Assembly (NCBI GenBank): GCA_044229975.1
Contig: JBGARZ010000021.1
Coordinates: 99,818 to 163,817 of the forward strand
Reading direction: 5' to 3'
DNA: 64,000 bases
DNA from: Polyangiales bacterium
Lineage (GTDB): Bacteria; Myxococcota_A; Polyangia; Polyangiales; Ga0077539
The position numbers and the translations under genes were made by a program. How positions within the stretch are numbered: the stretch's first letter is position 1; each line of letters begins with the position of its first letter. Below are positions 1-64,000 of the stretch, piece after piece. The notes below the pieces were generated by a model. The model did not search any database. It had not been told where the DNA came from and was given only the letters and a program-made list of their open reading frames with translations.

Positions 1-888
1 CTCGAAGCCCATGGAGAAGGTCTTCACGCGGCCGGGCGTGAGCCGGGACATCACCGCGACCACCGTCGACGAGTCGAGGCCGCCGCTCAGGAAGGCCCCG
101 AGCGGAACCTCCGCGACGAGCCTCCGCTCGACCGCGGCGAAGATCATCCTCCGCACGTCGGCGACCAGCTCGGGGAAGGGCGGCAGCTCGTCGTCGACGT
201 AGGTGCGCCAGTCCCAGTAGCGGCGCATGGTGACCCCGGCGCGCGAGACCGCGAGCGTGTGTCCCGGCGGCAGCTTGCGGACGTCCCGAAATACGCTGAG
301 GGGAGAAGGCACGAAGCGCAGCGCGAGGAAGTGACCGAGCGCCTCGGGGTCGACCTCGCGTCGCACCTTCGGGTGCAGCAGCAGCGGCTTGAGCTCCGAG
401 CCGAAGACCAGCGTGCCGTCGAGGTCGGCGTAGTAGATGGGCTTCTTGCCGAGGTGATCGCGCGCGATGAGCAGGCGGTCACCGTCGGCCGCGGGGCGCT
501 GGTCGAGCAGCGCAAACGCGAACATCCCTTCGAAGCGCGTGACGCAGGCGTCGCCCCACTCCTCGTAGGCGTGGACGATCACCTCCGTGTCGCTGCGGGT
601 GCGGAAGACGTGGCCGCACGCCTCCAGCTCGCGCCGCAGCGCGACGAAGTTGTAGATCTCCCCGTTGAAGACCACGTGGACGTCGCCGGTCTCGTTGGAG
701 ACGGGCTGCTGTCCGCCGGCGATGTCGATGATGGCGAGGCGCCGCATGGCGAGCCCCACGCAGTCGCGAAACAGGTAGCCGTCCGCGTCGGGGCCGCGAT
801 GAACGAGCGAGTCGTTCATCCGGCGCACGAGGTCACGGTCGACCGGCGCGCCGTGGCGATACTCGTAGATGCCGACGATGCCGCACAC
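1..888 (-). CDS. asnB: Asparagine synthase (glutamine-hydrolysing)-like amidotransferase, N-terminal part; runs off the window edge
   Basis: Not in the ORF track. The minus strand from GTG at 888 reads MCGIVGIYEYRHGAPVDRDLVRRMNDSLVHRGPD...RRLAIID...QPVSNE...VVFNGEIYNF: class II glutamine amidotransferase N-terminus with the catalytic Cys2. Confidence 0.93.
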   Translation of the reverse strand, partial: MCGIVGIYEYRHGAPVDRDLVRRMNDSLVHRGPDADGYLFRDCVGLAMRRLAIIDIAGGQQPVSNETGDVHVVFNGEIYNFVALRRELEACGHVFRTRSDTEVIVHAYEEWGDACVTRFEGMFAFALLDQRPAADGDRLLIARDHLGKKPIYYADLDGTLVFGSELKPLLLHPKVRREVDPEALGHFLALRFVPSPLSVFRDVRKLPPGHTLAVSRAGVTMRRYWDWRTYVDDELPPFPELVADVRRMIFAAVERRLVAEVPLGAFLSGGLDSSTVVAVMSRLTPGRVKTFSMGFE

Positions 889-928
889 GGGGTTTAGGGA
901 ATGCTTCGAAGGGGTCGGAGGGAGAGGG

Positions 929-1927
929 TCAGCCGTTGGCGCGCTTCTCGCGCTCGGCGAGGGCGACGTCGGCGTCGACCATGAGCGTCACGAGATCGCG
1001 GAAGCCCACGGTGGGCGTCCAGTCGAGCTTGGCCTTCGCCTTGGAAGGGTCAGCCAGGAGCAGGTCGACCTCGGCCGGGCGGAGGTACCGCTCGTCGAGC
1101 TTCACGTGCTCCTGCCAGTCGAGGCCCGCGTGACCAAACGCGATCTCCAGGAACTCCTTCACCGAGTGTGTCTCCCCCGTTCCCACCACGAAGTCGTCGG
1201 GCTCGTCGACCTGGAGCATGCGCCACATGGCGTCGACGTAGTCAGGCGCGAAGCCCCAGTCGCGCTTGGCGTCGAGGTTGCCCAGGAAGAGTTCTTTCTG
1301 GAGGCCGAGCTTGATGCGACCGACGGCGCGCGTGATCTTGCGCGTCACGAAGGTCTCTCCGCGACGAGGCGACTCGTGGTTGAAGAGCAGCCCGTTGACC
1401 GCGAACATCCCGTAGGCCTCGCGGTAGTTCTGCACCATGTAGAACGCGTACGCCTTGGCGACGGCGTAGGGGCTGCGCGGATGGAAGGGCGTGGTCTCCT
1501 TCTGCGGCGTCTCGACGACCTTGCCGTAGAGCTCGCTCGAGCTCGCCTGGTAGAAGCGGCACTGCACGCCGACCTTGCGGATGGCCTCCAGCATGCGGAC
1601 GGCGCCGAGCGCGGTGACCTCGCCCGTGTACTCGGGGATGTCGAAGGACACGCGCACGTGGCTCTGCGCGCCGAGGTTGTAGACCTCGTCGGGCTTGGTC
1701 GCGGTGACGATGGACTGGAGCGACGAGCTGTCGTTGAGGTCGCCGTAGTGGAGGTACAGGTTGACGCCGCGCTCGTGGGGATCGCGGTACACGCTGTCGA
1801 GGCGCTCGGTGTTGAACGAGCTGGAGCGGCGCACGATGCCGTGCACCTCGTAGCCCTTCGCGAGCAGGAGCTCGGTGAGGTAGGAGCCGTCCTGTCCGGT
1901 GATGCCTGTGATGAGGGCGCGCTTCAT
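929..1927 (-). CDS. gmd: GDP-mannose 4,6-dehydratase
   Basis: [62 protein letters not shown]. Start placed at ATG 1927, overlapping the fcl stop. Confidence 0.97.
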
Positions 1928-2898
1928 GAGGATGTCCGTGCGGTCTCTCGGGCGGCGATGGCGCCGCGGTTGTCGCGGTACCACGCGATGGTGCGGCGCA
2001 GGCCCTCCTGGAGGGACGTGCGCGCGGTGAAGCCGAAGCGCTCGCGGGCGCGCTCGACGTCGAGCATGCGGCGCGGCTGACCGTTGGGGCGGTTGGCGTC
2101 CCAGCGCACCTCGCCGGTGAAGCCGCAGGCGCGGGCGATGGTGAGGGCGAGCTCGCCCATGGAGATCTCGAAGCCCGCTCCGAGGTTGACCGGGTCGGCG
2201 TCGTCGTAGCGCTCGGCCGCGAGCGCGAGGCCCTCGGCGCAGTCCTCGACGAAGAGAAACTCGCGCGTGGGCGTGCCGTCACCCCAGAGCGTGACGTGCG
2301 ACTCGCCGCGAGCCTGGGCGTCGATGAACTTGCGGATCATGGCGGGGATGACGTGCGAGTCTTCGAGGTCGAAGTTGTCGCGCGGCCCGTAGAGGTTCAC
2401 CGGGAACACCATCACGAAGTTGGAGCCGTACTCCTGGCGGTAGGCCTGGGCCATCACCAGGAGGGACTTCTTCGCGATGCCGTAGGGGGCGTTGGTCTCC
2501 TCGGGATAGCCGTTCCAGAGGTCGTCTTCGCGGAAGGGGACGGGGGTGAACTTCGGGTACGCGCAGATGGTGCCGGCGACGACGACCTTCGCGGTGCCAT
2601 GGGCGCGCGCGCACTCCAGCACGTTGAGCCCCATCGCCATGTTGTCGTAGAAGAACTTCCCGGGGTGACGACGGTTGGCGCCAATGCCGCCCACGCTCGC
2701 CGCGAGGTGCACCACGAGGTCGGGCCTGTGCTGCTCGAACATCGCGTGGGTCTGCGCCGCGTCGCGCAGGTCGAACGCCGCCGAGCGCGGCACCGCCACG
2801 TCCGCCGCACCACGGGCGACGAGCGCCTCGACGACGTGCGACCCCAGAAACCCGCTCCCTCCCGTGACCAAGACCTTCTGACCTGTGAGCGTTGCCAT
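1924..2898 (-). CDS. fcl: GDP-L-fucose synthase
   Basis: [63 protein letters not shown]; coupled to gmd. Confidence 0.95.
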
Positions 2899-3000
2899 CG
2901 TGCGCGATCCTTCTCAAGCCGCAGGGCGGGGCGTCACTACCACGGTACGCCCGGTGCGCCAACGCGCCTCGCGACGCGCTGACAGCCTTCAATCCGACGC

Positions 3001-3831
3001 CTACTTCACCGCCTCGATGAGCAGCCCCGTCCCGAGGCGATCACCGAGCAGCCGAACGGCCCATCGCGGGTACAGCTTCCACGCGAGCTTGTGGTGCCAG
3101 CGGCGGTACTTCGCCGCCGGAGGCATCAACAACAGGTCGCCATGAGCGAGCTGCGGCCGCACGTCGGAGCGGTCAAACATCCCCACGAGGTCTTTTGCCT
3201 CGGCCACGGTGTAGGCCTTGGTGCCGGGGCTCTCCAGGTGCTCGAAGACTGCCTGCCGCGGGCTCACCCACGGGCGCAAGCGCACGGCGTAGTGGAGGCC
3301 CCAGAGCATCAGCCCGACCCACGAGGGGTGGTGATAGACCATGATGAGCGCGGTGCCGCCGGGCTTGAGCACGCGATGCACCTCGCGCACGGCGCGGCGG
3401 GTGTCGGGCGAGTGGTGGAGCACCCCGTACGAGTAGACGAGGTCGAAGCTCGCATCGGGGAAGGGGAGGTTCTCCGCGTCGGCGACCTGAACCTCCGCCG
3501 TGAGCCCCTCCAGCGCGAGGCGCTCGCGGGTGAGCGCGACCCCTTCAGGGGTGAGGTCGACGCCCGTGGCGACGGCCCCGTTGCGCACCCAGTTGATGAA
3601 GTCGGTGCCCGCGCCGACGCCGACCTCCAGCACCTTCAGCCCGCGCCCTCGCTCGAAGCGGGCGAAGGGCTTGATGTACGGCTCCCACGCGTAGCGGTCG
3701 CGCTCGATCTCGTCGAAGAAGGCGCGGCGCTCGGCGGGTGATGCCCCACGGGTGCCGCAGGGCTCCGCCTGCCAGTGCCGTCGGACGGCGTCTTTCAACG
3801 CCTCTGCGTCCCGTGCGGTGGGGTGATCCAT
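3001..3831 (-). CDS. Class I SAM-dependent methyltransferase
   Basis: VLEVGVGAGTD motif I, DAENLPFPDASFDLVYSYGVLHH, RVLKPGG. Confidence 0.9.
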   Translation of the reverse strand: MDHPTARDAEALKDAVRRHWQAEPCGTRGASPAERRAFFDEIERDRYAWEPYIKPFARFERGRGLKVLEVGVGAGTDFINWVRNGAVATGVDLTPEGVALTRERLALEGLTAEVQVADAENLPFPDASFDLVYSYGVLHHSPDTRRAVREVHRVLKPGGTALIMVYHHPSWVGLMLWGLHYAVRLRPWVSPRQAVFEHLESPGTKAYTVAEAKDLVGMFDRSDVRPQLAHGDLLLMPPAAKYRRWHHKLAWKLYPRWAVRLLGDRLGTGLLIEAVK

Positions 3832-4068
3832 CGATGCGATGCTCCAATGGCGAGGAAGAAATTGGGGGGCGAACCTGACACCCCCGTTTGCGCCGAGTCA
3901 ACGGTCGGCGCGCGGGCCTCGTCCGATCCCCTGTTGCTCCGGCGCGGCGCTCCGTTCTACCACCGGATGCTTCTCGCGGCGGACTGAACCCCGCGCCGTG
4001 TTGGCGCAACGCACGCCTCCATCGTGCTCCTCCGCTCGTTGGCACCGCGACCCACCCCACAGCACTGA

Positions 4069-6573
4069 ATGCCCGCCATAGACGTCTTGCATCCCCGGCC
4101 CGCCCCCGTGGCGATCAAGCCCCACGCCGCCTGGGCGCGGCCTGCGCTCCTCGCCATTGCGTTCGGTGCGCCGCTCGCGCTCGGCGGTGCTCCCCAGTGG
4201 ACCGTCCCGGTGTTCGCCGTCCTGGGTCTCGTCGCGCTCGCGCTCACCGGCATCGATCGCGCGGTCGCTCCACGTGACCGCCTGCTCGTCGGGTGGTTGC
4301 TGCTGCTCGGGGTGCTCGGCCTTCAGCTCGTTCCGCTGCCGCCGGGCCTTCTCCAGCTCATCGACCCGGCGTCCGCGGCCGCGTCGGCGGGCGCCCTCGA
4401 CCCGTTGCAGATCTCCCGCGCGCACTCCTGGCGAGCCCTGCACCACGACCCCGGCGGCGGCCTGTCCGACTTCGTCTACCTCCTCGGACTCGGCGCCGCG
4501 TACCTCGCCGCGACGCGCGTCTCCTCGCGCGAAGACGGCGACCGGGTGCTGCGCATCGTCGCCTACGCCGCGCTGCTCATCGCGGGCATCGCGCTCGCGC
4601 ACCAGTTCACCGAGCAGGATCGGGTGTTCGCGTTCTATCGGCCGCGCGCCGCAGGGCCGCCCATTCTCTCCCCGCTGCTCAACCCCAACCACCTCGCGGC
4701 CCTCACCGGGGCGGGCGCCATCCTCTGGTTGGGCTTCGCCGTCGCCGCCGATCGCGCCGCCGCGCGCACCATCGCCGCCGTGGCCGCCGTGACCTGCGGC
4801 GTCGTCTGCATGGTGTCCCTCTCCCGCGGCGGCGTCGCGGCGACCGTGGGGTGCATCCTCCTCTTCGTCGCGCTCAACGCGCGGCGGCCACCCTCCGAGC
4901 ACGACGCGCCACGCAAGGGTCCGCAGACCTGGATCGGCCTCGCGCTCGGCGCAGTGATCGTGCTCGCTGGCCTGTATGTCGCGGCGACGTCGCTCAGCGA
5001 CGAGTACGCGCTCGGCGGCGTGAGCAAGCTGGAGACCTTCCGTCGCGCGCTCGGATTGCTGCGCGCCCACTGGCTGCTCGGAGTCGGCTCGGGCGCGGTG
5101 CCCGTCGCGGTGGTGGCCTCCGGTCGCCTCGACCCCGACTTCACCTTCCTCCGCGTCGAGTGCCTCCCGGTCGACCTCGCTGTCTCCTTCGGCCTGCCCG
5201 CCGCCCTCGTGGCGGGTTGGTTCGTGGTGCGGGCCCTCCGTGACTGGTGCCCGCCGGGCAACGCCACGCCCGTCGTGGTCGGCGCGTGGTGCGCGATGCT
5301 CTCGCTCGTCCTCCACGACCTCGTGGACTTCTCGATGTTCCTCGGGGGCGTCGGCTACCCCGCGGCGCTGCTCGCCGGCTACCTCATGGCGCAGCGACTC
5401 CGCCGCTGGCGCCAACCATTGCCCCGCGGCCAGGCCGTGATGCGCGTCCCCGCGTTGGCGCTCCTCGCGCTCGGCCTCGCGCTCGCTCCCTTCGCGTGGC
5501 ACTCGACGCTCGAACCCGACCGCGACCGCATGGAGGCGCTGCTGCGCTCGGACCCGTCGGCCCTCCACGGCGACGCCCTCCGCGGCGCCCTCACGCGCCA
5601 CCCCTCCGACGCGTACCTCCCGCTCCTCGCGGGCGCCCACGCCGCCGCGCAAAACGACCCCGCGGCCCTGCGCTTCGTGGCCCGCGCGCTCGTCATCTCG
5701 CCCAACTGGGCGCAGCCGCATCTCCTGCTCGCCCGCACCTTCGCCGCGCGCGGGCTTCGCTCGCAGGCGCTGGTCGAGCTCCGCGAGGCGCTCTCCCGCT
5801 CCGCGTCGGTCATCCGTCCCGCCGCCGCGCTCGTCGGTCGCCTCCGCCCGCTGCCCTCCCGCGACGAGTTCGAGCGCATCACCCCGCGGGCTCCCTACGG
5901 CCTCAACTTCCTCGACGCCGCGACCGGCCACGAGGGCGTCACCGCGGAGTACCTCGCGGCCATCGACGAGGTCGCCCTCGGGCGCGACCCCACCTACCTC
6001 AACGCCCTCCGTCGTCGCTCGCAGGCCGCCGTGGCCACCGGGCACGACGATGAGGCGAAGGGCTACTGCGATCGCATGGTCACCGGCCACCCGACGCTCG
6101 CCGACGGGTACCTGTGCCGCGGCACCATCCAGGCGCGGCAGGGCGACGACGTCGCGGCGATGCGAACCTTCGCCGCGGGCATCGCGCGGGCGTCCGACAC
6201 CTATGGTCTGCAGATCGCCCGGGCCCGCATCTACGCCGCGCGCCGCGAGGGGCCGTCCATGCGCGAGGCCATCGCCGCCGCCAAGGAAGCTGCCGGCGCC
6301 GACACGCAGCGGCTCGTCGCGGCGTGCGGCATCCTCGGTGAACTCGAGACCTCCCTCGGCAATCACTTCGGGGCCATCGAGGCGTACGTGATGGCCCACT
6401 CCCTCGCGGCCCCGGACACGCCCTTCGTCATCGAGCTGTTGGAGGCGAAGGCGCGCGTCCACGATCGCGCGGGGGTCGAGCAGATCTGCAGCCAGCTCGC
6501 CGAGGGCGGTCCGTTGAGCGCGCGGGTGATGCCGCACTGCAACCGCGGCGCGGTCGGCGACGCCGGGCCTTGA
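4069..6573 (+). CDS. O-antigen ligase/polymerase (Wzy_C)-like membrane protein with TPR-like C-terminal region
   Basis: About 12 hydrophobic segments, NPNHLAA and SLSRGG motifs, LLGVGSG, LHDLVDF, then helical TPR-like repeats; directly upstream of wzc. Confidence 0.78.
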   Translation: MPAIDVLHPRPAPVAIKPHAAWARPALLAIAFGAPLALGGAPQWTVPVFAVLGLVALALTGIDRAVAPRDRLLVGWLLLLGVLGLQLVPLPPGLLQLIDPASAAASAGALDPLQISRAHSWRALHHDPGGGLSDFVYLLGLGAAYLAATRVSSREDGDRVLRIVAYAALLIAGIALAHQFTEQDRVFAFYRPRAAGPPILSPLLNPNHLAALTGAGAILWLGFAVAADRAAARTIAAVAAVTCGVVCMVSLSRGGVAATVGCILLFVALNARRPPSEHDAPRKGPQTWIGLALGAVIVLAGLYVAATSLSDEYALGGVSKLETFRRALGLLRAHWLLGVGSGAVPVAVVASGRLDPDFTFLRVECLPVDLAVSFGLPAALVAGWFVVRALRDWCPPGNATPVVVGAWCAMLSLVLHDLVDFSMFLGGVGYPAALLAGYLMAQRLRRWRQPLPRGQAVMRVPALALLALGLALAPFAWHSTLEPDRDRMEALLRSDPSALHGDALRGALTRHPSDAYLPLLAGAHAAAQNDPAALRFVARALVISPNWAQPHLLLARTFAARGLRSQALVELREALSRSASVIRPAAALVGRLRPLPSRDEFERITPRAPYGLNFLDAATGHEGVTAEYLAAIDEVALGRDPTYLNALRRRSQAAVATGHDDEAKGYCDRMVTGHPTLADGYLCRGTIQARQGDDVAAMRTFAAGIARASDTYGLQIARARIYAARREGPSMREAIAAAKEAAGADTQRLVAACGILGELETSLGNHFGAIEAYVMAHSLAAPDTPFVIELLEAKARVHDRAGVEQICSQLAEGGPLSARVMPHCNRGAVGDAGP

Positions 6574-6664
6574 ACGTCCCCGAGGGGCGGGCGCAACGCA
6601 TGGGTTCGCCGGTTGTCCCGCGGGGATGATCTGGTAGTAAGGCCGGACGAATGGAGACGCGCGA

Positions 6665-8998
6665 GTGACCGAGATGGCGACGAGACCCACGGGTCCACAG
6701 GAGGCGCTGCACTCCCCGCTGGAGCAGGTCCGACAGCTCTGGAAGCACCGATGGATCGTGGTCAGCGGCATCGCCCTCGCCCTCTGCCTCGACGCGCTGT
6801 GGGTGCTCCGTCAGCCCAAGATCTACGCGGCCACCGCGGTGCTCCAGTTCGAGCCCAACCCCACGCGTCCGCTGGGTCGTCAGGTCGAAGAGCTCGACTC
6901 CTCCGGCGTCGGCTCGTACTGGAACATCCGCGAGTATTACGAGACCCAGTACCGCGTGCTGAAGAGCCGCGCCGTGGCCGAGGCCGTGGTGCGCCGCCTC
7001 GGTCTCCAGCACGACCCTGACTTCATGGGCGTGCCCGCCTCGCGCCGCGGGGCGTTCCGCTCGGTCACGGTCGAGCAGGCGGCCGTCGCGCTCGTCGGGC
7101 GGGTTCGGGTCGAGCCCGTGAAGGAGAGCCGCCTCGTCAACCTCGTGGTCGAAGACCGCTCGCCGCGACGCGCGAAGCTGCTGGCCGACACCGTCCTCGC
7201 GGTCTTCGTCGAGCGCAACCTGGAGCGTCGCCTCCAGGGCACCCGCGACGCGGTGCGCTGGCTCGGCAACCAGCTCCACGACCTCCAGGAGAACCTCTCC
7301 GGCTCCGAGGCCGCGCTCCAGACCTTCCGCCGCAACAACAACATCGTCTCCGAGAACTTCGCCGACCAGCGCAACATCCTCGGCAACCGCATCGGGCAGC
7401 TCACCGAAGCGCTCACCCAGGCGCAGACGCGGCGCTTCCAGCTCGCGGCGCGCGCCGCCGAGGTGAGCCGCGCCGAGCGCGAGGTGCTGCGCTCCCTGGA
7501 GGGCGTCTCCGAGGGGGGCGCCTCGGGCATGGCCATCGACGCCAACCTCGCCGACCGGGTGCGCTGGCGTTCGCGCGTGGGCACGGCGATGTCCCAGCTC
7601 TCGGCGCCGGAGTTCCTGACCTCGACGGTGCTCAGCTCGCTGCGCACGCAGTTCGAGATCGCGCTCCGCGAGGAGTCGACCGTCGAGATCCGCTACCTCC
7701 AGCAGTCGCTCGAGCTGCGCGGCGCCCGCGCGCGCACCAACGCCGTCGTGAGCCTCTTCCGCGCCGAGGTGGCCAACATCCGCGGTGCCGCCGAGGCCGA
7801 GTTGCGGGGCTTGCAGCGCTCGGAGAACAGCGTGCGGGCGGAGCTCTCCTCCGCGCAGCACGTGGCGGTCGAGCTCAACCAGCAGGAGATGGAGTACTCG
7901 GGGCTCACCCGGGCGCGCGACAACCACGCGAAGATCTACGGCATCGTCCTGGAGCGCACGACGGAGGGCAACCTCATGCGCGACCTCCAGGTCAACAACA
8001 TGAGCGTGCTGGAGTCGGCGCTCCTGCCGACGGCGCCCATCAAGCCGCGGGTGCCGCTCACGCTCGCCCTCGGCGGCTTCGCGGGCGTCGTGCTCGGGGT
8101 GCTCGGCGCCATGGTCGCGGTGCTCGCCGACCGCACGGTGCGCTCGCGCGCCGACGTCGAGGAGGGCCTCCGTACGCCGGTGCTCGGGTCGCTCCCGATG
8201 GTGAGCAGCCGCGGCATGCGCAACCAGTACAAGTACCGCTACGGCGACACCCACGCGCCGGAGGGCCCGGTGGAAAACCTCGACCTCGTGGTGCACTCGC
8301 ACCCCGGCTCGATGATCGCCGAGCTCGCCCGCGGCATCCGCACCAACCTGCTCTTCATGTCGCCCGACAAGCCCTTCCAGATGCTCATGGTGACCAGCGC
8401 ATCGCCGCGCGAGGGCAAGACCTTCACCGCAGTGAGCCTCGCCATCTCGCTCGCCCAGAGCGGCAAGCGCGTGCTGCTCGTGGACGCCGACCTGCGACGC
8501 CCGCGCATCCACAAGGTCTTCGGCCTGCGTCCCCCGGTGGGGCTCACCAGCATCCTCATCGGCGAGGCCACCCACGACGAGGCGGTCTTCGAGACCGAGG
8601 TGCCCAACCTCTCGCTGCTCCCGTGCGGGCCCATTCCCCCCAACCCCGCCGAGCTCCTGCACAGCCAGAAGGCCAGCGAGTTTCTCGCCTACCTCCGCAC
8701 GCAGTACGACCGCATCATCGTCGACTCGCCGCCCATCACGGCGGTCACCGACGCGCTCGCCCTCGGCCCGCAGCTCGACGGCGTCGTGCTCGTGGTGCGC
8801 ATGCGCCAGACCCGCCGCGACCAGGCCGCGAGCGTGCTGCGTCAGCTCCGCGCGCTGGGCAGCACCGTCGCCGGCTGCGTGCTCAACGCCATCGAGCCCA
8901 ACAGCGACGCGCCCTCGTACTACTACGCCGGCAGCTACGACTACTCGCCGCACCCCGCCGACCTGCCGAAGCCGCCGACGCCCGAAGCCCGGGCGTAG
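6665..8998 (+). CDS. wzc: Polysaccharide co-polymerase / tyrosine autokinase (Wzc/GumC family)
   Basis: Two TM segments around a coiled-coil periplasmic region, Walker A TSASPREGKT, LLVDADLRRP, IIVDSPP, C-terminal Tyr cluster SYYYAGSYDY. Confidence 0.92.
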   Translation: MTEMATRPTGPQEALHSPLEQVRQLWKHRWIVVSGIALALCLDALWVLRQPKIYAATAVLQFEPNPTRPLGRQVEELDSSGVGSYWNIREYYETQYRVLKSRAVAEAVVRRLGLQHDPDFMGVPASRRGAFRSVTVEQAAVALVGRVRVEPVKESRLVNLVVEDRSPRRAKLLADTVLAVFVERNLERRLQGTRDAVRWLGNQLHDLQENLSGSEAALQTFRRNNNIVSENFADQRNILGNRIGQLTEALTQAQTRRFQLAARAAEVSRAEREVLRSLEGVSEGGASGMAIDANLADRVRWRSRVGTAMSQLSAPEFLTSTVLSSLRTQFEIALREESTVEIRYLQQSLELRGARARTNAVVSLFRAEVANIRGAAEAELRGLQRSENSVRAELSSAQHVAVELNQQEMEYSGLTRARDNHAKIYGIVLERTTEGNLMRDLQVNNMSVLESALLPTAPIKPRVPLTLALGGFAGVVLGVLGAMVAVLADRTVRSRADVEEGLRTPVLGSLPMVSSRGMRNQYKYRYGDTHAPEGPVENLDLVVHSHPGSMIAELARGIRTNLLFMSPDKPFQMLMVTSASPREGKTFTAVSLAISLAQSGKRVLLVDADLRRPRIHKVFGLRPPVGLTSILIGEATHDEAVFETEVPNLSLLPCGPIPPNPAELLHSQKASEFLAYLRTQYDRIIVDSPPITAVTDALALGPQLDGVVLVVRMRQTRRDQAASVLRQLRALGSTVAGCVLNAIEPNSDAPSYYYAGSYDYSPHPADLPKPPTPEARA

Positions 8999-9001
8999 CG
9001 C

Positions 9002-9619
9002 TCAGCGGAACTCGAACGACGTCACCAGCTCGTCGAAGGCCGCGCCCGCCGAGGCCACCGTCGCGCGAGGCCCCGTCATCTTGAAGAACCACGGGCCGTT
9101 GGGGGTCTCCACGATGGCCGCGAGCAGCGCGTAGCCGTCGCGCGGCGCGGACGGTGCGGCGCCGGGCATGCCCATGCCGCCGCTGGCGAAGCGGCCCTCG
9201 ACGCGGGTGACCGTGACCGTGAGCCCGTGCGACGTGCGGCTCTCGCGCGTGGCGACCGAGGCGCTCGGCCGACCGTCGGGCTGCTCGAACTGCCCGTACC
9301 AACGGGTCAGGTTGCTGTCGATCGACCCGCCCTGACCCGCGCCAAACCAGAACACCGTCAGCTCGCCGTCGGAGTTGGGCGTCGCGCCGGGGATGACGTA
9401 CTGCGCGCGCCGCATCGACGACGACGGGGTGCCGCGACGCCACGCGGGCGGGTCGGTCCATCGCAGCGTGCCTTCGGCGGGGGCGTGCGCGGCCGGCATC
9501 TGGAGCGCCGAGGCGCTCGGGCGCGCGGGAGGCGGAGCGGTGGGCTCGGGTGCGGCGCCACGGCAGGCGGAGAGGACGAGCGCGAGCGCGAGCGGGCGGG
9601 CGAGGGAGGGGGTGTTCAT
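9002..9619 (-). CDS. Hypothetical lipoprotein
   Basis: Signal peptide ending LVLSAC, Pro/Ala linker, globular domain with NLTRWYGQF and GPWFFKMTGP; fills the space between wzc and the next gene. Confidence 0.75.
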   Translation of the reverse strand: MNTPSLARPLALALVLSACRGAAPEPTAPPPARPSASALQMPAAHAPAEGTLRWTDPPAWRRGTPSSSMRRAQYVIPGATPNSDGELTVFWFGAGQGGSIDSNLTRWYGQFEQPDGRPSASVATRESRTSHGLTVTVTRVEGRFASGGMGMPGAAPSAPRDGYALLAAIVETPNGPWFFKMTGPRATVASAGAAFDELVTSFEFR

Positions 9620-9628
9620 GGCGGGCGT

Positions 9629-10837
9629 TCAGATAGCGCGGGTGCGACGACGACGACGAAGGAATCCGCCAGCGACCACGACGCCGAGCACTGCGCGGGT
9701 GCCCCACGGCGAGTCGCCCGCGCTCTGCGCGACGCTGCACCCGCAGCCGCCGAAGGGACCGGCGCGTCCGTCGAGGCGGTTCTCGCGGCCGCAGCGCCAG
9801 CCCTCACATCCGTTGTCGGCGTCCGTCGCGACGACCGGCGTATCGGTGGCGATGACGGGGACGTCCGTGGTGACGACGGGGACGTCCACCGGGGGCTTGC
9901 CGGGGACGTCCACGCCGCGGTCTTCGATGATGTCGCGGGTCCATCCGATGTCGGTGGTGGCGTCGCGGCGCGGGCCGTCGAAGAAGCCCGCGTCGAAGCC
10001 CGCGTCGGTGCCGCCGTCGATCTCGCTGCGGCAGTCTGCGGTGCAGCCGTCGCCCGAGGCGGTGTTGCCGTCGTCGCAGTCTTCGCCGCGCTCGACCATG
10101 CGGTTGCCGCACATCGCGACGGTGCCGCGGCGAATCTGGAACTGCCACAGCCCCGCGGTGCCGACGTTGGAGGTGTTGCAGACGTTGAGCACCTCGCGGG
10201 TGAACGACCCCGGGAGCGCGAAGTAGTCGCGGAGGTTGCCCGCGTCGAAGCCCGCCTGGGCGGGCGTTCCGCCGAAGCCGCCGGAGCCGCCGGAGGCGTC
10301 GCCGGTGGTCCACTCGCAGCGCTCGTAGCGAAACTCGACGTCGAAGTCGCCGGGGTTGCGGGCGCGGCGGTCGGTCACCACGAGCTGAAACGAGTTGGCG
10401 AGGTCGTCGTGCGAGGCGAAGTACCCGACGTTGTGCCAGGTCGTGATGAAGCGGCCGGGCTCGGTGTACCAGTACACGTTGTTGCGCTCGGGCATGCCGA
10501 AGCCGCGGGTGTCTACGTCGGCCCAGAAGGGCGCGATCATCGGCTGCGAGGCCACGGGGAAGGGCCGCGGGGTGTACTGGCCCAGGGGGTTGTCGAAGGT
10601 GATGTTGCCGTTGTTGTTCAGATAGAACGACCGGTACACGCTGCCGAAGAACCACAGCCCGTCGGGGAACTCCCGCTCGACGGAGATCACGCTGGTCGAG
10701 CCGTCGTCGTTGGGCGCGAGCACGTTGGGGCCGAAGCCCGCCGGGCCGCCGAGGCCACGGAGCAGCGGGATCGCCCCTCCGGTGGACGAGGCGAGCGCGA
10801 CCGCGAGGCCGAGCGAAGCGAAGCGAAGAGGGTTCAC
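9629..10837 (-). CDS. Nidogen (NIDO)-like domain surface protein with myxobacterial Cys-rich repeat and MYXO-CTERM-type tail
   Basis: Signal peptide; NDDGST...NNNGNITF...IAPFWADVDTR...NSFQLVV (NIDO); CGNRMVERGEDCDDGNTASGDGCTADC repeat; GGCGC...hydrophobic...RRRRR C-terminus. Confidence 0.85.
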   Translation of the reverse strand: MNPLRFASLGLAVALASSTGGAIPLLRGLGGPAGFGPNVLAPNDDGSTSVISVEREFPDGLWFFGSVYRSFYLNNNGNITFDNPLGQYTPRPFPVASQPMIAPFWADVDTRGFGMPERNNVYWYTEPGRFITTWHNVGYFASHDDLANSFQLVVTDRRARNPGDFDVEFRYERCEWTTGDASGGSGGFGGTPAQAGFDAGNLRDYFALPGSFTREVLNVCNTSNVGTAGLWQFQIRRGTVAMCGNRMVERGEDCDDGNTASGDGCTADCRSEIDGGTDAGFDAGFFDGPRRDATTDIGWTRDIIEDRGVDVPGKPPVDVPVVTTDVPVIATDTPVVATDADNGCEGWRCGRENRLDGRAGPFGGCGCSVAQSAGDSPWGTRAVLGVVVAGGFLRRRRRTRAI

Positions 10838-10928
10838 GCGGCGATCCTGCTACGAGGGGAAGGCCGCTGTCGAACGACCGGCGCGCGACGGTTGCGCCGA
10901 CGCACATCGTCCGCGTAGACACGTCCGC

Positions 10929-13487
10929 ATGCCGTACCGCCCGTCCGAAATCGAGCCGCTCTGGCAGGACCACTGGGACACGCACCAGAGCTACGTCGCG
11001 AAGATCCTCCCTGGCGTACCGAAGTTCTATGCGTTGGACATGTTCCCGTACCCGAGCGGGAAGGGGCTGCACGTGGGGCACCCGGCGGGCTACACGGCGA
11101 GCGACGTCGTGTGCCGCTACAAGCGCGCCCGCGGCTTCAACGTGCTGCACCCCATCGGCTACGACGCCTTCGGCCTGCCCGCCGAGCAGCTCGCCATCGA
11201 GAAGGGCATCGCGCCGCAGATCTCCACCGAGGCGTCGATCAAGACCTTCCGCGGTCAGCTCAAGCGCCTCGGCTACTCCTATGACTGGTCGCGCGAGGTC
11301 TCCACCGCCGACCCCAGCTACTACCGCTGGACGCAGTGGATCTTCACGAAGCTCTACGCGCGCGGCGACGCCTACGTGGGCGAGAGCTTCGTCAACTGGT
11401 GCGCGGCGCTCGGGACGGTGCTCGCCAACGACGAGGTCATCGACGGCAAGAGCGAGCGCGGCGGTCACCCCGTCGAGCGCAAGCGCATGTCGCAGTGGAC
11501 GATGCGCATCTCGGCCTACGCCGACCGCCTGCTCACGGGCCTCGACGCCATCGACTGGCCCGAGGCCACCAAGACCGCGCAGCGCGAGTGGATCGGCCGC
11601 TCCGAAGGCGCCTACGTCGAGTTCGCGCTCGAAGGATCTGGCGAGACGATCACCGTCTTCACCACGCGGCCGGACACCCTCTTCGGCGCGACGTACCTCG
11701 TGCTCGCGCCCGAGCACGCGCTCACCGATGTGGTCACCATCGCCGCGCGTCGCGACGACGTGGTCGCGTACCAGAAGAAGACCGCCGCGCGCAGCGAGCG
11801 CGACCGGCAGGCGTCCAAGGAGAAGACCGGCGTCGACACCGGCGCGCGGGCGATCAACCCGGCCACGGGCGAGACCATCCCGGTGTGGATCGCGGACTAC
11901 GTCATCGCGGGCTACGGCACCGGGGCGATCATGGCGGTGCCCGCGCACGACGAGCGCGACTGGGAGTTCGCGAAGGCGATGGGGTTGCCGGTGCGCGAGG
12001 TGATCGCCGGCGGCGACGTCGCGCAGGCCGCGTACGCGGGCGACGGCGCGATGGTGAACAGCGGGCCCTTCGACGGCACCGCGACGGCGGGCGGCGAGGC
12101 GGTGCGCGCGGTGACGGCGTGGCTCGCGGAGAAGGGCGTCGGGCGCGCGTCGATCAACTACAAGATCCGCGACTGGACCTTCGCGCGGCAGCGCTACTGG
12201 GGTGAGCCCATCCCGGTGCTGAAGGACGGTGAGACCGTCGTGCGCGCGCTCCACCCCGACGAGCTCCCGCTGGTGCTGCCGCCGGTGAAGGACTACGCGC
12301 CGACGGGCACGGGCGAGTCGCCGCTCTCCCGCGCGGGCGACTGGATCGACGTGGACGACCCGGTGACGGGCAGGCACCTGCGCCGCGAGGTCGACACGAT
12401 GCCGGGTTCGGCCGGGTCGAGCTGGTACTTCCTGCGGTACTGCGATCCGCACAACGAGGCGGAGTTCTGCTCGCGCGAGGCTAGCGACTACTGGATGCCG
12501 GTGGACCTCTACGTGGGCGGCGCCGAGCACCGCGTGGGGCACCTGATGTACTCGCGCATGTGGCAGAAGGCGCTGCACGCCGAGGGGCTCGTGCGCGACG
12601 AGGAGCCCTTCGCCAAGCTGCGCCACCAGGGGATGGTTCAGGCGCGGACCTTCTACGAGAAGGGCGATGGCGGGAAGTTCAACCACCTCGTGGTGCCCGA
12701 GACCATCGTGCGCGACGACGACAAGACGGCGACCGTCACGGTGAAGGGCCGCGACGGAACCGTCGAGACCGAGGTGCGCTGGGAGAAGATGGCCAAGCGC
12801 AAGGGCAACATCGTCAACCCCGACGACGTCATCACGCAGTACGGCGCCGACGCGCTGCGCGTGTACCTGTGCTTCCTCACGCCGCTGGAGAGCGACAAGC
12901 CCTGGCAGACGAGCCAGCTCGAAGCGCAGTTCAACTGGCTGAAGCGCGTGTGGCGGCTCTTCTTCGAGGGCGACGAGGACGTGCTGCGCGCGCAGGACGT
13001 GGCCGCGAGCCCCGAAGAGCTGAAGGTCATCCACCGCGCGATCGACAAGGTCGGCCGCGACATCGAGGCGCTGAGCCTCAACACGGCGATCTCGGCGCTG
13101 CACATCACGACCAACGAGCTCACGCGGTTGGGGACGCGCTCGCGCGACGTGCTCGGGTGGATGGCGCAGCTCGTGGCGCCGTTTGCGCCGCACCTGGCGG
13201 AGACGCTGTGGACGCGCGGCGTCGGCCGACCAGAGACCGCGGGCGGCATCGCCTACGTGGCGTGGCCGACGGTCGACGCGAAGTGGCTGGTCGACGACAC
13301 GGTGACCATCGGCGTTCAGGTCAACGGCAAGACCGCGGGCACCATCGAGCTGGCGTTGGACGCCGACGAGGAGACGGCGGTCGCGGCGGCCAAGGCGCTG
13401 GAGTCGGTGGCGCGGCAGCTCGCGGGCAAGAGCGTGGCGAAGGTGATCTACAAGGCCGGGAAGATCCTCAACCTGATCGCGAAGTAG
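10929..13487 (+). CDS. leuS: Leucine--tRNA ligase
   Basis: LDMFPYPSGKGLHVGH (HIGH motif), GYDAFGLPAE, editing motifs FTTRPDTLFG and GTGAIMAVPAHDERD, RDWTFARQRYWGEPIP, YGADALR, VQVNGK. Start placed at ATG 10929. Confidence 0.96.
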   Translation: MPYRPSEIEPLWQDHWDTHQSYVAKILPGVPKFYALDMFPYPSGKGLHVGHPAGYTASDVVCRYKRARGFNVLHPIGYDAFGLPAEQLAIEKGIAPQISTEASIKTFRGQLKRLGYSYDWSREVSTADPSYYRWTQWIFTKLYARGDAYVGESFVNWCAALGTVLANDEVIDGKSERGGHPVERKRMSQWTMRISAYADRLLTGLDAIDWPEATKTAQREWIGRSEGAYVEFALEGSGETITVFTTRPDTLFGATYLVLAPEHALTDVVTIAARRDDVVAYQKKTAARSERDRQASKEKTGVDTGARAINPATGETIPVWIADYVIAGYGTGAIMAVPAHDERDWEFAKAMGLPVREVIAGGDVAQAAYAGDGAMVNSGPFDGTATAGGEAVRAVTAWLAEKGVGRASINYKIRDWTFARQRYWGEPIPVLKDGETVVRALHPDELPLVLPPVKDYAPTGTGESPLSRAGDWIDVDDPVTGRHLRREVDTMPGSAGSSWYFLRYCDPHNEAEFCSREASDYWMPVDLYVGGAEHRVGHLMYSRMWQKALHAEGLVRDEEPFAKLRHQGMVQARTFYEKGDGGKFNHLVVPETIVRDDDKTATVTVKGRDGTVETEVRWEKMAKRKGNIVNPDDVITQYGADALRVYLCFLTPLESDKPWQTSQLEAQFNWLKRVWRLFFEGDEDVLRAQDVAASPEELKVIHRAIDKVGRDIEALSLNTAISALHITTNELTRLGTRSRDVLGWMAQLVAPFAPHLAETLWTRGVGRPETAGGIAYVAWPTVDAKWLVDDTVTIGVQVNGKTAGTIELALDADEETAVAAAKALESVARQLAGKSVAKVIYKAGKILNLIAK

Positions 13488-13542
13488 TCCCGGCCCCGAC
13501 CTTGCGTATGTCCAAAGCGGGGTTACATCCAGCGCCCCGCTC

Positions 13543-14736
13543 GTGACGACCCGCCGCAAACCCACGACCGACGACGCACCCCGCCTCCGCGTCGTCGATG
13601 ACATCGGCTCCATGGCCGAGTCTGCGTGGGACGCCCTCCTCGACGACGCCTGCACTCCCTTCCAGAAGCACCGCTGGCTCCACGCGCTCGAACGCGAGCG
13701 CTGCGCCCACGAGTCCACCGGGTGGCACCCGCGACACCTCACGCTCTGGCGCGGTGACACGCTCGTCGCCGCGGCACCCGCGTACATTCGCGAAGACAGC
13801 CAGGGCGAGTTCGTCTTCGACCATGGATGGGCCAACGCGGCCCATCGCTCGGGCATCCGCTACTACCCCAAGCTCACGCTGGCGGTGCCGTTCACGCCCG
13901 CGACGGGGCGGCGCTTTCTCGTCGCCGCCAGCGAAGATCGGGCGGCGCTCACCCGCGCTCTGTGCGACGCCGCGGTCGCTCTCGCGCGCGAGGAGAAGCT
14001 CTCGTCGGTGCACGTGCTCTTCCCCACCGAAGAAGAGTCCGTCATCGCGGAATCAGTCGGCGCGATGACTCGCCTCGGAGTCCAGTTCCACTGGGACAAC
14101 CCCGGCTACAAGACCTACGACGACTTCCTCGCTCGCTTCGACAGCAAGCGCCGCAACCAGCTCCGCCGCGAGGCTCGCGCGGCCACGGAGCAGGGCATCA
14201 CCATCACCACCCGTCGCGGGAGCGATCTGCGCGAGAGCGACGCGGCGCTCGCGTATCAGCTCTACCTCTCGACGGTCGACAAGTTCGCGTGGGGGCGGCG
14301 GTACCTCAACGAGGGCTTCTTCCGTCGCGTGCTGCGGGAGTTCGGCGATCACGTCGAGCTGGTCGAAGCGCGGCAGGGTGATCGGGTGGTGGCGGGCGCC
14401 ATCAACGTCGCGTCCGCCACGCACCTCTACGGCCGCTACTGGGGCTGCCTGGAGGAGTTTCCCTTCCTGCACTTCAACGTCTGCTACTACCACTCGATCG
14501 GTGAGTGCATCGCGCGCGGGGTGCGGCGCTTCGAGGGCGGGGCGGGCGGAGAGCACAAGGTCACGCGCGGGTTCGAGCCCTCGGTGACGCGCTCGTCGCA
14601 CTGGGTGTTTCACCCCGGGCTCGACCGGGCAATTCGGGACTTCGTCGGGAGGGAGCGCGCGGCGATCGAAGCGGAGCTACCGTCGATGCGCGCCGTGGCC
14701 GGAATGAAGCCCTTTGCGGGCTCGTGCGCGCGGTAG
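13543..14736 (+). CDS. DUF482 / FemAB-like GNAT-fold protein
   Basis: SQGEFVFDHGWA, YYPKLTLAVPFTPATGRR, SSVHVLF, QFHWDN, LYGRYWG, LHFNVCYY, FEGGAGGEHK are the recognisable family blocks. Confidence 0.88.
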   Translation: MTTRRKPTTDDAPRLRVVDDIGSMAESAWDALLDDACTPFQKHRWLHALERERCAHESTGWHPRHLTLWRGDTLVAAAPAYIREDSQGEFVFDHGWANAAHRSGIRYYPKLTLAVPFTPATGRRFLVAASEDRAALTRALCDAAVALAREEKLSSVHVLFPTEEESVIAESVGAMTRLGVQFHWDNPGYKTYDDFLARFDSKRRNQLRREARAATEQGITITTRRGSDLRESDAALAYQLYLSTVDKFAWGRRYLNEGFFRRVLREFGDHVELVEARQGDRVVAGAINVASATHLYGRYWGCLEEFPFLHFNVCYYHSIGECIARGVRRFEGGAGGEHKVTRGFEPSVTRSSHWVFHPGLDRAIRDFVGRERAAIEAELPSMRAVAGMKPFAGSCAR

Positions 14737-14763
14737 CAGAGTCAGATCAAGGAGACGGCATCG

Positions 14764-15093
14764 ATGGCGCGGCGACCGAAAGAACAGGACGACACCGGGG
14801 TCATCACCGAGGAGAAGGTGAAGGAGCGCGTCGAGCGCCCCAAGCTCTACAAGGTGCTGCTCCACAACGACCACTACACGACGCGGGAGTTCGTGGTGGA
14901 CGTGCTGGTGCTCATCTTCAACAAGAGCGAGACCGACGCCCGGCAGATCATGCTGCACGTGCATCAGAAGGGGATCGGCGTCGCGGGCGTCTACCCCTTC
15001 GATGTGGCGCATACCAAGGTCGACAAGGTTCTGCGGCTGGCGAAGGAATACGAGTACCCATTGCTCCTCACTGTGGAGCCGGAGGACGACTGA
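14764..15093 (+). CDS. clpS: ATP-dependent Clp protease adaptor ClpS
   Basis: PKLYKVLLHNDHYTTREFVV, IMLHVHQKG, YPL; immediately upstream of clpA. Confidence 0.96.
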   Translation: MARRPKEQDDTGVITEEKVKERVERPKLYKVLLHNDHYTTREFVVDVLVLIFNKSETDARQIMLHVHQKGIGVAGVYPFDVAHTKVDKVLRLAKEYEYPLLLTVEPEDD

Positions 15094-15099
15094 AGCATC

Positions 15100-17427
<2,328 letters not shown>

Positions 17428-17446
17428 CGCGACCGACCGCGTCGCT

Positions 17447-18949
17447 TCAGTAACCCAGCACCATCCAGCTACGCGGACCCTCGCGCTCCCGACGACGAAC
17501 CGTCGGGTGCGCGGGCGCGGGCTCCCTCGCGCTGAGCGTCGTCGGCGCGGGGGATCGCACAGCGACCGGTGCCGCGGGACGCACCGGCGCGACGACGGGG
17601 ACACGCGCGACGATCGGTGCGGGCGTCGGTGGCGGCGCAGGCGGCGGAGCAAACACGATCGGCTGCGGCGCGGGCTGCGGCGCGACCACGGGCGGCGGCG
17701 GCAACGGGGGCGGTGGTGCTGGCGGCGTTGCCATCGGCGGCTGCGGGACGACGGCGACGACGGCGGGCGTCGCGAGGCTGCGGACATAGAGCGCGGCGGC
17801 GGCACCGGCCATCAACAGGGTCATCACCAGCGCGCCCGCGGCGACCATCATCCATCGGCGGCTCGACGGCGGTGACTCCGCGAACGGCGCAACGGGTGGC
17901 ACCTCCATCGCGACGGTTCGCGACTCCAACGAGGCTGAGTGGGCCTCGACGTCGGGCACGACGAAGGTCTCCGCGAGGCGCGGCGTGATGGGCCCCGCGG
18001 GCGCCGACGTCACCGGGCTCCACTGGTGCACCGTCTGCACGAAGCTGCCTTCGGTCGCGTAGAAGCCCTCCCACTGGGCCTGCGCGCCGACGCTCGCAAA
18101 CGGGCGCAGCCCCTCTCCGAACGCACGCGCCGTGGGCCAGCGGTCGACGGGGTTGCGCTCCATCGCGCGCGACAGGACGGCTTCGAGCCCATCGGGCATC
18201 GCCGGGTTGGCCGCACGCAGCCGTGGCAACGGGCCGGTGGCGATGGCGTTGAGGATCTCCAGCAGCGTCGTCCCCGCGAAGGGACAGCGGCCCGTGAGGC
18301 ACTCGAAGAGGATCACCGCGAGCGTCCACTGGTCGCTCGGCGCGTCGACGTCGCGCGCCTCCTGGGCCTGCTCGGGGGACATGTACGAGGGCGTTCCGAC
18401 CATCGCGCGGGTCATCGTCAGCGCGCGGCCCGCGTCGCGAACCTTCACCACGCCGAAGTCGAGCAGCTTGGGCTGCGTCGCGCCCGTGGCGGTGCGCGCG
18501 AGGAAGATGTTGTCGGGCTTCAGGTCGCGATGAACGATGCCGCGACCGTGCACCGCGGATACGGCGGAGGTCACGGCGAGCATGAGGTCGACCGCCTGGG
18601 CCACGGGGATGACCCCCTCGCGCTCCAGCTTGTCGGCGAGCGTCTCGCCGTCGAGAAACTCCATCGCGAGGTACGGCTGTCCCTCGTGCACGCCGAGATC
18701 GAAGACGCCGACGATGTGCGGGTGCTCCATCTGCGCGACGATCTCGGCCTCGCGCAGGAAGCGCTGGAGCACGTCGGGGTACCGGACAAACTCGCGGTGC
18801 AGCACCTTGAGCGCGGTGCGCTTGCGCAGCGGCATGCGCAGGGACTCGTAGACCGCGCCGAAGGCTCCGGTGCCGAGCTGCCGGACGATCTCGTAGCCGC
18901 CAAACACCTGGCCCGGCTGCAGCTCGTCCCCTTTCGCCCTCGCGTCCAC
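17447..18949 (-). CDS. Membrane-anchored Hanks-type Ser/Thr protein kinase with Pro-rich C-terminus
   Basis: LGTGAFGAVY, ALKVL, HRDLKPDNIFL, LLDFG, GTPSYMSPEQ; TM segment then poly-Pro. Start estimated at GTG 18949 (GGAG upstream); the ORF extends to 19108. Confidence 0.92.
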   Translation of the reverse strand: MDARAKGDELQPGQVFGGYEIVRQLGTGAFGAVYESLRMPLRKRTALKVLHREFVRYPDVLQRFLREAEIVAQMEHPHIVGVFDLGVHEGQPYLAMEFLDGETLADKLEREGVIPVAQAVDLMLAVTSAVSAVHGRGIVHRDLKPDNIFLARTATGATQPKLLDFGVVKVRDAGRALTMTRAMVGTPSYMSPEQAQEARDVDAPSDQWTLAVILFECLTGRCPFAGTTLLEILNAIATGPLPRLRAANPAMPDGLEAVLSRAMERNPVDRWPTARAFGEGLRPFASVGAQAQWEGFYATEGSFVQTVHQWSPVTSAPAGPITPRLAETFVVPDVEAHSASLESRTVAMEVPPVAPFAESPPSSRRWMMVAAGALVMTLLMAGAAAALYVRSLATPAVVAVVPQPPMATPPAPPPPLPPPPVVAPQPAPQPIVFAPPPAPPPTPAPIVARVPVVAPVRPAAPVAVRSPAPTTLSAREPAPAHPTVRRREREGPRSWMVLGY

Positions 18950-19083
18950 CTTCAGGTGCTTTCTCCGCCGCGGCAACCGGACCACTCGTTGTGCAGTCCG
19001 AAGCGCTCCGTCACCATTCGCTCCGTCGGACGTCGACCGCGTGCCGCGACCGAGCGATCCGACGAACGGGAGTCTACACCGCG

Positions 19084-19218
19084 ATGAAGAACATCCAGCG
19101 TCCCTCACGGGTTCTGTCGGCGAAAGATCTGGCGCAGGTCGTCAAGATCGTTCGCAACCCCGCCGAAGCCCCGGTCTGCCAGTACTGCCAGGGCAACTGC
19201 GACGGCGGCTGCTTCTAG
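19084..19218 (+). CDS. Putative 44-aa Cys-rich peptide (RiPP-precursor-like or metal-binding)
   Basis: GGGAG about 11 nt before the ATG; MKNIQRPSRVLSAKDLAQVVKIVRNPAEAPVCQYCQGNCDGGCF; G/C-ending codons like neighbouring genes; occupies otherwise empty intergenic space. Confidence 0.65.
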   Translation: MKNIQRPSRVLSAKDLAQVVKIVRNPAEAPVCQYCQGNCDGGCF

Positions 19219-19231
19219 TCTCCCACCGCCC

Positions 19232-20554
19232 TCACCGCGGGCGGTAGCTCCTCGTCACGTCCACTCCATCCGCGCGTAGCCGAGCTTCATCGGCCGTCGC
19301 CGCGACGCTCCCGGCGGGCGCCTGGTACCAGCCGTCGGGGTCGGCCGTCGCCACGTCGTCGCGCACCTTGAGCACGGTGAACATCCCGCCCATGTCGATG
19401 TACGCGTAGGGCCCCGGGCCGCCGCGCATCGGTAGCGTGTTGGGGGGAATCTCCATCCGCATCTCGCCCATACCCCCCATGCCCGTGTGGCCCATGGTCA
19501 TGTACTCGGGCATCGAGCGACTCAACCTTCGCTCGACGGTTCGCGGGTTCATCCCGACCATGTTGGGGAGGTTGTGTGCCATCTGCATCATCACGTGGTG
19601 CGTCATGTGGCAGTGCATCGCCCAGTCCCCGGACTCCTCCGGGACGAACTCGATCACCCGCGTCGCGCCCACCGGCACCAGCACCGTCGTCTCGGGCTTC
19701 TGCGCGCTCGCCGGGATGTACCCGCCGTCCGTCGCCGTGACGTGAAACCACAGGCCGTGGATGTGGATGGGGTGGTGATCCATCGGCCCGAGGTTGCCCA
19801 GGCGGATGCGGACGCGCTCGCCGCGACCCACGACGAGCGGCGCCGTCGCCGGGAAGGCCTTGCCGTTGAAGGTGAGCACGTTGAAGTCGCTCATCGCGTT
19901 GGGGTCGGCGCGGCGGGTGTCGGCGTTGACCTTCCACTCGTGGGCCATGAGCACGAAGTCGCGGTCGACCCGCGGGCCGCGCGCGCGTCGCGGATGCACC
20001 ACGATCATCCCCACGGCGCCCAGCGCGATCTGGGTCATCTCGTCGTAGTGCGAGTGGTACATGAACGTCCCGGGGTAGCGGAGCGTGAACTCGTAGGTCC
20101 ACGTCTCGCCCGGCGGAATGGCCCGCTGCGTGAGGCCGCTCACGCCGTCCATCCCGCTCGGAACCACCACGCCGTGCCAGTGCACCGTCGTCGGCTCGGG
20201 CAGCCGGTTGGTGACGTGGATGCGCACCCGATCACCCTCCACCAGCTCCAACAACGGACCCGGCGTCTGGCCGTTGTAGCCCCACGCCTCGATGATCATT
20301 CCCGGCGCGATCTCGTGAGGGAACGACTCCACCACGAGGTGGCCGACCTTCACGCCGTCGACCACGCGCCACGGGAGCTTCGTCCCGTTGGGGTTGGTCA
20401 CCTCGGGCTGCCCCGCGGGGAAGGGTCGCGCCACCGCCACGGGTGATGACGGCGCCGGCGCGGGGACGGTCTGCGCCTCGGCGTCGGTGCCCTTCACCAG
20501 CAGGCCCGCGGCGGTCGCGGTGGTGGTCGCCTGGAGAAACGATCGTCGGTCCAT
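19232..20554 (-). CDS. Tat-exported multicopper oxidase with Met-rich C-terminus
   Basis: MDRRSFL twin-Arg signal; VHWHG, MYHSH, HPIHIHG, HCHMTHH...M copper motifs; MGHTGMGGMGEM tail. Confidence 0.93.
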   Translation of the reverse strand: MDRRSFLQATTTATAAGLLVKGTDAEAQTVPAPAPSSPVAVARPFPAGQPEVTNPNGTKLPWRVVDGVKVGHLVVESFPHEIAPGMIIEAWGYNGQTPGPLLELVEGDRVRIHVTNRLPEPTTVHWHGVVVPSGMDGVSGLTQRAIPPGETWTYEFTLRYPGTFMYHSHYDEMTQIALGAVGMIVVHPRRARGPRVDRDFVLMAHEWKVNADTRRADPNAMSDFNVLTFNGKAFPATAPLVVGRGERVRIRLGNLGPMDHHPIHIHGLWFHVTATDGGYIPASAQKPETTVLVPVGATRVIEFVPEESGDWAMHCHMTHHVMMQMAHNLPNMVGMNPRTVERRLSRSMPEYMTMGHTGMGGMGEMRMEIPPNTLPMRGGPGPYAYIDMGGMFTVLKVRDDVATADPDGWYQAPAGSVAATADEARLRADGVDVTRSYRPR

Positions 20555-20557
20555 CGC

Positions 20558-21946
20558 TCAGTGACCTCCCGCGGCCGGGCCGCTCGCGCTCATCCCGCCC
20601 GTCGTCGGCATTTCAGTCATCGTCACCGAGCGACCTGCGAGCAGGGCGTCGACGGCGGCGGAGGCCGTCCAGTATTGGCGGCGGGTCTCGGCGCGGGAGA
20701 GCGTCGCGTCGAGCAGCTCGCGCCGCGCCTGCAACAACTGAAACACGCTCACCTGCATCGCGTTGTACTGGAGCAGCGTCTCGCGCATCACCCGCTCGCG
20801 CGCCGGGACAATGACCCCGTCGTATTGCCGTGCCCGCGCGTGCGTGGAGCGCAGTCGATTGCGCGCGTCGCGCAGGGCCGATCGCAGGTCGACCGCGCTC
20901 GCGTGGTAGCGCTCCAGCGCGGCGTCGAACTGCGCGCCGAACGCAGCCGTCGCGCCGCGTCGCTGATCGAAGACGGGCAGCGTCACGCGCGCCCCGCCGC
21001 CGAACTCGTAGCTGTTGCCGTCCTGCTCGGCGTGCGCGTCGACGGTGATGTCGGGCAGCCACCCTTCGGCCTGGCTCAAGCCCACACGTCGCGCGAGGGC
21101 TTCGAGGTTGGAGCGCTGCGCCGCGAGGTCGAGGCTCGCCGTGAGGGCGCGGGTCTCGGTGACGCCGTCGAGCGAGAGCGCCTCCGGGGCCGCGGGCAGC
21201 TCGCTCGCGAGCGTCCACTCGGTGGCGTCGCCATGCAGGCCCAGCAGGCGGTGCAGGTGCTCGCGGCGGTCGAGGCGCTCCAGCTCCATCTCGGCGACGG
21301 TGATGCGCGCGGTCTCGTAGGCCGCCTCCTGCACCGAGAGGTCGAGCGTCGAGACGTTGCCCGCGCGATGGAGCGCCCGCGCGGTGTCGCGCGCCGCGGC
21401 GAAGGCGTCGAGGGAGCGCTGCGCCACGCCGAGGCGCTCTTCGGACGAGGCCGCCGCGTACCAGGCGGCGCGCACGGTGTAGCCGAGGTCGAGGACCGTT
21501 CCGGCGACGCGCGACTGGGCGGCCTCCAGCTCGGCGCGCGCGACGCCCACGCGCTGCGACGTGAGGACGGCGCGCGACAGGCCGAACTCGATGCGGAGGT
21601 CTCCCTGGAGCGGCTGCGCGCGATCGGTCTGGTAGCGGACGTCGAACTCCACCGCGGGGTTGGGCAGCGTCCCCGCCTGGGCGAGCCAGCCGCGGGAGAT
21701 GCCGAGCTCCCGCAGCGACGCGCGCAGGTGACGGTTGTTGCGAAACGCGAGCGCCACCGCGGACTCGGCCGTGAGCGGCGCCGTGGGGGCTGCCTGCGCG
21801 GCGGGGTCGCCGTCGTCGACGGGCTCGTTCGCGAGGCGGCGGGGGAGGGACGCGCGGGTGAGCGATGCGACGCGGCGGAGGTCGGCGGAGTACGAGGTGG
21901 TCGCGCATCCGCCGAGGAAGAGGGCGAGGAGCAGCTCAGTGCGCAT
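20558..21946 (-). CDS. TolC-family outer-membrane lipoprotein, copper-resistance associated
   Basis: Lipobox LGGC, AGTLPNP, LPVFDQ..G, LQYNAMQVSVFQLL; long amphipathic helices; coupled to the oxidase gene. Confidence 0.88.
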   Translation of the reverse strand: MRTELLLALFLGGCATTSYSADLRRVASLTRASLPRRLANEPVDDGDPAAQAAPTAPLTAESAVALAFRNNRHLRASLRELGISRGWLAQAGTLPNPAVEFDVRYQTDRAQPLQGDLRIEFGLSRAVLTSQRVGVARAELEAAQSRVAGTVLDLGYTVRAAWYAAASSEERLGVAQRSLDAFAAARDTARALHRAGNVSTLDLSVQEAAYETARITVAEMELERLDRREHLHRLLGLHGDATEWTLASELPAAPEALSLDGVTETRALTASLDLAAQRSNLEALARRVGLSQAEGWLPDITVDAHAEQDGNSYEFGGGARVTLPVFDQRRGATAAFGAQFDAALERYHASAVDLRSALRDARNRLRSTHARARQYDGVIVPARERVMRETLLQYNAMQVSVFQLLQARRELLDATLSRAETRRQYWTASAAVDALLAGRSVTMTEMPTTGGMSASGPAAGGH

Positions 21947-22184
21947 GGACGTGTCCCGGTGGTGGCGCAGCGGCGCCCGCGTCGACGGCGAGGCCGGTCC
22001 ACGGGCCGACGGGTTCGCCCGGCAGCGGCGGGTCGCTGGTGAGCGCGACGGTGGGGTCGGCGACGGGGGCTTCGGGCGCAGAGGTCGCCACCGCGGCGCG
22101 CGCAGGATGGCGGCTGGGAACGCTCCGGCCCGCGCAGCCGAGCGCGACGACGAAGAGGAAGAAGAGGCGCGGTGGGTCGCTCAT
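21936..22184 (-). CDS. Small lipoprotein with His-rich C-terminus
   Basis: VVALGC lipobox, Pro/Ala linker, ends PPPGHVHAH; overlaps the tolC start; first gene of the leftward unit. Confidence 0.65.
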   Translation of the reverse strand: MSDPPRLFFLFVVALGCAGRSVPSRHPARAAVATSAPEAPVADPTVALTSDPPLPGEPVGPWTGLAVDAGAAAPPPGHVHAH

Positions 22185-22203
22185 GGGTGGTGGTATCAGT
22201 GCC

Positions 22204-22229
22204 GACGCAGCGGGCGCCCCGTCATTACA
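22204..22229 (-). promoter_or_regulatory. ECF-sigma-type promoter for the leftward copper operon
   Basis: Minus strand TGTAAT (22229-22224), 16 nt spacer, CGTC (22207-22204), about 20 nt upstream of the ATG at 22184. Confidence 0.7.
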
Positions 22230-22243
22230 CCGACGGCGACGGC

Positions 22244-22271
22244 TGTAATCTCCCGCGAGGGTTTGCGTCTA
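22244..22271 (+). promoter_or_regulatory. ECF-sigma-type promoter for the rightward copper operon
   Basis: TGTAAT (22244-22249), 16 nt spacer, CGTCTA (22266-22271), upstream of the cupredoxin ATG at 22320. Confidence 0.7.
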
Positions 22272-22319
22272 CGGGGTCGAGCGCGGAAGGTTACGCGGCC
22301 GGAAGGTGTCGGTGATCGC

Positions 22320-22748
22320 ATGACGAAGCAGCGTGGACGATGGTTGGTGATGGTCGCGGCCCTGCTGGGTGCCGGCGTGATGGCTCCCGCGCTGGCGGGG
22401 GCGCAGACGCCCGAGGCGGCCGCGGTGCGTGAGGTCGAGGTGGTGGTCGATGGGGGCTACCAGCCGTCGCGCATCGAGGTGCGGCCCGGCGAGCGGGTGC
22501 GGCTGCGCTTCGTGCGCCGCGACTACGGCGGGTGCACGCGCGAGGTGGTATTTCCGTCGCTCAACCTGCGCCGCGAGCTGCCTACCGATCAGCCGGTGGT
22601 CATCGACCTGCCCGCGCTCCCGCTGGGCGAGACCACCTTCCAGTGCGGCATGAACATGCTCCGCGGGTCCATCGTCGTGGCCGCCCCGCCGCCGCCTCCC
22701 GCGCCACCTCCGCCGGCCGTCGCTCCCGCGCGCCGACGCCCGCGCTGA
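22320..22748 (+). CDS. Cupredoxin-domain protein (CupA-like)
   Basis: Signal peptide; VDGGYQPSRIEV, RRDYGGCTREVVFP, FQCGMNMLRG. 3' part of ORF 21735..22748. Confidence 0.9.
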   Translation: MTKQRGRWLVMVAALLGAGVMAPALAGAQTPEAAAVREVEVVVDGGYQPSRIEVRPGERVRLRFVRRDYGGCTREVVFPSLNLRRELPTDQPVVIDLPALPLGETTFQCGMNMLRGSIVVAAPPPPPAPPPPAVAPARRRPR

Positions 22749-22802
22749 GCTCATCTCGATGCGCGGGTGTCATCACCCGGTCCGATCCGCGTCGGCATTC
22801 GT

Positions 22803-25058
22803 ATGAACCCCGCTCCTCCCATCACTCCTGCCTCCGACGCCCGGGTTCAGCTCGCGGTGCTCGGCATGACCTGCGCGGCCTGCGTGGGTCGCGTCGAGCG
22901 GGTGCTCTCCCGCTCTCCGGGCGTTCTGGATGCGCGCGTCAACCTCGCCACCGAGCAGGCCACCGTCGACTACGACGCCCACGTCACCGACCCCGATGCG
23001 CTCGCGGCGGCCATTCGTGACGCTGGGTATGAGGTTCCGCCGCGCGACCCGGAGGCGCCCGCAGGCGGTGATGCGCGCGCCCGGCTGGAGGCCATCGACG
23101 CGGCCAATGACCTCGACGCGACGCACGATCGGCGCGACCTCGCGGTGGCCGCGGCGCTGACCGTCCCGTTGCTCGTCGTGGCGATGTCCCACGGGGCCAT
23201 CCCAGGGACCGCGGGTTCGCTCGGGCGCTGGCTCCAGCTCGCGCTCTCGACGCCGGTGGTGTTCGGTCCGGGGCGGCGCTTCTTCCGGCTCGCCTGGGCG
23301 GCGCTCCGTCACCGCAGCGCCGACATGAACGTCCTCGTCGCCCTCGGCGCCGTCACCGCGTGGGCGTGGTCGGCGGCCGTCACCGTCGCATCGCCCGCGT
23401 CGATGCACGGACACGCGCCGGTGTACTTCGAGGCGTCGGCGGCGATCGTGACGTTCATGCTGCTCGGGCGGTTGCTGGAGCGGCGCGCGCGTCGTCACCT
23501 CGGCGACGCGGTGCGGGCGCTGGTGGCGATGCTCCCGCCCACGGCGACGCGGTTGCGTGGTGGTGCGGAGATCGAGGTGCCCATCGCCTCGTTGCTGCCG
23601 GGCGATCGGGTGCGCGTGCGTCCGGGGCAGCGCGTGGCGACCGACGGTGTCGTGTGCGAGGGGCACGCTACGGTCGACGAGTCCACGCTGACGGGCGAGA
23701 GCCTGCCGGTGGAGCGCGCCGTGGGCGACCCGGTGCAGGGCGGCACCCTCGTCGCCGACGGAACGCTCGTCATCGAGGTCACCCGTCGCGGCGCCGAGTC
23801 GGCCGTGGCGCGCATCGTCGACGCGATGGCCGAGGCCCAGGGGTCGCGGGCGCCCATCGCGCGGCTGGCCGACCGGGTGAGCGCGGTGTTCGTCCCGACG
23901 GTGGTGTTCATCGCGCTGGCGACCTTCGCGGCGTGGATGCTCCTCGGCGCGGGGCTCGCGGTGTCGGTGGAGCGCTTCGTCGCGGTGCTGGTCATTGCGT
24001 GCCCGTGCGCGCTAGGCCTCGCGACGCCCGCGGCCATCGCGGTAGGGACCAGCCGCGGCGCGGCGCTGGGCTTTCTCGTGAAGGGGGCCGAGGCGCTGGA
24101 GCGCGGGGCGAGCATCGATCGGGTGCTCTTCGACAAGACCGGGACGCTCACCGAAGGGCGCCTGCGCGTGGCGTCGGTGGTGAGAGCGGACGGGCGTTCG
24201 GAGGCGGAGCTCCTCGCGCTCGCGGCCGCGGTGGAGGCGGGCAGCGAGCACCCGCTGGCGCGCGCCATCGTCGCGGAGGGAGCGGCGACGAAGGCCGCGA
24301 GCGGGTTTGCGTCGACGCCGGGCGGCGGTGTCTGCGCGGTGGTGGATGGGCGGGTGGTGCGCGTGGGGACGGCGCGGTGGCTGCGGGCAGAGGGCGTCGA
24401 CCCGACGGCGCTGGAGCGCGCGGCGCAGGCGGCGGCCGGGCGAGGGGAGACGGCGGTGTTCGTCGCGGAGGCGGAGGCGTTGGCGGGGCTCGTGACGCTG
24501 GCAGACACAGCGCGGGCCGAGTCGGCGGCGACGGTGAGGGCGCTCGCGACGATGGGGGTGGGCGTCGCGATGGTGACGGGCGACCGCGAGGCGACGGCGC
24601 GCGCGGTGGCGGCGACGGTGGGCGTGACGGAGGTCTTCGCGGAGGCGCGGCCCGACGAGAAGGCCGAGCGGGTAGCGACCGAGAGGGCAACGGGGCGACG
24701 GGTGGCGATGGTGGGCGACGGGGTCAACGACGCGCCCGCGCTGGCGAGCGCCGACCTGGGCATCGCCATGGGCGGCGGGACGGACGTGGCGGCGTCGAGC
24801 GCGGACGTGACGATCTTGCGCGGCGGGGTCGGCGCGGTACCGCTGGTGCTCGGCCTCGCGCGGGCCACGCGACGCACCATCCGACAGAACCTCTTCTGGG
24901 CCTTCGCCTACAACCTCGTGGGCATTCCGCTCGCGGCGGGCGCGCTGGAGCCACTCACCGGATGGACGCTCTCGCCGGTGTTCGCGAGCGCGGCGATGTC
25001 GCTGTCGAGCGTGTCGGTGCTGCTCAACTCGCTGCGGCTGCGCGGGTGGCGGCCGTGA
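22803..25058 (+). CDS. copA: Cu(I)-translocating P1B-type ATPase
   Basis: GMTCAAC metal-binding domain, TGES, IACPCALGLATP, DKTGT, EHPLA, GDGVNDAP, FAYN and AMSLSS ligands typical of P1B-1. Confidence 0.95.
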   Translation: MNPAPPITPASDARVQLAVLGMTCAACVGRVERVLSRSPGVLDARVNLATEQATVDYDAHVTDPDALAAAIRDAGYEVPPRDPEAPAGGDARARLEAIDAANDLDATHDRRDLAVAAALTVPLLVVAMSHGAIPGTAGSLGRWLQLALSTPVVFGPGRRFFRLAWAALRHRSADMNVLVALGAVTAWAWSAAVTVASPASMHGHAPVYFEASAAIVTFMLLGRLLERRARRHLGDAVRALVAMLPPTATRLRGGAEIEVPIASLLPGDRVRVRPGQRVATDGVVCEGHATVDESTLTGESLPVERAVGDPVQGGTLVADGTLVIEVTRRGAESAVARIVDAMAEAQGSRAPIARLADRVSAVFVPTVVFIALATFAAWMLLGAGLAVSVERFVAVLVIACPCALGLATPAAIAVGTSRGAALGFLVKGAEALERGASIDRVLFDKTGTLTEGRLRVASVVRADGRSEAELLALAAAVEAGSEHPLARAIVAEGAATKAASGFASTPGGGVCAVVDGRVVRVGTARWLRAEGVDPTALERAAQAAAGRGETAVFVAEAEALAGLVTLADTARAESAATVRALATMGVGVAMVTGDREATARAVAATVGVTEVFAEARPDEKAERVATERATGRRVAMVGDGVNDAPALASADLGIAMGGGTDVAASSADVTILRGGVGAVPLVLGLARATRRTIRQNLFWAFAYNLVGIPLAAGALEPLTGWTLSPVFASAAMSLSSVSVLLNSLRLRGWRP

Positions 25059-25093
25059 GCGCGCGACGGGCTCTGGCGGTACAACCGTCGACG

Positions 25094-25633
25094 ATGGAAG
25101 ACCCGGTGATGACCTCCCTCCTCGCGGCGCGCGAGACCTTCGCGGGCTTCCTCCAGCGGCGACTCGGTGACGCGGCGGCGGCCGAGGACATTCTCCAGGA
25201 CGCCTATGCGCGCGGGGTGCTGCACCGCGATGAGCTGCGCGCCGGGGAGTCGTCGCGTGCGTGGTTCTATCGAATCCTGCGCAACGCCGTCATCGACCAC
25301 CGTCGGCGCAACGCCAGCATGGGGCGGGCGCTCGACGCGCTCGCGGCGGAGCTCGACGAACCCGCGGAGACGCACCCGGCGCTCAAGGCCGTGGCGTGTC
25401 CATGCGTGGTGCGCCTCGCCGACGAGATGAAGCCCGAGTACGCCGACGCGCTCCGCCGGGTGACCGTCGAGGGCGTCAGCGTGAAGGACTTCGCCGCCGC
25501 CGAGGGGATCACCCCCAACAACGCCGCGGTGCGGGTCTTCCGCGCTCGCGAGGCGCTCCGGGAGCGGGTGCGCGCGTGCTGCGGCTCGTGCGCCGACGCC
25601 GGGTGTGACGACTGCACCTGCGCGCGATCGTGA
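25094..25633 (+). CDS. CorE-like ECF sigma factor with Cys-rich C-terminal domain
   Basis: 3' end of ORF 23360..25633: AEDILQD, AWFYRILRNAVID (region 2), CPC linker, VRVFRAREALR (region 4), tail CCGSCADAGCDDCTC. Alternative in-frame GTG at 25055 overlaps the copA stop. Confidence 0.9.
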   Translation: MEDPVMTSLLAARETFAGFLQRRLGDAAAAEDILQDAYARGVLHRDELRAGESSRAWFYRILRNAVIDHRRRNASMGRALDALAAELDEPAETHPALKAVACPCVVRLADEMKPEYADALRRVTVEGVSVKDFAAAEGITPNNAAVRVFRAREALRERVRACCGSCADAGCDDCTCARS

Positions 25634-25657
25634 TCCGCTGATAACGTCCGCGGCCCT

Positions 25658-26551
25658 ATGATGGTCAACAACCGCGGCTCGCTCTTCGGGCTGCTCGCGT
25701 GGCAGTGGCGCAACTCCCTCGTCTTCATCGCGGCCGGCGCCGTCGCCCCGGTGATCCACGCTCACGTGGGCTGGACCCACCTCACGCTCCCCTCGACGCC
25801 CATCGCCGTTGTCGGCGGCGCCATCGGCATCTTCACCAGCTTCCGCACCAACCACTGCTACGCGCGCTGGTGGGAGGGCAGGCAGCTCTGGGGGCGGCTC
25901 ATCAACAACGCCCGCGACCTCGCCTCGCTCGCCGTCGCCACGCTCCCACCCGACACGGCCCGCGCGCTCGTCCGTCGGCAGATCGCCTTCGCCCACCTCC
26001 TGCGCTGCTCGCTCCGCGACGAGGACCCCTTCGTCGACGCGGATGTCATCGCCTTCACCGAAGAGGGCGAGCGCAGCGCCCTCGCGCGCGAGCGCAACCC
26101 CGCCTACGCCATACTGCACACGCAGCGCGTGACGGTGACCCGCGCCGCCGACGAGGACGCGCTCCCCGAGCTGCGCCTCCAGGCCTTCGATCGCATCCTG
26201 GGCAACCTCCACGACGTGCAGGGCGGCTGCGAGCGCATCAAGAAGACGCCCTTTCCCAAGGGCTACGGCTTCATCGCCGAGCGGCTCATCCTGGCCTTCG
26301 GGTGCCTCTTGCCCTTCGCGCTCGTGCGCGACCTCGGGTGGTTCACCATCCCGATGAACCTCCTCGTGTGTCTCTCGTTTGCGCTCATCAGCGAGGCGGG
26401 GCGGGTGCTCGAAGATCCGTTCACGATGTTCTTCAACGGGCTGCCGCTGTCGGCGATGTCGAAGACCATCGAGGTCAACCTGCGTCAGCGGCTCGGCGAG
26501 ACCGACGTCCCCGCGATTCCGAAGCCCGACGCTCGCGGCATCCTCATGTAG
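25658..26551 (+). CDS. Bestrophin-family anion channel (YneE-like)
   Basis: SFRTNHCYARWWEGRQLWGRLINNAR, GGCERIKKTPFP, LEDPF...NGLPL. Confidence 0.92.
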   Translation: MMVNNRGSLFGLLAWQWRNSLVFIAAGAVAPVIHAHVGWTHLTLPSTPIAVVGGAIGIFTSFRTNHCYARWWEGRQLWGRLINNARDLASLAVATLPPDTARALVRRQIAFAHLLRCSLRDEDPFVDADVIAFTEEGERSALARERNPAYAILHTQRVTVTRAADEDALPELRLQAFDRILGNLHDVQGGCERIKKTPFPKGYGFIAERLILAFGCLLPFALVRDLGWFTIPMNLLVCLSFALISEAGRVLEDPFTMFFNGLPLSAMSKTIEVNLRQRLGETDVPAIPKPDARGILM

Positions 26552-26575
26552 ACGAGGTGAACGCTCGTGGTCGGT

Positions 26576-26935
26576 GGGGCCCACGCCGCGGCGTCCGGGC
26601 GGCGCGCACCGGTCAGGCCCGCAGTGGGTAGGGCCCACGCCGCGGCGTCAGCGCGGCGCGCAGCGGTCAGGCCCGCAGTCACCGGGGCTACGCCGCAGCG
26701 TCAGCGCGGCGCGCACCGGTCAGGCCCGCAGTCACAGTCCGGACCAACATCGATCAACGGACGGCAGGCGACTGGGGCCTGACCGGTGCGCGCCGCGCTG
26801 ACGCCGCGGCGTGGGCTCTACCCACTGCGGGCCTGACCGTTGCGCGCCGCGCTGACGCCGCGGCGTGGGCGCCGGGGACTGCGGGCCTGACCGCTGCGCG
26901 CCGGGCTGACGCTGCGGCGTGGGGCGCCGGTGACT
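26576..26935. repeat. Composite REP/BIME-like palindrome, family A, copy 1
   Basis: Three direct copies (period about 54 bp) of CCACGCCGCRGCGTCAGCGCGGCGCGCACCGGTCAGGCCCGCAGT, a short unique spacer, then three inverted copies. Confidence 0.92.
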
Positions 26936-27005
26936 GTGTACCCAAAACGTCGCGCCGCGATGTCCCGCCGCGATCGTCCGCGGGGTGTTCTACCCTCGCG
27001 ACGCC

Positions 27006-27668
27006 GTGCGGGTGCTCCTCGTCGATGACAACGCCGAACTCCGTGAGCTGGTAACCCGCGCGCTCGTCCGCGATGGCCACACCGTGACGGCGGTCGCCAC
27101 GGTGGCCGCAGCGCGCCTCTCGCTGGCCGACGGCGCGCCCGAGGTCATCGTGCTCGACCTCGGCCTCCCCGACGGATCAGGCATGGACCTCTGCCGCGCC
27201 CTCCGCGCCGAGGGCGACCGAACGCCCATCCTCATGCTCACCGCCCAGGGGGCCGTCGCGCGTCGGGTGGAGGGCCTGGAGTCCGGCGCCGATGACTTCC
27301 TCGCCAAGCCCTTCGCGGTGGCGGAGCTGCGGGCGCGGGTGCGCGTGCTCGGTCGACGCGGCCCCTCGGCGTCGCCCACGGTGTGGCGACAGGGGGGCGT
27401 GGCGCTCGACTTCGCGGCGCGGCGGGCGGTGGTCGACGGGGCGGAGGTTCCGTTGACGGCGCGCGAGTGGGCGCTGGTGGAGTACCTCGCGGCGCGCGGG
27501 GGGAGGGTGGTGCGGCGCGGGGAGATTCTCGACGCGGTGTGGGGTGACGACTCGCCGCAAGCGAGCGCGAGCCTCGATGTGTTGACGGCGCGGGTGCGAC
27601 GGAAGCTCGGCGCCGCGACGCTGCGGACGGCGCGCGGCGAGGGCTACGCGCTCGGCGGTGGCGAGTGA
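27006..27668 (+). CDS. OmpR/PhoB-family response regulator
   Basis: VLLVDD, VLDLGLPDGSG, PILMLTA, GADDFLAKPF, winged helix ending RTARGEGY. Confidence 0.95.
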   Translation: MRVLLVDDNAELRELVTRALVRDGHTVTAVATVAAARLSLADGAPEVIVLDLGLPDGSGMDLCRALRAEGDRTPILMLTAQGAVARRVEGLESGADDFLAKPFAVAELRARVRVLGRRGPSASPTVWRQGGVALDFAARRAVVDGAEVPLTAREWALVEYLAARGGRVVRRGEILDAVWGDDSPQASASLDVLTARVRRKLGAATLRTARGEGYALGGGE

Positions 27669-28993
27669 GCGCACGCACCATCGCGCGTCGGGTGGCGCGG
27701 GCGATGGCGGCGGCTGCTGCGTTGGCGGGCGTGCTGTCGGCGGTGCTGGCCACGGGCATCGCGTGGACGTCCATGGTCGAACGCGAAGACCAGCGGCTGC
27801 GCGGTGCGGCGCAGACGTTGGCGGTGGAGGTTCCGTCGACGATGGACGACGCGGCGGCGCGCGCCCACGCCGACGACGAGCAGCGCGAGGTGACGCCCGT
27901 CGGGATGCGCATCGCGCTCTACCGCGGCGGTCGCTTCATCGGCGGCGACGCGATGCTGCGGCCCTCCGACGCGGGCGGCTGCCGCACGATGCCCGATGGG
28001 TGGCGGCGCTGTCGGGTGGAGGTTCCGGGGGCGATGGTCGAGGTGACGGGTGACCTCGCGCCGGCGCGGGCCGAGCGCTCGTTGCTGCTGGGCGCCTCGC
28101 TGCTGGCGGCGCTGCTCGCGGGCCTCGCGGGCCTCGCGTTGAGCGGGGTGGTGTCGGCGCGCATCGTGCGGCCCTTGCAGCGGCTGCGCGAAGAGGTCGC
28201 CGCGGTGGACGCCGACGCGCCGGGGAAGTCACTGCGGGGCGCGGGCGACGGCTACGCGGAGACCGACGCGCTGCGGGCCGCGTTGGCGGAGACGCTCGCG
28301 CGGCTCGACGCGGCGCTGTCGCAGTCGCGGAGGTTTGCGGCCAACGCGGCGCACGAGCTGCGCACGCCACTGGGGACGATGCGGGCCGAGCTGGAGCTCG
28401 CCGCGGAGGTCGACGAGACGCCCGCCGAGGTGGCCGAGGCCCACGCGCGGCTCTTGCGAACCGTCGCGGGGCTCACCGCGCTGGTCGAGCGGCTGCTCAT
28501 CCTGGCGGCGCCCGACGACACGCTGCGCGGCGCGCGGGAGGCGGTCTCGCTCGCGGACGTGGTCGACGAGGCGCTCGCGGGCGTGGACGCGTCGGGTCGG
28601 GTGAGCGTCGCGGTGGACGAGGCGCTGCACGTGCGGGGTGACGCGCTGCTGCTGCGGGTGATGACCGAAAACGCCGTGGGCAACGCGCTGAAGTTCGCGC
28701 CCGAGGGCGAGGTGCAGTTGAGCGTCGAGGCCGACGGGGAGACGGTGGTGCTGTCGGTGAGCGACGAGGGCCCGGGCGTCGCGCCGGGCGATCGGGAGCG
28801 GGTGTTCGATGCGTTCTATCGGTCGGCGGGCGCGCGGGCGGACGGGGTGCAGGGGCACGGCGTGGGGCTCGCGCTGGTGGCGCGCATCGCGCGGGCGCAT
28901 GGGGGCGACGCTGCCTTTGTGGATGCTTCGCGGGGCGCGCGGCTGGTGGTGCGGTTGCCGCGGTGGTCGGCGCGAGCTCAGCCCTCGACCTGA
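27665..28993 (+). CDS. HAMP-domain sensor histidine kinase
   Basis: Two TM segments, AAHELRTPL H-box, NAVGNALKF, DEGPG, FDAFYR, GHGVGL. Confidence 0.94.
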   Translation: MSARTIARRVARAMAAAAALAGVLSAVLATGIAWTSMVEREDQRLRGAAQTLAVEVPSTMDDAAARAHADDEQREVTPVGMRIALYRGGRFIGGDAMLRPSDAGGCRTMPDGWRRCRVEVPGAMVEVTGDLAPARAERSLLLGASLLAALLAGLAGLALSGVVSARIVRPLQRLREEVAAVDADAPGKSLRGAGDGYAETDALRAALAETLARLDAALSQSRRFAANAAHELRTPLGTMRAELELAAEVDETPAEVAEAHARLLRTVAGLTALVERLLILAAPDDTLRGAREAVSLADVVDEALAGVDASGRVSVAVDEALHVRGDALLLRVMTENAVGNALKFAPEGEVQLSVEADGETVVLSVSDEGPGVAPGDRERVFDAFYRSAGARADGVQGHGVGLALVARIARAHGGDAAFVDASRGARLVVRLPRWSARAQPST

Positions 28994-30405
28994 CCCACCT
29001 GCGTGACGGTGGTCGTGGACTTCAGGTCGTCCAGGCGCAGCTCGAAGACCGGCAGGCCCGCGGCCAGCGCCGAGAGCGTGTGCCCGAGCTGCACGCCGGC
29101 CATGGTGCCGATGGCGTCGTTGAGCTCCTGCTCGCCGCCCGGGCCGAGCGCGGCCACGTCGCCCTGGCGCTGGAGAAAGCGCGTCACCTGTCCCCGCAGG
29201 AAGCCACTCACCTGCGGGTGGTTGATGAACATCTGCGACCCCTCGGCCATTGGCGACACCAGCGGGATGCGCGAGAACGCGTCGACCTCGTGGTCGACCA
29301 CCACGTTGACCACGGCGCCCTCGGCGTGACCGCCCGGCAGCACGGCGATCTCGTTGTCCTCGTGACCCTCCCAGCGCAGCGACAGGAAGGCCCGCAAGAA
29401 CGACTCGATGAGCTGCGGTCGCATCCCGTAGCGGTCGGGGTTGGTGAGCGCGAGCCGCAGGTGCCCGCAGCCCAGGTGACCCGGCTGGCTCATCAGCTCG
29501 ATGAGCGCGTCGCGCACGTTCTCGGGAGGCGACGCCATGAAGCGCCGCCACTCCAGCGGTTGGAAGACGTGGGCCAGCGCCTCGTCGAAGCGGCGGTCGG
29601 CGCGCATCGCGGCGATGAGCGTGTTGGAGGCGTTGACGTCGGTGTGGAAGTAGAAGCGCCCGAAGGTGTCGAGCCGGCGCAGCAGCAGCGTGTGCAGCGC
29701 CTTGTCGTCGAGGTGCTTTCCAGTGACCCGCTCCAGCGCGGCGAGGGAGAGCAGAAACTCCCCCGCGTCGCCGCCGGGCGTGCCCATCACCCCGCTGTCG
29801 TCGCGCCCGTCCACGCAGGAGAGGCGGCCGTTGACCAGCAGCGCCGCGATCTTCATCCAGCGCAGCGAGCGGGCGTCGCCGAGGTGGGCCTCGATGTCCG
29901 CGCGGGTGAGGGTCTTCTTCTGGGAGTCCCAGCTCGTTCGGGCGGCGCGCAGCACCCCGCGGCGCGCCAGGATCTCATGGTCGCGCACCGTCGAGAGCCC
30001 CACCTGTCGCCACGCGAGCACGCCGCCGAAGAGGGCTGCCACGAAGCGCTTGCCGAGCCTTTCGAGGCGCTGGGCGAGGGCGCCCGCCCGCTCGCCGCCG
30101 CGCGAGATGAGCACCACCGGGTCGTCGTCGGGGAGGGCCGTCATCGCCGCGAGCGCGCCCTCCTCGGGGACCCAGTCGGAGCCCGGGATGTACCCGAGCG
30201 GCCCGGTGAGCTCGTCGGGTTCGCGCAGGTCGACGAGGCGCACCGCCCGCCCGAGGCGCGACACGTAATCCGCCGTCAGCAGGGGGATGCCGCTGGGGGA
30301 GCGAAACTCCGCGGCGATCCAGTTGATTCGAAACATCCGCTCGGCGGGGTGGACCTCCCCCGCGTCGGGGATGCGCGCGTCGTGCAGTCGGTTCTGGTAG
30401 GGCAT
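28978..30405 (-). CDS. Rhodanese-like domain fused to a putative Cys-His-Cys carbonic-anhydrase-like (zeta/beta-type) domain
   Basis: LVDLREPDELTGPLGYIPGS...LFGGVLAW (rhodanese); SCVDGR, TPGG, FHTD, HLGCGH, GGHAEGAVVNV. Start uncertain; the ORF extends to 30438. Confidence 0.7.
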   Translation of the reverse strand: MPYQNRLHDARIPDAGEVHPAERMFRINWIAAEFRSPSGIPLLTADYVSRLGRAVRLVDLREPDELTGPLGYIPGSDWVPEEGALAAMTALPDDDPVVLISRGGERAGALAQRLERLGKRFVAALFGGVLAWRQVGLSTVRDHEILARRGVLRAARTSWDSQKKTLTRADIEAHLGDARSLRWMKIAALLVNGRLSCVDGRDDSGVMGTPGGDAGEFLLSLAALERVTGKHLDDKALHTLLLRRLDTFGRFYFHTDVNASNTLIAAMRADRRFDEALAHVFQPLEWRRFMASPPENVRDALIELMSQPGHLGCGHLRLALTNPDRYGMRPQLIESFLRAFLSLRWEGHEDNEIAVLPGGHAEGAVVNVVVDHEVDAFSRIPLVSPMAEGSQMFINHPQVSGFLRGQVTRFLQRQGDVAALGPGGEQELNDAIGTMAGVQLGHTLSALAAGLPVFELRLDDLKSTTTVTQVGQVEG

Positions 30406-30509
30406 CGCAGTTGGGAGCGACGATAGCAGCGCCCCCATGGCGGCGCGTCGAAGACGTTCTCGTTGCCCCTTTAACCTCCCTCCCGGCTATGCCTATCCTC
30501 CGCCGAGAA

Positions 30510-31295
30510 ATGGCTACATCCCGCTGGTTCGTCGTGGCCGCGCTCGCCTCCCTCCCTTCGCTCGTGGGCTGCGCGGCCGTGTTCCCCCGGTACACCACGG
30601 CCACCCGGCGCGTGCCCGCCGAGCTCTTGCAGGAGCGCTCGGTGGCGCCGCCCCCGGACGACGTGCGCACCGTGTCCGTGCTCTCCGCGGAGCTTCCGCC
30701 GAGCCGCACCGACGGTCAGCCCTGGGACAGCGACGGCGAGCCCGACCTCTACGCCGTCATCCTGCGCGACGGAACCGAGGTCTACCGCACGCCCGTGATG
30801 CCCAACTCCCTGCGCCCCGAGTGGCGCGCCGCCGAGGTCACGCTGCGGGTGCGTCCCGACAGCGTGCTGCGCTTCGAGCTCTGGGACGACGACGGCATGG
30901 TGAGCCAGCCCGTGGGCTCCGAGCAGGTGACGGGCATCCCCTCGTCGGCGCTCGACGGCGGCAACTGGACCATCCGCTTCCAGGGCAACGCCTTCCTGCG
31001 CCTGGGCGCCCGTCCCCCCGAGGCGCGCTTCGGCATGGGCGTGACCTTCGAGGTGCACGAGGACTACCTGCGCGTGATCTCGGTCGAGGAGGGCTCCCCC
31101 GGCGCGACGGCGGGTCTGCGCGCGGACGACCACATCGTCGCCATCGACGGGCGGTCGGTGCAAGACCTCGGCGAGCTCGACGCCCACCAGGGCATGGACC
31201 GGGCGAGCGTTCGCCCCGTGGCGCTCACGGTGCAGCGCGGCGACACACGAACGCCCATGACCGTCTCGCCCGGCGCGGTCTATTCGGCCCGCTGA
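30510..31295 (+). CDS. Lipoprotein with C2-like and PDZ domains
   Basis: Lipobox LVGC; WDSDGEPDLY...RTPV..NSLRPEW...FELWDDD (C2-like); FGMGV...VEEGSPGATAGLRADDHIVAIDG (PDZ). Confidence 0.8.
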   Translation: MATSRWFVVAALASLPSLVGCAAVFPRYTTATRRVPAELLQERSVAPPPDDVRTVSVLSAELPPSRTDGQPWDSDGEPDLYAVILRDGTEVYRTPVMPNSLRPEWRAAEVTLRVRPDSVLRFELWDDDGMVSQPVGSEQVTGIPSSALDGGNWTIRFQGNAFLRLGARPPEARFGMGVTFEVHEDYLRVISVEEGSPGATAGLRADDHIVAIDGRSVQDLGELDAHQGMDRASVRPVALTVQRGDTRTPMTVSPGAVYSAR

Positions 31296-31374
31296 GAGCA
31301 TCGGAGTGATGGAGTCCCCCAGGAAGGCGCGCGCGAAGAGGCCGATGACGACGAGGCATGGAGTGGTTCGTTCG

Positions 31375-33318
31375 ATGTGGACGCGGTCGGCGCTGGGCGT
31401 CGCCGCGTTGTGGTTGGCGCTCGGGCCCTCGACGGCTTCGGCGCAGACGGTGGGCACCGACACCTCCGTCGACGCGCAGACCTGGTGGCCCGCGGCGGGT
31501 CCGGCCGACCACGTCGGGCTGCGCAGCGCGTCGGTGTCCCCGTCGGGCGCGGTGGGCTTCGGGCTGCTCGCACACGCGATGCGCCTGCCGTTGACGCTCT
31601 CCCCGGTGGCCAACCCGAGCGACCGCCGCGCCGCCGTGGACTACGCCATCACCACGGACTTCCTGTGGTCCGTCGGCATCCTCAACCGCTTCCAGTTGTC
31701 GGCGGCGATTCCGGTCGTGCTCGCGCAGTCGGGCGATGGCGCCCGCGCGGTCAGCGGGTCGAGCGCGGCGGTGCTGGGCGACACGGCGCTGCGCGACATC
31801 CGCGTCGAGCTGTCGTGGGCCATCGTGCGGCGCGAGCGGGTGCCCGACGCGCGCGGCATCGGGCTGCGGCTCGACCTCGGCGCGGCGATTCCGTTCGGCG
31901 ACGACAAGGGCTTCAACGGCAGCGGCGGCCCGACCTTCGCGCCGATGGCCGTCATCGACTGGCGCAATCGCTACCTCACGGCCACGGCCAACCTCGGCGC
32001 GCGCATCCGCCCGACCTCCACCATCGCCGACCTCGCGGTGGGCAGCGTCGGCGTGCTCGGCGCCGGCCTCGCGGTGCGCCCCATCGAGCGCCTGGGCATC
32101 ACGGCCGAGTACCTCACGACGGTCTCGCTCGTGACCCGCGACGGCTTCAACACCACCTTCACGCAAGAACTCTTCGCCGGCGTTCGCTACGCCACGGACG
32201 AGGCGCGGGACATCGAGCTCATCATCGGCGGCGCGGCTCCGCTCACCACGGCCCCGCTCGTCCCGGCGTGGCGCGCCCTGGTGGGCGTGTCGTACGCGCC
32301 GCGCGGCTACGACACCGACCGCGACGGCATCGTCGACGCGGATGACCGCTGCCGCACGCAGGCCGAAGACCGCGACGAGTTCGAGGACGAGGACGGCTGC
32401 CCCGACCCGGACAACGACAGCGACGGCGTGCTCGACACGAGCGACCGCTGCCGCGACGAGCCGGAGGACGTCGACAACCACGAAGACGGCGACGGCTGCC
32501 CCGACCCGGACAACGACAACGACGGGGTCTTCGACAGCGACGACCAGTGCGTGGACGTCCCGGCGGGCGATCACCCCGACGCCGACCGCGCGGGTTGCCC
32601 CATCGCCGACACCGACAGCGACGGGGTGCTCGACCCCGACGACCGCTGCGTCGACGTGGCGCAGGGCGATCGACCCGACCCGGCGCGCGCGGGATGTCCG
32701 CTCCCTGATCGTGACCGCGACGGCGTGGCCGACGCGCTGGACCTCTGCCCCGACACGGCGGCGGGCGCCGTGGTCGATCGGTTCCGTGCGGGCTGCCCGG
32801 AGACCGACCCCGACCGCGACGGCATCGTGGGCGAGGCCGATCGGTGCCCCGATCAGCCCGAGACGATCAACGGCGTTCAGGATGGCGACGGCTGCCCCGA
32901 CGTGGGCGTCGAGCGGGTGACCTGGGGGCCCACCGGCGACACGCTGCGCTTCGCGACGCGCATCGCGGTGGCGCCTCGCGCGCAGACGGTGACCCCGCCG
33001 ACGAGGGCGCTGCTCCAGCAGGCGGCGCAGCGCATCCGGGCGCGCGGCGGTGAGGTGACGCGGGTGATCGTGGAGGTCATGCCGGCGGCGGGTCCGCCCG
33101 CGCAGATCGAAGCGGCGCGCCAGGCGCAGGTGGTGGCCGACGTTCTGTTGGGTGAGCGCATTCCGCAGCGCTCGCTGACGGCGCGAGCGGCGGCGCGACC
33201 GGCGGCGGGTGCGCCCGCGGTGCTGCCGGGGACGGTGGTCATCCGCATCGAGGTGCGCGCGGCGGCGGGCGAGCCGACGGCAGCGCCGACGGCACCCGCG
33301 GCGCGACCGGCGTCCTGA
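31375..33318 (+). CDS. Outer-membrane protein with thrombospondin type-3 repeats and degenerate OmpA-like C-terminus
   Basis: Signal peptide, beta-strand-rich region, many DxDxDGxxDxxDxC...DGCPD repeats, C-terminal alpha/beta domain. Start uncertain (31306-31375). Confidence 0.82.
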   Translation: MWTRSALGVAALWLALGPSTASAQTVGTDTSVDAQTWWPAAGPADHVGLRSASVSPSGAVGFGLLAHAMRLPLTLSPVANPSDRRAAVDYAITTDFLWSVGILNRFQLSAAIPVVLAQSGDGARAVSGSSAAVLGDTALRDIRVELSWAIVRRERVPDARGIGLRLDLGAAIPFGDDKGFNGSGGPTFAPMAVIDWRNRYLTATANLGARIRPTSTIADLAVGSVGVLGAGLAVRPIERLGITAEYLTTVSLVTRDGFNTTFTQELFAGVRYATDEARDIELIIGGAAPLTTAPLVPAWRALVGVSYAPRGYDTDRDGIVDADDRCRTQAEDRDEFEDEDGCPDPDNDSDGVLDTSDRCRDEPEDVDNHEDGDGCPDPDNDNDGVFDSDDQCVDVPAGDHPDADRAGCPIADTDSDGVLDPDDRCVDVAQGDRPDPARAGCPLPDRDRDGVADALDLCPDTAAGAVVDRFRAGCPETDPDRDGIVGEADRCPDQPETINGVQDGDGCPDVGVERVTWGPTGDTLRFATRIAVAPRAQTVTPPTRALLQQAAQRIRARGGEVTRVIVEVMPAAGPPAQIEAARQAQVVADVLLGERIPQRSLTARAAARPAAGAPAVLPGTVVIRIEVRAAAGEPTAAPTAPAARPAS

Positions 33319-33327
33319 GGCGGGACC

Positions 33328-34050
33328 TCACCCCCCCGCGCTGGCTGGGAGGTGCTGGTCGAAGAACGCGTCGATCTTCGCCCACGCCTCCGGGGCCGCG
33401 ATGGGGTCGTAACCCGCGCGCATGAGGGGCCACGACAGCACCGTCGCGATGGGGTGATCGCCCTCCGTGATGAACGCGTGGCCCGCGCTCGGGAACACGT
33501 TGACCTCGGGCTTGATGCCCAGCGGCGCGAGGCGCTCGGTGAGCAGCTCACCCTTCTTGCGGAAGAGCACGTCGCGGCCGCCGTAGCAGGCGATGACGGG
33601 CCCGATGCCGCGCATGCGCTCGGTCGACGGGACCTCTCCATAGTTGGTCGAGACGGCTCCCCACCCGGAGCCCGTGAGCAGCGCGAAGCCACCACCGAAA
33701 CAGAACCCGATGATGCCGACCTGGGACGGTTGCAGACCCGACTGGTCACAGAGCCACTGCCGCGTTCGCAGCGCCTGCCGCACGGCCGGAACCTCCTTGT
33801 CCGTGTTGAGGTTTCCCATCACCGAGCGGATGCAGCGCAGCGCGCCCTTGTGAAATAGATCGGGCGCGACGGCCGCGTAGCCGCGCGTGGCGAAGCGGTC
33901 GACCACCCGGTCGATGTCGGGCGCCCGCCCGAAGATCTCGTGGATCACCACCATCCCGCGCGTCGCGCCGCGAGGAACGTTGGCGTACGCCGGAGAGGCG
34001 TCGTCGTTGTGGGTCGGGTCGCCTGGGATGGTCACGTCTTGGCCGGGCAT
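33328..34050 (-). CDS. Dienelactone hydrolase family protein
   Basis: VVIHEIFG, AVAPDLF, GFCFGG nucleophile motif, YGGRD, AGHAF. 3' part of ORF 33328..34929. Confidence 0.92.
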   Translation of the reverse strand: MPGQDVTIPGDPTHNDDASPAYANVPRGATRGMVVIHEIFGRAPDIDRVVDRFATRGYAAVAPDLFHKGALRCIRSVMGNLNTDKEVPAVRQALRTRQWLCDQSGLQPSQVGIIGFCFGGGFALLTGSGWGAVSTNYGEVPSTERMRGIGPVIACYGGRDVLFRKKGELLTERLAPLGIKPEVNVFPSAGHAFITEGDHPIATVLSWPLMRAGYDPIAAPEAWAKIDAFFDQHLPASAGG

Positions 34051-34164
34051 GGCCGACGAGACTAACCCTTTCGTGACTGGCGCGAAGGGACAACCCATCA
34101 GGCGCCCGCGACCAAGAACGCCCGCGCCGTCAGCCCAACCATTCACGTCGTGGAGGTGATGGGT

Positions 34165-34422
34165 ATGACCAAGCATGTAGCGTTCTGGGTGGCTCTCGCG
34201 GTGGTGACGTTTCCGGTGCTGCTGGTGATGGGGGTGCTGGTGGCGATCATGCCGCCGCTCAACATGCTGCTCATCCCGGTGTGGGCCTTCGTCGCGATGG
34301 GCGCCGTCGGCAGCATCACCAACGGCATCGAGGACTGTCGCCGCGCCGCCGCTCAGCGCCCCGCGGAGCCCTTGCGAAACGCCCCAGGCGTGGTGCCCGT
34401 CCAGCGCGTGAACGCCTTGTGA
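34165..34422 (+). CDS. Small hypothetical membrane protein
   Basis: GGAGG RBS at 34152, two hydrophobic helices; 3' end overlaps the convergent AraC gene by 70 bp. Confidence 0.55.
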   Translation: MTKHVAFWVALAVVTFPVLLVMGVLVAIMPPLNMLLIPVWAFVAMGAVGSITNGIEDCRRAAAQRPAEPLRNAPGVVPVQRVNAL

Positions 34423-35429
34423 AACGCGCTCTGGTCGGAGAAGCCCAGCGAGGCGGCCACCGTCGCGATGGGCGTTGAGGTGTCCCGCAGCGCCGACTCC
34501 GCCCGGGAGCGGCGTACCTCCCCGAGCACGTCGGCAAACGACGTCCCCTCCTGCTGGAGGTAGCGCTGCACGCTGCGCTCGCTGAGGCGCATCGCGCGGG
34601 CCACGGCCTCGACGCTGGCGCCCTCCGGGAGCAGCGGGACGATGGCGTCCTTCACGCGGGCGACGAAGGTGGAGCGGTCGGGCAGGCGGCCGACGAGCAC
34701 GCGGGCGTGGGCCTCGAAGATCTCCACCAGCGACGGGTCGGCCGTGTGCTGCGGGAGGTCGAGCACCGAAGAGGCCACCATGAACTCCGCGCGGTCGGCG
34801 TCGAACTCCAGCGGGCAGCGGAAGATGCGGGTGTGTTCGCGGGTGTCCTTCGGGCGGCCGTGCTCGAAGCGCACCCGCAGCGGCGAGAAGGCGACCCCCG
34901 TGGTGCGGTGGGTGGTGAGCAGCATCCAAGCGAAGACGAACTCCGTCGCGTGCCGAGGCGCCATGATGGCGGACCCCTTGCTGCGGATGCTGATGGACGC
35001 CTGCTCGGGGCCGCGCTCGAAGAGCGTGGGGTGCACGTCGTTGACGAGGCGCTGGAAGGCCGCGAGCCGGCCGACGGCGTCGCCCACCGTGGGGTAGGAC
35101 TCGAACATCCGGCTGGCGAAGGGGATGGACGTCTGGGCGGTGCGCTCGCCCAGGTGCAGCCCGAAGTCGTCGTCGTGGAGGAGGAGGGGGAGCTCGCTCC
35201 AGATGCGGACGAGCAGGCCGGCGGCGACGCGGGCGTCGACATCGTCCATCACCTCGTCGGGGATGGCGAAGCGCCGGCGGAGGTCGGACTCGTCGAGACC
35301 GCGGCGAACTGCCTCACCCAGCAGCGCCCGCACGACGTTGCCCGAGAGCGTGTCGGAGGCGGCGAGGTTGCGTCCCGGCGGTTGACCCACGGTCCGCAAC
35401 GGTAAGAGAAACGGGCGGCGGACGTCCAT
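34353..35429 (-). CDS. AraC-family transcriptional regulator
   Basis: N-terminal ligand-binding domain (DDDFGLHLG; HTRIFRCPLEF) and HTH MRLSERSVQRYLQQEGTSF...LGFSDQSAFHKAFTRWTGTTP. Start approximate. Confidence 0.92.
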   Translation of the reverse strand: MDVRRPFLLPLRTVGQPPGRNLAASDTLSGNVVRALLGEAVRRGLDESDLRRRFAIPDEVMDDVDARVAAGLLVRIWSELPLLLHDDDFGLHLGERTAQTSIPFASRMFESYPTVGDAVGRLAAFQRLVNDVHPTLFERGPEQASISIRSKGSAIMAPRHATEFVFAWMLLTTHRTTGVAFSPLRVRFEHGRPKDTREHTRIFRCPLEFDADRAEFMVASSVLDLPQHTADPSLVEIFEAHARVLVGRLPDRSTFVARVKDAIVPLLPEGASVEAVARAMRLSERSVQRYLQQEGTSFADVLGEVRRSRAESALRDTSTPIATVAASLGFSDQSAFHKAFTRWTGTTPGAFRKGSAGR

Positions 35430-35496
35430 CGCGCTGCCGAGTGCGATGGTCATTCGCGCTGGGCTGTGGCTATCCTCCGCGCTCCCGAAGCACCCC

Positions 35497-36978
35497 ATGC
35501 AGAACCTCTCGCGTTCATTGAAGGTCGGGATGCTGCTCGTGGCAGCGGTCATCGCGGCCGTGGTGATGTGGCGGACGATGTTCCGGGGGCAGGGCGGCGG
35601 GGACGGCTACCACCTCTACGCGATCTTCGACGACGCCACCGGGCTCGTGCCGCGGTCGCGCGTGGTGACCGCGGGCATCGGCATCGGGGAGATCGAGCGC
35701 ATCCGTCTGGAAAACGGCCACGCCCGCGTGACCATCCGGGTGCAGGGCGACGTCGCGATGTTTCGCAACGCGACCATCTCCAAGCGCTCGGTGTCCATCC
35801 TCGGGGAGTTCGTGCTGGTGGTCGCGCCGGGCGACGCGACGACGGCCCGCATGCGCGACGGCGACCGCATCACCCGCGTCTTCGAGGGCACCAACACCGA
35901 CGCCATCATGAACAACGTCGCCGCCATCACGGCCGACATCCGCCGCGTCACCGAGCGCCTCTCCAACGTGGTGGGCAACGACAACGGCCAGCAGCAGATC
36001 GCCGACACCATCCGCAACGTCAGCGAGCTCACCGCGGCCATCAACCGCACGGTGCAGCAAAACGCCGAGGTGGTGACGCACACCCTCCAGTCCGTCGACC
36101 GCATCACCACGCAGGGCGGTCCCGAGATTCAGGCGACGCTCGCCAACCTGCGCGTCTCCACCGACCGCCTCGCGCAGATTCTCGGGCGCGATCAGCCGCA
36201 GGACTCCAACACCGTCACCGAGACCCAGGAGGCCATCCGCAACGTGGCCGCCGCGTCGCGCGAGCTGCGCGAGACGCTGGAGCACCTCAACGCCACGACG
36301 GGCGCCGTCGACCGCGGCGAAGGGAGCCTCGGGCGCCTCGTGCGCGACGAGACCCTCATCGACGAGGTGCAGGGCACCGCCGAGGCCATCAACGACGTGG
36401 TGGGCCCCATCGCGCGCCTCCAGACCATCGTCGGGCTGCGCAGCGAGTACAGCTTCATCTCCAACACCCTCCGCAGCACCGTGGAGCTTCGCCTCCAGCC
36501 GCGCGAGGACAAGTACTACCTGCTGGAGTTCGTCGACGACCCGCGCGGCGCGACCCGCACCGTCAGCACCGTCACCGACACCACCGACCCGACCATGACG
36601 TCGCACGTGCGAACCACGCAGCGCATCACCTCGGACGCGTTCCGCTTCAGCTTGATGTTCGCGCGGCGCCTCGGGCCTGCGACCTTCCGCTTCGGCATCA
36701 AGGAGTCGTCGGGCGGCCTCGGCCTCGACCTGCATCTCCTCAACAACGCCATCGAGGTGCGCAGCGACCTCTTCGCCTTCGGGGAAAACACCTACCCCCG
36801 CCTGCGCGTCGCGGCTGCGGTCAACGTCCTCCAGCGCGCCTGGATCATCGGCGGCGTCGACGACGTCTTCAACGGCGACCGCTTCGACTACTTCCTCGGC
36901 GCGCAGCTCCGCTTCAACGACGAGGACATCAAGTCCATCCTGCCGTTTGCGGGCGGCCTCGGCGGCGGCGGGCGCTGA
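35497..36978 (+). CDS. MCE/MlaD-family protein with long helical linker and beta-rich C-terminus
   Basis: KVG plus TM, FDDATGL...V..AGI.IGEIERIRL, SILGEFVLVVAPG (MCE); GEGSLGRLV; amphipathic beta strands at the C-terminus. Confidence 0.88.
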   Translation: MQNLSRSLKVGMLLVAAVIAAVVMWRTMFRGQGGGDGYHLYAIFDDATGLVPRSRVVTAGIGIGEIERIRLENGHARVTIRVQGDVAMFRNATISKRSVSILGEFVLVVAPGDATTARMRDGDRITRVFEGTNTDAIMNNVAAITADIRRVTERLSNVVGNDNGQQQIADTIRNVSELTAAINRTVQQNAEVVTHTLQSVDRITTQGGPEIQATLANLRVSTDRLAQILGRDQPQDSNTVTETQEAIRNVAAASRELRETLEHLNATTGAVDRGEGSLGRLVRDETLIDEVQGTAEAINDVVGPIARLQTIVGLRSEYSFISNTLRSTVELRLQPREDKYYLLEFVDDPRGATRTVSTVTDTTDPTMTSHVRTTQRITSDAFRFSLMFARRLGPATFRFGIKESSGGLGLDLHLLNNAIEVRSDLFAFGENTYPRLRVAAAVNVLQRAWIIGGVDDVFNGDRFDYFLGAQLRFNDEDIKSILPFAGGLGGGGR

Positions 36979-36979
36979 G

Positions 36980-37218
36980 CGCTGTGCCGGAGTTCGCGGG
37001 ACCCCATCGCAGGTGCGTGCAGTCGCTCACTCCGGGCTATTTCAGGTGGTCACCTCGCTGCGCGAGGTTGCAGGGACTCACGACCGACCATGAATCGTCA
37101 GTGAGCTGTTCGTTGAAGCCAGTGCCGCAACCTCGCACAGCGAGGTGACCACCTGAAATAGCCCGGAGTGAGCGACTGCACGCACCTGCGATGGGGTCCC
37201 GCGAACTCCGGCACAGCG
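36980..37218. repeat. Long near-perfect inverted repeat (MITE/REPIN-like)
   Basis: 36980-37071 is the reverse complement of 37127-37218 (92 bp, one mismatch at 37061); 55-nt loop. Confidence 0.95.
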
Positions 37219-37220
37219 GG

Positions 37221-38663
37221 CTAAGACCGCCGTCGGCGTCGACCCAGCAGCGCCATCGCCAGCGCGCCGAGCCCGAGGCTCCACCCGCGGGTGTTGCTCG
37301 TGGCGCCACCACCCACGCGGCAGTTGCAGCCTTCCTGGCCTTCGGAAAACACCTCGCCGCCGTCACTGTCGACCACACCGGCGTCGTCGGTGCTCTCGCC
37401 CGCGTCGCTGCCCACCGCGGCGTCTCGCCGGGTCACGCCCGCGTCGGTGGTGCTCGTCCCGCCGTCGCGGTCTGCGAGCGGGTCGTACGCCTCGCCCACG
37501 AGGCGCATCGTCATCTGCGGCGTCGAGGGCGCCGTCGTCGCCAGGACGAAGTCGGTCTCGAAGCGCCCTACCCGCGTCGGGGTGAAGCGCACCGAGAGCG
37601 GGCGCGTCGCGCCGCCGGTGATGCACATCGGGTCGGTCACCACCTCGAAGGCCGTCTCCGTCGGGGCGGTCGGGGTGATGAGCACCGTCTGCCGACCCGG
37701 GTTGCTGAAGGTGATGACCTCACGACCCTGGCGACCGAGCTGCACCCGACCGAGGTCGACCCGGTACTCGGGCATCGCCGTGGCGCCAGGGAGCGTGAGC
37801 CGGATGGTCTGGTCCTGCGAGATCTGCTGATCCATCCGGCTGGCGAAGGGGATCGCCTGGTTGATGGCCGTGGCCGAGCGCATCGTGCAGATGGGACCGA
37901 CGCAGAAGTTGTAGGCGATCTCGACGCGCACCCGGATGGCGCCCTGGTAGCGGAGCGAACCGTTCCAGGTGGCGGGGAGGTTCATGTCGCCGTTGGCGGT
38001 GGGCGCGACCTCGACCTCGGGCACGGTCTGCGTGATGGCCCGCATCGCCTGCGGGAAGGAGATCTCCCGGGTGCGCACCGTGGTCTCCAGCTCGTAGCTG
38101 GCCCACACGCGGTAGTGCACCACGCCCGCAACCGGAACCGTGACGTCGCCCTCGCGAATCATCCGCTCGGTGGCGGTGACGGTGACGGCGGTGTCGGTCC
38201 CATCCCACGCCCACGGGGTAAACATCCGCATCCCGCGCTCGCTGCGATCGGCCATGCCGACCCACATGGGCAGCGGCAGCGGAACCGACGCGCCCAGCAG
38301 CCGCAGCGTCAACTGGAGGCGCAGGCCGTACTGCACCGTGAGGCGCCCCATGTCGGGCGTGCCCACGGCGGTGACCAGCATGGACGGCGGCCAGCGCAGC
38401 CGCAGCGAGCCGGGCATCACCCAGTCGTAGTCCCCCTGGAGGAGCAGGTTGTAGTCGACGCCGAGGGCCGAGCCGCCAACGGCGCCCGTGAAGCCCGGAC
38501 CGAAGTCCACGGGCCCGCGCGCCGAGAACGTCACCGGCGCGTCGGCCGTGCGCACCGCGCACACCGGGTCATCCGCCCACGCGACCGTCGGCAGGGCCCA
38601 CGCCCCGGCTGCCACCGAGGCCACACACACCACGACCCGCCTCGATGGGAACCACGCGCTCAT
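37221..38663 (-). CDS. Secreted protein with Ig-like (ASH/choice-of-anchor-D-like) domain and MYXO-CTERM-type tail
   Basis: Signal peptide ..AWA; VDLGRV...ITFSNPG...VRFTP..G Ig-like domain; DAG-rich linker; EGCNCRVG...hydrophobic...RRRRRS. Confidence 0.8.
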   Translation of the reverse strand: MSAWFPSRRVVVCVASVAAGAWALPTVAWADDPVCAVRTADAPVTFSARGPVDFGPGFTGAVGGSALGVDYNLLLQGDYDWVMPGSLRLRWPPSMLVTAVGTPDMGRLTVQYGLRLQLTLRLLGASVPLPLPMWVGMADRSERGMRMFTPWAWDGTDTAVTVTATERMIREGDVTVPVAGVVHYRVWASYELETTVRTREISFPQAMRAITQTVPEVEVAPTANGDMNLPATWNGSLRYQGAIRVRVEIAYNFCVGPICTMRSATAINQAIPFASRMDQQISQDQTIRLTLPGATAMPEYRVDLGRVQLGRQGREVITFSNPGRQTVLITPTAPTETAFEVVTDPMCITGGATRPLSVRFTPTRVGRFETDFVLATTAPSTPQMTMRLVGEAYDPLADRDGGTSTTDAGVTRRDAAVGSDAGESTDDAGVVDSDGGEVFSEGQEGCNCRVGGGATSNTRGWSLGLGALAMALLGRRRRRS

Positions 38664-38716
38664 CGTGCGAGACTCTATCACGACGGTTCGCCCGACCGTT
38701 CGGGCTCCCGAGGCAC

Positions 38717-39553
38717 GTGACTGACGCAGATCTCCCCGCCGACGCCTCGGACGCCCCGTCGACGGAGCCCTGGACGCTCCCGCTCGCGCGGTGCCCCTTC
38801 GCGCTCATCGACTGCGAGATGACCGGCCCCGACCCCGCCACCGACGCCCTCCTGGAGGTCGCCGTCACGCGCGTCCTCGACGGCGCCGTGACCCGTCGCT
38901 TCGCCTCCCTCGTGCGCGCCACGGCCGCGATTCGCCCGGAGGCCCACGCGCTCCACGGCATCGACCCCGCCGAGGTCTCCGCCGCGCCGCCCTTCGCCGA
39001 GCTCGCTCCTTCGCTCGTCGAGATGCTCGATGGTGCCGTTCCTGTGATGCACGGCTGCGACCTCGACGTGGCCTTCCTCGACCGCGCCCTCGCCGACGCC
39101 GGAGCCACCCACCGCGTGGGCCCGTGCCTCGACACCGTCCGCCTCGCGCGCCGCGCCGTCCACGCTCGCCGCTACGGCCTCGCGTCGGTGTGCGCCGCCG
39201 TGGGGCTCCCGCCCGTTCGCTGGCACCGCGCCGGCGAGGACGTCGCCGCGCTCACCGCCCTCTTCGCGCGACTCTGTACCGCGCTCGCTCCCACCAGCGC
39301 CCGCGACCTCTGGCAGGTGCGCGCCGCCGACGGACCGGTGCGCGTGCGCGACACCATCGCCGCCGCCCTCGTGGCCCACGTCGGAACGTCCACGCCGCTC
39401 TCCCTCGTCGTTCGGACGCCCGGTCACGCCGAGCGCGCGCTCACGGTGCGGGTGCTGTGGTTTCGCCCGCCGCACGTCGGCCTCGCCTCCGTCGGACCGC
39501 AGCGCGCGCCGCCCATCTTGCGGGCCGATCGGGTGCTCCGCGTCGGGTTCTGA
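38717..39553 (+). CDS. DEDDh 3'-5' exonuclease (DnaQ-like)
   Basis: IDCEMTG (Exo I), LHGI, HGCDLDVAFL (Exo II), LDT, HRAGEDV (Exo III). Confidence 0.88.
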   Translation: MTDADLPADASDAPSTEPWTLPLARCPFALIDCEMTGPDPATDALLEVAVTRVLDGAVTRRFASLVRATAAIRPEAHALHGIDPAEVSAAPPFAELAPSLVEMLDGAVPVMHGCDLDVAFLDRALADAGATHRVGPCLDTVRLARRAVHARRYGLASVCAAVGLPPVRWHRAGEDVAALTALFARLCTALAPTSARDLWQVRAADGPVRVRDTIAAALVAHVGTSTPLSLVVRTPGHAERALTVRVLWFRPPHVGLASVGPQRAPPILRADRVLRVGF

Positions 39554-39638
39554 CCGCTCACCGCCCTCCGCGGGCCGCTCGCCCGTCCGGCGCTGCCACG
39601 AGCCGTCGACCGCGCGTATGGTCGGAACCACATCGCCC

Positions 39639-40706
39639 ATGAGAGAGCCGACCGTCGACCTCATCGCCCTCGCGCGGGACACCGTTCGCGAGGCCGTCGG
39701 ATCGTGGCGGCTGCCCGCGACGCTGGTGCTCGGCGTGGGCTTCGGCGCGCTGGAGTCGGCCGCCACGCACCGCAACGTCGCGCTGCTCTTCGGGCCCTTC
39801 TCGGCGCTCTACACCCTGCTGCTCGGGCCGCTCCCATGGCGCGCGCTGCTCCCATTGGAGGAGGACGGACGACGCGGCGAGAAGCTCGTGCGCGCCGTGG
39901 TGGCGCTGGCCGTCGCGACGGCGCTCTTCACGGGGCTCGTGGTGCTCTACCGCGGCTTCGCGGGCGCCGCGCACATCCCGCGGGTCTACGCGATGGGGCA
40001 GCCGCGCGAGGTGCTGGTGGCGTGGCTGCTCTTCCTCACCGGCGGCTGGGGGCTCGCGCGCGACATCCAATTGGAGCAGCGCCTCGACCGCACCCTCGGC
40101 TCGCACCAGCGCCTCGCCGCCGAGCTCGCCGCCGCGCAGCTCGACGCCTTGCGCGCCGACCTCGACCCGCACTTCCTCTTCAACGCCCTCAACGCCATCG
40201 CGAGCCAGTGCGCGAGCGACCCCGCCGCCGCCGAGGACAACATCGTCCGCCTCTCGACGCTGCTGCGCGCGGTGCTCGACACGCGCCGTCGGCCGCTGCA
40301 CCCGCTCGACGACGAGCTCGCGCTCGCGCGGGACTACACGGCGCTGCTCCAGGCGCGGTACCCGTCGCTCGCGGTGTCGGTCGTGTGCGAGGCGCCGCTC
40401 GGTGGGGTGGATGTTCCGCCGCTGGTGCTCCAACCGCTGCTCGAAAACGCCGTGCGCCACGGGCGCGTGGGCGACGGCTCCATCGACGTGTCAGCGCGGG
40501 CGGCGGGCGACGACCTCGTGCTCACGGTGAGGAGCCCGGGCGCGTTTTCGGGGCCGCGCGAGGGCGGCCTGGGGCTCGACCTGGTGCGTCGGCGCGTGGC
40601 GCTGGCGTGGGGCGAGCGCGGTGAGTTTTCCATCGGCGCAGAGGCGGCGATGACGGTGGCGACGGTGACCGCGCGCGGCGTGCTGCGCGTCGGCGGGAGG
40701 CGGTGA
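39639..40706 (+). CDS. LytS/YehU-type sensor histidine kinase
   Basis: Four TM segments, LDPHFLFNALNAI, PPLVLQPLLENAVRHG, GLGL..VRRR. Confidence 0.93.
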   Translation: MREPTVDLIALARDTVREAVGSWRLPATLVLGVGFGALESAATHRNVALLFGPFSALYTLLLGPLPWRALLPLEEDGRRGEKLVRAVVALAVATALFTGLVVLYRGFAGAAHIPRVYAMGQPREVLVAWLLFLTGGWGLARDIQLEQRLDRTLGSHQRLAAELAAAQLDALRADLDPHFLFNALNAIASQCASDPAAAEDNIVRLSTLLRAVLDTRRRPLHPLDDELALARDYTALLQARYPSLAVSVVCEAPLGGVDVPPLVLQPLLENAVRHGRVGDGSIDVSARAAGDDLVLTVRSPGAFSGPREGGLGLDLVRRRVALAWGERGEFSIGAEAAMTVATVTARGVLRVGGRR

Positions 40707-40713
40707 GACCCCA

Positions 40714-41469
40714 ATGACGGCAAGAGCAGTGATCGTGGACGACGAGGCGCCGGCGAGGCAGCGGCTGGCGCGGCTCATCAAGGAGTCGCTGGGCGACCGG
40801 GTGACGGTGGTGGGCGAGGCGAGCGACGGGGAGACGGGCCTGGCGCTCATCGAACAGGAGGGCCCCGACCTGGCCTTCGTCGACGTGCAGATGCCCGGCA
40901 TGGATGGCATCGCCATGGTGGCGCACATCCTCGCGCCCGCGCCGTATGTGATCTTCACGACGGCCCACGACCGCTACGCGCTCGATGCCTTTGATGCGGG
41001 GGCCATCGACTACCTGCTCAAGCCCTTCGACGCCGCGCGGTTGACCAAGGCCGTGGCCCGCGCCGAGTCGCTGGGGATGCGTGCGCGGGCGGAGGAGGTC
41101 CTTGCGCCGCTGCGGTCGCCGGTGAGCGCGGCGCGGCCGCTCGCCGATCGGCTGCCGGTGAGCGTGGCGGGGCGCACGCTGCTGGTGCCCGTGGCGGAGA
41201 TCTCGCACTGCGTGGTCGAGCACGAGCTGGTGACGGTTCATACGCTGAAGGGCAGCCACACGACGGACTACACGCTGGCGGCGCTGGAGGCGCGGCTCGA
41301 CACGACGCGCTTCTTCCGCGCGCACCGGGCGCTGCTGGTGAACCTCGACCACGTCGCCGTCATCGACGACATGGCCGGGGGGAGGGCGGTGCTCGTCACG
41401 CACGCGGGGGAGCGGTTGGTGGTGTCGCGGCAGTCGTCACGTCGGCTGCGGCAGCTCCTCCAGGTGTGA
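40714..41469 (+). CDS. LytTR-family response regulator
   Basis: IVDDEAPARQRL, FVDVQMPGMDG, FTTAHD, DYLLKP, FFRAHRALLVN, VSR. Confidence 0.95.
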   Translation: MTARAVIVDDEAPARQRLARLIKESLGDRVTVVGEASDGETGLALIEQEGPDLAFVDVQMPGMDGIAMVAHILAPAPYVIFTTAHDRYALDAFDAGAIDYLLKPFDAARLTKAVARAESLGMRARAEEVLAPLRSPVSAARPLADRLPVSVAGRTLLVPVAEISHCVVEHELVTVHTLKGSHTTDYTLAALEARLDTTRFFRAHRALLVNLDHVAVIDDMAGGRAVLVTHAGERLVVSRQSSRRLRQLLQV

Positions 41470-41488
41470 TGTCTCGGCACGGGAAGAA

Positions 41489-41596
41489 GGGCCGCCAGGG
41501 CGCAAGGGTCGCAAGGAAAGAGAGATGAGCGCCAACAGCAGCCCCGAAGACCGCACCACCCTTCACTCCCTTGCGACCCTCGCGCCCTGGCAGCCC
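41489..41596. repeat. REP-like inverted repeat, family B, copy 1
   Basis: GGGCCGCCAGGGCGCAAGGGTCGCAAGG (41489-41516) pairs with 41569-41596 (two mismatches); the same arm recurs at 61142. Confidence 0.88.
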
Positions 41597-41675
41597 CTTT
41601 TCTCGCAGTGAGCATTGGTCCCGCGAGCGCGATGAACGCTTGCCGTCGCGGCCGCAACGGTGATCGAACGATCCG

Positions 41676-43820
41676 GTGGAAGCGCGGCGAGCGACGGCGG
41701 GCCTGGGCGGAGGGTGGCGCGCGGTCGTCGCCCTCGGCCTCTTGTCGTGCGTCGGAGGAGGAGACGAAGCCCGCACCACCGCGTCGGCTGCGACGGCGTG
41801 TGAGGGCGTCGCCGTCTCCCCGGCACGGTACCTCCGGCAGCTCTCGTACGATCTGCGGGGCGTTCCTCCGACGCTCGCGGAGTACCGTGACGTCGCGGCG
41901 CGCGGCGCCGTGCCCGACGCCGTCATCGACGGCTACCTCCGTGATCCGCTCTTCATCGAGCGCGTGAAGCGCTGGCACGCCGACCTGCTCTGGCCGACCC
42001 TCGGCGGCTTCCAGATCCGCCTGGGCGGGTACCTCGCGACGGTCGCGGGCCGGTACCAGCTCAGCGCCAGCAACATCAACCCCGAGCGCCTCGTCGAGAT
42101 CCTCGACCGTCGCACCGACGAGGCCACGTGCCCTCCGGCGAGCGACCCGGCCCACCTCACCGCCGCCGCGTGCTGCACCGCCGCCGACCCCAATCACCCG
42201 TCGTGCTGCCTCGTTCGGAACTCGGCCTACGACCCCGACGACCCGGCCTGCGTCGCGAAGTCCATGGCCCTGCCCGCGACCTTCAGCTACGGCGCGGGCA
42301 ACGGCGACGGTGCGCTCCGCGGGATGGACACCTACCTCGGGTGCGACAGCAACCTGGAGTACCCGCCGCCCCGCGTGGCGGTCACCGAGACCCGCTGGCG
42401 GCCCGACGCCTCGGGGCGGCCCACGTACGTCTCGCCCCGCAGCGGCGCGACGCGCTTCTACTACGACGACCGCGATGTTCCGCTGCCGTACGACGACGCC
42501 ACGCACTGCCCCAACTACTGCCGCGTGGCTGCGGGGACGGGCCCCAATGGCGCCTTCGTGCGCATCGACTACGTGGCCAAGACCCGCAGCGAGGGCGGTC
42601 GCGTCATCGAGGGCGACGGCCCCGGCTTCGCGTGCCCGGCCGGAACCAACGAGGTGCAGAACCCCTGCGACAACACGGTCGCCGCGCGCCCCCAGGCGCG
42701 GGTGGAGATCCGACAGGAAGGCTTCCGTCTCACGCGCCGCTGGTGGGCCGGGTCGCACTGGATCAAGACCTGCGCCTACGAGTCCCAGGAGCGCGCCGTC
42801 AGCCTCGTCCACCCGCTGCCGTGCGACCCAGGCCGCTTCCTCGACAGCTCGTGCGGCTGCGGCCCCGATGGCCTCTTCTGCGCGCCCTTCACGGGCAACT
42901 TCAACGACTCGTCGCACACCGTCGCGCGGGTCGTCGAGGCCCTCAATCGCGAGCCCCTGGAGATCCTCGCGTCGGTGGTCGCGCGCGACGAGGACTACGC
43001 CACGGCCTTCACCACCCGACGCGGGATGGCCAACGGCGCGCTCGCGTTCATGAACCGTCACCTCACGTCGCGCATGGCCGAACTGGAGTTCACGCCGTCG
43101 GCCCCGGCCGCCGACCTCCCCGACGTCCCCTTCACCGACCCTGAGTGGCGCGAGTACCCGCGCTCTCCACAACACAGCGGCGTGCTCACGACCCCGGCCT
43201 TTCTCGCCCGCTTCCCCACGCGCCGGGCGCGCATCAACCGCTTCATGGGGGCCTTTCTGTGCCGCTCGTTTGCGCCGCGCCGCGATGCCCTGCCCGACCC
43301 GGCCGACGCCTGCCACCGCGAGACCAACCTCGCCCGTCGCTGCGGATGCAGCGGGTGCCACTCGGTGCTCGAACCCCTCGGCGCCGCGTGGGGTCGCTGG
43401 GGTGAGCGCGGCACGGCCTTTCTTTCGCCCGAGGCGTTTCCGCCCTTCGATCCAAGGTGCTCGCTGTGCATCCCGCCCGCCTGCCCGGTGCGCTGCAACC
43501 ACTACGTCACCACCGCGCTGGCCGGCTCCCCCGATCCCCACGCCGGAACCCTCCAGGCCTACGTCGACCGCACCGACCCGGAGCGGTGTCGCATCGACGA
43601 AGGCCCACGCGCCCTCGTCGCCGACGGCGTCGCGAGCGGCGACCTCCAGGAGTGCGCCGCCCGCACGCTCTGGGAGCGCCTGCTCAACCGACCGATGAGC
43701 GCGGCCGAGGGCGAGGCCGTGCTCCCGGCGCTGGTGCGTGACTTCGAGGCCAACGGTCGCAGCTATCGCGCGCTCGTTCGCGCCGTCGTCATGTCGCCCG
43801 CCTACCGGAGAATCGATTGA
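41676..43820 (+). CDS. Cys-rich lipoprotein with DUF1549-like N-terminus and DUF1588/DUF1585-like C-terminus
   Basis: GLLSC lipobox, RYLRQLSYDLRGVPPT, HSGVLTTPAFL.RFPT.RAR, CSGCHSVLEP, YRALVRAVVMSPAY. Confidence 0.75.
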   Translation: MEARRATAGLGGGWRAVVALGLLSCVGGGDEARTTASAATACEGVAVSPARYLRQLSYDLRGVPPTLAEYRDVAARGAVPDAVIDGYLRDPLFIERVKRWHADLLWPTLGGFQIRLGGYLATVAGRYQLSASNINPERLVEILDRRTDEATCPPASDPAHLTAAACCTAADPNHPSCCLVRNSAYDPDDPACVAKSMALPATFSYGAGNGDGALRGMDTYLGCDSNLEYPPPRVAVTETRWRPDASGRPTYVSPRSGATRFYYDDRDVPLPYDDATHCPNYCRVAAGTGPNGAFVRIDYVAKTRSEGGRVIEGDGPGFACPAGTNEVQNPCDNTVAARPQARVEIRQEGFRLTRRWWAGSHWIKTCAYESQERAVSLVHPLPCDPGRFLDSSCGCGPDGLFCAPFTGNFNDSSHTVARVVEALNREPLEILASVVARDEDYATAFTTRRGMANGALAFMNRHLTSRMAELEFTPSAPAADLPDVPFTDPEWREYPRSPQHSGVLTTPAFLARFPTRRARINRFMGAFLCRSFAPRRDALPDPADACHRETNLARRCGCSGCHSVLEPLGAAWGRWGERGTAFLSPEAFPPFDPRCSLCIPPACPVRCNHYVTTALAGSPDPHAGTLQAYVDRTDPERCRIDEGPRALVADGVASGDLQECAARTLWERLLNRPMSAAEGEAVLPALVRDFEANGRSYRALVRAVVMSPAYRRID

Positions 43821-44572
43821 TCCGCCCGGCCGCTCTCGTCGTCGCCGTGGTGCTCGTCGGGTGCAAGTCCGGCGCGACGACGCCGCCCACCCCGTCGCGT
43901 GACCTCTGCGCCAACGCGCGCGGCGACATGCTCCCGCGCCTCCACGGCGAGCGGCTCGACCCGCACGCCAACCCCCTCGCGCTCGATGACGCGGGGGTCG
44001 GCGACGCGGCCGTGTCCGCGCACGTCGGCCGCGCCGCGCGCCGCTTCGACGTCGATCAGTTTCGCGCCGCCCTGGAGCGCGGCCTGGGCGCCCGCTGGAC
44101 GGGTCCACGCACCATCCTGACTCCGTCGATTCCGACGGGGCCGCGACTCGTCGCTGACGCCGACCTCCTCGACTTCTACGCCGCGAACTTCGGGCGCCCC
44201 GACTACGTCAACACCACCGCGGAGGTGCTCGAACCCACCGTCATCTTCGTGAAGCTCGCCCAGGATGCCGCGCGCGCGGTCTGCGCCGAGGTCGTGCGCC
44301 TCGACGGCACGCGCCCCGCGGCCGAGCGCACCGTGCTGCTGGAGGTGTCCTCGACCGACGCGCTCCCCGCGGACGAAGCGGCGATCCGGCGCAACCTCTC
44401 GGCGCTCGCGCTCACGCTCTGGGGTGCCGAGCACGCGGCCGATAGCGCGACGGTCACGGGGATGCTGGAGGTGTTTCGCGCGGCGACGACGGCTCCCGCA
44501 ACAACGCCGCTCGATGGCTGGCGCGCGGTCTGCGTCGACCTCACCACCGACCCGCACTTCTGGACCTACTGA
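43817..44572 (+). CDS. Hypothetical lipoprotein coupled to the DUF1585-type gene
   Basis: VLVGC lipobox; GRPDY, GWRAVC..L.TDPHFWTY; 4-bp overlap with the upstream gene. Confidence 0.75.
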   Translation: MIRPAALVVAVVLVGCKSGATTPPTPSRDLCANARGDMLPRLHGERLDPHANPLALDDAGVGDAAVSAHVGRAARRFDVDQFRAALERGLGARWTGPRTILTPSIPTGPRLVADADLLDFYAANFGRPDYVNTTAEVLEPTVIFVKLAQDAARAVCAEVVRLDGTRPAAERTVLLEVSSTDALPADEAAIRRNLSALALTLWGAEHAADSATVTGMLEVFRAATTAPATTPLDGWRAVCVDLTTDPHFWTY

Positions 44573-44581
44573 TCCCGGCGA

Positions 44582-46006
44582 CTACGGTGCGAGCACCGCG
44601 CGAATCGGCGCGTCGTCGAAGCGCTCCGAGCGCTCGCCGATGGTGGCGAGGAGCGTCGCGGCGATGTTCTCCGGCTTGATGACGGTGCCGCCTTCGCGTG
44701 GGCGGTTGCTGTCGAGGTTCCAGGGCACCGGGGCCATGCCGACGTCGCTGGTGGCGCCGACGAGGGTGCCGCCGCGGATGCCCGCGCCGAGCAGCATCAG
44801 CGACCCGGCCTGGTGGTGATCGCGGCCGTTGAAGCTGTTGAACAGGGGCGCCCGCGAGAACTCCGAGAAGCCCACGACGGTCGTGTGGTCGAGGAAGGTT
44901 CCGCCTTCGGGGTGCGGGCTGGAGCGCAGGTCGTCGAGCAGCGCCACGAAGGCCGAGAGCCCCGGCTGCAACAGCCGCACGTGAACCGAGTTGGTGCCGT
45001 AGTGCGTGTCGGCGAGGTCGTTCAACGCGACGCTCACGACCTGCGACACCCCCGTCTTGATGGCCTGCGCGGCCAGCGCGGCGCGCGCTCCAGGGTGGGC
45101 CGCCTGGCCGGGAGCGAAGCCGTAGCGCGCCCGAATCGCCTCGGCGGCGGGCGTCGTCGCGCGGATGAAGTCGAAGTCGCGCCAGGTCTGGTCGCGCACG
45201 AGGCCCGCGGCGGCCTCGATGGAGCGGCGCGCGTTGGTGAGCAGGTCGCGGCGGTCGTAGACGTCGTCGGCGCAGGGCTCGGCGCGGAGCCGGCGGGCGG
45301 CGATGGCGCGCTCGACGACGTCGGGTTCGGCCGGGGTGCCGGGGCCGAGGACGAGGTTGAGGTCGTCGGCGTTTTGCACGAGCAGCGCGGTGGTGTCGCC
45401 CGGGAAGCGGTCGTTGTAGCTCTCGACCGAGACGGAGAGGTTGTTGAGCGGGCGAGCGACGCGCGGCGCCATCAGCGCGACGAGCTCGGTGGCCACGCTG
45501 GACCCGCGGGCGCTCGTGCCGACGGGAAACTGCGCCGTGAGGAAGTAGCGGTAGGCGACCTCGTGGCCGAGGGCGAGCATGTCGACGCCGCGAATGACGG
45601 CCATGCGATCGGCGAAGTCGGTGAGCTGCACCCGGGCGCCCTCGCGGTGGGCGAGCGGACCGAAGACGAAGGGAGTCCCGGGCGCAGGGACGAGCCGCGC
45701 GCGCAGGCCGTACACGCCGTCGATGTCGCCGTAGCGGAGGTCGATGAGCGTGCGGGGTCGCGCGGCGTCGGTGAAGACCGCCGGGTCGCGCGGGTCGAGC
45801 AGCAGCAGCTGGTCCCACCCGCCGGGGAAGTAGCAGAACAAGAACGCGCGCCCCGCCGGCAGCGGAACATCGGCGCGGGCGAGACGACTGAAGCCGAAGG
45901 TCCCCGCGACGGTCGCGACCCCGGCGCCGAGGGCACCCCCGAGGAGGCGCCGACGGGTCAGCGTGAAGCCCTCGCGCAGACGTCGCTCGGCCGGGGTGAC
46001 AGGCAT
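44582..46006 (-). CDS. DUF1501-family Tat-exported protein
   Basis: LTRRRLL twin-Arg signal, YFPGGWDQLL.LDP, DTH, TTVVGFSEFSRAP..N...GRDH, LLGAGIRGG. Confidence 0.85.
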   Translation of the reverse strand: MPVTPAERRLREGFTLTRRRLLGGALGAGVATVAGTFGFSRLARADVPLPAGRAFLFCYFPGGWDQLLLLDPRDPAVFTDAARPRTLIDLRYGDIDGVYGLRARLVPAPGTPFVFGPLAHREGARVQLTDFADRMAVIRGVDMLALGHEVAYRYFLTAQFPVGTSARGSSVATELVALMAPRVARPLNNLSVSVESYNDRFPGDTTALLVQNADDLNLVLGPGTPAEPDVVERAIAARRLRAEPCADDVYDRRDLLTNARRSIEAAAGLVRDQTWRDFDFIRATTPAAEAIRARYGFAPGQAAHPGARAALAAQAIKTGVSQVVSVALNDLADTHYGTNSVHVRLLQPGLSAFVALLDDLRSSPHPEGGTFLDHTTVVGFSEFSRAPLFNSFNGRDHHQAGSLMLLGAGIRGGTLVGATSDVGMAPVPWNLDSNRPREGGTVIKPENIAATLLATIGERSERFDDAPIRAVLAP

Positions 46007-46043
46007 GGGCGTCGGGTACGTTGCCGGGACGCCGCCCGGCGCT

Positions 46044-47039
46044 TCAAGGGCGCGCGCTGAATTCGACCGCGGCCCGCGCGGCGCCGCGCAGCCCGAGCGA
46101 CTCGTCGGTCACCACCCGGACGTGCACCCGCTCCACCACCGGGCGCATCCGTCCCTTGTCGCAAAACGCCTGCAAGAACCCCCCGCGCTGCACCCGCGGC
46201 AGCACCTTCGCCGCGACGCCGCCCGCCACCCAGACGCCGCCGTACGCCAGCGCCTGCAACGCGACGTCCCCGGCCTCGGCGCCGTACGCCTCCAGCATCA
46301 GGTCGAGCGTCGCTTCACACAGCGCGTCGCTGCCCGCCACCGCGCACTCGCCGATGACCGCGCCCGCGTCTTCGCGCTCCATTCGCGCGCGCACTCCCGC
46401 GCTCTCCGCCATGCCCTCGACGTCGCGCAGGAAGCGGTACACGTCGCGCAGGCCCGTCCCCGACACGACGCGCTCGACGGACACCCGCCCGCCGAGCTCC
46501 GCGCGCATCCACGCCAGCAGCCGGTCGTCGCGCTCGTTGCGGGCCGTGAAGCCCTTGTGCCCGCCTTCGCCCGGCAGCACCTGCGCCACGCCGCCGGCCG
46601 TCACGACCATCGCCTCGCCGAGGCCGGTGCCGGCGCCGATCACGACGCGCGGAGCGTTCGCGTCGAGGCGACCCTGCTGCAAGACCACGGTGTCTGCCTC
46701 GGCGACCACGAGCGTCCCCCAGGCAGCGGCGGCGAAGTCGTTGAGCAGCGTGACCGACCCGATGCCCGTCGCTTCGCCGAGCGCGTCGCCGTCCACCGTC
46801 CAGGGGAGGTTGGTGGTCTGGCAGCGGTTGTCCTCGACCGGGCCGGCGATGGCCAGGGAGGCCCGCGAGACCTTCTCCGTGAGGCCCGCGAGGTAGTCGC
46901 GAACGAAGGTGTCGAGGTCGGCGGACGAAGCGCTCTGGTAGCGGCGCTCGTCCGAGAGGGCGACGGTGCCTTCGTCGGTCAGGGTGGCGAGGGCGAGGCG
47001 GGTGGAGGTTCCGCCGATGTCACCGACGAGGAGTCGCAT
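46044..47039 (-). CDS. glk: Glucokinase
   Basis: VGDIGGT, IAGPV, TNLPW, LLNDF, IGAGTGLG, EGGH, ERVVSGTGL, F.DKGRM. Confidence 0.95.
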   Translation of the reverse strand: MRLLVGDIGGTSTRLALATLTDEGTVALSDERRYQSASSADLDTFVRDYLAGLTEKVSRASLAIAGPVEDNRCQTTNLPWTVDGDALGEATGIGSVTLLNDFAAAAWGTLVVAEADTVVLQQGRLDANAPRVVIGAGTGLGEAMVVTAGGVAQVLPGEGGHKGFTARNERDDRLLAWMRAELGGRVSVERVVSGTGLRDVYRFLRDVEGMAESAGVRARMEREDAGAVIGECAVAGSDALCEATLDLMLEAYGAEAGDVALQALAYGGVWVAGGVAAKVLPRVQRGGFLQAFCDKGRMRPVVERVHVRVVTDESLGLRGAARAAVEFSARP

Positions 47040-47054
47040 GACCCGGAAGCTATC

Positions 47055-48035
47055 TCAGAACGGCGCCATGCCCGACGGCGCCGCGGGGATGGCGTCGAGG
47101 TCGATGGCCTTCGCCGCGCGGGCGAGGGGGTGTCCCTCCCGAACGAGCACCAGCCAGATGCCCAGCACCGAGAGCACCTCCGGGGAGAGCGAGCGGTAGG
47201 GCTCGGCCAGCGACGACCGCAGCGCCTCGACGCGCTCGGGCGAGATGCGCCGCGTCGCCGACACATGAACCGGCACGAAGCCGTACTGCTGCGCCACGTC
47301 GAGGTAGCCCTGCGCGCGAACGCGGTTGGGCTCGCCGATGTGCGTCGTGAGCGAGCGGTAGAGCTTCTCGGGGAAGAGCAGGAAATCGAGCTCGTGGTCC
47401 CACTCGAAGCCGTGGCTGCGGAGGTCGATCTTGTGGACGAGCACGGCGTCGTCGGTGGTGAGCTCGCGCAGCTCGCGGTGGAGCGTCGTGAGGTCGCGGA
47501 CGTGTTCCATCACCGCGCGGGAGATGACGAGGTCGTACTTGCGTCCGGTGGCCTTGAGCGACGCGGCCTTCGTGTGGACGCGCCCGCCTTCGAGCAGGGA
47601 GTCGACGCGCGAGGGGTCTTCGCCGACGCGCTTGAGGAGGCCCTCGTAGAGCGCGCGCACGCGGGACGGGTCGCGGGTCTGGAGGTCGAAGGCGTCGTAG
47701 CCGTCGACGCTGACGGCGCCGCGCTGGCGGGCGAGCATGGCGACCGCGCGGGTGTTGCCGGGGCCGAGTTCGAGGACGGTGCGGCCCTTGAAGAAGCCGG
47801 CTTCGGACTCGCAGACGCCGACGTGGGTGGCGATGCGCTCGTAGTCCTCGACGACGCCCTCGAAGTAGTCGTAGGCGGCCTCGCCCTCGGCGTCGCTGCC
47901 GCGGCCGGTCACGTTGGTGAGCCGCATGAGGCCGTTGGCGAGCTTCGGGGCGTGGCGGAAGGCGAGGTTTCGGCCGAGCAGATAGCCCGCGGCCGCGCCC
48001 ATCCACAGGAGCTTGGTCGGTCGGAGTCCGGTCAC
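47055..48035 (-). CDS. Class I SAM-dependent methyltransferase
   Basis: VLELGPG, YDLVISRAVMEHV, HKIDLRSH; start estimated at GTG 48035. Confidence 0.82.
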   Translation of the reverse strand: MTGLRPTKLLWMGAAAGYLLGRNLAFRHAPKLANGLMRLTNVTGRGSDAEGEAAYDYFEGVVEDYERIATHVGVCESEAGFFKGRTVLELGPGNTRAVAMLARQRGAVSVDGYDAFDLQTRDPSRVRALYEGLLKRVGEDPSRVDSLLEGGRVHTKAASLKATGRKYDLVISRAVMEHVRDLTTLHRELRELTTDDAVLVHKIDLRSHGFEWDHELDFLLFPEKLYRSLTTHIGEPNRVRAQGYLDVAQQYGFVPVHVSATRRISPERVEALRSSLAEPYRSLSPEVLSVLGIWLVLVREGHPLARAAKAIDLDAIPAAPSGMAPF

Positions 48036-48097
48036 GCGGCCCGTATAACCCAACGCCCCGCGCAAGCGAAGCCGTCGTTGGAAGCGGGCGGGCTGTC

Positions 48098-48397
48098 GGG
48101 GCCCACGCCGCAGCGTCAGCGCGGCGCGCACCGGTCAGGCCCGCAGTCCCCGGGGGCCACGCCGCAGCGTTAGCGCGGCGCGCACCGGTCAGGCCCGCAG
48201 TCGCCGGGGCCACGCCGCAGCGATAGCGCGGCGCGCATCGGTCAGGCCCGCAGTCACCGTCCGACTCATCGGGTCTCGTCGGGCTGCGGGACTCGACCGC
48301 AAAGCTGACCGTTGCGCGCCTTGCTGACGCTGCGGCGTGGCCCCGGCGGCTGCGAGCCTGACTGTTCCGCGCCTTGCTGACGCTGCGGCGTGGGCCC
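48098..48397. repeat. Composite REP/BIME-like palindrome, family A, copy 2
   Basis: Three direct copies of the same unit as 26576, a different spacer, then two more degenerate inverted copies. Confidence 0.9.
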
Positions 48398-48405
48398 GCC
48401 TGCGT

Positions 48406-48597
48406 CCACCCGCTGGTCCTTGCCCGACACAGACCCGCCCCGGGACGTCCTGGCGCGGGTGCTCGTCCAACACAGACCCGCCCCGGGACGTCCGGACCCT
48501 CCCGCTCGTCCAACACAGACCCGCCCCGGGACGTCCCGGCGCGGGTACTCGCCCAACACAGACCCGCCCCCCGACGCCCACCCGCTGGTCCTCGCCC
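48406..48597. repeat. 43-bp-period tandem repeat
   Basis: ACACAGACCCGCCCC starts at 48427, 48470, 48513 and 48556; CCACCCGCTGGTCCT occurs at 48406 and 48578 (4 x 43 apart). Confidence 0.9.
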
Positions 48598-48665
48598 GCC
48601 ACGACCCACCCGCGCCACACCCGCCCGCCCCCTCAATCCGCGATAGAACCCCCGCCACCCCCCCA

Positions 48666-49763
48666 ATGACCACACCCGATTGGTTCGCCTCCCTCCTGCG
48701 CCCCGAGCTCGCCGCGCTCTCGGCCTACCTCCCCGCGCCGATCCCCGCTGGCGCCGTCCGCCTCGACGCCAACGAGTCCCCGTGGGCCCTCTCGCCCGAT
48801 GCTCGCGCCTCCCTCGCCGAGGCCCTCGCTCGCGTCGACTTCCACCGCTACCCCGACGTCCGCGCCACCGCCCTCCGCGAAGCCATCGCCGCCGACCAGG
48901 GTGTCCACCCCGATCAGCTCGTCATCGGCTGCGGATCCGATGAGGTCATCGCCCTCCTCCTCGGCGCCCTCTCCCATCCCCGCCCCGGCGCCGCGCACGC
49001 CACCGTGCTCTTCCCCACGCCCACCTTCGTCATGTACCGCCACACCGCGCTCACCCTGGGCCTGCGCCCGCACGGTGTCCCACTCGACGGCCACTTCGAC
49101 CTCGACGTCGACCCCATGCGCGAGGCCCTCCGCCAGCACCGCCCCAACGCCCTCTTCCTCGCCTCCCCCAACAACCCCACCGGAACCCTCTACTCCCGCG
49201 ACCGCCTCGCCTCCCTCCTCGCCGCAACCGACGACACCCTCGTCGTCCTCGACGAGGCCTACGCAGCGTTCTCGGGTGTTCGCTACGGCGACCTCACCGC
49301 GCGCTTCCCGCACGCCGCCCGCCTTCAGACGCTCTCCAAGGTCGGCCTCGCCGCCCTCCGCGTCGGCTGGGCCATCCTTCCCCCCGGCGTCGCCGCCGCC
49401 GTCGAGAAGGTGCGCCAACCGTACAACCTCAACACGCTCTCCCAGGTCGCCGCCTACCACTGCCTCACCGCCCTGCGCCCCGAGGTCGACGCCGCGGTGC
49501 AGCGCGTGGTCGCCGAGCGCGAGCGCGTCGAGCCGCTCCTGCGCGCCATCGATGGACTCTCCGTCACCCCCACCGCCGCCAACTTCTGGTGGATCGAAGT
49601 GCCCGAGGACGCCGGTCGCGTCGCCGCGTCCATGCGCGAGCGGGCCGTGGTGGTGCGCTCCTTTCACACGCACGGCGGCGCGCTCACCCGCCGGATGCGC
49701 GTCACCGTCGGCACCCCCGACGAGAACCACCGCATGCTCGACGCCTTGCGCGCCTCGCTCTGA
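48666..49763 (+). CDS. hisC: Histidinol-phosphate aminotransferase
   Basis: RLDANESP, RYPD, GCGSDEVI, PTFVMY, SPNNPTG, LDEAY, TLSK (PLP lysine), LRVG, RQPYN, RVTVGTP. Confidence 0.93.
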   Translation: MTTPDWFASLLRPELAALSAYLPAPIPAGAVRLDANESPWALSPDARASLAEALARVDFHRYPDVRATALREAIAADQGVHPDQLVIGCGSDEVIALLLGALSHPRPGAAHATVLFPTPTFVMYRHTALTLGLRPHGVPLDGHFDLDVDPMREALRQHRPNALFLASPNNPTGTLYSRDRLASLLAATDDTLVVLDEAYAAFSGVRYGDLTARFPHAARLQTLSKVGLAALRVGWAILPPGVAAAVEKVRQPYNLNTLSQVAAYHCLTALRPEVDAAVQRVVAERERVEPLLRAIDGLSVTPTAANFWWIEVPEDAGRVAASMRERAVVVRSFHTHGGALTRRMRVTVGTPDENHRMLDALRASL

Positions 49764-49825
49764 ACCTCCGGTCGCTGTACGCGTTGTCTTGACGCCACGC
49801 GCCGGATGGCTTGTGCTCCGGATCG

Positions 49826-51790
49826 ATGGCGCATCCCAACGACGCATCGAAGACCGATGACCTGATCGGTCCGACGGCGTTCGGGAAGTACACCATCTTC
49901 GCGCGCCTCGGCTCCGGCGGCATGGCCGACGCCCTCCTCGCCATGCTCCACGGCGACCTCGGCTTCCAGAAGCTCGTCGTCCTCAAGCGCATGCACTCCT
50001 CGCTCGGGCGCGACTCGCACTTCGTGCGGATGTTCCTCGACGAGGCGCGGCTCGCGGCGCGGCTGAGCCACCCCAACGTGGTCGCCACCAGCGAGGTCGG
50101 CGAGATCGACGGGCACTACTTCATCGCCATGGAGTACCTGGAGGGCCTCTCCCTCGACCGCATCGTGCGGAAGTACATCCAGCTCGGCGGAGGCATCCCC
50201 CTGGGCTTCCTCTTCCGGGTGCTTTGCGACTCGCTGGAGGGACTCCACCACGCCCACGAACTCCGTGACTTCGGCGGGTCGGCCCTCGGGGTCGTGCACC
50301 GCGACGTGACGCCGTCCAACCTCTTCGTCACGTCCGATGGCATGGCCAAGGTGCTCGACTTCGGCATCGCCAAGGCCGCCACGCACGACGAGGCCACGCG
50401 CACCGGCATGCTCAAGGGCAAGCTCGCGTACATGTCCCCGGAGCAGTTCTACTCCGACCCGGTCGACCGCCGCGCCGACCTCTGGTCCATGGGCGTGCTC
50501 ATCTGGGAAATGGTCACCGGCCGTCGCCTCTTCAAAGGCAACAACGACGCCGTCACGTACCAGAACATCGTCAGCATGGAGATCCCTCCCGTCGGCGGAT
50601 ATCGCCCCGACGCGCCGCCCGAGATCGACGCCGTCATCGCCCGCGCCCTCCAGCGCGATCGCAACGAGCGCTACCAGGACGCCGAGGCCATGCGCCGCGA
50701 CATGGAGCGCATCCTCGCGAGCTCCCTCAAGGCGTTCTCCCGGGCCGACGTCGCCAGCATGATGCGCGTGACCTTCGGCGAGGTGCTCGAAGAAAACCGC
50801 GAGACCATCCGCGCCTTCGCCAGCCCGACGCCCCCGCGCGCCAACGCCGCCTACGGGCTCTCCTCGGCGGGCGAGATCAAGCCCGGCGCCGGCATGACCT
50901 TCCCGCCGACCTCCTCGCAGGTCGACCCGCGCGCCCTCGGCGTCTCGCCCGCACGCCCCGGCCGCCCGCAAGACCGCACCCTCGTCGACGACCGCGACGA
51001 CGGCGACGACACCCTCATGGAGCCGCCGTCCAACCATCCCCTCGGCGACCTCGCCACGGCCACCGATGTCGGCTCCGCGGTCAACGCCGCCGTCGATGCC
51101 TTCGCCTCCGTTCCGCCAGACCTCATGCCCCAGGCGGCGCCCCTCCCGCGGCAGCACCCCACCGCCATGATGGGGACACCGCGCATGCCCGACCCGCGCG
51201 CCCCGGCGGCGCCGTCGGTCAATGTTCCGCCCGCCACCCAGTCGGTGCCCGCGGTCCCCGTCGCGCCGCCCCTCGCGCCGCCGCCGCCGCGTGTCGCGCT
51301 CCCTGCCGCGCCGAGCCCTGGCCCCGAGCACTACGCGCCGCCCCAGCGCGAGACCCTCTACCTCCCCAACAAGCCCAGGCAGGGTCGCCTGGAGACCATC
51401 CTCGGCTGGCTGCTGCTCATGGTCGTCGTGGCGTTCATCAGCGCGGCCATCTACAGCCGCTGGGATTGGATCCGCTCGGCCGGCGGCGCCCTCCTCCGCA
51501 ACGAACCCGCACCGCCCACCTACGTGGGGACCTTTCGCCTCCGCATCACCAGCGACCCCAACCACGCCCGCGTCTTCGAAAACGACCAGGAGATCGGCGC
51601 CACCCCGCTGGAGCTGGTGATCCACCGCGGCCAGGTGGTGCAGCGCCCGCGGCAGTTCGTGCTGCGCGCGCCGGGCCATCAGCCCGTGGCGGTGGTGCAG
51701 TCCAACACGCTCCAGCCCGAGACCCGCGTCCACGTCCCGATGCCCGCGCTCCCCGCGGCGCCCGCTCCCGTCGCTCCGCCGCGACGCTGA
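49826..51790 (+). CDS. Membrane Ser/Thr protein kinase with C-terminal PEGA-like domain
   Basis: [46 protein letters not shown]; Pro-rich linker, TM, ITSDP..ARVF...IGATPL. Confidence 0.93.
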
Positions 51791-51836
51791 CTCACCCCCT
51801 TGCGGGGGACGCGCGGGCCGTGCGATTCGCGGGTCC

Positions 51837-52226
51837 ATGAGCCAGCCGAAGACCGTCGTGAGCACCGAGGCCGCCCCGAAGGCCATCGGGCCGTACTCCC
51901 AGGCCATCATCGCCAACGGGTTCGTGTTCTGCTCGGGGCAGATTCCGCTCGACCCGGCCACGATGCAGATCGTCGGCGACACCGTCGAAGCCCAGACCGA
52001 GCGCGTGATGCAGAACCTCGACGCCGTCCTGCGCGCCGCCGGCACCGACCTCGCCCACGCCGTCCGCACCACCATCTTCCTCAAGGACCTCGGAGACTTC
52101 GTGGCCGTCAACGGCGTGTACGGCCGCTACTTCCCGGCCGATCCGCCCGCTCGCGCGACGGTGCAGGTGTCCCGCCTCCCGCGTGACGTGATGGTCGAGA
52201 TCGACCTCATCGCGGTGCTCCCGTGA
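51837..52226 (+). CDS. ridA: RidA/YjgF-family enamine/imine deaminase
   Basis: APKAIGPYSQA, CSGQIPLDP, PARATVQVSRLP, VEIDLIA. Confidence 0.93.
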   Translation: MSQPKTVVSTEAAPKAIGPYSQAIIANGFVFCSGQIPLDPATMQIVGDTVEAQTERVMQNLDAVLRAAGTDLAHAVRTTIFLKDLGDFVAVNGVYGRYFPADPPARATVQVSRLPRDVMVEIDLIAVLP

Positions 52227-53047
52227 CCTCGCTCTCGCAGCGCCTCGCGTTCGACGGGGAGCCTTCGTACGTGTCCTCACCGACGGCGACGGCGGTGCAG
52301 TTTCTCATCCACACGCGGGTGCTTCGCTCGGGCGCCATCGTCTGCACGCGGGTGCTGGCCGACCCGGACGGCATCCAGGACGTGGAGGCCGACGAGAGCT
52401 CGCGGACGAAGGTGCGCGGGGAGTTCGAGCGCGTGCGGCGCGAGCTGAAGGTGCGGATGGTCGCCGTGCCCGAACGCTACGTCGCCGCGCGCATCCACGA
52501 GGCGATGGAGGCGCACGCTCGCGCGGGGAAGACGCTCTCGGCGACCGACCAGCGGGTGCTCGCGATGATCGCGAAGCCCGATGGGGTGGTGGCGCATCCG
52601 GTGAAGGTCCTGTCGCCGATCGCGGATGCCGCGGAGCGGGTCGAGCGCTCGCTGGAGCTGCACACCGAACCGGAGATCAACCCGCTGCTGCCGAGCAAGC
52701 AGGAGATCGAGGCGGTGGGGGACTACGTCGCGAAGCGCGACCGCGGTGAGCCTGTCGTGGTGGTGGGCGCCTTCGCCGACCCGACGCTGGTGGCGCTGCG
52801 CGAGGCGATCAGCCTGGCGTGCGGGCGCGCGACGCTCGACCGGCTGGCGCGGCAGCTCCGGGATGTGGCGCTGGTCTTCGCGGCGACGCGGCGGCCCGAG
52901 CTGGCGCTCGACGCGGTCGCGACGGCCGACGCCATCGACGCGGCGGGGGAGGGTGGTACGGCGCCGCACGAGATTCCGTACGTGTTCGGGCTGTTCTACA
53001 AGTTCGCGCTGGTGCAGCGGGAGTACGCGAAGGCGGAGGCGAAGTAG
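52223..53047 (+). CDS. Hypothetical protein
   Basis: 4-bp overlap with ridA; coding-like codon usage; no motif recognised. Confidence 0.7.
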   Translation: MTSLSQRLAFDGEPSYVSSPTATAVQFLIHTRVLRSGAIVCTRVLADPDGIQDVEADESSRTKVRGEFERVRRELKVRMVAVPERYVAARIHEAMEAHARAGKTLSATDQRVLAMIAKPDGVVAHPVKVLSPIADAAERVERSLELHTEPEINPLLPSKQEIEAVGDYVAKRDRGEPVVVVGAFADPTLVALREAISLACGRATLDRLARQLRDVALVFAATRRPELALDAVATADAIDAAGEGGTAPHEIPYVFGLFYKFALVQREYAKAEAK

Positions 53048-53075
53048 CGCCCACGCGACGGTCAGAGGTTGCGCA

Positions 53076-53255
53076 GCACTCGCCCAGGCCCGCCCAATGC
53101 GGCCTTACCCGAAGGGACGCCCCCGCCCAGGCCCGCCCGCGCTCGCCGAGTTCGAACGCGCGCGGAGTCGGAAGGTCCGACGAAGGCCGCGTTGGGCGGG
53201 CCTGAGCGGGGCGTCCCTCCGGGTAAGGCCGCGTTGGGTGGGCCTGGATGGGTGC
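53076..53255. repeat. Imperfect intergenic inverted repeat, family D
   Basis: About 62-bp arms, 53076-53138 and 53194-53255, built from CAGGCCCGCCCAAYGCGGCCTT units; lies between convergent genes. Confidence 0.85.
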
Positions 53256-53265
53256 TCCCCGCGCC

Positions 53266-54612
53266 CTACGGCGCCAGCCCCACCGCCCACATCGGTGCGG
53301 TCGCCGCTACGGCCACCAGCCCCGCGAAGAGCACGTACGCCAGCCGCGCGTCGGTGAGCCCCTCCAGCTCCGCGGCCACGCTCACCAGCGTCCCCGCCCG
53401 CACGTCTTCGCGCGCCACCGACCCGACGCTCGGCCCCGCGCGAAACGGTCCGTCGTCGCTCGTCCCCTCGTGACCCCGCAGCACCACCGCACCGGCGGAG
53501 AGCCCCGCACCGAAGGGCGCCGTCACCCGCGCGCCGTCGCCGTCGAGCACGATCACGCCGTCCACGCCGAGCGCGCCCTGCCGCCATCCCGCGCGCGCCG
53601 ACCACCACCGCCCATCGCTCTTCACCAGGGCCGCCAGCAGCCCCAGCGCGAGCGAAACGACTGCGGCGACGATCCAGCTCCGCGGGGCCGAGGCGCGCGG
53701 CACGAAGGTCGCCAGCACGGCGCGGTCTTCGGCCCATGGGGCGCCCGAGTCGAGGTCGAACGCACGCGTCTGCGTCGACCACGCCGACGCCGACGTCACC
53801 AGCAGCGCCCGGGTTGGCAGGTCGTGGCGAAGCGTGAGGTCGCCGCAGCCCATGAGGTTCTCGTCGCGACGCACCACCCGGTCGGGCAGCGCGGTGATGT
53901 CGTCGTCGACCCGCAGCGCGCAGCCCCCGCCGTCGTCGAAGGTGTACCGGCGCAACGTCAGCCGGGTGCCCGCGACGCGCGTGTCCACTGACCGCGTCGA
54001 TACGCCCCCGATGGCGCTGGTGGTCTCGCGTCCTGGCATCGCGGGCACCTGATCGATGGTGGATCGTGTGGCCACGTACCGATCGATCGCCGGAGCCCGC
54101 ACGGCACGCACCACCGCCCCGGCGCCCAACGCCGCGGCGATCAGCGCGACGAGCGCACCGACGTGCCGCAGTCCGCGCCTCGACGGAAACGGCACGAACG
54201 CCCAGCACGCCGCGGCGACGGTCGTCACCACGGCGACCCCGATCGCCCACGGCTCGCACTCCCACAACCGCGGGTCACCGTAGGCGAGTCGCCACGACGC
54301 GTGCAGGTTGTAGTGCGCGTCGGCCGTCGTGCTCAGCCCGAGCGCCGCCGCTCCCACGGACATCGCGAGCCACCACGCGACCCGCCCGCGCGGACCCAGG
54401 ATGCGCGCGGCGAGCGCCTCCAACGGCACCCGCAACACCAGCAGCAGCAGGGCGCCCCACAGCCCCGCGGAGAGCCCCGCCGCGCGCAGCGGACGGACGT
54501 CGTACGTCACCGCGAGCGCCCCGCCGCCCGCGACCAGCGCGACGAAACCCGCGACGACCGCGAAGCCCAACACCCTCGCGGGTCGTGGAGCCTCGGTCGC
54601 CGCGGCGCCCAT
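53266..54612 (-). CDS. Hypothetical multi-pass membrane protein
   Basis: About seven hydrophobic segments; ATG at 54612 overlaps the purA stop. Confidence 0.65.
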   Translation of the reverse strand: MGAAATEAPRPARVLGFAVVAGFVALVAGGGALAVTYDVRPLRAAGLSAGLWGALLLLVLRVPLEALAARILGPRGRVAWWLAMSVGAAALGLSTTADAHYNLHASWRLAYGDPRLWECEPWAIGVAVVTTVAAACWAFVPFPSRRGLRHVGALVALIAAALGAGAVVRAVRAPAIDRYVATRSTIDQVPAMPGRETTSAIGGVSTRSVDTRVAGTRLTLRRYTFDDGGGCALRVDDDITALPDRVVRRDENLMGCGDLTLRHDLPTRALLVTSASAWSTQTRAFDLDSGAPWAEDRAVLATFVPRASAPRSWIVAAVVSLALGLLAALVKSDGRWWSARAGWRQGALGVDGVIVLDGDGARVTAPFGAGLSAGAVVLRGHEGTSDDGPFRAGPSVGSVAREDVRAGTLVSVAAELEGLTDARLAYVLFAGLVAVAATAPMWAVGLAP

Positions 54613-55886
54613 CACACCAGGACCTCGCGCCTCACGATGGTCGCGTCGCGCTCGGCGCCCACCGAGACGATGGCCACCTCGACCCCGGTGCGCTTCTCCA
54701 CCTCGGCGAGGTAGCGCCGAACCGTCTCCGGCAGCGCCTCCATGGTGCGGGCCTCGCTCACCGACGCATCCCACCCGGGCATGTTGAGGAAGATCGGCTC
54801 GGCCCGATCGAGGTCATCGACCGGAAACTCGTTGGTCTCCACACCATCGACCTTGTAGCCGACGCACAGCGGAACCTCCGGCAGCCCCGCCAGCACATCC
54901 ACCTTCGTCACCACCAGGGCCGTGAGCCCGTTGACCCGCGCCGCGTAGCGCAGCGCCGGCAGGTCGAGCCAGCCGCAGCGCCGCGGGCGACCCGTCGTCG
55001 CGCCGTACTCCTCGCCCACCTCGCGCAGACGGTCGCCCGCCTCGCCGAGCAGCTCCGTCGGGAAGAGCCCATGGCCCACGCGGGTGCAGTACGCCTTGGT
55101 GATGCCCACCACACCCGTGATGCGCGTCGGCCCGATGCCCGTGCCCGTGCACGCGCCGCCCGCCACCGTGCTGGAGCTCGTCACGTAGGGGTACGTCCCG
55201 TGGTCGAGGTCGAGCAGCGTGCCCTGGGCGCCCTCGAAGACCACGCGCCGACCCGCCGCGATGGCCTCGTCGACCACGATGGAGGCGTCGCCCAGCAGCG
55301 GCCCGATGACGTCCATGAAGGGCGCCACCCACGCGAGCGCTCCCTCGACCGTCGGCGCCTCGACGCCCGCGGCCCGCGCCCGCTCGCGCCACACCTCGAC
55401 CAGCGCGCCCACGCGATCGTTGGCCCTCGCACCATCGACGAGATCACCCAGCCGAACGCCGATGCGCGCGGCCTTGTCGCTGTACGTCGGCCCGATGCCG
55501 CGCCCGGTGGTGCCGATGGCGCGCGGGCCCGCGTTGGCCGCCCGGTCGATGGCCGACTGGAAGGGGAAGGTCACGTGCGCCCGACGGCTGATGAGCAGTC
55601 GCTTGGTGACGCCGAGGCCCTTCTCCTCGCAGGTCGTGATCTCCCGCGTGAGGATGTCCGGTGACACCACCACGCCGGCCCCGAGCACGCAGCGCGCGCC
55701 GGGGTGCATCACCCCGCTCGGCAGCAGGTGCGTGACCAGCTTCTGGCCGCCCACCTTCAGCGTGTGGCCCGCGTTGGCGCCCCCCGCGAAGCGCACCACC
55801 ATCTCCGCACGCGCCGAGATGAGGTCGACGACCTTGCCCTTACCTTCGTCGCCCCACTGGGCTCCGACCACGACGATCGCTGCCAT
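54612..55886 (-). CDS. purA: Adenylosuccinate synthetase
   Basis: GAQWGDEGKGK, GGANAGHT, IGTTGRGIGPTY, EGAQG, HGTYPYVTSS, GATTGRPRRCGWLD. Confidence 0.98.
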   Translation of the reverse strand: MAAIVVVGAQWGDEGKGKVVDLISARAEMVVRFAGGANAGHTLKVGGQKLVTHLLPSGVMHPGARCVLGAGVVVSPDILTREITTCEEKGLGVTKRLLISRRAHVTFPFQSAIDRAANAGPRAIGTTGRGIGPTYSDKAARIGVRLGDLVDGARANDRVGALVEVWRERARAAGVEAPTVEGALAWVAPFMDVIGPLLGDASIVVDEAIAAGRRVVFEGAQGTLLDLDHGTYPYVTSSSTVAGGACTGTGIGPTRITGVVGITKAYCTRVGHGLFPTELLGEAGDRLREVGEEYGATTGRPRRCGWLDLPALRYAARVNGLTALVVTKVDVLAGLPEVPLCVGYKVDGVETNEFPVDDLDRAEPIFLNMPGWDASVSEARTMEALPETVRRYLAEVEKRTGVEVAIVSVGAERDATIVRREVLV

Positions 55887-55980
55887 TTTCCGTTACTCCG
55901 GGGCGGCATCCTACGGGTTCGCTTGTCCGTTGGCGATGCGCGTTTGCAGGAGGCGCACCCATTGGGCTACAGCGGCCCGC

Positions 55981-57030
55981 GTGTCGCCTCGCAGGGTACT
56001 GATGTGGCCCCGACCCGACGCCGCAAACCCCTACGTGGCGCGGCTCGTCGAGGCCCTCCGCGCCCGCGGGGTGGACATCGGAACCGCCCCGCGACTCGCA
56101 GCCCTCTGCGCCTTTCCGCGCGGCGCCCGCTGGCTGCACCTGCACTGGCCCGAGTGGATGGTCCATGACGTCGACCGCGTTCGCTACCGCGCCCGCACGG
56201 CGTGGCTGCTCGCGCTCCTCGACCTCGCCCGCGCCCGCGGCCTCTCCCTCGCCTGGACGGCCCACAACCGCCTCGGCCACGACGACCCGCACCCCGACCT
56301 CGGCCTCGCCGCCCGCCGCGCGCTCCTGCGCCGCTGCGCCGTCGTATTCGGTCACTTCCCCGCCGCTCACGAGACCCTCTCCGCCCTGGGCTTCGGCGGG
56401 CGCTTCGTCCATCAGCCGCACCCGCACTTCGCCGACGACTACCCCGATCCCTTCGAGGCAGACCCCGCCGCGCGCGTTGCCTTCCGCCGGTCGCTCGGTG
56501 TCGCCGACGACGCGCTCCTGCTCGTCTCCCCGGGCTCGATGGAGCCGTACAAGCAGCTCCCGCTCCTCGCCCGCGCGCTGCGCTCGCTCGACCACCGCTT
56601 CGTCTGGGTGCCCGTCGGTCGCGCCCGCCCGGAGCTGCTCGCCGCGCTGCGCGACGCCATCGGCGACGACCCGCGCCTCCGCCCGCAACCGGGCTTCGCG
56701 TCCCGCGAGTCGCTCGCTTCGCTCACGTCCGCCGCGGACGCCACGGTGCTCGCCCACCACGACCTCTTCACGTCGGGTAGCGCCGTGTTGTCCTTCACGC
56801 TCGGCACGCCTGTCATCGGTCCGCCGGTGCACCACCTGGCATCGTTTGGTGACCGAACCTTCTTCCTCCCATGGACTCCCCCCGACGCGCCGTCGCTGGG
56901 AGCGCACCTCACCCGCCTGCGCGATCTCTCCCCGTCGGTGCGCGACGAGGCCCGCGCCGACGCGCTCCGTCACACCTGGGACGGCGCCGCCGCCATCGTC
57001 GACGACGCGCTCTTCGGGGTCGCCGCGTGA
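55981..57030 (+). CDS. Glycosyltransferase (GT-B/GT4-like)
   Basis: NPYVARL, LHLHWPE, WTAHN..HD, G.MEPYK, TSGSAVL..TLGTPVI. 3' part of ORF 55219..57030. Confidence 0.82.
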   Translation: MSPRRVLMWPRPDAANPYVARLVEALRARGVDIGTAPRLAALCAFPRGARWLHLHWPEWMVHDVDRVRYRARTAWLLALLDLARARGLSLAWTAHNRLGHDDPHPDLGLAARRALLRRCAVVFGHFPAAHETLSALGFGGRFVHQPHPHFADDYPDPFEADPAARVAFRRSLGVADDALLLVSPGSMEPYKQLPLLARALRSLDHRFVWVPVGRARPELLAALRDAIGDDPRLRPQPGFASRESLASLTSAADATVLAHHDLFTSGSAVLSFTLGTPVIGPPVHHLASFGDRTFFLPWTPPDAPSLGAHLTRLRDLSPSVRDEARADALRHTWDGAAAIVDDALFGVAA

Positions 57031-58181
57031 TCGGCGTCGTCTCCATCGACGGCGCCCCGGCGCGCGACGTCGCGGGCCTCCCGCTGCCACTCCGAACGCT
57101 CCTCCTCATGCAGGCCGAAGGGGTTGAGTGGTTGGGTGTTCATGGCGCGGAGGCGACGGCCTGGGTCGATCGTTGGCGCACCGACGACCGCGTGCGTCTC
57201 CCGCTGCGAGCGCTCGTCGCGTCGCCGCCCGAAGAGCACCTCGCGGTGCGCGGTGACGTGCTCCTCGATCGCGCGACGGTGCGGCAACTGTTGGCTGATG
57301 CGGGAGTGCTCTTCGACGGCGCCGAGGTGCTCGCGGTGCATCGCCGCGTGGGCCACGACGGCGGCCTCTTCGACGACGGCGGCGAAGGCTCGCTGCGTGA
57401 GCTCGGCGGCTGGCGCCGGGTGCGTACCGACGCGGAGGCAGCGGCGGCGGTCGACCACCTGCTTCAGTCGCTGCGCAAGCCGCAGGACGGGATGGTCTCG
57501 CGCGCCATCAACCGCACGCTGTCGCTCGCCGTCACCCGCGTGCTCTGTCGCACCGGGATGCGGCCCAACCAGCTCTCGGTCGGCATCCTCGGCATCGGCG
57601 CCGTGGGCGCGGCGCTCGCGGCGATGGGGACGCCCGCGGCCCTCGCGATGGGCGGACTGCTCTTCCAGACGCAGTCGGTGCTCGACGGGTGCGACGGCGA
57701 GCTGGCCCGGCTGACCTTCCGCGGATCCAAGGCCGGCGAGTGGATCGACACCGTCGGCGATGACGTCACCAACTACGCGTTCTTCGCGGGGCTCTCGTTG
57801 GGACTCACCCGCGCGGGACTCGGGCCGTGGTCGTGGGTCTTCGGCGTGGCGGGCGTGCTGGCGGGCTTCGTCGCCTCGGGCATCGAGTACCGCTACCTGC
57901 TGGCCATCGGCAGCGGCGACCTGACGAAGTACCCGCTGGGCTTCGGCGACGACCCGACCGGCGCCGTCGAGGAGACCGGACTCCAGGGTCTGCTGGCGAA
58001 GGCGCGACCGCTCTTCAAGCGGGACTTCTTCGTCTTCGTGACGATGCTCGCGACGGCGCTCGGTCGCTTCGCGTCGCTGGTGATGCTGGGGCTCTTCGCG
58101 ATCGGCGCGTGGGTGACCCTCTCGGCGGTGCTGCGCTCGGAGTGGGCGCGGCGAGGGGTGTTGCCGGGGAAGGAGCGATGA
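57027..58181 (+). CDS. CDP-alcohol phosphotransferase with N-terminal soluble domain
   Basis: KPQDGMVSRAINR, RPNQLS, full signature DGCDGELAR...G...DTVGD. Confidence 0.9.
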   Translation: MIGVVSIDGAPARDVAGLPLPLRTLLLMQAEGVEWLGVHGAEATAWVDRWRTDDRVRLPLRALVASPPEEHLAVRGDVLLDRATVRQLLADAGVLFDGAEVLAVHRRVGHDGGLFDDGGEGSLRELGGWRRVRTDAEAAAAVDHLLQSLRKPQDGMVSRAINRTLSLAVTRVLCRTGMRPNQLSVGILGIGAVGAALAAMGTPAALAMGGLLFQTQSVLDGCDGELARLTFRGSKAGEWIDTVGDDVTNYAFFAGLSLGLTRAGLGPWSWVFGVAGVLAGFVASGIEYRYLLAIGSGDLTKYPLGFGDDPTGAVEETGLQGLLAKARPLFKRDFFVFVTMLATALGRFASLVMLGLFAIGAWVTLSAVLRSEWARRGVLPGKER

Positions 58182-59452
58182 TGCCGCGCAAGGTCCTCAT
58201 GGCCTCGTGGCTCTTTCCTCCGCACGGCTCCATCGGGGCCAAGCGCGCGTGGCGCTTCGCCAAGCACCTGCCGTCACATGGGTGGCTGCCGACGGTGGTG
58301 AGCCGGAGGGTCCCGCCGCCCGGGTCCTTCGATGCGTCGGACTGGACGCTCCCCCCCGAGGTGACGCTGAGCCCCACCTACGACGCGGCCATCCTGAGCG
58401 TGCTGGCCGACCAGGGCGCCCGCGGCATCGATCGTACGGTGTCGCACCAACCATCCGATGAGCCCTTGCGCCGGTCGTTGGGTGCTCGTCTTTCGGAGCG
58501 GTGGGACCGCTTCGTCGACGCGGTGGTTCCGATGGAGACGGCCATCATCCACGCGCCACACGCCGCGAAGGAGCTCGATCGTCTGCTCCCCTCGCATGAC
58601 CTCCTGTGGACGACGAGCTACCCGTACCACACGCACGCCATCGGGCTGCGCGCCGCCCGCCGTCACGGCCGCCCCTGGGTCGCCGACCTGCGCGACCCGT
58701 GGACGCCCAACTGGGTACACCGACGGAAGTACGCGCCCGTACGGTCGATCGAGGCCCACTACGAGCGGGCGGTGTACGAGGGCGCCGACGCCATCGTGGT
58801 GACCACGGAGACGCTCGCCGCGCTGGATCGCGAGCGCTTTCCGCAGTGGGCGGGGAAGATCCACTGCGTTCACAATAGCTACGACGGCGAGGCCGATGCG
58901 TCGGTGGTGGTGCCCGACGAGCAGCCGCAGCGCTGGGTCCACTTCGGCAACGTGTACGGGCCGTGGTCGTTGGAGACGGTGTTTCGCGCGATGGCGCGGC
59001 GGCCGGGGCGCGTGGTGCTCGACAACCACGGCAAGCTCTCCGACCGCGACCGCGACCTCGCGGCATCGCTGGGTCTCGCGGACTCGGTGCGCGTTCGCCC
59101 GACGCTCCCCTTCGAGGAGGGCATGCGTCGCCTGGAGTCCGCCCACGCCCTGGTGCTCGCCGCCTGGAACCACCCCGACGCCGGCCTCTACATCCAGGGC
59201 AAGCTGTATGACTACCTGCGCGCGGGGCGTCCCATCGTCGCGGAGTCGTCGCAGCCCGAGGTGTTGGACATCCTTCGTCGCACCGGGGCGGGCGTCGTGG
59301 TGGCGCCCGGTGACGTCGCCACGATGACCGCGGTGATCGATGGTACGGCCGACCAACCATCGCGGAACGAATCGGCGGTGCGGTACTTCTCGGCGCCCGA
59401 GGCGACGGGGCGGCTGGCGGCGATCTTCGACGACGTGGCGCGGAGGCGGTAG
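58178..59452 (+). CDS. Glycosyltransferase family 4-like protein
   Basis: FPP...GAKRA..FAKHL...GW, PWVADLRDPW, HNSYD, GKLYDYLRAGRPI; AGGAG RBS. Confidence 0.88.
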   Translation: MMPRKVLMASWLFPPHGSIGAKRAWRFAKHLPSHGWLPTVVSRRVPPPGSFDASDWTLPPEVTLSPTYDAAILSVLADQGARGIDRTVSHQPSDEPLRRSLGARLSERWDRFVDAVVPMETAIIHAPHAAKELDRLLPSHDLLWTTSYPYHTHAIGLRAARRHGRPWVADLRDPWTPNWVHRRKYAPVRSIEAHYERAVYEGADAIVVTTETLAALDRERFPQWAGKIHCVHNSYDGEADASVVVPDEQPQRWVHFGNVYGPWSLETVFRAMARRPGRVVLDNHGKLSDRDRDLAASLGLADSVRVRPTLPFEEGMRRLESAHALVLAAWNHPDAGLYIQGKLYDYLRAGRPIVAESSQPEVLDILRRTGAGVVVAPGDVATMTAVIDGTADQPSRNESAVRYFSAPEATGRLAAIFDDVARRR

Positions 59453-59455
59453 GCG

Positions 59456-60403
59456 ATGGGCGTGGCGGTGACGGTGGTGGTTCGGTCGTTCAACCGACTC
59501 GCGGAGCTCGGGTCGCTCGTGCGCAACGTCCTGGGGCAGGACCACCCGAGCTTCGAGGTGCTCATCGTCGACTCGACGAAGGGCGTGACGGCCGACGAGG
59601 TGCTCGCCGCCGTGGGCGTGGATGACCCGCGGGTGAGGGTGGTGCAGACGCCGCCGAGTGGATGTGCGGCGGCGGCCAATGTGGGGATGCGTCACGCGCG
59701 CGGCGAGGTGGTGGCCTCGGTCGACGACGACGACGTCCCGGTGGGATCAGGGTGGTTGAGCGCGCTGACGGCGCCGCTGGCTGATCCGCTGTGCCTGGGC
59801 GTCAACGGGCGGATGGACTACGTGGGTGAAGGGGAAGCGAGGGTTCCGAGGGTGCGCGCGGGGTGGCTGCGCGACCGGTGGATGCTGTCGTACGGGCCCT
59901 TCAAGAAGCCGCGGGTGTTTCCGGGGTCGCCCAACGCGAAGCGCGGCATCGCGTGGCTGACGGGCGGCAACGCGGCGCTGCGGCGCGAGGCGTGGGCGCG
60001 CGGCGGCGGGTGGGACGAGTTCATCGGGTACCACAACGAGCACTCGCTCTTCCTGCGGCTGGCCAGCCGGATGAAGCCGGGCGAGTACCTCGCGTACGCC
60101 CCGGAGGCGCGGATGGTCATTCGCCGCGACGTGGCGGGCGGAATGGAAGACCGCACCGTGGTCGACTCGCGCGACCGGGTCGACACCGTCGCGAAGTACT
60201 ACCTGTGGCTGGTCGCCAAGGAGCACCCGCTGCGGGTGTGGGGGCTCTTGCCGGTGTTCTTGCCGTACTACCTCTTCGACGCGGGGGTGCATGCGGCCGA
60301 GCAGGCGGAGCACTCGCGGGCCGACCTGGTGCGGCAGTTTATCGAAGGGGTTCGGTACGCGCCGCGGGCCTTCGTGAAGCACGCGCTGCGCTCGCCGGGC
60401 TGA
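59456..60403 (+). CDS. Glycosyltransferase family 2 protein
   Basis: VTVVVRSFNR, FEVLIVD, AAANVG...ARGE, VDDDD, GGNAALRR, GGWDE. Confidence 0.88.
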   Translation: MGVAVTVVVRSFNRLAELGSLVRNVLGQDHPSFEVLIVDSTKGVTADEVLAAVGVDDPRVRVVQTPPSGCAAAANVGMRHARGEVVASVDDDDVPVGSGWLSALTAPLADPLCLGVNGRMDYVGEGEARVPRVRAGWLRDRWMLSYGPFKKPRVFPGSPNAKRGIAWLTGGNAALRREAWARGGGWDEFIGYHNEHSLFLRLASRMKPGEYLAYAPEARMVIRRDVAGGMEDRTVVDSRDRVDTVAKYYLWLVAKEHPLRVWGLLPVFLPYYLFDAGVHAAEQAEHSRADLVRQFIEGVRYAPRAFVKHALRSPG

Positions 60404-60405
60404 GG

Positions 60406-61035
60406 CTACTTCGCGCTCTTGCGCGGCTTCGGCGCGGCCTTGGGGGCGCCCTGCGGGTAGATGGTCTCGCCCTTCTTCAGCATCTCGACGAAGCTGGCGA
60501 TCTTCTTCGCGCGATTCGCCTCCGTCTTGATGGCGAGCGTGCGGAAGGTCAGCGCGAAGCGGTTCTGTGACGAGAGGGTCTCGTACATCGCGGCGGCTTT
60601 TGGCACGGCCTTGATCGCCGCGAGCAGGTCGGCCGGCGCCTCGGTCGTCGAGACGCGGTAGGCCTGTGCCCAGCGGCCGTCGGCCTTCGCCGCATCGACG
60701 TGCGCGAGCCCGGATGGCTGCATCCTTCCCGCGGCGATGAGGCGCTCGACGTTGGCGACGTTGACCTGGCTCCAGACGCTCTTCTTGCCGCGCGGGCAGT
60801 AGCGCTGGAGGAAGCTAACGTCGTCGAGGCCCTTCCGGATGGCGTCGATCCAGCCCCAGCAGAGGCACACGTCGATGGCCTGCACCGGTGTGATCGAGGC
60901 CGTGCCCGACTTCACCTTGAAGATACGGATCCACACCTCGGGCTCGTCGTCGCGGTGCTCGCCGAGCCATTGGTAGAAGCTGTCCTCGTCGACGAACTCG
61001 CGCACCCTCGCCGGGTCGACCTTCACCGCTGCCAT
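60406..61035 (-). CDS. YdeI/OmpD-associated family protein
   Basis: CWGWID, QRYCPR..KSVWS..N, AAKADGRW..AY, C-terminal helical domain. Confidence 0.88.
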   Translation of the reverse strand: MAAVKVDPARVREFVDEDSFYQWLGEHRDDEPEVWIRIFKVKSGTASITPVQAIDVCLCWGWIDAIRKGLDDVSFLQRYCPRGKKSVWSQVNVANVERLIAAGRMQPSGLAHVDAAKADGRWAQAYRVSTTEAPADLLAAIKAVPKAAAMYETLSSQNRFALTFRTLAIKTEANRAKKIASFVEMLKKGETIYPQGAPKAAPKPRKSAK

Positions 61036-61141
61036 GGGCGCACGGTACCCCGCTCGCGCGCTCTATCGTTGCCCGATCTCGTCTCCGCGGATGGCGCACG
61101 CATCCATCGGCGGAGGACGTGCGCGGCGTGGTTCGGAGTAA

Positions 61142-61294
61142 GGGCCGCCAGGGCGCAAGGGTCGCAAGGGAGAGACGGAGGCCCCAGGCAAGCGGTGTTG
61201 CTGTGTTGCAACCGGACGGCCGATTCGCCGGTCGATGATTGCGACCTCTGGCAGCTCACCCGATCTCTCCCTTGCGCCCTTGCGCCCTGGCGGC
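61142..61294. repeat. REP-like inverted repeat, family B, copy 2
   Basis: GCCGCCAGGGCGCAAGGGTCGCAAGGGAGAGA pairs with 61264-61294 (one-base indel). Confidence 0.88.
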
Positions 61295-61372
61295 TTTCTC
61301 CGACTCGGCGTCGCTCACAGAGTCAGTGACATGAACTGCGCTTCGCCCTCGCTTCGCGATAGACCTTCCGCC

Positions 61373-62242
61373 ATGGGTTCACCTGTCCGTCCGAGGCTCA
61401 GGTCATGGGTGGTTCGTGCAGCAGCGTTGACCGGCGTCGGCCTCGCGCTCGGCTGCTACGACGAAGACCCCTACGCGACGAAGGACCTCGACGTGGGGCA
61501 GGTCGAGGACACTGGCGTCGACGTACCGCTCGACCGCACGGCTTCCGACGCGGGCATCGACGTGCCCGCCGACCGCGGCGGCGACGTGCCCACTGACCGC
61601 GGCGTCGATGTGCCCGTCGATCGACCCGCAGAAGTGTCCATCGATGTGCCCGCCGATCGACCCGCAGACGTGTCCATCGACGTCCTCGCCGACGTCGTCA
61701 CCGATGGTGTGATTGCGGACGGCGGCTACGCGGTCGCCGAAGTCACCGCGGCGGCGCCTTCGGTTCGCGGCGGCGCGGCGCTCTCGGTCGACGCAACCCT
61801 GCTGAGCGAGTGCGGCGCGAACGAGGTCGCCGTGGGCATCGCGGTCAGCGTCGAAGGTCGCAGCTACGTTGCCGACGCGCGCCTGGAGTGTGCGGCGCTC
61901 GACGCGACGGGCCTCGCCTTCGCCACGCCACACTGGGCCGGTGACGACCCACCCGCCGACTGGAGCCGCGCGCGCTGCCCGGCCGGCCAGCACGTCATCG
62001 GGATCCTCGGCGCAGGTGGCGACATCATCGACCGCCTCGGCGCCCAGTGCGCGGCCCTGGGCTGGACCACGACCGATACCCGAACGCCCCTCGGCCCGTG
62101 GGGTGGTACGGCCACCGATCGGGCCGAGGCGTGCCCGCCCTCGTCGGCGGTGCAGCGACTGGCCATCTCGCAGGTGACCTACTTCGGCGGGACGACGGCG
62201 CTCACGGCCGAGGCCCGCTGTCGACGGGTCGCGCCTCGCTGA
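61373..62242 (+). CDS. Lipoprotein with DVPxDR repeats and a Cys-containing lectin-like (beta-prism-like) domain
   Basis: ALGC lipobox; repeated DVPxDR; CGANEVAVGI and CPAGQHVIGILGAGGDIIDRLGAQC modules. Confidence 0.65.
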   Translation: MGSPVRPRLRSWVVRAAALTGVGLALGCYDEDPYATKDLDVGQVEDTGVDVPLDRTASDAGIDVPADRGGDVPTDRGVDVPVDRPAEVSIDVPADRPADVSIDVLADVVTDGVIADGGYAVAEVTAAAPSVRGGAALSVDATLLSECGANEVAVGIAVSVEGRSYVADARLECAALDATGLAFATPHWAGDDPPADWSRARCPAGQHVIGILGAGGDIIDRLGAQCAALGWTTTDTRTPLGPWGGTATDRAEACPPSSAVQRLAISQVTYFGGTTALTAEARCRRVAPR

Positions 62243-62250
62243 GCCCTTCG

Positions 62251-63603
62251 CTACGGGGACGGAGCAGGGCGCACGTCCAGCGTGAAGGCCCCGCCCGTCC
62301 AGCTCCCGAGTCGTGAACTCGCCCGCAGCACGGCCGTCGTCGCGGCCTCCGTCGCGCACCAGCGAACGCGGCTGTCGAAGCGCTCACTGCCCGGCGCGCT
62401 GGCGCCGACCCCGTCGTCGTCATCGAGCACCCACGCCCCGTCGACGAACACCTGAAGTCGCATGTCGAGGTGACCTCGCGGTGACCACTGCGCCTCGCCA
62501 CCGGTCAGCGTGATGTCGGCGCAAGCGGCGACCGGGAGCGTCAGGGCGTAGTCGCGATAGCGACGGGCTTCGCCTTCGACGGCGTCGGGAGGAAGCAGTC
62601 GATCGTGTACGGTGGCGTCCATGGCGATGGGGACCGGAGAGCGAGGAGGCGCCGACTCCCACGGCTCGGAGACGTCGCGCGTCGGCAGCCCGAGCGCGGC
62701 CAACGACTTGGTGAAGTAGAAGGCGGCGATGGACTCGTGCGGCATCCGCGAGGGGGCTGCCACCATCGGGTGTTCGCGCAGGTCGCGGGTGAGGTCACCG
62801 ATGCGGGTGGCGAGGGTTCCGGGCGGGCGGTGGCGGGCCGCGGCGACGAGGGTCTGGGCGAGCGTCGCGGCCGCACGAACGCCCGCGTAGAGGGTCAGCA
62901 AGCGACGAGGCGCTGCCGGCGAAGGTGCCTGCCACCACGAGAGCAGCACCTCGGAACGATCGGCGAGGGAGTCGTAGAGGAGCACTGCGCGGACGTCGCG
63001 CGCCACGACAGGGAAGGCCAGAACGCGCTGGAGCGTGCGGCCGCCGAGACTGTGGGCGGCGAGGACGGTTCCGGCGAAGCGCAGGGGCGGAGCGGTTGGG
63101 TCGAGGTGCGTACTGACGTGTCGCGTGACGGCGTCGAGCATCGTCGTGAACCCGCTGGGTCGTCCGAGCGCGCTGTCGCGGCCGGAGTGGAGCTGCGGGA
63201 CGACGAGCACCGTGTTGGTGTGGGCCAGGTCGTGGAGCGCCGAGAAGGCCCAGCCCTCGGTCGGGCCGGACGAGCGATGGCAGAGGCGACGGTCGTAGGC
63301 TCCCGCCCAGACGCACTCGGCGGCGCACACCGAGGCGGCGTGGAAGAAGACCACCGCGTGCACAGGGAGGGCGAGGTCGAGCCGCGCGGGGACGTGGACG
63401 GTGACTTCGAGCGGCGTGCTCGACCCGGCGACGGGGACGACGAGCGACGAGGTCCAAGCCGTGGCGGGAAGGGGTGACGGCGTGTCCGTAGCAACCTGCG
63501 CGTCGCGGGCGCGGCGAGGGTCATTGCGGGGTGCCCGGCAGGAGAGCCCCAGGAGCGCGAGGAGGGCGAGGACGCAGAGATGCGGGCGCCGCTTCAGCCG
63601 CAC
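62251..63603 (-). CDS. Putative alpha/beta-hydrolase lipoprotein with PPC-like C-terminal domain
   Basis: LLGLSC lipobox, VVFFH, LVVPQ, AHSLGG nucleophile elbow, LYDS; DDDDG...DSRV...GAFTL tail. Start uncertain. Confidence 0.65.
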   Translation of the reverse strand: MRLKRRPHLCVLALLALLGLSCRAPRNDPRRARDAQVATDTPSPLPATAWTSSLVVPVAGSSTPLEVTVHVPARLDLALPVHAVVFFHAASVCAAECVWAGAYDRRLCHRSSGPTEGWAFSALHDLAHTNTVLVVPQLHSGRDSALGRPSGFTTMLDAVTRHVSTHLDPTAPPLRFAGTVLAAHSLGGRTLQRVLAFPVVARDVRAVLLYDSLADRSEVLLSWWQAPSPAAPRRLLTLYAGVRAAATLAQTLVAAARHRPPGTLATRIGDLTRDLREHPMVAAPSRMPHESIAAFYFTKSLAALGLPTRDVSEPWESAPPRSPVPIAMDATVHDRLLPPDAVEGEARRYRDYALTLPVAACADITLTGGEAQWSPRGHLDMRLQVFVDGAWVLDDDDGVGASAPGSERFDSRVRWCATEAATTAVLRASSRLGSWTGGAFTLDVRPAPSP

Positions 63604-63880
63604 GTCCGCACGAGCGGCGGATCGACACACATCGCATTGGGCTACGGCTTCTGGGAAGCCACGGTTCGCGTCCGCGTTCGTGCGGCACGGTTCATCAATG
63701 AACATGCGGTACCGCGAACAGGGCGCCTTCTTATCACTCGATGAACGTGTCGCGTGGTACACAGGCCTCGTTGTGGGAAGTGCGGTCGCACAGCGGCCAT
63801 TGTCTCGATGGGGAGAGTGTATGAGGCGGTTGACCGGGATCTTGTGCTCCATGGTCGTCGCCCTGCGTGCCAATAACCCG

Positions 63881-64000
63881 TGAGACACCCCAGCCGGGGA
63901 GTTTACTGAACCAGGGCGGTCAGGAGACGGTCTCATGGACATGGTCACGAAGAAGCCCGACGTCGCTCCGACCGAGGTCACGCCCAAGGCGAAGCGCCGC
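63881..64000 (+). mobile_element. Left end of an IS3-family insertion sequence (truncated by the window)
   Basis: Begins TGAGACACC (IS3 ends start with TG); AGGAG then ATG 63935 giving MDMVTKKPDVAPTEVTPKAKRR, resembling the N-terminus of IS3 OrfA proteins. Only 22 codons visible. Confidence 0.65.

What the first reader, a model, noticed from the sequence alone, without database searches (positions are those of the whole stretch)
28978..30405. Cys-less rhodanese fused to a zeta (cadmium-type) carbonic-anhydrase-like domain
Seen: the C-terminal domain has CVDGR, PGG, FHTD, GCGH and GHAE.AVVN in the order I recall for diatom CDCA1 repeats, with 58 residues between the FHTD His and the GCG Cys; HLGC also fits the beta-CA HxxC motif. 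The rhodanese loop reads ISRGGERA, with Ser where the catalytic Cys is expected. Inference: a metal-dependent CO2 (or COS/CS2) hydratase with a non-catalytic, possibly regulatory rhodanese domain.
Basis: partly seen in the sequence, partly recalled or inferred. Interest (0 to 1): 0.72.

Follow-up and report, generated by a model that had tools for sequence, protein, structure and literature searches.

The report
Rhodanese-fused zeta-type carbonic anhydrase relative
This bacterial gene encodes a protein whose larger half is predicted to have the fold, and carries the catalytic motifs, of the cadmium/zinc carbonic anhydrase of diatoms. That half is joined to a sulfur-transferase-like domain that has lost its catalytic cysteine, so the protein likely hydrates CO2 (or its sulfur look-alikes) and belongs to a large enzyme family that has no name yet.

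Summary
Window 28978-30438 (-) encodes a 486-aa protein. Residues 65-144 are a rhodanese-like domain with Ser112 where the catalytic Cys should be. No Pfam model matches residues ~182-469.

An AlphaFold model of that part (pLDDT 91) matches only the diatom cadmium carbonic anhydrase CDCA1, the zeta class. VIA-align gives Z 9.1-9.6, about 180 of about 210 residues aligned and 19-21% identity; the next fold scores Z 4.4-5.2.

The CDCA1 catalytic motifs recur in the same order: CVDGR, HxD, GCG, GxHxE, F and TxxxL. They are almost invariant over 282 domain copies. The family differs from CDCA1 in three ways:
- A 58-residue helical insert lies between the His and the second Cys.
- His326 stands where CDCA1 has Phe537.
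- The Pfam CDCA model does not match.

The family is large: 855 clusters at 50% identity, in Myxococcota, other bacteria, protists and a four-repeat Cyanophora protein. Ser-type genes often sit beside bestrophin channel or APC permease genes. Cys-type relatives are lipoproteins in sulfide-oxidation loci.

Best reading: a Zn(Cys2His) hydratase of CO2. COS/CS2 hydrolysis is the main rival. No activity or metal binding has been tested.

The parts
28978..30438 (-). Whole ORF, 486 aa plus stop. The likely true start is Met12 at 30405.
   Evidence: Most homologues in A1 start at the column of Met12. The best homologue is 94% identical.
30007..30246 (-). Rhodanese-like domain, residues 65-144. The match to the BpPRF rhodanese domain covers residues 47-147.
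   Evidence: Pfam PF00581, E 6.2e-09, 36.7 bits against a cut-off of 22.2. PDB 5ve4/5ve3, E 6.9e-13 and 3.7e-12.
30103..30105 (-). Ser112 codon, at the position of the rhodanese catalytic Cys (loop ISRGGERA, 30085-30108).
   Evidence: Alignment to 5ve3. Translation. Among 193 fused relatives this position is S 145, C 34, D 8, A 3, G 3.
29032..29895 (-). Zeta-carbonic-anhydrase-like (CDCA-fold) domain, residues 182-469.
   Evidence: Model m759cbc1e8a3f, pLDDT 91.4. VIA-align Z 9.1-9.6 to five CDCA1 entries over model residues 18/19-305.
29803..29817 (-). C208-V-D210-G-R212. Predicted first metal ligand (Cys), pocket Val, and the Asp/Arg dyad. Counterpart of CDCA1-R3 Cys473-Val474-Asp475.
   Evidence: The residue equivalence is inferred from motif order and from an hhalign alternative alignment.
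29638..29646 (-). H265-T-D267. Predicted His ligand, counterpart of His525 in CDCA1 'svHgD'.
   Evidence: (276/276 for both H and D). The equivalence is inferred.
29476..29637 (-). Insert of about 54 residues (268-321) between the His and the second Cys. It is mostly helical and absent from CDCA1, where His525 and Cys535 are 10 apart.
   Evidence: Secondary structure of the model: helices 268-280, 294-302 and 306-316. CDCA1 numbering.
29461..29472 (-). G323-C324-G325-H326. Predicted second Cys ligand plus Gly, counterparts of Cys535-Gly536. His326 stands where CDCA1 has Phe537.
   Evidence: C 278/278, G 276/278, H 277/278. hhalign aligns GCGH with GCGF.
29320..29328 (-). H371-A-E373 of PGGHAEGAVVN. 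It matches 'GSHxExxVxIN' of CDCA1 and of bacterial CDCA proteins. Its role is unknown.
   Evidence: hhalign pairs the two motifs.
29227..29229 (-). F404, likely counterpart of the CO2-pocket residue Phe603 ('qrFivd').
   Evidence: 277/277 conserved. hhalign pairs QMFINHP with QRFVVDAW. Phe603, indexed.
29065..29079 (-). T454-L-S-A-L458, likely counterpart of the CO2-pocket residues Thr627 and Leu631 ('aTvemLggp').
   Evidence: T 268/274 and L 271/274. T454 lies 15 residues before the end of the VIA alignment, as Thr627 does in 3uk8.
25658..26551 (+). Bestrophin-family channel gene, the recurrent neighbour of this family. In this window the two-component system lies between it and the gene.
   Evidence: Pfam PF25539, E 2.6e-65. 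A bestrophin gene lies next to the gene in 24 of 81 and 9 of 80 related loci.
26985..28993 (+). OmpR-type response regulator (26985-27668) and histidine kinase (27665-28993). The kinase is convergent with the gene and their 3' ends overlap by 16 bases. This pair is not a conserved neighbour.
   Evidence: Pfam. Histidine-kinase-like neighbours occur in only 11 of 81 loci, at varying positions.

Best explanation
The gene encodes a cytoplasmic two-domain protein: a rhodanese-like domain without its catalytic cysteine, followed by a domain predicted to have the zeta-carbonic-anhydrase (CDCA1) fold, which likely binds Zn2+ through Cys208, His265 and Cys324 and would hydrate CO2 to bicarbonate.

Shown:
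- the domain architecture;
- Ser at the rhodanese Cys position;
- a predicted structure whose only clear match is CDCA1;
- co-linear conservation of the CDCA1 ligand motifs, Asp/Arg dyad motif and most CO2-pocket motifs;
- recurrent linkage to bestrophin channel genes.

Inferred mechanism:
- A metal-bound hydroxide, oriented by the Asp210-Arg212 dyad, attacks CO2.
- The CO2 is held in a pocket lined by Val209, Phe404, Thr454 and Leu458.
- The invariant His326, which is Phe537 in CDCA1, may shuttle a proton or tune the substrate.
- The bicarbonate formed or consumed likely passes through the linked bestrophin-type anion channel.
- The Cys-less rhodanese domain would act as a binding or regulatory module and would not transfer sulfur.
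For: Fold:
- The C-terminal domain model has pLDDT 91.4 and pTM 0.90.
- The top three Foldseek hits are CDCA1 R1, R2 and R3.
- VIA-align against 48,161 representative chains found one chain with Z of 8 or more: 3uk8_A, Z 9.1, rmsd 4.0, 181 of 214 residues, 21% identity. The next chain scores Z 5.2.
- A second look gave all five CDCA1 entries Z 9.1-9.6, and the next fold Z 4.4.

Catalytic residues:
- PMC8217695 (passages read) names Cys473, His525 and Cys535 as ligands. It names Asp475 and Gly536 as partners of the metal-bound water, and Val474, Phe537, Phe603, Thr627 and Leu631 as the CO2 pocket. It also reports a conserved Asp/Arg dyad.
- Indexed on the CDCA1 sequence printed, these residues fall in kCVDgR, svHgD, lgCGF, qrFivd and aTvemL.
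- The window protein has sCVDGR, fHTD, lGCGH, mFinh and hTLSAL in the same order.
- These positions are conserved at 97.8-100% over 282 domain copies.
- hhalign pairs GCGH/GCGF, GGHAE/GEHKE and QMF/QRF. In an alternative alignment it also pairs SCVDGR/KCVDGR.

Genomic context:
- A bestrophin gene lies beside the gene in 24 of 81 genome loci and 9 of 80 metagenome loci, in several arrangements. A phmmer count gave 28 of 159 loci, 25 of them within 300 bp.
- The window's own genome holds 4 beta-CA genes and 6 bestrophin genes. Two of the beta-CA genes are direct neighbours of bestrophin genes. In this organism bestrophins therefore pair with proven CA classes.
- Cyanophora paradoxa, a photosynthetic alga, has two secreted, membrane-anchored proteins. 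Each carries four copies of this domain, and all four keep the motifs.
Against: - Sequence methods do not link the domain to CDCA. Pfam PF18484 gives no hit even at E up to 10. PDB profile searches find nothing. hhalign probability is only 5-11%.
- Foldseek E-values are weak, 0.066-0.23.
- Z of about 9 is only a little above the tool's stated background of 7-8.
- Ligand convergence in 3D could not be measured.
- Phe537 of the CO2 pocket is invariably His here.
- The His-to-Cys spacing is 58 residues against about 10 in CDCA1.
- 34 of 193 fused relatives keep a canonical rhodanese CRSGRRS loop. These sit in sulfur-oxidation loci, which points to sulfur chemistry for at least part of the family.
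- The genome already has four beta-CAs.
- In this window the bestrophin gene is 2.4 kb away, behind a two-component system.
Confidence: 0.55

Rival explanations
1. The same metal site would hydrolyse the sulfur analogues of CO2 (COS or CS2), releasing H2S. In this reading the family is a sulfur-metabolism enzyme. The fused rhodanese, active in Cys-type members, handles the sulfur. The window's Ser-type protein would be a derived form that kept the hydrolase.
For: - CDCA1 itself hydrolyses CS2 (PMC8217695, abstract and passages).
- 34 of 193 fused relatives keep the rhodanese Cys in a canonical CRSGRRS loop and have lipoprotein signal peptides.
- In 159 loci the Cys-type genes, and only they, lie next to DUF6691/YeeE-like membrane proteins (8 loci) and SulP (5 loci). 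Persulfide-dioxygenase-rhodanese fusions also lie next to them (5 loci, plus 1 locus whose rhodanese could not be typed). TauE sulfite exporter and sigma-54 activator genes lie nearby.
- Phe537 replaced by His could change substrate preference.
Against: - The window's protein has no catalytic Cys and no signal peptide.
- Sulfur neighbours (SulP, DUF6691, dioxygenase-rhodanese fusions) were found in none of the 92 Ser-type loci. Those loci carry bestrophin (22) or APC permease (16) genes instead.
- In the same genome bestrophins pair with ordinary beta-CAs.
- SulP next to a CA is also a classical bicarbonate arrangement.
Confidence: 0.25
2. The domain keeps the zeta-CA scaffold and metal site but would catalyse a different reaction on another small molecule, for example cyanate, thiocyanate or cyanamide, or another hydration or hydrolysis. 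The invariant extra residues His326, His371, Glu373, Asp267 and His407 would serve that reaction.
For: - The family has more invariant polar residues than the CA mechanism needs.
- His invariably replaces pocket residue Phe537.
- Neighbours include four unrelated transporter types: bestrophin, SulP, APC permease and CitMHS. That fits uptake or export of some anion without fixing which one.
Against: - The GxHxE motif is also present in true CDCA proteins, so it is not specific to a new chemistry.
- Four of the five CO2-pocket residues and the dyad are kept.
- No neighbour points to cyanate or thiocyanate metabolism.
Confidence: 0.12
3. The domain would be a non-catalytic metal- or ligand-binding module, a sensor or scaffold that only resembles a CA. 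The protein would regulate the neighbouring channel or transporter.
For: The fused rhodanese is itself catalytically dead in this clade. LCIB-type CA homologues are known from general knowledge (recalled, not checked here) to show little activity in vitro in some cases.
Against: Near-absolute conservation of a complete catalytic set (ligands, dyad, pocket) across bacteria, protists and an alga is typical of an active enzyme.
Confidence: 0.06

Closest known systems
CDCA1, the cadmium/zinc zeta-class carbonic anhydrase of Thalassiosira weissflogii (PDB 3BOB, 3BOH, 3BOJ, 3UK8, 7BEZ; Pfam PF18484)
   Same: - Predicted fold: Z 9.1-9.6 with about 180 of about 210 residues aligned.
- Ordered motifs CVDGR, HxD, GCG, GxHxE, F and TxxxL. 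These hold the Cys-His-Cys ligands, the Asp/Arg dyad and 4 of 5 CO2-pocket residues.
- A multi-repeat form exists in an alga, with four copies in Cyanophora.
   Different: - The CDCA HMM does not match.
- A helical insert puts 58 residues between the His and the second Cys, where CDCA1 has about 10.
- The domain is about 100 residues longer.
- Phe537 is His.
- A rhodanese domain is fused at the N-terminus.
- Metal and activity are untested.
Bacterial CDCA-family proteins (about 207 aa) of the same phylum (loci L176-L182)
   Same: Same phylum and the same motif set. One of the seven lies beside a SulP gene.
   Different: They are true PF18484 members, with E 1e-55 to 2.5e-60. One tested (L177) matches CDCA1 repeats at E 1.8e-61. 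They are single-domain, lack the insert and have GCGF. They were found in 7 of 401 genomes sampled, and the window's genome has none.
BpPRF, the persulfide dioxygenase-rhodanese fusion of Burkholderia phytofirmans (PDB 5VE3, 5VE4, 5VE5)
   Same: It holds the closest solved rhodanese domain (E 6.9e-13, residues 47-147). It is an enzyme-rhodanese fusion. Similar dioxygenase-rhodanese fusion genes lie near the Cys-type relatives.
   Different: The rhodanese Cys314 of BpPRF is Ser112 here. The partner domain is a metallo-beta-lactamase-fold dioxygenase and does not have a CA fold.
Bestrophin-carbonic anhydrase gene pairs: beta-CA pairs in this genome, LCIB/theta-type and beta-type pairs noted earlier in this scan, and the algal BST1-3 with LCIB/CAH3
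   Same: A bestrophin gene lies directly beside a CA-type gene. Earlier AI notes of this scan report the same for other CA classes (I did not check them, except that I tested the beta-CA case in this genome).
   Different: Here the partner has the zeta-type fold plus a rhodanese domain. In this window the pair is split by a two-component system. No transport or binding has been shown.
CS2 hydrolase of Acidianus A1-3 and COS hydrolases of the beta-CA fold
   Same: A Zn(Cys2His) site with an Asp/Arg dyad that acts on heterocumulenes. This is the rival function (PMC8217695 passages).
   Different: They have the beta-CA fold. The beta-CA chain 8thm scores only Z 2.6 and PF00484 does not match.

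Membership tests
Zeta-CA / CDCA (Pfam PF18484) | Match to the family HMM above its cut-off (29.2 bits) | tested here: not met
   No PF18484 hit for P0001 at E up to 1. None for 34 diverse family members at E up to 10. None in the whole genome at E up to 10. The positive control L177 scores 203.5 bits.
Zeta-CA / CDCA (Pfam PF18484) | Three-dimensional fold of a CDCA1 repeat | tested here: met
   This compares a predicted model, not a solved structure. VIA-align Z 9.1-9.6, rmsd 3.4-4.0, 176-182 residues aligned and 19-21% identity to five CDCA1 entries. The next fold scores Z 4.4-5.2. Foldseek's top three hits are CDCA1, but with weak E-values of 0.066-0.14.
Zeta-CA / CDCA (Pfam PF18484) | Cys-His-Cys metal ligands in the motifs CVDGR, HxD and GCG | tested here: met
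   All three motifs are present, co-linear and invariant: C208 266/266, H265 276/276, C324 278/278.
Zeta-CA / CDCA (Pfam PF18484) | The three ligands converge on one metal site in 3D | not testable with these tools
   The tools return no model coordinates (one search found none on disk). Only the alignment ranges are consistent.
Zeta-CA / CDCA (Pfam PF18484) | Asp/Arg catalytic dyad (CxDxR) | tested here: met
   D210 267/267 and R212 266/267. The dyad is described in PMC8217695.
Zeta-CA / CDCA (Pfam PF18484) | CO2 pocket of Val474, Phe537, Phe603, Thr627 and Leu631 | tested here: not met
   Four of the five have like residues: V209, F404, T454 and L458. Phe537 is His326 in 277/278 copies. The equivalences are inferred from motifs.
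Zeta-CA / CDCA (Pfam PF18484) | Short spacing (about 10 residues) between the His ligand and the second Cys | tested here: not met
   58 residues lie between H265 and C324. CDCA1 has His525 and Cys535.
Zeta-CA / CDCA (Pfam PF18484) | CO2 hydration activity with Zn or Cd | not testable with these tools
   This needs a biochemical assay.
Rhodanese (Pfam PF00581) | Match to the family HMM above its cut-off | tested here: met
   36.7 bits against a cut-off of 22.2, residues 65-144. Foldseek and PDB matches to rhodanese domains.
Rhodanese (Pfam PF00581) | Catalytic Cys in the active-site loop | tested here: not met
   Ser112 aligns with the Cys of wild-type BpPRF. The position is Ser in 145 of 193 fused relatives and Cys in 34.
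Beta-carbonic anhydrase (Pfam PF00484) | HMM match and a conserved HxxC ligand pair | tested here: not met
   No PF00484 hit. H321 of HLGC is kept in only 189/278 copies.
Beta-carbonic anhydrase (Pfam PF00484) | Beta-CA fold | tested here: inconclusive
   The best beta-CA chain listed is 8thm_A at Z 2.6. 1ekj_B is at Foldseek rank 31, E 0.66.
Theta-CA / LCIB | LCIB fold or sequence match | tested here: inconclusive
   No LCIB chain appears in the lists. A family that is not listed is not thereby excluded.

The most novel reading that the evidence does not exclude
This is a new, widespread branch of zeta-type metalloenzymes whose real substrates are the sulfur analogues of CO2 (COS or CS2) or another heterocumulene. 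The fused rhodanese takes over the sulfur released at the Zn(Cys2His) site, and the invariant His326 that replaces the CO2-pocket Phe sets the new specificity. Periplasmic Cys-type lipoproteins would feed sulfide-oxidation loci. The cytoplasmic Ser-type proteins of Myxococcota would have been re-used with bestrophin channels.
Probability: 0.22. Interest if true: 0.85.

Novelty: new variant of a known kind. Interest (0 to 1): 0.68.

Why it matters
Zeta-class carbonic anhydrases are known mainly as the cadmium enzyme of marine diatoms. This finding points to a much larger family that no Pfam model matches. It has 855 clusters at 50% identity and the same fold and catalytic motifs. It occurs in soil and freshwater Myxococcota, other bacteria, protists and a glaucophyte alga. 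If the proteins are active, three things follow.

- The class gains a second, structurally distinct branch, with an inserted helical subdomain and a His in the substrate pocket.
- Bacterial bestrophins gain a third independent CA-type partner, after beta and LCIB types. This strengthens the case that they carry bicarbonate.
- The Cys-type members in sulfide-oxidation loci become candidates for unrecognised COS/CS2 hydrolases, which matter for the atmospheric COS budget.

All three points can be tested directly with standard assays.

Tried and rejected
- **Sequence routes to CDCA all failed.**
  - Pfam on the protein, on 21 relatives and on 34 relatives.
  - NCBIfam gave only sub-threshold rhodanese-type hits.
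  - PDB searches by phmmer and by profiles of A1 and A3, and by the Cyanophora protein.
- **hhalign of A3 against seven true bacterial CDCA proteins.** It gave only 5-11% probability. The global mode failed. The motif pairings are suggestive but not statistically significant.
- **A wrong Pfam accession.** I first recalled PF10563 as the CDCA family. It is a different family, 'CA_like', with an LCNxHxHxxAEH motif. PF18484 is CDCA. The PF10563 searches therefore say nothing about zeta-CA.
- **Foldseek with the full-length model.** It returned only rhodanese hits, so I folded the C-terminal domain alone.
- **Beta-CA reading of HLGC.** Rejected, because H321 is not conserved.
- **LCIB/theta-CA.** No such chain appeared in any structure list.
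- **Model coordinates.** None are available to scripts, so no ligand distances were measured.
- **ESM Atlas.** It was unreachable or did not hold the sequences.
- **The two-component system and the C2-PDZ gene beside the gene.** Neither is a conserved neighbour.
- **Literature.** Seven searches found no paper describing this family or a rhodanese-zeta-CA fusion. The library lacks most subscription journals.
- **Earlier findings of this scan.** Nothing by sequence or by the full word set.
- **Not used.** I ran no complex prediction, because I do not claim that these proteins bind. I did not look for expression data.


Full report
**The gene.** The window is about 70-74% G+C. The only long frame with homologues at this place is 28978-30438 on the minus strand, 486 aa. 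That is the likelier start, and I saw no clear ribosome-binding site before either ATG. The 3' end overlaps by 16 bases the stop of a convergent histidine kinase gene (27665-28993), which follows an OmpR-type regulator gene (26985-27668). A C2-PDZ protein gene lies divergently at about 30411-31295. The protein has no signal peptide; this is my reading of the sequence.

**The observation.** Exactly 58 residues lie between His265 and Cys324.

**The rhodanese domain.**
- Pfam finds only Rhodanese, residues 65-144, 36.7 bits against a cut-off of 22.2.
- The closest solved chain is the rhodanese domain of the persulfide dioxygenase-rhodanese fusion BpPRF, E 6.9e-13.
- In the alignment to the wild-type entry 5ve3, the catalytic Cys faces Ser112.

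**A large family without a Pfam model.**
- A word-indexed search found 540 proteins with E of 0.001 or less among the 7,997 candidates scored. Of the 120 listed, 119 carry only PF00581, lengths are 433-517 aa, and source names point to Myxococcota.
- 176 relatives were found in the one-genome-per-species collection. The titles of the 80 kept name Polyangiales, Nannocystaceae, Sandaracinaceae, Myxococcaceae, Archangium, Corallococcus, Minicystis and Nannocystis.
- Within an even sample of the phylum, 7 of 81 genomes have the domain. The window's genome has one copy.
- An exhaustive search with the C-terminal part alone (P0122, residues 165-486) found 855 cluster representatives at E of 0.001 or less, and 199 at 1e-30 or less. 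They include stand-alone proteins of about 300 aa, rhodanese fusions, and two proteins of about 1,880 aa with four copies.
- Pfam matches this domain in none of 21 and then 34 members scanned.

**Structure.**
- The full-length model (36-sequence alignment) has pLDDT 90.2 and pTM 0.87. Foldseek with it returned only rhodanese domains.
- The C-terminal domain folded alone has pLDDT 91.4 and pTM 0.90.
- Foldseek against the PDB gave no hit at E of 0.001 or less. Its three best hits are the three repeats of CDCA1: 3boh_A (E 0.066, probability 0.87, TM 0.47 on the target), 3bob and 7bez_B. 3uk8_A is at rank 10.
- VIA-align against 48,161 representative chains gave a single chain with Z of 8 or more. 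It is 3uk8_A, with Z 9.1, rmsd 4.0 A, 181 of 214 residues aligned and 21% identity, over model residues 19-305. Next is a HAD phosphatase at Z 5.2.
- The second look at Foldseek's 999 candidates gave Z 9.1-9.6 for all five CDCA1 entries, then Z 4.4. A carboxysomal beta-CA scored Z 2.6.
- The tool warns that a best Z of 7-8 is common background. The Z value alone therefore does not carry the case. What does is the gap to the next fold, the coverage of about 85% of the CDCA1 repeat, the 19-21% identity and the motifs below.

**Residue-level comparison.** I first mis-recalled the Pfam accession. PF10563 is another family, and PF18484 is 'CDCA'.
- Searching 401 genomes of the phylum with PF18484 found true CDCA proteins in 7 (E 1e-55 to 2.5e-60). 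They are about 207 aa. One of them, L177, was tested. It matches the CDCA1 repeats at E 1.8e-61 to 8.3e-56 and scores 203.5 bits on PF18484.
- One search prints the CDCA1 sequences. PMC8217695 (passages read) gives the functional residues of repeat 3. The ligands are Cys473, His525 and Cys535. The metal-bound water is held by Asp475 and Gly536. The CO2 pocket is Val474, Phe537, Phe603, Thr627 and Leu631. The Asp/Arg dyad is conserved as in beta-CAs.
- Counting along the printed chain (index + 411) puts these residues in kC-V-D-g-R, svH-g-D, lgC-G-F, qrF-ivd and aT-vem-L-ggp.
- The window protein reads sC208-V-D-G-R212, fH265-T-D267, lgC324-G-H326, mF404-inh and hT454-lsa-L458-aaGlP, in the same order.
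- 'ggH371aE373gaVvN' faces 'gsHeEkvVyiN'.
- Thr454 lies 15 residues before the end of the structural alignment, exactly as Thr627 does in 3uk8.
- Over 282 domain copies these positions are nearly invariant: C208 266/266, D210 267/267, R212 266/267, H265 276/276, D267 276/276, C324 278/278, G325 276/278, H326 277/278, H371 275/277, E373 277/277, F404 277/277, T454 268/274, L458 271/274.
- Profile-profile comparison of the family (A3) with the seven CDCA proteins (A5) pairs GCGH/GCGF, GGHAE/GEHKE and QMF/QRF. A low-threshold alternative also pairs SCVDGR/KCVDGR. The probability is only 5-11%, however, and that alternative does not align the His motif.
- The equivalences are therefore inferred from order, spacing and structure ranges. 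I could not measure them in 3D, because the tools give no coordinates.

**Differences from CDCA1.**
- The CDCA HMM does not match.
- A mostly helical insert (helices 268-280, 294-302 and 306-316) separates the His from the second Cys.
- Further helices (408-423, 435-458) lengthen the C-terminal part.
- Phe537 of the CO2 pocket is His in 277 of 278 copies.
- The beta-CA-like HxxC is accidental, since H321 is kept in only 189 of 278 copies.

**Context of the window's type.** I clustered ORFs from 80 related genome loci plus the window.
- A bestrophin-family gene (PF25539, E 2.6e-65 for the window's copy at 25658-26551) lies next to the gene in 24 of 81 loci. In some it is directly downstream and convergent. 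In others it is directly upstream on the same strand.
- In the window a two-component system separates the two genes by 2.4 kb. In 80 metagenome loci, 9 more have the bestrophin neighbour.
- A single-query phmmer count gives 28 of 159 loci, 25 of them within 300 bp.
- An APC-family permease gene lies upstream on the same strand in 16 loci.
- The window's genome has 6 bestrophin genes and 4 beta-CA genes, and two beta-CA genes are direct neighbours of bestrophin genes. One pair is at contig 23, 539600-540427 and 540577-541041, same strand. The other is at contig 29, 30483-30929 and 31536-32366, divergent.
- Earlier AI notes of this scan report bestrophin next to LCIB-type or beta-type CAs in several other bacteria. 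I did not check those notes beyond the beta-CA case above.

**Context of the Cys-type relatives.**
- Among 193 fused proteins retrieved, the rhodanese position is Ser in 145, Cys in 34 (typically VCRSGRRSA), Asp in 8, Ala in 3 and Gly in 3.
- The four Cys-type proteins I read (P0183, P0184, P0188, P0204) start with lipoprotein-type signal peptides (my reading of the lipobox).
- In 159 loci (S 92, C 33, A 5, D 3, no or partial rhodanese 26), the following neighbours occur only with Cys-type genes: DUF6691/YeeE-like membrane proteins (8) and SulP transporters (5). Metallo-beta-lactamase-rhodanese fusions of the BpPRF type also lie beside them (5, plus 1 untyped locus).
- TauE sulfite exporter and PAS-sigma-54 activator genes lie nearby in the loci examined. 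One Cys-type locus has a CitMHS/TrkA-C transporter directly downstream.
- Bestrophin neighbours split S 22, C 4, A 1, partial 1. All 16 APC neighbours are Ser-type.
- Many contigs are short, so all these counts are lower bounds.

**Eukaryotes.**
- The two four-copy proteins are from Cyanophora paradoxa (EukProt names). Each has a signal peptide, four domains that all keep CIDGR, H[TS]D and GCGH, and a C-terminal membrane helix. Neither has a rhodanese part.
- Low-G+C metagenome loci with stand-alone copies carry eukaryotic neighbours such as MOZ/SAS, PHD, villin headpiece and EML.

**Interpretation.** The C-terminal domain is best read as a distant structural relative of zeta-CA that keeps the full catalytic set.
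- For the window's Ser-type, cytoplasmic protein I commit to CO2/bicarbonate interconversion at a Zn(Cys2His) site, working with a bestrophin-type anion channel. My confidence is about 0.55.
- The main rival is COS/CS2 hydrolysis, at about 0.25. It rests on the CS2 activity of CDCA1, the active rhodanese and sulfur neighbourhood of the Cys-type relatives, and the Phe-to-His change in the pocket.
- A different hydration chemistry and a non-catalytic role are less likely.
- Nothing about metal, activity or channel coupling has been tested.

**Literature.** Seven full-text searches found no description of this family or of a rhodanese-zeta-CA fusion. I read passages of PMC8217695 and PMC4413181. 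All other papers were seen only as search listings. Most subscription journals are outside the library.

Noticed in passing
L176-L182 (G240, G387, G257, G289, G189, G356, G281); none in the window: True CDCA-family (PF18484) zeta carbonic anhydrases of about 207 aa occur in 7 of 401 sampled genomes of this phylum. One of them matches the diatom CDCA1 repeats at E 1.8e-61 over 206 residues. That is a striking closeness between bacterial and diatom enzymes.
   Followed up: partly
Own genome, contig 23 539600-541041 and contig 29 30483-32366 (loci L082/L086, L084/L089): Two of the genome's four beta-carbonic anhydrase genes are direct neighbours of bestrophin-family channel genes. One pair is on the same strand 150 bp apart, the other is divergent. 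The genome has six bestrophin genes in all.
   Followed up: partly
Proteins P0129 and P0144 (Cyanophora paradoxa, EukProt): Two proteins of about 1,880 aa. Each has a signal peptide, four tandem copies of this zeta-like domain with all motifs intact, and a C-terminal membrane helix. This recalls the three-repeat build of diatom CDCA1.
   Followed up: partly
L172-L174 (G067, G166, G311): PF10563 'CA_like' proteins with an LCNxHxHxxAEH motif occur in 3 of 401 genomes of the phylum. The two I read in full start with what I read as signal peptides. This is another rare putative carbonic anhydrase family there.
   Followed up: no
L093 4930-12444, L112 3192-7425, L099 4122-13327: Cys-type lipoprotein relatives sit in apparent sulfide/persulfide-oxidation loci. 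Neighbours are a DUF6691/YeeE-like protein, SulP, a metallo-beta-lactamase-rhodanese fusion, a TauE sulfite exporter, a PAS-sigma-54 activator, and in L093 the lipoprotein transferase Lgt.
   Followed up: partly
Window 28978-28993: The stop-proximal 16 bases of the gene overlap the end of the convergent histidine kinase gene (27665-28993). No room is left for separate terminators.
   Followed up: no
Window 31306-33318 (+): A 670-aa protein with a signal-like N-terminus and many acidic D-x-D-x-D-G repeats (my reading: thrombospondin-type-3-like calcium-binding repeats). It has no Pfam match at E of 0.001 or less.
   Followed up: no
Window 30411-31295 (+): A protein that combines a C2 domain (E 2.4e-07) with a PDZ domain (E 8e-14). 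The combination is unusual for bacteria. The gene is divergent from the gene studied.
   Followed up: no
L048, L050-L052, L059, L062 (Nannocystis), about 3336-5903: An APC-family permease gene lies directly upstream of the gene on the same strand in Nannocystis and related loci (16 loci in all, all Ser-type). In L060 an APC permease gene is followed at once by a bestrophin gene.
   Followed up: partly
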